From a virus (taxonomy: Duplodnaviria > Heunggongvirae > Uroviricota > Caudoviricetes): a DNA stretch of 6,697 nt. Both the position numbers and the translations under genes were made by a program. A model generated the notes under the pieces. It saw nothing but the letters and a program-made list of their open reading frames with translations, ran no database searches and was not told where the DNA came from. How positions within the stretch are numbered: position 1 is the first letter of the stretch; each line of letters opens with the position of its first letter. The stretch spans positions 1 through 6,697 of IMG/VR virus record IMGVR_UViG_2671180296_000001. One strand, 5' to 3'. Below are positions 1 through 6,697 of the stretch, in pieces.

Positions 1-752
1 TTAAGGGAAAAACCACCTCACAGTATCTGGCCTCGGTGGTGGTGGGTAACCTGCCGCCGCGCCCGTTCAATATACGGATGCGCAGGATGACGCCGGACAG
101 CACCACAGACCAGCTGCAGAACAAAACGCTCTGGTCGTCATACACCGAAATCATCGATGTGAAACAGGGCTACCCGAACACGGCACTGGTCGGCGTGCAG
201 GTGGATTCGGAGCAGTTCGGCAGCCAGCAGGTGAGCCGTAATTATCATCTGCGCGGGCGCATTCTGCAGGTGCCGTCGAACTATAACCCGCAGACGCGGC
301 AATACAGCGGTATCTGGGACGGAACGTTTAAGCCAGCATACAGCAACAACATGGCCTGGTGTCTGTGGGATATGCTGACCCATCCGCGCTACGGCATGGG
401 GAAACGTCTTGGTGCGGCGGATGTGGACAAATGGGCGCTGTATGTCATCGGCCAGCATTGCGATCAGTCGGTGCCGGACGGTTTTGGCGGCACGGAGCCG
501 CGCATCACCTGTAATGCGTACCTGACCACACAGCGCAAGGCGTGGGATGTGCTCAGTGATTTCTGCTCTGCGATGCGCTGTATGCCGGTATGGAACGGGC
601 AGACGCTGACGTTCGTGCAGGACCGACCGTCGGATAAGGTGTGGACCTATAACCGCAGTAATGTGGTGATGCCGGATGATGGTGCGCCGTTCCGCTACAG
701 CTTCAGCGCCCTGAAGGACCGCCATAATGCCGTTGAGGTGAAACTGGATTGA
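1..752 (+). CDS. J: Tail tip host-specificity protein J (lambda gpJ-like), internal segment; 5' end lies upstream of the window; frame ends at a premature TGA (750-752) after a 1-nt insertion
   Basis: Frame 0 is open from the window edge (first full codon at 3-5) and reads [76 protein letters not shown]...KDRHNAVEV, which matches the middle of lambda J as I recall it. Lambda continues ...[15 protein letters not shown]; here an AAA run at 741-743 (AA in lambda) shifts the frame. Confidence 0.85.
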
Positions 753-3241
753 CCCGAATAACGGCTGGGAGACGGCGACAGAGCTTGTGGAGGACACGCA
801 GGCCATTGCCCGTTACGGTCGTAACGTCACGAAGATGGATGCCTTTGGCTGTACCAGCCGGGGGCAGGCCACACCGCGCCGGGCTGTGGCTGATTAAAAC
901 AGAACTGCTGGAAACGCAGACCGTGGACTTCAGCGTGGGTGCCGAAGGGCTTCGCCATGTACCGGGCGATGTCATTGAAATCTGCGATGATGACTATGCC
1001 GGTATCCGCACCGGCGGGCGCGTGCTGGCGGTAAACAGCCAGACCCGGACGCTGACGCTCGACCGTGAAATCACGCTGCCATCTTCCGGCACCACGCTGA
1101 TAAGCCTGGTTGACGGGCAGGGGAGTCCGGTCAGCGTGGAGGTTCAGTCCGTCACCGACGGCGTGAAGGTGAAAGTGAGCCGTGTTCCTGATGGCGTTGC
1201 TGAATACAGCGTATGGGGGCTGAAGCTGCCGACGTTGCGCCAGCGCCTGTTCCGCTGCGTGAGTATCCGTGAGAACGACGACGGCACGTATGCCATCACT
1301 GCCGTGCAGCATGTACCGGAAAAAGAAGCCATCGTGGATAACGGGGCGCACTTTGACGGCGACCAGAGCGGCACGGTGAATGGTGTCACACCGCCAGCGG
1401 TGCAGCACCTTACCGCCGAAGTCACCGCAGACAGCGGGGAGTATCAGGTACTGGCCCGCTGGGACACGCCGAAGGTGGTGAAGGGCGTGAGCTTCATGCT
1501 TCGCCTGACCGTGGCAGCGGACGACGGCAGTGAGCGGCTGGTCAGCACAGCCCGGACGACGGAAACCACATACCGCTTCAGACAACTGGCGCTGGGGCGT
1601 TATATGCTGACGGTCCGGGCTGTAAATGCCCGGGGGCAGCAGGGTGATCCGGCGTCGGTATCGTTCCGGATTGCGGCACCGGCAGCGCCTGTCACTATTG
1701 AACTGATACCGGGGTATTTTCAGATAACGGCAGTCCCGCGTCTTGCGGTGTATGACCCGACGGTACAGTTTGAGTTCTGGTTCTCGGAAAAACGGATTGC
1801 TGATATCAGGCAGGTTGAAACCACAGCCCGCTATCTTGGCACGGCGCTGTACTGGATAGCTGCCAGTATTAATATCAGGCCGGGCCATGATTATTACTTT
1901 TATATCCGCAGTGTGAACATCGTCGGTAAATCAGCGTTTGTGGAAGCTGTCGGCCGGCCGGTTAATGATGCTGAGGTGTATCTCAATTTTTTTGAAGGGA
2001 AAATAAACAGCACCCTGCTGGGGCAGGAGCTGAACGATCGTATTAATGCCTCGGCATTGCGCAGTGAAGTTGAGCAACTGGAGGATGAGATCAATCAGCA
2101 GATAGAGAGTGATATTGCTGAAGTGACCCAAAAAATCGGGGAGACAGAAAACAGCCTCACACAGCTGGTTGCGAAAAAAAATGATGAGCTGTCACTGGGT
2201 ATATCACAGGTGAGCCAGAGAGTGGATAACGTCAGCAGCGAACTCACGCAGACGGTCAGTCAGAGTAATGAGGAGAATGCACGCCAGATAGCGCAGGTTC
2301 GCCAGTATGTGGATCAAAAAAGCAGTGAAATCATGACGACAACGGACCAGAAGCTGGGAGATCAGGAGGCCACCATCCAGCAGATACAAAAGGTTCAGAC
2401 GGACACCAGTAATAACCTGAACAGTATGTGGGCCGTGAAACTGCAGCAGATGCAGGATGGTCGCCTTTATATTGCGGGTATCGGTGCCGGTATTGAGAAC
2501 ACCCCTGACGGCATGCAGAGTCAGGTGCTGCTGGCGGCAGACAGGATTGCGATGATTAATCCTGCAAATGGCAACACAAAACCGATGTTTGTTGGTCAGG
2601 GTGATCAGATATTCATGAATGAAGTGTTCCTGAAATATCTGACGGCTCCCACCATTACCAGCGGCGGTAATCCTCCTGCATTTTCCCTGACACCGGACGG
2701 AAAGCTGACCGCTAAAAATGCCGATATCAGCGGTAACGTGAATGCGAACTCCGGGACGCTCAACAACGTCACGATAAATGAGAACTGTCAGATTAAGGGG
2801 AAACTGTCAGCCAATCAGATTGAAGGCGATATTGTCAAAACGGTGGGAAAATCCTTTCCGAGAAATGGCAGTTATGCCAGCGGTACAATAACGGTCACTG
2901 TGTACGATGACCAGGCTTTTGACCGTCAGATAGTAATCCCACCCGTTCTGTTTCGCGGTGGTAAGCATGAAAACTTTAACAGCAACAACCAACAGTCATA
3001 CTGGTACTCAACCTGTAAGCTGCAGGTGCTGAAGAACGGACAGGAAATCTTTCAGCAACCCGCGACGGATGTCAGCAGGGTATTTTCATCTGTCATCGAT
3101 ATGCCTGCCGGACACGGGCATGTCACCCTGACTTTCAATGTTTCTTCATATGGTGCTAATAACTGGACGCCAACGACCAGTATCAGCGACCTTCTTGTTG
3201 TCGTGATGAAGAAATCAACAGCCGGTATCAGTATCAGCTGA
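749..3241 (+). CDS. J: Host-specificity protein J, continuation and C-terminal receptor-binding region (frameshift-interrupted; the ORF-track start at 749 is a TTG and not a real start)
   Basis: From about 872 this frame reads [45 protein letters not shown]...[47 protein letters not shown]..., near-colinear with lambda J. Between 748 and 870 the J-homologous reading ([41 protein letters not shown]) is in the third frame. After about residue [13 protein letters not shown] the protein diverges into a long coiled-coil and a different C-terminal domain, ending at TGA 3239-3241. Confidence 0.85.
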
Positions 3242-3258
3242 ATTTTATAACCCCAATA

Positions 3259-3286
3259 CGGGCGCCAGAAATGGCGCTTTTTTATT
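3259..3286 (+). terminator. Rho-independent terminator downstream of J
   Basis: Stem GCGCC (3262-3266) pairs with GGCGC (3273-3277) around loop AGAAAT, followed by TTTTTT (3278-3283), 18 nt after the J stop. Confidence 0.65.
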
Positions 3287-3307
3287 GCAGAAAAGCGAGA
3301 GGTAATT

Positions 3308-3907
3308 ATGCGTAAATTATGTGCTGTTATTCTGTCTGCAGTAGTCTGGCTGGTCGCCGCTGGTACGCCAGCGAGTGCAGCAGAGCATCAGTCCACACTA
3401 AGCGGCGGGTATCTTCAGTCCCATACTGATATGCCCGGAAACGATGACCTGAAGGGCATTAACGTGAAATACCGTTATGAGTTTACGGACACGCTGGGGC
3501 TGGTGACGTCATTCAGCTATGCAGGAGACAAGAATCGCCAGCTGACCCGTTACAGTGATACCCGCTGGCATGAAGATTCCGTTCGTAACCGCTGGTTCAG
3601 CGTAATGGCGGGGCCGTCTGTGCGCGTGAATGAATGGTTCAGCGCGTATGCGATGGCGGGTGTGGCTTACAGCCGTGTGTCGACTTTCTCCGGGGATTAT
3701 CTCCGCGTAACTGACAACAAGGGGAAAACGCACGATGTGCTGACCGGAAGTGATGACGGTCGCCACAGCAACACGTCTCTGGCGTGGGGGGCTGGCGTGC
3801 AGTTTAACCCGACCGAATCCGTGGCCATTGATATTGCTTATGAAGGCTCCGGCAGTGGTGACTGGCGCACTGACGGTTTCATCGTGGGTGTCGGTTATAA
3901 ATTCTGA
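3308..3907 (+). CDS. lom: Lom-like outer membrane protein (Ail/Lom family 8-strand beta-barrel; lambda 'moron' gene)
   Basis: ATG at 3308 is preceded by GAGAGG (3297-3302). The N-terminus MRKLCAVILSAVVWLVAAGTPASA is a signal peptide. The C-terminal half ...GINVKYRYE...SVMAGP...SAYAMAGVA...IDIAYEGSGSGDWRTDGFIVGVGYKF matches lambda Lom as I recall it, including the terminal aromatic residue typical of beta-barrel OMPs. Position directly after J is as in lambda. Confidence 0.9.
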   Translation: MRKLCAVILSAVVWLVAAGTPASAAEHQSTLSGGYLQSHTDMPGNDDLKGINVKYRYEFTDTLGLVTSFSYAGDKNRQLTRYSDTRWHEDSVRNRWFSVMAGPSVRVNEWFSAYAMAGVAYSRVSTFSGDYLRVTDNKGKTHDVLTGSDDGRHSNTSLAWGAGVQFNPTESVAIDIAYEGSGSGDWRTDGFIVGVGYKF

Positions 3908-3933
3908 TTAGCCAGGTAACACAGTGTTATGAC

Positions 3934-3960
3934 AGCCCGCCGGTTCAGGCGGGCTTTTTT
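3934..3960 (+). terminator. Rho-independent terminator downstream of lom
   Basis: Perfect 8-bp stem AGCCCGCC (3934-3941) / GGCGGGCT (3948-3955) with loop GGTTCA, running into a T6 tract (3955-3960). Confidence 0.8.
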
Positions 3961-3971
3961 GTGGGGTGAAT

Positions 3972-4982
3972 ATGACAGTAAAGATTTCAGGTGTCCTGAA
4001 GGACGGAGCGGGTGAGCCTGTCGTAAACTGTGCGATTGAATTGCGTGCCAGAAGAACCAGTCCGACAGTTGTGGTTAATATTGTGGCAACCTGTCTTACG
4101 GGAAGTGATGGCGGGTATACTATTAATGCTGAGCCGGGATTTTATGATGTATTTTTGTCCCGCTCAGGGCATCCTCCTGTAAAGGCGGGGGAAATTTATG
4201 TTGCACCGACAGATGAGCCGGATACGCTGAATGCTTTTCTGGATGCACCAAAGGAGGGTGATTTACGCCCTGAGGTAATGAAGCGTTTTGAGGAAATGGT
4301 AAATACCGTTGTTCGCTTGTCTGAGCAGGTGGTCAGTGACAGGGAGAGAGCAGAAACAGCGGCTGATGATGCAATCAATGCAGCAACATCTGCGGCGGTT
4401 AGTAAGGATGAGGCAGAAGAGCTAAAAAATCAGACACAGCAGAGCGCCGAAGCTGCAGCCGGAAACGCACAGCAGACCGCGCAGGATGTGGAGGCAACGG
4501 TCACCGCCCGTGATGATGCGGAACGTTTTGCGGGTGAGGCAGAAAACAGCGCACAGACATCAGGCACAGCGCGGGACGAATCAGTCGATGCCGCCGAACG
4601 TGCCCGCCTTTATCATAATGCCGCATCATCAGCTGCAACCAGCGCGGAAAATGCAGCAAATGCTGCACTCGGGCATGAAAATAACGCTGCCGAATACGCC
4701 CGACAGGCTAAAGACAGCCAGGATGCAGGTGCAGACAATGCGCAGGAAGCGAAACAGTACAGGGATGAGGCGCAGCAGATAGTTGATGACCTGAATGCAA
4801 CAAATGCCAGCACGACAGAAAAAGGTCTGGTGCAACTGTGTAGTGATACGGACAACGACAGCGATGAACTGGCTGCCACGCCAAAGGCTGTCAAAGCCGT
4901 CATGGACGAAACGAAAACAAAAAGCGCCACTGGACAGCCCGGCCTTCACCGGCACCCCAACCACCCCAACCCCACCGGATGA
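3972..4982 (+). CDS. stf: Side tail fibre protein Stf, N-terminal segment (frame 0); frame is lost near 4914-4923 and runs out of frame to TGA 4980-4982
   Basis: MTVKISGVLKDGAGEPVVNCAIELRARRTSPTVVVN... matches the lambda Stf N-terminus (MAVKISGVLKDGTGKPV...) as I recall it. The ORF-track start at 3966 is GTG; the ATG at 3972 aligns with the lambda start. An Ala/Gln/Glu-rich shaft region follows, then ...TEKGLVQLCSDTDNDSDELAATPKAVKAVMDET, the conserved Stf motif. The tail after 4923 (SATGQPGLHRHPNHPNPTG) is out-of-frame translation. Confidence 0.85.
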   Translation: MTVKISGVLKDGAGEPVVNCAIELRARRTSPTVVVNIVATCLTGSDGGYTINAEPGFYDVFLSRSGHPPVKAGEIYVAPTDEPDTLNAFLDAPKEGDLRPEVMKRFEEMVNTVVRLSEQVVSDRERAETAADDAINAATSAAVSKDEAEELKNQTQQSAEAAAGNAQQTAQDVEATVTARDDAERFAGEAENSAQTSGTARDESVDAAERARLYHNAASSAATSAENAANAALGHENNAAEYARQAKDSQDAGADNAQEAKQYRDEAQQIVDDLNATNASTTEKGLVQLCSDTDNDSDELAATPKAVKAVMDETKTKSATGQPGLHRHPNHPNPTG

Positions 4983-5346
4983 TGCCGCCGGTCTGGAAGC
5001 AGCGAACGCAGCGTTTGTGCGCAAACTGCTTGCTGCGCTGGTTGGCTCATCGCCGGAAGTTCTGGACACCCTGAACGAGCTGGCAGCGGCGCTGGGCAAT
5101 GACCCGAACTTTGCGACCTCAATGATGAATGCGCTGGCAGGCAAACAACCGCTTAATGACGTCTTAACGGCAATCAGCGCACTGACGCAACGGGCAGATA
5201 ATCTTCTGTACTTCAATACAGACGGGAATGCCTCACTGTCTCTGCTGTCAGAGAAGGGCCGCGCATTACTGGCGCATGACACGGCTGAAGCCATGCGCAC
5301 GGAGCTTGAGCTGAACGCGGCCTGCGACGATGGAACCCCAGAGTGA
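4795..5346 (+). CDS. stf: Side tail fibre protein Stf, second segment (frame 1); homology-supported only from about 4905 onward
   Basis: From about 4921 this frame reads KAPLDSPAFTGTPTTPTPPDDAAGLEAANAAFVRKLLAALVGSSPEVLDTLNELAAALGNDPNFATSMMNALAGKQPLN..., colinear with lambda Stf (KAPLDSPALTGTPTAPT...NTLNELAAALGNDPDFATTMTNALAGKQP). The ORF-track portion 4795-4900 is an overlapping out-of-frame read. Ends at TGA 5344-5346 just after a CCCC run (5336-5339). Confidence 0.75.
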   Translation: MQQMPARQKKVWCNCVVIRTTTAMNWLPRQRLSKPSWTKRKQKAPLDSPAFTGTPTTPTPPDDAAGLEAANAAFVRKLLAALVGSSPEVLDTLNELAAALGNDPNFATSMMNALAGKQPLNDVLTAISALTQRADNLLYFNTDGNASLSLLSEKGRALLAHDTAEAMRTELELNAACDDGTPE

Positions 5347-5950
5347 TATCCGTGACGCACACCGGGCAGGCTGGCCCCTGTCCGGGATGTATGGGTTTGG
5401 ACAGGCATTCACCAGAGCCGAAGCTCTGTCATTTAACGGACAGGCTGATTTCGTTATATGGCTGCAGACAGTCACACCGGGGCGTTATGCGGTCAGTATT
5501 GCGGACTCTTCCACGCTGCTGAAGGGGACCACGAAATTTAACGGTATCATTGATGTGATGTGGTCACCGTCTGATAACGACGAATCAGACACGGCGCGTA
5601 AATTCAAAACGCTGCTGTACTACAACCAGTATTACGAGGATGAGCACAACATACATTGCATGCGTTATCATTACAGTGATAACACCTGGACCGCAACATC
5701 AAACATGATTGTGTATGACGGCAACTCCCTGGCATATCTGATGTCCTCAACCGCCGGTAATGGTCCGTTCTCATATTACCAATACCCGGCACTTGGCGTG
5801 CCGATTATGGCGGTATATCAGGGAGAAAGTTTTGGTGAAAATGCTTCTCTGGGACTCGGTGATACTGTGCCGGGTTCCCGTCTTGGTCCTCTGGCCATGA
5901 GTGCACGGTTAGTGATACAGGGACATACGCATCCTCACCGCAGGTTGTGA
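5330..5950 (+). CDS. stf: Side tail fibre protein Stf, third segment (frame 2): distal, putative receptor-binding part
   Basis: Long open frame with protein-like composition (…GQAFTRAEALSFNGQADFVIWLQTVTPGRYAVSIADSSTLLKGTTKFNGIIDVMWSPSD…YQGESFGENASLGLGDTVPG). Removing one C from the CCCC run at 5336-5339 joins it in-frame to the previous segment (…AACDDGTQSDIRDAHRAGWPLSGMYG…). The last residues (…QGHTHPHRRL) look out of frame. Confidence 0.65.
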   Translation: MEPQSDIRDAHRAGWPLSGMYGFGQAFTRAEALSFNGQADFVIWLQTVTPGRYAVSIADSSTLLKGTTKFNGIIDVMWSPSDNDESDTARKFKTLLYYNQYYEDEHNIHCMRYHYSDNTWTATSNMIVYDGNSLAYLMSSTAGNGPFSYYQYPALGVPIMAVYQGESFGENASLGLGDTVPGSRLGPLAMSARLVIQGHTHPHRRL

Positions 5951-6063
5951 TTGGCGGTGCCGGTGAATACAACTTCCCCGGTCGTTACACGGCGCTTTCT
6001 GGCCTGGGTAACAATTATGGTACTCAGCGTGGCTTTATCGGTCTTTTTGTACGCATTGAGTAA
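5863..6063 (+). CDS. stf: Side tail fibre protein Stf, probable C-terminal segment (frame 1, no start codon of its own)
   Basis: Frame 1 is open from 5863 to TAA 6061-6063 and reads …TVSDTGTYASSPQVVIGGAGEYNFPGRYTALSGLGNNYGTQRGFIGLFVRIE, which is protein-like, whereas frame 2 ends in …HTHPHRRL. Adding one G to the GGG run at 5920-5922 would join the two. The next gene's RBS and ATG follow immediately. Confidence 0.5.
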   Translation, partial: YCAGFPSWSSGHECTVSDTGTYASSPQVVIGGAGEYNFPGRYTALSGLGNNYGTQRGFIGLFVRIE

Positions 6064-6077
6064 TGAGGAAATCAGGC

Positions 6078-6649
6078 ATGAAAATCAGAGCGGTGAAAGG
6101 TATCAGAAACGCACATTATCTTGAAAATGGTGCGGTTGACTGCGAGGTGTTATTTGAAGGTGAAACGAGTTCGTCCTGTATACCGCCATACAGGATGATA
6201 TGGCCCCGACAGGCCAGCATGTCTGGCAGGAGCTGCAAAGCGGGAAATGGGGCGAAATCGCCCCGTTCACCGTCACGCCGGAACTTATTGCAGCGGCAAA
6301 GGATGCCAAAAGGCGGGAAATTGAGGCATGGCGAGACAGTCAGGAAAACGTTGAGTTTATTTTCACGTTTGATGGCCGTCGTTTTGATGGCGGAAAAACC
6401 TCGCAGTCACGCCTTGCCCCCGTGGTTGCAACAGCACAGGCCGGACTGCTTCCGGAGGGTTTTTTCTGGACTGATGCGGATAATAACAACGTCGTACTGA
6501 CCAGGGAGAAACTTATTGCGCTGAACGATGCCATGATGGTGGCCATGGTGACGGAGGGTTTTAAAATCCACGAACGTCAGCGGGAGATGAAAGAAGTGTT
6601 AAACACTCTGGAGGATTTAGGTGAGATACGAGCATTTAATGTTGAGTAA
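6078..6649 (+). CDS. Small conserved prophage protein immediately downstream of stf (tail-fibre-assembly position; function unknown); interrupted by a 1-nt frameshift near 6165-6170
   Basis: RBS GAGGA (6066-6070) sits 7 nt upstream of ATG 6078. Frame 0 reads MKIRAVKGIRNAHYLENGAVDCEVLFEGET, then degenerates into Arg/Ser-rich low-complexity text. Frame 2 opens at 6164 and reads NEFVLYTAIQDDMAPTGQHVWQELQSGKWGEIAPFTVTPELIAAAKDAKRREIEAWRDSQENVEFIFTFDGRRFDGG…LGEIRAFNVE up to TAA 6647-6649. The ORF-track entries 6063-6500 and 6200-6649 are the two halves of this one gene. It does not resemble lambda Tfa as I recall it. Confidence 0.6.
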
Positions 6650-6697
6650 CGAATAGATTGCAGTGAGTGTTTTTGGTATCTGAAAAACGAAGCTCCG

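Follow-up and report, generated by a model that had tools for sequence, protein, structure and literature searches.

Gene J of the tail module carried by the stretch of viral DNA analysed here (6,697 nt, in the following called the window) is interrupted by two one-base insertions, and these most likely belong to a set of eight uncorrected one-base errors in the consensus sequence of a multi-copy lambdoid prophage. The eight indels are private to the record among the relatives compared, each measures 1 bp, they outnumber the private substitutions, and taking them out restores genes that are under constraint; a technical cause, that is, sequencing or assembly, is the most likely one, a judgement drawn from the assembled letters. 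The value of the result lies mainly in quality control, and either way it brings no new biology. An annotation that accepts the indels as they stand would list three frameshifted tail pseudogenes and count the prophage as defective; should the indels be errors, the J–lom–stf tail module is intact and the prophage may well be functional.

Megablast against phage and E. coli collections identifies the window as a lambdoid prophage tail module. Its gene order, J–lom–stf–DUF4376, was established by tblastn with the annotated proteins of relatives and by Pfam, and the order J–lom–stf is that of lambda and of many E. coli prophages. The closest full-length relative found, AP025747.1 (locus L015), is 97.7% identical over window 1–6595. 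Those nearest to it are prophages from E. coli strains associated with cattle and food, which have many lambdoid copies per genome, and the closest strains contain several near-identical copies of the lom–stf module per genome. The following features were assigned:

3–740, + strand: J segment A, in frame 3, corresponding to lambda J residues 156–401 (98–99% by tblastn with J of lambda, L002 and L003)
741–743, + strand: first J frame break, an AAA run one A longer (+1) than in any homologue
742–870, + strand: J segment B, in frame 1, 43 codons corresponding to lambda J residues 402–444 at 100% identity, inside Phage-tail_3
869–870, + strand: second J frame break, a CC run one C longer (+1) than in any homologue
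871–3241, + strand: J segment C, in frame 2, from residue 445 to the normal stop, with Ig_J, Ig_J_second, Phage_Tail_Tip and Ig_GpJ_C
3308–3907, + strand: lom, for an Ail/Lom outer-membrane beta-barrel protein, intact, 199 aa (Pfam PF06316, E=1e-121)
3972–6063, + strand: side-tail-fibre (stf-like) gene with five private 1-bp indels, 696 aa when corrected (Pfam phage_tail_N and Phage_fiber_2)
6078–6649, + strand: DUF4376 gene (Pfam) in the position of tail-fibre assembly, with a private loss of G after 6166, 190 aa when corrected

J, followed by lom and then by stf, thus occupies the operon position of gpJ. The exact Lom protein is present in many NCBI E. coli assemblies (237 blocks on record). 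Terminator-like hairpins with T runs are located 3′ of J (3260–3279) and 3′ of lom (3934–3955).

By direct reading, window 738–747 is GTGAAACTGG and window 865–875 is CAGGCCACACC. BLASTN of window 650–950 against lambda (NC_001416) returned 288/301 identities and exactly two gaps, at which the window has an additional A in an AA run and an additional C behind GG; together with all homologues compared, this bears out the two insertions, at 741–743 and 869–870, that a sequence-only reading of the window had proposed by comparison with lambda J. The same reading had J homology pass through all three forward frames, and so it does: in the three-frame translation it runs to ...RHNAVEV in the base-600 frame, continues as NWIDPNNGW...SRGQA in the 601 frame and then moves to the 602 frame, and tblastn places lambda J residues 156–401 in frame 3 (3–740), 402–444 in frame 1 (742–870) and 442 onward in frame 2. 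The ORFs as written are 36–752 and 749–3241; the N-terminal J frame ends at a TGA (750–752) and the middle frame at a TAA (895–897), and gpJ is accordingly spread over three frames in place of a single uninterrupted one. As both insertions are +1 and add up to a net +2, they do not compensate each other and a full-length J is impossible as written, in agreement with what had been claimed. Also correct was the claim that the intervening codons are perfectly conserved in the shifted frame; segment B differs from lambda by six nucleotides, all of them silent in the J frame, as its 43 codons are 100% identical to lambda J 402–444. Too strong was the description of the region as near-identical to lambda, to which identity is 96% locally (650–950) and 92.3% over window 1–2032; the corrected segment 700–910 is, however, 100% identical to E. 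coli gpJ genes.

The corrected product behaves as a member of its family. On frame-corrected J, six Pfam families pass their cut-offs (FNIII-A_GpJ, Phage-tail_3, Ig_J, Ig_J_second, Phage_Tail_Tip and Ig_GpJ_C), and lambda gpJ (NP_040600) and E. coli prophage gpJ share with it both this series and the synteny J–lom–stf. Over lambda J residues 156–444 protein identity to window J is 98–100%; what sets the window gene apart from lambda gpJ there is that, as written, it is split over three frames.

Both J insertions are absent from all of the J homologues compared (128/128). The 27-mer containing the extra A and the 23-mer representing the extra-C pattern each gave 0 exact matches in viral, genome and metagenome contig collections; the wild-type 26-mer, which served as positive control, matches at least 120 viral contigs. 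The comparison with 4,364 complete E. coli genomes covered 8,793 places, none of which scores above a copy that lacks both bases: the best E. coli matches to window 700–910 reach 99.1% over 209 record bases, which is identity bar the two gaps, and window 700–910 minus the two bases is found as an intact gpJ, at 100% identity, in up to 34 complete genomes. The lesions are therefore private to the record and absent from its close homologues, and inheritance of either J insertion by related isolates was seen in none of the records searched, among which the source lineage may be unsampled. Homologues with the AAA and CC runs in an intact frame, which the sequence-only reading had named as the case that would speak against it, were looked for and were found neither among the 128 J homologues nor in the E. 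coli genomes and contig collections. At the protein level, the exact products of ten window ORFs have no match in a collection of 15 billion proteins, and the stf fragment is likewise unrecorded there.

A single frameshift in a conserved gene is best judged against its whole neighbourhood, which in this case holds six further lesions of this type within 5.4 kb. Aligned with L015, the window shows a total of eight gaps, every one of them 1 bp long; five are insertions and three are deletions. J holds two, the side-tail-fibre gene five and DUF4376 one. Relative to L015 they are:

J: A gained at 741; C gained at 869
stf: A gained at 4919; C gained at 5321; C lost after 5355; C gained at 5375; one base lost after 5906
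DUF4376: G lost after 6166

The same eight are private also in comparison with L002 and L003; beyond J residues 156–820 the call “private” rests on about 13 relatives, and for the six indels downstream of J it carries less certainty. By tblastn, stf homology crosses frames 3, 1, 2 and 1 and DUF4376 homology frames 3 and 2; within stf, the loss after 5355 is cancelled by the gain at 5375, inside 20 nt. A ninth candidate lies at 3276, in the C run of the J–lom intergenic hairpin; it is common to L015 but not to L002 and L003 and was left uncounted as ordinary polymorphism. The lesions in J had been called either very recent or not real; the comparison supports this, and the set of eight tips the balance towards the latter.

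All that changes is run length, by ±1 nt, at several places and in several genes; seven of the eight indels are clear in this respect and the eighth is ambiguous. The changes seen are AA to AAA, C to CC, AAAA to AAAAA, CC to C, CCC to CCCC and GG to G, a pattern that under random placement has P ~1e-3 to 6e-3. The affected runs are all 1–4 nt long, and none of the 25 window runs of at least 5 nt is altered. Indel density is 1.2 per kb, a figure that holds for this 6.7-kb window only; at such a density a gene of 600 nt, such as lom, is spared about half the time. The indels are clustered: over 4,050 nt (window 870–4918) there is no private indel (P ~0.005), and three lie within 54 nt (5321–5375; P ~0.01). 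Such clustering fits local lapses in coverage or polishing, but could have some other origin; repeat copy number as its cause was set aside, the whole lom–stf module being multi-copy in the closest genomes, so that copy number has no discriminating power.

Once the eight indels are undone, J is open over 1078 aa (partial), stf over 696 aa and DUF4376 over 190 aa; none of the three contains an internal stop, and each ends at the stop codon of its relatives. Measured against L015, dN/dS is 0.12 in J, 0.37 in stf and 0.14 in DUF4376, and lom has a value of 0; judged by these ratios, the substitutions record purifying selection, which is the signature of functional genes. Bases that occur in no homologue number 0 in window 1–3960 and about 3 in 3961–6595, compared with eight private indels, a count for which a median of about 118 loci cover window 1–2000. 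Private indels are thus more numerous than private substitutions, and correcting them gives back intact genes under constraint.

In the reading preferred here, the record of this E. coli prophage tail module would retain uncorrected indels from sequencing or consensus building. Each error would miscount a short one-base run by one, and together they would make J, stf and DUF4376 resemble multiply frameshifted pseudogenes. A likely scenario starts from a consensus prone to indels, made from long reads or otherwise, which would have stayed unpolished because several near-identical prophage copies exist per genome and reads map ambiguously among them. The classic artefacts of 454, Ion Torrent and nanopore sequencing favour long runs; the affected runs here are short (1–4 nt), unlike those artefacts, and point to no particular platform. 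By eye, no Dcm or Dam motif was seen at the indel sites. Errors in long-read assemblies have been described as mainly short homopolymer indels which pseudogenise genes, with insertions being frequent at runs of length two (PMC12007338). The indel-prone assemblies of that study (Kastor) show the same 1-bp run indels as the window, private to one assembly and fragmenting genes, and close references repair them, as is the case here; what differs is that the runs affected here are short.

The main rival, real frameshifts of very recent origin, is unlikely; on that view the module would be part of a defective prophage that has been released from selection and is starting to decay. Translation of J would then reach about residue 401 and add three foreign residues before stopping, so that a functional tail tip could not form. 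The lesions are truly present in the sequence as given, and redundancy among the many lambdoid copies per genome in the closest relatives could relax selection. Most prophages of E. coli O157 Sakai have multiple genetic defects, their morphogenesis genes often being truly defective, and real lesions in such genes are common in defective lambdoid prophages of E. coli (PMC2669165). The side-tail-fibre gene of laboratory lambda is itself split: in lambda (NC_001416, 19650–21973; L004:4651–6974) it is annotated as two “tail fiber protein” genes, orf-401 and orf-314, and lambda PaPa stf is, like the stf gene of the window, a lambdoid tail-fibre gene divided by a frameshift, in its case a real one. 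The lesions of lambda PaPa stf and of the Sakai prophages are single, are shared by all copies of the strain and are experimentally confirmed, unlike those of the window, where eight lesions lie in 6.6 kb with almost no substitutions and none is common to other records.

Neutral decay would be expected to leave an excess of substitutions, dN/dS near 1, nonsense codons and larger deletions, and none of these was found: against eight frameshifts stand about 3 private substitutions, there is no nonsense codon and no deletion of more than 1 bp, and dN/dS is 0.12–0.37 for the genes affected. Even in mismatch-repair-defective E. coli, of all natural conditions the one most prone to indels, the ratio in coding sequences is about 6.0 substitutions to 0.85 small indels (PMC8510543, Table 3), and under that spectrum at least eight indels among 11 private changes have P ~6e-6. 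The natural indel rate climbs exponentially with run length (PMC8510543), but no long homopolymer of the window is altered; further, the tested lesions were found in no other record. Very improbable is a reading in which all eight indels are real and the tail module has been hit repeatedly, at short runs and nearly without substitutions, by an indel-dominated mutational process; this would imply frameshift-specific mutagenesis localised to prophage tail genes, or selection for their inactivation.

Expression of J by recoding, either through two programmed +1 ribosomal frameshifts or through transcriptional slippage, is extremely improbable. What counts in its favour is that the tail operons of lambda-like phages employ a single programmed frameshift (G/GT), and the GAT TGA C three codons past the first break, with GAGGTG upstream, bears by eye a loose resemblance to the +1 site of prfB. 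However, shifting of tRNA-Asp from GAU to AUU offers no potential for re-pairing according to codon–anticodon rules, and a programmed +1 shift at GAT TGA C was rejected for lack of both conservation and plausible tRNA re-pairing. The two-frame layout is found in 0/128 homologues, which are all single-frame here, and in none of the best matches among the 8,793 E. coli places; because a recoding site should be conserved, yet the layout is not, recoding is effectively refuted. The AAA and CC runs are, moreover, far too short for transcriptional slippage, and the six further indels of the same kind in two other genes also speak against recoding. Phase variation, in which slipped-strand events at homopolymer tracts would switch tail genes reversibly, merits next to no credence: every change is indeed one of ±1 in run length, but contingency tracts are long, typically at least 7 nt, whereas the tracts concerned are 1–4 nt in relatives, the 6–8 nt runs of the window are unchanged, and the tested J variants occur in no other record.

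Several other public records came to attention in the course of the comparison. Four IMG/VR contigs (L035:12274-12669, L108:2007-2394, L116:3959-4351 and L118:2634-3028) have 4–13 single-base gaps of their own in the corresponding 400-nt piece of J, which suggests that indel-laden copies of J exist in public collections. The loci L008, L011, L012 and L013, from recent assemblies (GCA_047262265.1, GCA_047262165.1 and GCA_047262225.1), encode a Lom identical to that of the window and have split or truncated gene calls, with J called as 263+961 aa or as 1086 aa, stf as 515+168 aa and prfC as 117+419 aa; this may reflect the same kind of assembly problem.

At the right end of the window (6597–6697), the end of DUF4376 and the bases beyond it switch from the closest relatives to another allele, which is 89% identical to strains C7, C3 and RM11911 and marks a mosaic junction. 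Within J, the C-terminal, receptor-binding third (~2030–3241) has only about 55% protein identity to lambda, and J is about 100 aa longer in the relatives of the window (1232–1233 aa) than in lambda (1132 aa). To judge from this divergence, the window J probably carries a different receptor-binding module, directed at a receptor other than LamB.

Follow-up and report, generated by a model that had tools for sequence, protein, structure and literature searches.

This locus raises a simple question: are the frameshifts that interrupt its genes lesions of a decaying prophage, or errors of the assembly? The window, by which we mean the whole 6,697-nucleotide stretch of DNA that was analysed, covers the 3' part of a tail module from a lambdoid prophage of the E. 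coli type, with the gene order J-lom-stf-tfa. Its features are listed below.

1..3241, + strand: J, 3' part (gpJ, tail tip attachment / host specificity protein), from RefSeq annotation of homologous loci, Pfam and frame restoration.
3260..3285, + strand: intrinsic terminator-like hairpin between J and lom; the stem reads GGCGC against GGCGCC, one C short at 3277.
3308..3907, + strand: lom (Ail/Lom outer-membrane beta-barrel), from Pfam and exact protein look-up.
3934..3960, + strand: terminator-like hairpin between lom and stf, intact.
3972..6063, + strand: stf (side tail fibre, 'prophage tail fiber N-terminal domain-containing protein'), from RefSeq annotation of homologous loci, Pfam and restoration.
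6078..6649, + strand: gene at the tfa position (candidate DUF4376 tail-fibre chaperone), from homologous-locus annotation, Pfam and restoration.

As it stands, J is split by two +1 insertions into ORFs 36..752 and 749..3241. Pfam matches are to Ig_J (3.9e-43), Ig_J_second (1.9e-36), Phage_Tail_Tip (1.5e-31), and Ig_GpJ_C (1.3e-37), and also to Phage-tail_3. By these matches, J has what the module is recognised by: Ig-like domains, a fibre domain of the tail tip and, at the C-terminus, a receptor-binding domain. Directly 3' of J, as in annotated homologous loci, lom is intact and encodes 199 aa (Ail_Lom, 1.2e-121, across residues 1-199 of 199). In the public collection, the exact Lom protein occurs in 237 blocks. 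The stf gene is broken into ORFs 3972..4982, 4795..5346, and 5330..5950, plus a tail up to the stop codon at 6061-6063. It encodes phage_tail_N (5e-41) and the fibre repeat Phage_fiber_2 (2.9e-13), and a small chaperone gene then follows. The latter is split into 6078..6500, with only ~30 authentic codons, and 6200..6649. A preliminary description of the window had predicted fragmented gene calls. This is what we see: J is in two pieces, stf in four, and tfa in two.

Indels were called by alignment to intact relatives, using a panel of 20 homologous loci, 15-18 of which cover each site. This comparison identified eight 1-nt indels private to the window. All are coding, with two in J, five in stf and one in tfa.

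741..743, + strand, J: private +A; AAA against AA in 17/17 covering relatives; J is shifted +1, with a stop at 750-752.
869..870, + strand, J: private +C; CC against C in all relatives; J is shifted another +1.
4919..4923, + strand, stf: private +A; A5 against A4 in relatives.
5321..5322, + strand, stf: private +C; CC against C in relatives.
5356, + strand, stf: private -C; C against CC in relatives.
5375..5378, + strand, stf: private +C; CCCC against CCC in relatives.
5906..5907, + strand, stf: private -A; GCAC^GGTT against GCACAGGTT, with a single A missing, outside any homopolymer.
6167, + strand, tfa: private -G; G against GG in relatives.

Hence, there are five insertions and three deletions, none longer than 1 nt, and shifted frames reach stop codons shortly after most of them. 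None occurs in any of the 15-18 loci covering its site. Six indels in three genes had been reported previously. The genes stand (J, stf, and tfa, with lom intact) while the count, by alignment, becomes eight; the triple at 5321, 5356, and 5375 was missed because overlapping ORFs hide it. Note that we considered whether the event at 869 was a complex substitution plus indel. This was rejected, since the GCA-codon allele is carried by eleven loci (L011 and ten others), and the event is thus a clean +C.

Reverting exactly these eight indels yields the C-terminal 1078 codons of J without interruption, a 696 aa Stf, equal to that of intact relatives, and a 190 aa Tfa in which DUF4376 is detected (2.6e-18). 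No internal stop remains, and alignment of the restored genes with those of L013, the closest relative, is gap-free. The restored frames, and gaps against L013, reveal no nonsense codon, multi-base or larger deletion, IS or truncation in the window. A ninth length difference, the missing C at 3277 in the stem of the terminator between J and lom, is intergenic. Since L013 has the same state, we rejected the idea that this is an error in non-coding DNA. It is a genuine allele and lies outside the private set.

Substitutions tell us how close the window is to its relatives. Only four are private (1192, 3975, 4361, and 6000) and three of the four are synonymous in the restored frames, though numbers are small. 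The substitution at 6000, one of the three, is 3' of a frameshift, so these changes look like polymorphisms that became fixed when the genes still had their proper reading frames. Similarly, substitution build-up without codon-position bias, a mark of decay, was not seen among these four private changes, again a small number. When the window is cut into 400-nt bins, each has 0-6 substitutions against its best local relative; for indel-bearing bins the range is 0-2, except for 4801-5200, with 6. Hence, the earlier statement that substitution divergence is slight is right in the relevant sense. Longer segments give the same picture. Positions 5117-6417 differ from the intact L015 by 1 substitution and 5 indels, positions 300-1250 differ from L011 by 2 substitutions and 2 indels, and positions 4700-5117 differ from L018 by 1 indel and no substitutions. 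Full-length identity to any single relative is at most 97.7%, and this divergence is ordinary mosaicism.

We found no related isolates with the same lesions, and the closest relatives in the collections are only ~98-99% identical locally. Plasmid and phage collections contain no full-length close match to the window. Among genome, viral and metagenome contigs there were 0 exact matches to the 45-mer spanning 5356 and 5375 (5345-5389), and 0 to the DNA pattern over the private substitution at 6000. Exact look-up of the frameshift products, Stf of 336 aa and Tfa of 149 aa, returned no record. A search with the restored Stf protein gave only a 97%-identical representative, in a database clustered at 90%.

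We compared the private changes with those of other assemblies at the same locus. Clean assemblies (L002, L012, L014, L015, and L017) have 0 private indels and 13-29 isolated private substitutions. Conversely, L004, L006, L008, and L011, which have split housekeeping genes or 'frameshifted' annotations, have 3-8 private indels and 0-3 private substitutions. By this ratio, the window falls in with the error-laden assemblies. We conclude, from read-free comparison with homologous loci, that the eight coding frameshifts are most probably errors of assembly consensus or base calling. Artefact was also preferred to decay in the preliminary description, and it remains the favoured reading: eight private indels accompany four substitutions, no other lesion is present, and the ORFs can be restored. 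On this interpretation, the DNA beneath the errors would be an intact, ordinary lambdoid J-lom-stf-tfa module, in which stochastic one-base over- and under-calls persisted into the consensus.

The distribution of the indels is consistent with such errors. Three occur within 55 nt (P=0.012) and six within 1250 nt (P=0.018), as expected for a locally poor consensus. Overall density is ~1.2 per kb (roughly Q29). The 600 nt lom gene is free of indels, for which the chance at the observed density is 45-50%. The segment comprising the 3' end of stf and the 5' end of tfa holds 6/8 indels, and its repeat nature may explain the clustering there. Strains that carry it have as many as 8 copies in one genome. 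A segment that is multi-copy in strains with such a fibre type is probably difficult to polish, as repeats of this kind would typically defeat polishing with short reads.

The kind of error is less readily assigned. True run lengths at the eight sites are 1, 1, 1, 2, 2, 2, 3, and 4. Five of the eight are in true runs of at least 2 nt, which is not a significant enrichment (P=0.22), and 0 of the 24 runs of at least 5 nt, A8 and T7 included, are affected. The earlier placement of the indels in short homopolymers is therefore literally true for most sites, but as an enrichment it is within chance. The 'homopolymer error' signature proposed alongside it is not supported, since there is no run-length dependence and all the long runs are untouched. 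For the same reason, the window does not look like a classic case of homopolymer error from nanopore sequencing or pyrosequencing. Dam GATC and Dcm CCWGG contexts, considered as a nanopore fingerprint, were rejected; on inspection of the sequence, 0/8 sites are in such a motif. At this locus, errors in the public assemblies L004 and L008 are deletions only, mostly in G/C runs. They differ from the five insertions and three deletions, in true runs of 1-4 nt, of the window. Given this, and the lack of run-length dependence, the sequencing platform is not identifiable from the indel spectrum.

If the indels are instead genuine, one explanation is very recent pseudogenisation. The tail module would have been inactivated and eight real +/-1 frameshifts would then have arisen in the cell, for example in a transient frameshift-prone condition or under relaxed selection in a cryptic prophage. 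The host does not need prophage tail genes, and finished genomes often contain defective ones. Consistent with this explanation, all five insertions copy the adjacent base (P ~0.017), as polymerase slippage would, and, indels aside, the window has alleles typical of E. coli prophages in nature. The mutational spectrum argues otherwise. Real mutation in E. coli gives ~7-10 substitutions per indel, with long runs preferred. Even without mismatch repair, there are 6.02 BPS against 0.85 indels per CDS (PMC8510543). The ratio of indels to substitutions in the window, 8:4, is far above this biological spectrum; at the ratio for mismatch repair-deficient E. coli, 13 events would include 8 or more indels with a probability of 4e-5. 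Furthermore, indel rates in E. coli grow exponentially as runs lengthen (PMC8510543), yet no run of at least 5 nt has been hit. There is no deletion bias, multi-base deletion, IS or nonsense mutation, and neutral decay has left no visible trace, since most private substitutions are silent once the frames are restored. None of the eight indels is present in any other locus. We consider pseudogenisation unlikely.

A mixture of causes, with one or two real frameshifts in a defective prophage and several assembly errors besides, is quite unlikely. Individual indels are indistinguishable from each other, and the shared -C at 3277 proves that real 1-nt length variants exist at the locus, both of which would suit this explanation. 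However, no relative has any of the eight coding indels, and parsimony favours one process for eight like events. Very improbable is a localised +/-1 process in vivo, acting in short runs without substitutions, such as an error-prone, slippage-type burst at the tail-fibre end. If true, this would be a mutational mode undescribed for E. coli prophages. Finally, programmed frameshifting is known in other tail genes, such as lambda G/GT, though with nothing specific to this locus, and the idea that tail-fibre expression is tuned here by programmed slippery sequences or by contingency loci is hardly credible: runs of 1-5 nt are too short for phase variation, eight sites of mixed sign leave a net frameshift in each gene, shifted frames soon meet stops after most of the indels, and all 20 relatives are plainly in frame, so we rejected it.

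Returning to assembly or base-calling error as the preferred explanation, several consequences follow. Automated annotation of the window would report a defective prophage and small ORFs that are not real. Should the indels be artefacts, the tail module is probably intact, the assembly is in need of polishing, and ~1.2 errors per kb would harm annotation genome-wide. It had been suggested that frameshifts confined to the prophage, with every indel confirmed by accurate reads, would indicate real pseudogenes. Confinement to prophages is not a safe criterion, because the stf-tfa segment is multi-copy in carrier strains, and multi-copy prophage segments would typically escape short-read polishing. 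Conversely, counting private indels and private substitutions against a panel of homologous loci is a read-free diagnostic, and separates clean from error-laden assemblies at this locus.

In gene order and Pfam domains, the window matches the lambda-type J-lom-stf-tfa module of E. coli lambdoid prophages, and annotated prophages in complete E. coli genomes share 97-99% local nucleotide identity with it. There are differences. The chaperone is of the DUF4376 type, whereas lambda Tfa is of the Caudo_TAP type, and Stf is of a short, 696-aa type, unlike the lambda-type reference module. The receptor-binding end of J is a rarer allele, fully matched only in L013. As in the cryptic prophages of K-12 and the Sp prophages of O157 Sakai, frameshifted tail genes are found in a chromosomal prophage, and finished E. 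coli prophages do contain real examples. Genuine decay in cryptic lambdoid prophages typically involves IS insertions, larger deletions, truncations and accompanying substitutions, and the window has none of these marks.

Long-read, or other indel-prone, bacterial assemblies provide the other comparison. In long-read assemblies, 1-nt indels that fragment genes are a well-documented failure mode, and insertions tend to be in short runs (PMC12007338). The window differs from such drafts in having no long-homopolymer excess and no deletion bias. Errors in MinION and PacBio drafts (PMC12007338; also Trycycler, PMC8442456) are, like the indels of the window, isolated 1-nt changes that split conserved ORFs; they are assembly-private, occur at ~1 per kb, include insertions in short runs, and are fully mended from references.

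The window carries four genes, all on the + strand:

Start of the window, + strand: gene for gpJ (J), the tail tip attachment protein, 3' 3.2 kb
3308-3907, + strand: lom, intact
3972-6063, + strand: stf, side tail fibre
6078-6649, + strand: small DUF4376 gene at the tfa position

Terminator-like hairpins follow J and lom. In megablast searches of 5,426 complete E. coli genomes, 4,994 had homologous prophage modules. In twenty genomes the coverage of the window reaches 80% or more, and the gene order annotated there is the same. The exact Lom protein is widespread on record. The best full-length relative, locus L013 (AP025747; Escherichia sp. HH091_1A per a protein record), is 97.7% identical over 1-6595, and no full-length match above about 97.7% was found among the records searched. 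For individual segments, identity to the nearest relatives is 98-99.3%, and these relatives belong to differing prophages; this is the usual lambdoid phage mosaic structure. The locus itself is a lambdoid tail module of the standard kind, and the feature represents no biological novelty.

Between 2860 and 3150, J has a distinct allele of its C-terminal receptor-binding region. With most relatives, BLAST alignments stop at 2859 and restart at 3150 or 3179; L013 and, at lower identity, locus L002 are the only ones to align throughout. This break marks a mosaic boundary of the kind typical for host-range swapping. At 6596-6697, the sequence changes to another allele for the final ~55 nt of the DUF4376 gene plus the flank beyond it; this allele is 88.6% identical to 8001-8123 of locus L016. 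The matching DNA, from E. coli C7, is the end of a DUF4376 gene adjoining baseplate J/gp47 genes; the prophage there is a different, myovirus-like one. Differences at 6597-6634, apparently private (without counterpart in any covering homologous locus), were rejected as point mutations, since they are the mosaic junction to the L016-like allele.

To score insertions and deletions, the window was aligned both globally and locally with 20 homologous loci. As the preliminary description stated, frameshifts are truly in the sequence, in J, stf and tfa. That description counted six indels. The alignments correct this to eight one-base events in coding sequence (five insertions and three deletions), none of them present in any covering relative:

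741-743: J, insertion of A (AAA; AA in relatives)
869-870: J, insertion of C (CC; C in relatives)
4919-4923: stf, insertion of A (A5; A4 in relatives)
5321-5322: stf, insertion of C (CC; C in relatives)
5356: stf, deletion of C (C; CC in relatives)
5375-5378: stf, insertion of C (CCCC; CCC in relatives)
Between 5906 and 5907: stf, deletion of a lone A (present in relatives)
6167: tfa, deletion of G (G; GG in relatives)

The +1/-1/+1 triple at 5321, 5356 and 5375 had escaped notice because it is hidden by two overlapping ORFs (4795..5346 and 5330..5950). Against some references, the 869 event resembles a substitution plus an indel. This was rejected, since eleven loci carry a GCA-codon allele against which it is a clean insertion of C. 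The indels are clustered: a stretch of 55 nt holds three of them (P=0.012), and 1250 nt across the 3' end of stf and the 5' end of tfa hold six of the eight (P=0.018). All five insertions copy an adjoining base (P about 0.017). 'Homopolymer errors' fits only loosely as a label. Affected runs have true lengths of 1, 1, 1, 2, 2, 2, 3 and 4. The corrected sequence has 24 runs of at least 5 nt, A8 and T7 included, and all are unaltered; indels were not significantly enriched in runs of at least 2 nt (P=0.22).

Reading frames were restored by removing the five surplus bases and putting back the three missing ones. The J C-terminal frame then runs uninterrupted for 1078 codons; Stf (696 aa) and Tfa (190 aa) are as long as their counterparts in annotated, intact relatives. 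Aligned with L013, the corrected genes show zero gaps. No nonsense substitution, multi-base deletion or IS element was found in the window.

Substitutions are few. Within 1-6595 only four are private (1192, 3975, 4361 and 6000), three of them synonymous in the restored frames. The synonymous change at 6000 lies beyond the 5907 frameshift, and its frame would go untranslated in the window as written. Hence, the private substitutions, small in number, look like ordinary polymorphisms that were fixed while purifying selection acted, rather than like drift after inactivation. The sole non-synonymous change, at 3975, turns codon 2 of stf into ACA (Thr), where all 16 relatives have GCA (Ala); it could be real or a base-call error. 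Local comparisons show a stark contrast. Compared with the intact L015 allele, 5117-6417 has one substitution and five indels; the equivalent counts are two and two for 300-1250 against L011, and zero and one for 4700-5117 against L018. Per 400-nt bin, the best relative is 0-6 substitutions away; for indel-bearing bins this is 0-2, except 4801-5200 with 6.

As an internal control, the same count was run on each homologous locus. Clean-assembly loci (L002, L012, L014, L015 and L017) have no private 1-nt indel, whereas 13-29 isolated substitutions are private to each. Where the assembly shows other signs of error (L004, L008 and L011), a locus has 3-8 private indels and 0-3 private substitutions. 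Those signs include four tail genes annotated 'frameshifted' in L004 (NZ_CP169399.1, RefSeq), sparse gene calls in L008 (JAOQLX010000001.1) and a split pepT in L011; L010, from the same assembly as L011, has a split prfC. By its indel to substitution ratio, the window belongs with the error-laden assemblies. Note that L004, L008, L006, L010 and L011 (GCA_0472622xx) show deletion-only 1-nt indels, mostly in G/C runs, together with split tail genes; these are likely nanopore-type assembly errors.

The J-lom terminator stem (3260-3285) is one C short at 3277 (GGCGC rather than GGCGCC), which shortens a perfect 6-bp GC stem. It was rejected as a ninth private indel: L013 (9950-9975, AP025747) lacks the same C, so this is a genuine allele. 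The site is in the J 3'/lom block, where L013 is the closest sharer with the window.

We conclude that the eight frameshifts are most likely a sequencing or assembly artefact. This reading, already favoured in the preliminary description, is the best supported, given eight private indels against four private substitutions and the clean restoration. In strains with the same fibre type, the stf 3'/tfa 5' segment occurs in up to eight places per genome. Consensus or polishing quality may be locally poor here because reads from paralogous prophages mis-map. Confinement of frameshifts to the prophage, previously proposed as a mark of true pseudogenisation, is therefore no safe sign of it. Frameshifts so confined can still be artefacts, and this undermines that proposal.

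Genuine, very recent decay of the prophage tail genes is unlikely. Mismatch-repair-defective E. coli mutation-accumulation lines, which we took as the most indel-prone natural background, show, for each coding sequence, 6.02 base substitutions and 0.85 small indels (PMC8510543). Under this ratio, 13 events would include eight or more indels with a probability of 4e-5; an indel fraction of 0.3 raises the figure to only 0.018. Real indel rates also depend exponentially on homopolymer run length (PMC8510543), yet the 24 longest runs are intact. The polymorphism-like private substitutions also argue against decay. A mixture reading is unlikelier still, and functional frameshifting is highly improbable.

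Antisense ORFs on the - strand lie over stf (4629-5408, 259 aa) and J (138-806, 222 aa; 827-1888, 353 aa). All three are most likely spurious, being opposite well-conserved coding sequence. A gene caller facing fragmented sense ORFs might choose them instead. Many Stf homologues (phage_tail_N plus Phage_fiber_2; for example, protein records P0007, P0014, P0015 and P0034) are named 'shikimate transporter' in NCBI E. coli/Salmonella records, evidently a propagated misannotation.

Genuine bacterial pseudogenes show deletion bias, larger deletions and IS insertions. All are absent from the window, where five insertions and three deletions each involve 1 nt, and this too counts against decay. The error-laden comparators also differ: their errors are all deletions, and most fall in G/C runs of 3-6 nt, whereas the window is insertion-rich with short runs affected. 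In MinION assemblies, insertions go with short runs and deletions with long runs (PMC12007338); the insertions in the window are likewise in short runs.

Follow-up and report, generated by a model that had tools for sequence, protein, structure and literature searches.

A mosaic distal region in a lambda-type tail-fibre gene J with a long, predicted helical shaft and a phage 21-type receptor-binding domain

Gene J in IMG/VR record IMGVR_UViG_2671180296_000001 most probably encodes a lambda-family central tail fibre whose distal region consists of four segments with different nearest relatives and whose tip probably binds LamB. The segments would be a lambda-like hub and FNIII body; a long shaft of five diverged 29-residue units (153 amino acids [aa], ~101 aa more than in lambda); a conserved beta-prism straight fibre; and a phage 21-type Ig-like receptor-binding domain. 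The stretch of DNA analyzed (6,697 nucleotides [nt], here called the window) opens with the distal part of a lambda-type tail-tip gene built from known interchangeable modules. Because J gene mosaicism and host-range module exchange are already textbook knowledge for lambdoid phages, and because the exact 447-aa distal J sequence is already present in NCBI, this overall picture adds little by itself. The shaft length in the compared Escherichia coli prophage J genes spans, in 29-residue units, an approximately threefold range (53, 81, and 153 aa) in proteins that are otherwise nearly identical, which makes the series a convenient natural test of the effect of length on adsorption and triggering.

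A J gene with two junctions

The 3′ 3.2 kb of the lambdoid tail-tip/central-fibre gene J occupies nt 1 to 3241, as judged from its domain order and its relatives; all features described here lie on the plus strand. The window enters the gene at approximately nt 464 of J, and the stop codon is at 3239 to 3241. Relatives without interruption encode 1,232 to 1,233 aa. Pfam domains are found in the order Phage-tail_3 (hub), Ig_J, Ig_J_second, Phage_Tail_Tip, and Ig_GpJ_C, all above their cut-offs, which is the order of the lambda TipJ/gpJ central tail fibre, with the shaft between Ig_J_second and Phage_Tail_Tip. The gene order J-lom-stf-DUF4376 is that of the relatives and agrees with lambda TipJ synteny. 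NCBIfam model NF049904 (lambda_TipJ) scores 1302.6 against a curated cut-off of 1950, with only 789 of ~1,232 residues scorable in a gene that is both truncated by the window and interrupted.

Lambda gpJ (NP_040600; PDB 8IYK, 8XCK, and 8XCJ) belongs to the same family and has the same domain order. The protein is 99% identical to lambda J over nt 3 to 1000, 94% over 1001 to 1700, and 90% over 1701 to 1960, and this identity collapses from approximately nt 1960, within the second Ig-like/FNIII-2 domain (1685 to 1993; Pfam PF24489, residues 272 to 374 of the translation starting at 872). A preliminary description of this DNA, which placed the end of the similarity to lambda J at about 1950, was thus accurate on this point. 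It had also reported that the DNA becomes more AT-rich from about 1960 and had taken this as a mark of the junction. The GC profile is indeed not flat. However, the maximum likelihood change point is at nt 1689 (GC of 0.607 before and 0.488 after), preceding the loss of protein similarity by ~270 nt and coinciding with the beginning of the second Ig/FNIII domain, and a step at the same homologous position is found in lambda (0.600 to 0.532) and phage 21 (0.604 to 0.491), as well as in PhiR49_2 and both E. coli relatives (09-00049 and 06-00048). The step is therefore a feature common to J genes and not a marker of a junction specific to the window, which weakens the GC argument considerably. 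It is highly improbable that the low-GC distal region was recently gained from a lower-GC donor with the step as the recombination point. The step itself is significant (likelihood ratio of 45.9; 200 shuffles gave at most 13.3) and is accompanied by a drop in GC3 from ~0.75 to ~0.55, but nt 1689 falls within sequence that retains at least 90% identity to lambda, and the real identity breakpoints are at ~1920 to 2040 and ~2800 to 2825.

DNA identity profiles reveal a nearest neighbor that differs by segment: E. coli 09-00049 is 100% identical over 1500 to 2520, E. coli 06-00048 is 98 to 100% identical over 1980 to 2820, and phage 21 is 93 to 100% identical over 2820 to 3240. These differences, along with the many combinations of shaft and receptor-binding domain found among relatives, uphold the earlier view of the distal part of J as a mosaic produced by module exchange, although that view, with its single junction, overlooked a second one. 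In the identity profiles, this second junction lies at 2800 to 2845, where the fibre meets the receptor-binding domain, and contains the motif GDIVKTV. The type of receptor-binding domain switches at approximately nt 2800 to 2825, where identity to 06-00048 drops from 98 to 100% to 63 to 82% and identity to phage 21 climbs to 93 to 100%.

The central straight fibre (beta-prism; Pfam Phage_Tail_Tip) was placed at 2372 to 2830 by Pfam and alignment. A conserved core after the shaft had been noted previously, and the peptide quoted for it maps to 2558 to 2734; protein identity to lambda is 88% over 2601 to 2800. This island (~2600 to 2800) likely serves as a homologous-recombination substrate between the module for the shaft and that for receptor binding. 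Homologous crossovers within conserved flanking sequence, at the end of FNIII-2 and in the straight-fibre core, could shuffle both kinds of module, presumably among co-resident lambdoid prophages.

The long shaft and its repeat units

By alignment to lambda numbering, an extended alpha-helical shaft (AHS) of 153 aa at 1967 to 2425 is homologous to residues 809 to 861 of lambda gpJ (53 aa), the bounds of which were set by cryo-EM (PMC11101478); the shaft of phage 21 has 81 aa. The sequence missing from lambda J (~101 aa; 2045 to 2359 in the alignment) falls between lambda residues 835 and 841, and ~73 aa of it are also missing from the J of phage 21 (UMO75436; GenBank OL657228). Phage 21 and the window share the straight fibre and the final 29-residue unit of the shaft, with only 11 substitutions from residue 880 onward, but the medium shaft of phage 21 is ~73 aa shorter, and over 2400 to 2820 the two DNAs are only 83 to 97% identical. 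The 2045 to 2359 insert had no megablast match in the phage collection; a distant-mode search gave 72.8% identity to PhiR49_2 and PhiR40_1. These two encode the long form (1,232 to 1,233 aa), with a shaft in PhiR49_2 that is 67% identical, and the prophage J proteins of 09-00049 and 06-00048 (1,232 to 1,233 aa) have the same long shaft at 98 to 100% protein identity. All of these long-form proteins differ from the window in carrying receptor-binding domains of other types (68% and 84% identical).

Segment 1967 to 2425 is proline-free and rich in Gln (13%), Glu (11%), and Ser (10%), and it is predicted to be helical. The preliminary description had proposed a long, heptad-like, Gln/Glu/Ser-rich coiled coil at about 1990 to 2450, and the shaft peptide that it quoted is located at 2057 to 2335. 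The composition and the predicted helicity stand, but the repeats are not heptads. Autocorrelation is dominated by a lag of 29 residues (z = 7.3), followed by lags of 11 (z = 3.9) and 7 (z = 1.1), and the hydrophobic period is 3.65, compared to 3.5 for a canonical heptad coiled coil, which was rejected as a description of the shaft on the basis of this period and the lag-7 value. Autocorrelation and register instead define five tandem 29-residue units (2027 to 2461), located at 2027 to 2113, 2114 to 2200, 2201 to 2287, 2288 to 2374, and 2375 to 2461, with sub-periods of 11 and 22 residues within the repeat and a core pattern of I-x-Q-V-x-Q-x-V...L/I. The last unit is common to all J proteins, and in a relative, P0121, the array reaches eight units with the register unchanged.

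Protein identity between units is only 10 to 38% (2 to 11 of 29 residues), and Tandem Repeats Finder detected no tandem repeat in the DNA of the shaft region. The array is therefore old, and recent tandem duplication was rejected as the origin of the long shaft. A Pfam search with the shaft alone gave only sub-threshold matches to generic helical families (e.g., Apolipoprotein, with 17.5 bits versus a cut-off of 90). An AlphaFold2 (AF2) monomer model, which was used only for secondary structure and a nearest-fold check, has a mean pLDDT of 50 and places a helix over the shaft at 40 to 53; helicity thus remains a prediction. The nearest solved folds to this model are the gpJ central fibres of lambda and A8.

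[quoted passage not shown] 2026 preprint, PMC12874032). In that non-contractile tail, a helical trimeric segment of 163 aa lies directly upstream of the beta-prism, compared to 153 aa with predicted helix in the window, and both have an 11-residue periodicity. The F7 strand motif SxSxxMxxLxS is not enriched in the window's shaft (1 match versus a shuffle mean of 0.79), and a fold-switch motif of the F7 pyocin type was therefore discarded for the shaft.

Across J genes, the spacing between GKSxFVEA and MWAVK forms distinct classes (57, 85, 158, and 256 residues); phage 21 has a spacing of 85 and the window one of 158. Each of the three main classes (57, 85, and 158) is paired with several types of receptor-binding domain, the three long-shaft J genes in E. 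coli 1.2741 carry three different types, and the phage 21 domain occurs naturally on both medium and long shafts. Thus, in E. coli prophages, the length of the shaft varies independently of the type of receptor-binding domain. The long shaft is present in 32 of 5,426 complete E. coli genomes. Among GTDB species representatives, no long shaft was found; that scan recovered only medium-shaft relatives, in Escherichia and Shigella, and distant J-like proteins in Mixta and Pseudomonas.

It is conceivable, if unlikely, that the number of 29-residue units is a tunable shaft module, independent of the receptor-binding domain, that sets the reach of the fibre or the size of a refolding "spring." The former could matter, for example, for reach through the O-antigen on smooth pathogenic E. 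coli, and the latter would concern the part that, once the receptor is bound, opens the tail tip. In lambda, the shaft element flips and partly refolds to beta structure upon receptor binding, opening the tail tip (2024 work). If wholly helical, the extra ~101 residues would lengthen the fibre by ~15 nm, and they would also enlarge the shaft element acting in tail-tip opening. The natural occurrence of the phage 21 domain on two shafts offers a ready comparison for the fold-switch model of non-contractile tails.

The receptor-binding domain and its probable receptor

The Ig-like receptor-binding domain at 2834 to 3238 (PF12421, E = 1.1e-37) is of the phage 21 type. Its divergence from lambda was described earlier as a last ~130 residues unlike the LamB-binding end of lambda J; identity is indeed only 47% (with 10 gap columns), but the two domains belong to the same Pfam family and align end to end. 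Of the final 146 residues, 144 match phage 21 J. The two differences, A1032S and V1060I, are both A8-type residues, and the equivalents of phage 21 I1025 and V1026 are unchanged from the wild type. LamB is the native and sole receptor of phage 21 (GenBank OL657228); in the laboratory phage 21 for which LamB use was demonstrated, J additionally differs from the GenBank sequence by E1071K.

The non-LamB receptor that had been predicted from this divergence was not supported, since the domain is nearly identical to that of a phage whose native receptor is LamB. A host-range module for another outer-membrane protein, such as OmpC, is very unlikely here. The 47% identity to lambda would fit such a module, as would the match of both A1032S and V1060I to the A8 type, which binds OmpC and, like the domain of 06-00048, is 82% identical to that of the window; furthermore, the single substitution I1025T is sufficient to open OmpC use in phage 21 J. 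However, that enabling position is wild type in the window, and at the other sites that distinguish phage 21 from A8, the window sides with phage 21 (~21 of 23 positions overall), so the domain is not of the A8 type. Among solved structures, the gpJ chimera of A8 (Brodel et al. 2024; PDB 9WCA, plus 9WCB with OmpC) scores highest for the distal region, and its receptor-binding domain belongs to the same sub-lineage (~82% identical), but it binds OmpC and has the short shaft of lambda.

The J protein would form a trimer with a tip that probably binds LamB as that of phage 21 does, judging from the near-identity of the two sequences. The phage 21 domain is itself ~46% identical to that of lambda and still uses LamB; thus, divergence from the lambda C terminus need not mean a new receptor. 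It is a poor predictor, since a domain with ~46% identity uses LamB and one that is 82% identical to the window's uses OmpC, and receptors of J proteins are therefore better called against typed references (phage 21, A8, and lambda).

Gene integrity and downstream neighbourhood

The window's copy of J is frameshifted twice, and the J protein may not be made from it. A 1-base insertion at 743, where both E. coli relatives have AA and the window AAA, shifts the J frame to a stop at 750 to 752, and comparison with relatives places a second, in a short homopolymer, at 871. The open reading frame listed as 749 to 3241 consequently follows the J frame only after nt 871. It is somewhat unlikely that J is the nonfunctional remnant of a defective prophage, with a distal module that is unexpressed and serves only as recombination stock. 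Such decay would account for the early stop in J, for the splitting of the downstream stf into three open reading frames by 1-bp indels at 4919, 5321, 5355, and 5375, and for further 1-bp indels at 5906 (near the end of stf) and 6166 (in the DUF4376 region). However, at least five of the eight indels are in short homopolymer runs (743, 871, 4919, 5321, and 5375) and none exceeds 1 bp, a pattern that is the usual signature of sequencing error. Furthermore, the protein between indels is 94 to 100% identical to intact relatives, the corrected frame has no in-frame stops, and J is likewise fragmented in the related draft genome of E. coli 1.2741. A contig of that genome is 97.6% identical to the window, and the best complete E. 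coli genome has 97.6% identity across 94% of it.

Downstream of J, a terminator-like hairpin followed by a T run is found at 3260 to 3289, the place at which a terminator is annotated in phage 21. It is followed by an intact lom gene at 3308 to 3907, encoding an Ail/Lom outer-membrane beta-barrel protein of 199 aa (PF06316, E = 1.2e-121). An identical Lom protein is encoded on six contigs that are 96 to 97% identical to the window.

Mosaic structure of the distal J gene

The window opens within J (1 to 3241, plus strand), the lambdoid tail gene for the central tail-fibre protein, of which the 3' 3.2 kb is present; about 463 nt of J precede the window start. The family and domain order of the encoded protein are clear. 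After two inserted bases were taken out, its identity to lambda J was 99% over nt 3 to 1000, 94% over 1001 to 1700, and 90% over 1701 to 1960. The stretch from 1961 to 2350 gave only 32 aligned columns and 98 gap columns, followed by 51% identity over 2351 to 2600 and 88% over 2601 to 2800; identity over the final 146 residues is 47% (10 gap columns). This profile bears out three features noted in the preliminary description: the departure from lambda near 1960, the additional helical segment, and the conserved core that follows it (2601 to 2800).

DNA identity to relatives, slid along J in 60-nt bins, shows where the modules meet. The J gene of a prophage of E. coli 09-00049 is 100% identical over 1500 to 2520, falling to 52 to 70% by 2820 to 3180, and that of E. 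coli 06-00048 is 70 to 95% identical over 1680 to 1980, 98 to 100% over 1980 to 2820, and 62 to 82% beyond. Both lambda and phage 21 drop from about 90% to 63 to 72% at 1920 to 2040, and phage 21 climbs to 93 to 100% over 2820 to 3240. Since the nearest neighbor changes from segment to segment, with three different ones in all, the distal part of J contains at least two junctions. The first (about 1920 to 2040) coincides with the start of the helical shaft, roughly where it had been placed beforehand, whereas the second (about 2800 to 2825), which falls precisely where the straight fibre gives way to the receptor-binding domain, had been missed. Nevertheless, the mosaic itself, with its extended helical segment and non-lambda C terminus, had been seen correctly, as these alignments and segment-wise DNA identities confirm. 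The conserved island between the junctions (about 2600 to 2800) would be an obvious substrate for homologous exchange.

The base composition of J is not flat, as had been observed, but its step is nonspecific as evidence for a junction. The maximum-likelihood change point (0.607 to 0.488 GC; likelihood ratio of 45.9, versus a maximum of 13.3 in shuffles) lies at nt 1689, where the second Ig/FNIII domain begins and the sequence is still about 90% identical to lambda. A change point is found at the homologous position in lambda (0.600 to 0.532) and phage 21 (0.604 to 0.491), and the GC drop falls in the same 150-nt bin in all five comparison J genes. The step is therefore an older feature, common to these J genes in their distal third, and does not mark the junction of the window.

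Among the retrieved relatives, a set biased toward the query, shafts of one length are joined to several receptor-binding domains, named here after their carriers. The shaft class of the window (spacing of 158 residues) occurs with phage-21-type (9), A8-type (4), and 09-00049-type (18) domains; the 85-residue class occurs with phage-21-type (77), 09-00049-type (2), and other domains; and the 57-residue class occurs with A8-type (3), 09-00049-type (1), and other domains. Three long-shaft J genes occur in the draft genome of E. coli 1.2741, and no two of them share a receptor-binding type. Together, these combinations support independent assortment of shaft and receptor-binding modules, probably among coresident prophages. 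A contig of this strain (AEZI02000023.1; 1 to 7100 and 9000 to 13691) contains the identical distal J, split into three called genes, and its lambdoid tail genes are followed directly by a P2/186-like prophage (integrase, CI repressor, Fil, and GpA).

The 447-residue distal protein matches five NCBI E. coli entries (P0001 to P0005) at 100% identity, and none of the complete E. coli genomes of the collection has the exact distal combination at >93% over 1700 to 3300. The distal J is therefore a new combination of modules already known and deposited, in a very well studied family, and its value lies chiefly in the natural length series that the trigger shaft offers.

A 29-residue repeat in the helical shaft

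In lambda, binding to LamB flips the shaft by about 180 degrees, residues 841 to 861 become beta strands, and the FNIII domains are freed so that the tip opens (PMC11101478). The extra sequence of the window falls between lambda residues 835 and 841, within this shaft, which has grown from 53 to 153 residues (nt 1967 to 2425). It is rich in Q, E, and S and lacks proline, and an AF2 monomer model renders it as an almost continuous helix at low confidence (pLDDT of 40 to 53; mean of 50 overall); no Pfam family covers it. The extended coiled coil proposed in the preliminary description thus stands as a predicted helical segment, but not as a heptad-like one: the hydrophobic period is 3.65, and the strongest BLOSUM autocorrelation is at lag 29 (z = 7.3); lags 11, 18, 22, 40, 51, and 58 also exceed z = 3, and lag 7 reaches only z = 1.1. 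The repeat is a hendecad-like unit of 29 residues. Five units lie in register (nt 2027 to 2461), with hydrophobic residues at positions 1, 4, 8, and 15, and the last of them is common to every J protein; lambda has essentially that one and phage 21 has two. No tandem repeat was detected in the shaft at the DNA level, and the units are 10 to 38% identical to each other in protein sequence, which argues that the array is old.

The 269 retrieved relatives sort into discrete classes by the distance from the FNIII-2 motif GKSxFVEA to the fibre motif MWAVK: 57 residues in lambda, 85 in phage 21, 158 in the window, and 256. The longest class is represented by a single protein, P0121, with eight units in perfect 29-residue register. 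In this J-like protein (538 residues, a metagenome/genome representative), two of the eight units are exactly identical, which could reflect either recent duplication or misassembly, and the C terminus is short and of a different, non-Ig type. An E. coli fragment of phage-21-type J (P0029, 466 residues) has an exact internal duplication of about 45 residues that runs from the last shaft unit into the beginning of the straight fibre (ending MQSQV, twice). Remoter J-like proteins of other bacteria have helical regions several hundred residues long, so that lambda represents a short extreme rather than the norm. Of 5426 complete E. coli genomes, 32 have long-shaft DNA (1961 to 2350), at 57 sites in total and at most 5 in any one genome; food, cattle, and human isolates and E2348/69 (O127:H6) are among the carriers. 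J-like sequence in general occurs in about 4600 to 5000 of the 5426.

If helical, the approximately 101 extra residues would add about 15 nm to a fibre whose length in lambda, between the FNIII domains and the tip, is 29.7 nm (PMC11101478). The added length may give the fibre more reach (through O-antigen, for instance) or may enlarge the element that refolds. [quoted passage not shown]

Receptor-binding domain and probable receptor

The preliminary description held the C terminus to be unlike that of lambda. The low identity of the last 146 residues bears this out, but the domain still belongs to Pfam PF12421, the J C-terminal receptor-binding domain (E = 1.1e-37), and blocks of conserved residues can be aligned with lambda along the whole domain (FPR, SGT.TV.V.DD..FDRQ, YS.C.L.V..NG, DMPAG.G, and KK...GIS). 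Its closest counterpart is that of phage 21, with 144 of 146 residues identical (differences A1032S and V1060I), and the I and V at the fibre/receptor-binding junction (1025 and 1026 in phage 21, where I1025T opens the way to OmpC) are kept. LamB is the sole receptor of the phage 21 ancestor. Use of LamB is therefore favored as a fairly probable reading of the sequence, and the earlier prediction of a receptor other than LamB is contradicted by the best comparison available. By analogy with lambda structures and phage 21 genetics, J would trimerize, its tip loops would bind LamB, and binding would be passed via the beta-prism to the shaft.

Several observations qualify the assignment to LamB. 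The sublineage sits near OmpC use: the A8-type domain, which binds OmpC (Brodel et al. 2024; PDB 9WCB) and is the type present in E. coli 06-00048, is 82% identical to that of the window. In addition, both A1032S and V1060I introduce A8-type residues. Furthermore, the laboratory phage 21 shown to be LamB dependent differs from the GenBank record (OL657228) by G18903A, computed to give E1071K inside the receptor-binding domain; the window has E at the equivalent position, as in GenBank phage 21.

Gene content and integrity

Downstream of J on the plus strand lie lom (3308 to 3907), the side-tail-fibre gene stf (from 3966), and a DUF4376 gene. This order is matched in the relatives from E. coli 09-00049 and 06-00048, where gpJ is intact and annotated at 3699 nt (1232 residues) and 3702 nt (1233 residues), respectively; J has 1132 residues in lambda, 1160 in phage 21, and 1232 in PhiR49_2. 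Compared with both E. coli relatives, the window has single-base insertions in short homopolymers at 743 and 871 (plus strand), which put 128 nt out of frame and introduce a stop codon (750 to 752). Consequently, the ORF at 749 to 3241 is in the true J frame only past 871, and J as given is interrupted, through either sequencing error or pseudogene formation. Six more 1-bp indels follow J. Four of these (4919, 5321, 5355, and 5375) split stf, a single 696-residue ORF in the relatives, into three (3966 to 4982, 4795 to 5346, and 5330 to 5950); another (5906) lies near its end, and the last (6166) is in the DUF4376 region, where the gene has a 1-bp deletion close to its start.

Terminator-like GC hairpins with T runs follow J (3260 to 3289) and lom (3934 to 3965); such sites number 3 in 900 nt, versus 0.8 expected, and a terminator is annotated in phage 21 at the position matching 3260 to 3289. 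At the right end (6500 to 6697), the closest E. coli relatives are only 78 to 94% identical, a drop that suggests a further module boundary past the DUF4376 gene. A minus-strand ORF of 353 residues (827 to 1888) lies within the GC-rich part of J; we interpret it not as a gene but as a side effect of the high GC3 of the sense strand.

What the first reader, a model, noticed from the sequence alone, without database searches (positions are those of the whole stretch)
6160..6205. Frameshift inside the small gene downstream of stf
The gene starts convincingly at 6078 with a good RBS, and both halves look like real protein in different frames. The junction is at …GAAGGTGAAACGAGTTCG… (6156-6173). 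Restoring one G to read ACGGAGTTC would give …LFEGETEFVLYTAIQDDMAPTGQ… as a continuous product of about 190 aa. This implies a 1-nt deletion in a GG run, the same lesion type as in J and stf.
Basis: inference. Interest (0 to 1): 0.45.

Follow-up and report, generated by a model that had tools for sequence, protein, structure and literature searches.

The report
One-base deletion splits prophage chaperone gene
A well-known small prophage gene (a DUF4376 helper protein encoded just after the side tail fibre gene) is split by one missing G, one of eight single-base slips in this stretch that look more like sequencing or assembly errors than biology, so the finding is correct but ordinary.

Summary
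The window reads ACGAG at 6165-6169. The gene (6078-6649) belongs to Pfam DUF4376 (PF14301) and phrog_1141. It sits 14 nt after stf in a lambdoid J-lom-stf module. DUF4376 proteins in that position are tail-fibre chaperones in Alteromonas and Campylobacter phages.

The deletion is one of eight window-private 1-nt indels: two insertions in J, three insertions and two deletions in stf, and this one. Removing all eight reopens J, stf and this gene with no stop codon.

The window has only 22 private substitutions. In about 1 kb of J there are two indels against one substitution. No homopolymer of 5 nt or more is altered, and the indels are clustered. That pattern does not fit natural E. coli mutation, where substitutions outnumber indels about 10:1 and indels favour long runs. 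Sequence-determination error is therefore the likeliest cause (about 0.65). Genuine decay of a dead prophage is second (about 0.3). Only the reads can decide.

Programmed frameshifting and a native start at ATG 6200 are rejected. Interest is low; the gene and lesion type are already known.

The parts
6065..6069 (+). Shine-Dalgarno GAGGA, 8 nt upstream of the ATG at 6078
   Evidence: Read directly from the sequence. The annotated starts of the intact homologues align to 6078.
6078..6167 (+). Codons 1-30 of the DUF4376 gene in frame 0 (MKIRAVKGIRNAHYLENGAVDCEVLFEGET)
   Evidence: These 30 residues are identical in the translated relatives. The piece matches phrog_1141 positions 2-28, E 8.6e-7.
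6167..6167 (+). Lesion: a single G where all relatives have GG (ACGGAG becomes ACGAG), a 1-nt deletion and -1 frame change after codon 30
   Evidence: Alignments (nine of nine relatives have G). The intact 33-mer is present in four viral contigs.
6167..6649 (+). Codons 31-190 plus the stop, now in frame 2 (EFVLYTAIQDDMAPTGQ...IRAFNVE*)
   Evidence: With the G restored the product is 190 aa, 96% identical to P0002 and 94% to P0001.
6293..6607 (+). Pfam DUF4376 (PF14301) domain
   Evidence: hmmscan gives 67.4 bits against a cut-off of 25, E 1.8e-18, at residues 44-148 of the 6164-6649 translation.
6168..6500 (+). Out-of-frame read-through tail of the 6078 ORF (110 junk codons and the stop); not a real coding frame
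   Evidence: The 6063-6500 ORF matches phrog_1141 only at its residues 7-35.
6192..6202 (+). Internal AGGA (6192-6195) plus ATG 6200 (Met42 of the intact protein). This is a possible but weak restart site, not the native start.
   Evidence: Sequence. Met42 is internal in all close homologues. An ORF from 6200 lacks profile positions 1-42.
3966..6063 (+). Side tail fibre gene stf, broken by five private 1-nt indels: +A at 4919, +C at 5321, -C at 5355/5356, +C at 5375, -1 at 5906/5907
   Evidence: The piece 3966-4982 matches Pfam phage_tail_N and Phage_fiber_2. It is a single 696-aa-class ORF after correction.
1..3241 (+). Tail tip gene J (5' end outside the window), broken by two private 1-nt insertions: +A at 741 and +C at 869
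   Evidence: It is open throughout after correction.
3308..3907 (+). lom (Ail/Lom outer-membrane protein), intact
   Evidence: The identical 199-aa protein is listed in 237 blocks of the public collection, and all ten places shown carry a stf gene and a DUF4376 gene downstream.

Best explanation
The small gene after stf (6078-6649) is an ordinary lambdoid-prophage DUF4376 gene. By position and by analogy with characterised phages, it most likely encodes the intermolecular chaperone that helps the side tail fibre trimer fold. In this window it is interrupted after codon 30 by the loss of one G from a GG pair (6167). That puts codons 31-190 in the -1 frame. The lesion is not special to this gene. 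It is one of eight single-base insertions or deletions private to this window, and they break J, stf and this gene while leaving no other damage. The most likely origin of all eight is error in determining the sequence, such as residual indel errors of a noisy read or assembly consensus, possibly in poorly polished multi-copy prophage DNA. On that reading the real gene is probably intact. Shown here: the deletion, the intact contiguous homologues, the family membership, and the eight-indel pattern. Inferred: the chaperone role and the technical origin.
For: Deletion and contiguous homologues. Family: PF14301 at 67 bits against a cut-off of 25; phrog_1141 matched full length. Synteny: a J-lom-stf-DUF4376 order in nearly every relative locus examined. 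Chaperone role: DUF4376 proteins encoded just downstream of fibre genes are needed for active fibres in Alteromonas phage V22 (PMC7289586) and in the Campylobacter CJIE1 H-fibre (PMC7882524), and they co-purify with the fibre (PMC10579305). Natural hybrids such as P0143 join a lambda-Tfa-like N-terminal 117 aa (47% identity, E 8e-40) to a DUF4376 C-terminus. Technical origin, in seven points. (1) The window has 8 private 1-nt indels; six of the nine aligned relatives have none, and the three that do (L008 5 gap columns, L006 and L009 1 each) are WGS-accession single-contig chromosomes. (2) Removing the eight reopens J, stf and this gene with no stop codon. (3) There are only 22 private substitutions, mostly in three stf patches; J has 1 and this gene has 1, which is synonymous. 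(4) Window 169-1191 differs from a J gene of strain 504838 by one substitution plus the two insertions. (5) E. coli substitutions occur at about 10 times the indel rate (5 times without mismatch repair), and the indel rate rises exponentially with run length (bioRxiv 10.1101/346874). P(>=8 indels among 30 events) is 0.004 for wild type and 0.11 without mismatch repair. (6) None of the 22 homopolymers of 5-8 nt is altered; all hits are in runs of 1-4 nt. (7) The indels are clustered, with a maximum gap of 4050 nt, p = 0.005. In addition, another public product of this same gene (P0122) carries several different frameshifts, so error-laden copies do circulate.
Against: No reads and no source contig could be found, so the technical origin is inference only. 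Classical homopolymer-error chemistries would also be expected to hit the long runs first, and they are untouched here. Without mismatch repair the indel-to-substitution ratio alone is not decisive (p = 0.11). Defective prophages with real frameshifts in J and stf are common. The chaperone role rests on distant relatives. My fold searches found no solved chaperone structure resembling the model.
Confidence: 0.65

Rival explanations
1. Genuine pseudogenisation. The prophage is defective, and J, stf and the DUF4376 gene have each really acquired 1-nt frameshift mutations in the source strain. The gene would then yield only a 140-aa product (30 native residues plus 110 junk residues), and perhaps a little of an N-terminally truncated 149-aa protein from ATG 6200.
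For: The lesions are in the sequence. Seven of the eight are run-length changes, as replication slippage would give (p = 0.016 against random placement). Three adjacent tail genes broken together is what a dead prophage looks like. With a mismatch-repair defect the indel-to-substitution ratio is not extreme (p = 0.11).
Against: After the eight indels are removed there are no nonsense substitutions, large deletions or IS insertions. There are too few private substitutions for eight neutral indels under the wild-type spectrum (p = 0.004; 1.7e-5 if only the 7 scattered substitutions are counted). There are 2 indels against 1 substitution in about 1 kb of J. Natural indels concentrate in long runs, yet A8, T7 and all seven 6-nt runs are unchanged. 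The deleted 32-mer was found in no genome, metagenome or viral collection scanned.
Confidence: 0.3
2. Programmed -1 ribosomal frameshifting or another recoding event. On this reading the two frames are meant to be joined during translation.
For: A -1 shift between 6164 and about 6170 would recreate the full protein. The RNA from 6166 to 6258 folds somewhat better than shuffles (z = -2.4, 1 of 200 shuffles).
Against: There is no X XXY YYZ slippery heptamer. The zero-frame codons at the only permissible site are GAA ACG AGT, and frame 2 is closed by TGA at 6161-6163. None of the contiguous 184-206 aa homologues listed needs a shift. The same G is simply present in nine of nine relatives and four of four viral contigs. 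No Rfam family matches. Seven similar indels in neighbouring genes cannot all be recoding sites.
Confidence: 0.01
3. There is no frameshift in a single gene. The real gene starts at ATG 6200 (149 aa), and the 6078 ORF is a separate small or spurious ORF.
For: ATG 6200 has an AGGA 4 nt upstream. The whole Pfam DUF4376 domain lies downstream of it. Stand-alone DUF4376 proteins of 120-140 aa exist in other phages.
Against: The N-terminal 30 codons are 100% conserved in the translated relatives and form part of phrog_1141. Homologues at 33-55% identity still align from residue 5-10. Residues 31-41 (EFVLYTAIQDD) are encoded in frame 2 upstream of 6200 and are conserved. In the AlphaFold model, residues 6-37 form three confident beta-strands packed in the same fold, with pLDDT above 90.
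Confidence: 0.02

Closest known systems
E. coli lambdoid-prophage 'DUF4376 domain-containing protein' (e.g. WP_065226641.1 190 aa, WP_047671102.1 192 aa, WP_000701861.1 192 aa; clusters P0001 and P0002)
   Same: These proteins are 94-96% identical to the restored product. They occupy the same position 14 nt after stf in a J-lom-stf module, use the same start and RBS, and have the same Pfam domain.
   Different: They are contiguous, whereas the window lacks one G after codon 30. The last ~18 residues of the window's gene (EVLNTLEDLGEIRAFNVE) belong to another allele. That tail's DNA is 88.6% identical to the DUF4376 genes of other strains.
Alteromonas phage V22 gp27 and A5 gp9, and the gene downstream of the Campylobacter CJIE1 H-fibre (DUF4376 tail-fibre chaperones)
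   Same: All carry a C-terminal DUF4376 domain, are about 195-240 aa, and are encoded immediately downstream of the fibre gene. They are experimentally required for, or bind to, the fibre (PMC7289586, PMC10579305, PMC7882524).
Lambda Tfa and Mu Tfa (Caudo_TAP, PF02413) tail fibre assembly proteins
   Same: They have the same genomic slot (directly after the fibre gene), a similar size and a two-part build. Natural hybrids carry a lambda-Tfa-like N-terminal half and a DUF4376 C-terminal half (P0143, 47% identical to lambda Tfa residues 1-117).
   Different: There is no PF02413 match for the window's protein at E <= 1 and no sequence match to any solved structure. It is an analogue, not a member. 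Some relatives carry a Caudo_TAP remnant further downstream.
Frameshift in the stf gene of laboratory lambda PaPa (orf401/orf314 versus Ur-lambda); recalled from my own knowledge (Hendrix and Duda 1992), not checked here
   Same: It is a single-base frameshift that inactivates a side-tail-fibre module gene of a lambdoid phage.
   Different: That is one verified mutation in one gene. Here there are eight indels across three genes, with a pattern pointing to technical error.

Membership tests
Pfam DUF4376 (PF14301) | HMM match above the curated gathering score | tested here: met
   The match scores 67.4-67.6 bits against a cut-off of 25, E 1.5e-18 to 1.8e-18, on the frame-2 translation. The close homologue P0002 scores 71 bits.
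phrog_1141 (PHROGs 'tail fiber protein', 194 positions) | Full-length match to the profile | tested here: met
   The N-terminal piece covers positions 2-28 (E 8.6e-7). The ORF from 6200 covers positions 43-190 (E 3.7e-63). The intact homologue P0002 covers 2-190 (E 2.1e-81). The two window pieces map to neighbouring parts of one profile.
DUF4376 tail-fibre chaperones (V22 gp27 type) | Encoded immediately downstream of the tail fibre gene on the same strand | tested here: met
   The stf stop is at 6061-6063 and the start is at 6078. The same order is seen in every relative locus examined.
DUF4376 tail-fibre chaperones (V22 gp27 type) | Required for production of active fibre, or physically binds the fibre | not testable with these tools
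   This is known only for the Alteromonas and Campylobacter proteins. It would need co-expression of stf with and without this gene.
DUF4376 tail-fibre chaperones (V22 gp27 type) | Fold resembling the intramolecular chaperone domains of T5 pb1 (4UW8) and K1F (3GW6) | tested here: not met
Caudo_TAP / lambda Tfa family (PF02413) | HMM match to PF02413 | tested here: not met
   No PF02413 hit at E <= 1. Lambda Tfa itself scores 147.6 bits.
Programmed -1 ribosomal frameshift site | Slippery X XXY YYZ heptamer at the frame junction | tested here: not met
   The zero-frame codons at the junction are GAA ACG AGT, and the only window for a shift is 6164 to about 6170.
Programmed -1 ribosomal frameshift site | Two-frame organisation conserved in homologues | tested here: not met
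   Homologues are contiguous.
True pseudogene (biological frameshift) | Lesion present in the organism's DNA and confirmed by independent reads | not testable with these tools
   No reads were available and the source record was not located.

The most novel reading that the evidence does not exclude
The eight indels are real. On that reading the strain carries a prophage that decayed through an unusually indel-biased, short-run-specific mutational process. The DUF4376 gene then survives as an N-terminally truncated 149-aa protein restarted at ATG 6200. It keeps the whole DUF4376 domain but lacks the three N-terminal beta-strands, and would be a natural 'minimal' chaperone domain.
Probability: 0.05. 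Interest if true: 0.25.

Novelty: already known. Interest (0 to 1): 0.08.

Why it matters
It matters little biologically. The gene, its family and its intact sequence are already annotated in many E. coli genomes. A one-base frameshift in it is either an assembly error or routine prophage decay. The practical value is for annotation. The two ORFs (6078-6500 and 6200-6649) should be merged into one frameshifted DUF4376 gene rather than called as two hypothetical proteins. The density of single-base indels (8 in 6.6 kb) also flags the source record as probably error-prone, so other 'frameshifts' reported from it, including those in J and stf, should be treated the same way.

Tried and rejected
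1. Locating the source record failed. I tried the exact 32-mer with the deletion, and a 32-mer from the unique 3' end, in genome, metagenome and viral collections. I also tried exact-product look-ups for six window ORFs. Only lom was found, in other genomes. The read-level test therefore could not be approached.

2. Programmed frameshifting is rejected. There is no slippery site and the homologues are contiguous. The modest RNA structure (z = -2.4) is present in the intact relatives too.

3. A native start at ATG 6200 is rejected on N-terminal conservation.

4. I tested whether the indels sit at sites that are polymorphic among paralogous prophage copies, which would suggest collapsed-repeat consensus errors. 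Four of the eight have a polymorphic column within 3 nt, against a background of 0.49, so there is no enrichment.

6. Rfam gave no match on the whole window. The promoter and terminator scan was at background level.

Full report
WHAT IS THERE

The window is the distal tail module of a lambdoid prophage. It contains J (to 3241), lom (3308-3907), the side tail fibre gene stf (3966-6063) and a small gene at 6078-6649. The ATG at 6078 lies 8 nt after GAGGA and 14 nt after the stf stop. Frame 0 encodes 30 sensible codons (MKIRAVKGIRNAHYLENGAVDCEVLFEGET) and then runs out of frame to 6500. Frame 2 is closed by TGA at 6161-6163 and open from 6164 to the TAA at 6647-6649.

BOTH HALVES BELONG TO ONE GENE

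The N-terminal 29 aa match positions 2-28 of PHROG profile phrog_1141 (E 8.6e-7). The ORF from ATG 6200 matches positions 43-190 (E 3.7e-63). The frame-0 read-through matches only at its first ~35 residues. The frame-2 part carries Pfam DUF4376 (PF14301) at 67 bits against a cut-off of 25.

Megablast against complete E. coli genomes finds 21 records that cover at least 80% of window 5900-6697, at 94.7-98.4% identity. All are annotated 'DUF4376 domain-containing protein' directly after a 'prophage tail fiber N-terminal domain-containing protein'. In the alignment the junction differs by exactly one base: ACG-AG in the window and ACGGAG in the relatives. The relatives translate to contiguous 190- and 192-aa proteins reading ...LFEGETEFVLYTAIQDDMAPTGQ....

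Nine of nine aligned loci have the G, and four of four IMG/VR contigs carry the intact 33-mer. A search of 5.8 billion proteins with the restored product gives 1549 hits. The 120 listed are 184-206 aa and cover 93-100% of the query. Shorter proteins in the deeper search are contig-edge fragments without a start Met or carry a different N-terminus.

THE LESION IS NOT ALONE

Pairwise and multiple alignments with nine related loci show eight 1-nt indels private to the window:
- J: +A at 741 and +C at 869.
- stf: +A at 4919, +C at 5321, -C at 5355, +C at 5375, and -1 at 5906.
- The DUF4376 gene: -G at 6167, placed at 6166 by the aligners.

Deleting the five insertions and filling the three deletions reopens J, stf and the DUF4376 gene over their full length with no internal stop; lom was already intact.

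REAL MUTATION OR ERROR?

This cannot be proved without reads, and I could not find the source record. The pattern is still informative.

- Private indels in relatives. Six of the nine relatives have no private indels. The three that do (L008 with 5 gap columns, L006 and L009 with 1 each) come from WGS-accession single-contig chromosomes. I infer that they are draft long-read assemblies.
- Few substitutions. The window has only 22 private substitutions (10 synonymous, 12 not). About 15 lie in three stf patches (5118-5130, 5649-5703, 5791-5797) that look like recombination tracts. J has one, and the DUF4376 gene has one, which is synonymous.
- The J stretch. Over window 169-1191 the sequence differs from the J gene of strain 504838 by one substitution and the two insertions.
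- Expected mutation spectrum. In E. coli mutation-accumulation lines, base substitutions occur at about 10 times the rate of small indels. The ratio is about 5 times without mismatch repair. The indel rate rises exponentially with homopolymer length (bioRxiv 10.1101/346874). Against that spectrum, eight or more indels among 30 private events has p = 0.004 for wild type and 0.11 without mismatch repair. With only the 7 scattered substitutions counted, p = 1.7e-5 and 0.0013 respectively.
- Run lengths. None of the 22 runs of 5-8 nt (A8 at 2174, T7 at 1987, seven 6-mers) is changed. All eight events involve runs of 1-4 nt, although seven of the eight are run-length changes (p = 0.016).
- Clustering. 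No indel falls between 870 and 4918, and six fall in 4919-6167 (p = 0.005).
- Other damage. There are no nonsense mutations, IS elements or larger deletions.

Taken together this looks like residual consensus noise rather than slippage mutations accumulated in a dead prophage. The noise may be concentrated where multi-copy prophage DNA is hard to polish: J-like sequence occurs a median of 3 and up to 14 times per genome. I put the artefact reading at about 0.65 and genuine decay at about 0.3.

One caveat applies. Classical homopolymer-error chemistries would also favour long runs, so the error model is not a perfect fit either.

In passing, another public product of this very gene (P0122) contains several different frameshifts. 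Error-laden versions therefore do exist in the databases.

WHAT THE GENE DOES (INFERRED)

No member of the close family has been tested. DUF4376 proteins encoded just downstream of a fibre gene are intermolecular tail-fibre chaperones elsewhere. V22 gp27 is essential for active fibres (PMC7289586). A5 gp9 and V22 gp27 co-purify with their fibres and are modelled as trimeric caps on the fibre tip (PMC10579305). The Campylobacter CJIE1 H-fibre needs its DUF4376 neighbour (PMC7882524).

My deeper search shows a modular family. Full-length relatives at 33-55% identity align from residue 5-10 onward. Many others share only residues ~65-185, the DUF4376 part, behind unrelated N-termini. Some, such as P0143, have an N-terminal 117 aa that is 47% identical to lambda Tfa (E 8e-40) fused to DUF4376. 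This argues that DUF4376 can replace the C-terminal part of a classical Tfa.

Among the close E. coli loci, the first 90 residues stay 94-100% identical wherever the adjacent stf C-terminus is found. The DUF4376 part can be swapped for an allele only 38% identical (L005, L007, L010). That is compatible with the N-terminal part being the fibre-specific piece, although simple linkage would explain it too.

An AlphaFold model of P0002 is confident (pLDDT 96). It has three beta-strands (6-14, 20-26, 33-37), a helix (44-55), and then a helical body with two hairpins. The frameshift falls between strands 2 and 3, and a restart at Met42 would remove all three strands. In the published V22 and A5 models the chaperone's strands beta1-beta3 form a sheet with the fibre head. 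If the lesion were real, any truncated product would therefore probably lack the docking element. This is inference by analogy.

RIVALS

Programmed -1 frameshifting is excluded. The only permissible site (GAA ACG AGT) is not slippery, the homologues are contiguous, and seven sibling indels lie in other genes. A fold with z = -2.4 downstream is shared by intact relatives. A native start at 6200 is excluded by N-terminal conservation.

VERDICT

The feature is a one-base deletion in an already annotated gene family, most likely a sequencing or assembly artefact and otherwise routine prophage decay. Interest is low and nothing about it is novel.

Noticed in passing
window 741, 869, 4919, 5321, 5355, 5375, 5906, 6167: There are eight window-private 1-nt indels: five insertions that all duplicate a neighbouring base, and three deletions. 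They are clustered, with none between 870 and 4918 (p = 0.005). None of the 22 homopolymers of 5-8 nt is altered. The clustering and the sparing of long runs are not fully explained by either natural slippage or classical homopolymer sequencing error.
   Followed up: yes
window 3276 (J-lom intergenic, GGCG-CTTTTTT): The window has a single C where L003 and L004 have CC. This is not private to the window, since some relatives share it. It is probably a natural intergenic length polymorphism just before a T6 run.
   Followed up: partly
window 5118-5130, 5649-5703, 5791-5797 (stf): Private substitutions are bunched in three short patches of stf, many of them non-synonymous. This looks like small recombination tracts in the distal part of the fibre rather than scattered decay.
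   Followed up: partly
window ~6346 and ~6595; loci L005, L007, L010; hits H57-H63: The DUF4376 gene is mosaic. Some prophages share its first ~90 codons (94-97%) and stf, but carry a DUF4376 domain only 38% identical. The window's last ~18 codons and 3' flank match yet another allele at 88.6%.
   Followed up: partly
protein P0122 (157 aa, public collection): This is a product of the same gene from another record that goes out of frame and back several times. It includes the same out-of-frame peptide ...PYRMIWPRQAS...GRSCKAGNG... seen in the window's read-through ORF. That is evidence that frameshift-ridden copies of this gene circulate in public data.
   Followed up: no
proteins P0143, P0208, P0223, P0166 (alignment A2): These are natural hybrids with a lambda-Tfa-like N-terminal region joined to a C-terminal DUF4376 domain. 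P0143 residues 1-117 are 47% identical to lambda Tfa 1-117. This suggests module exchange between the two kinds of fibre chaperone.
   Followed up: partly
L003 9953-10168; L006 8628-8825: A remnant of a classical tail fibre assembly gene (Caudo_TAP, missing its N-terminus) lies downstream of the DUF4376 gene in some relatives. These prophage ends therefore carry traces of both chaperone types.
   Followed up: no
L008 (5 private gap columns), L006 5469, L009 253: Related loci from WGS-accession single-contig chromosomes also have private 1-nt deletions or insertions that split J or stf (stf as 515 + 168 aa in L006; J as 263 + 961 aa in L009). They serve as a comparison for the signature seen in the window.
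   Followed up: partly
window 6166-6258 (+): The predicted RNA structure starting right at the junction folds at -37.7 kcal/mol, z = -2.4 against shuffles. It was judged irrelevant to recoding because there is no slippery site and the sequence in the aligned intact relatives is nearly identical.
   Followed up: partly
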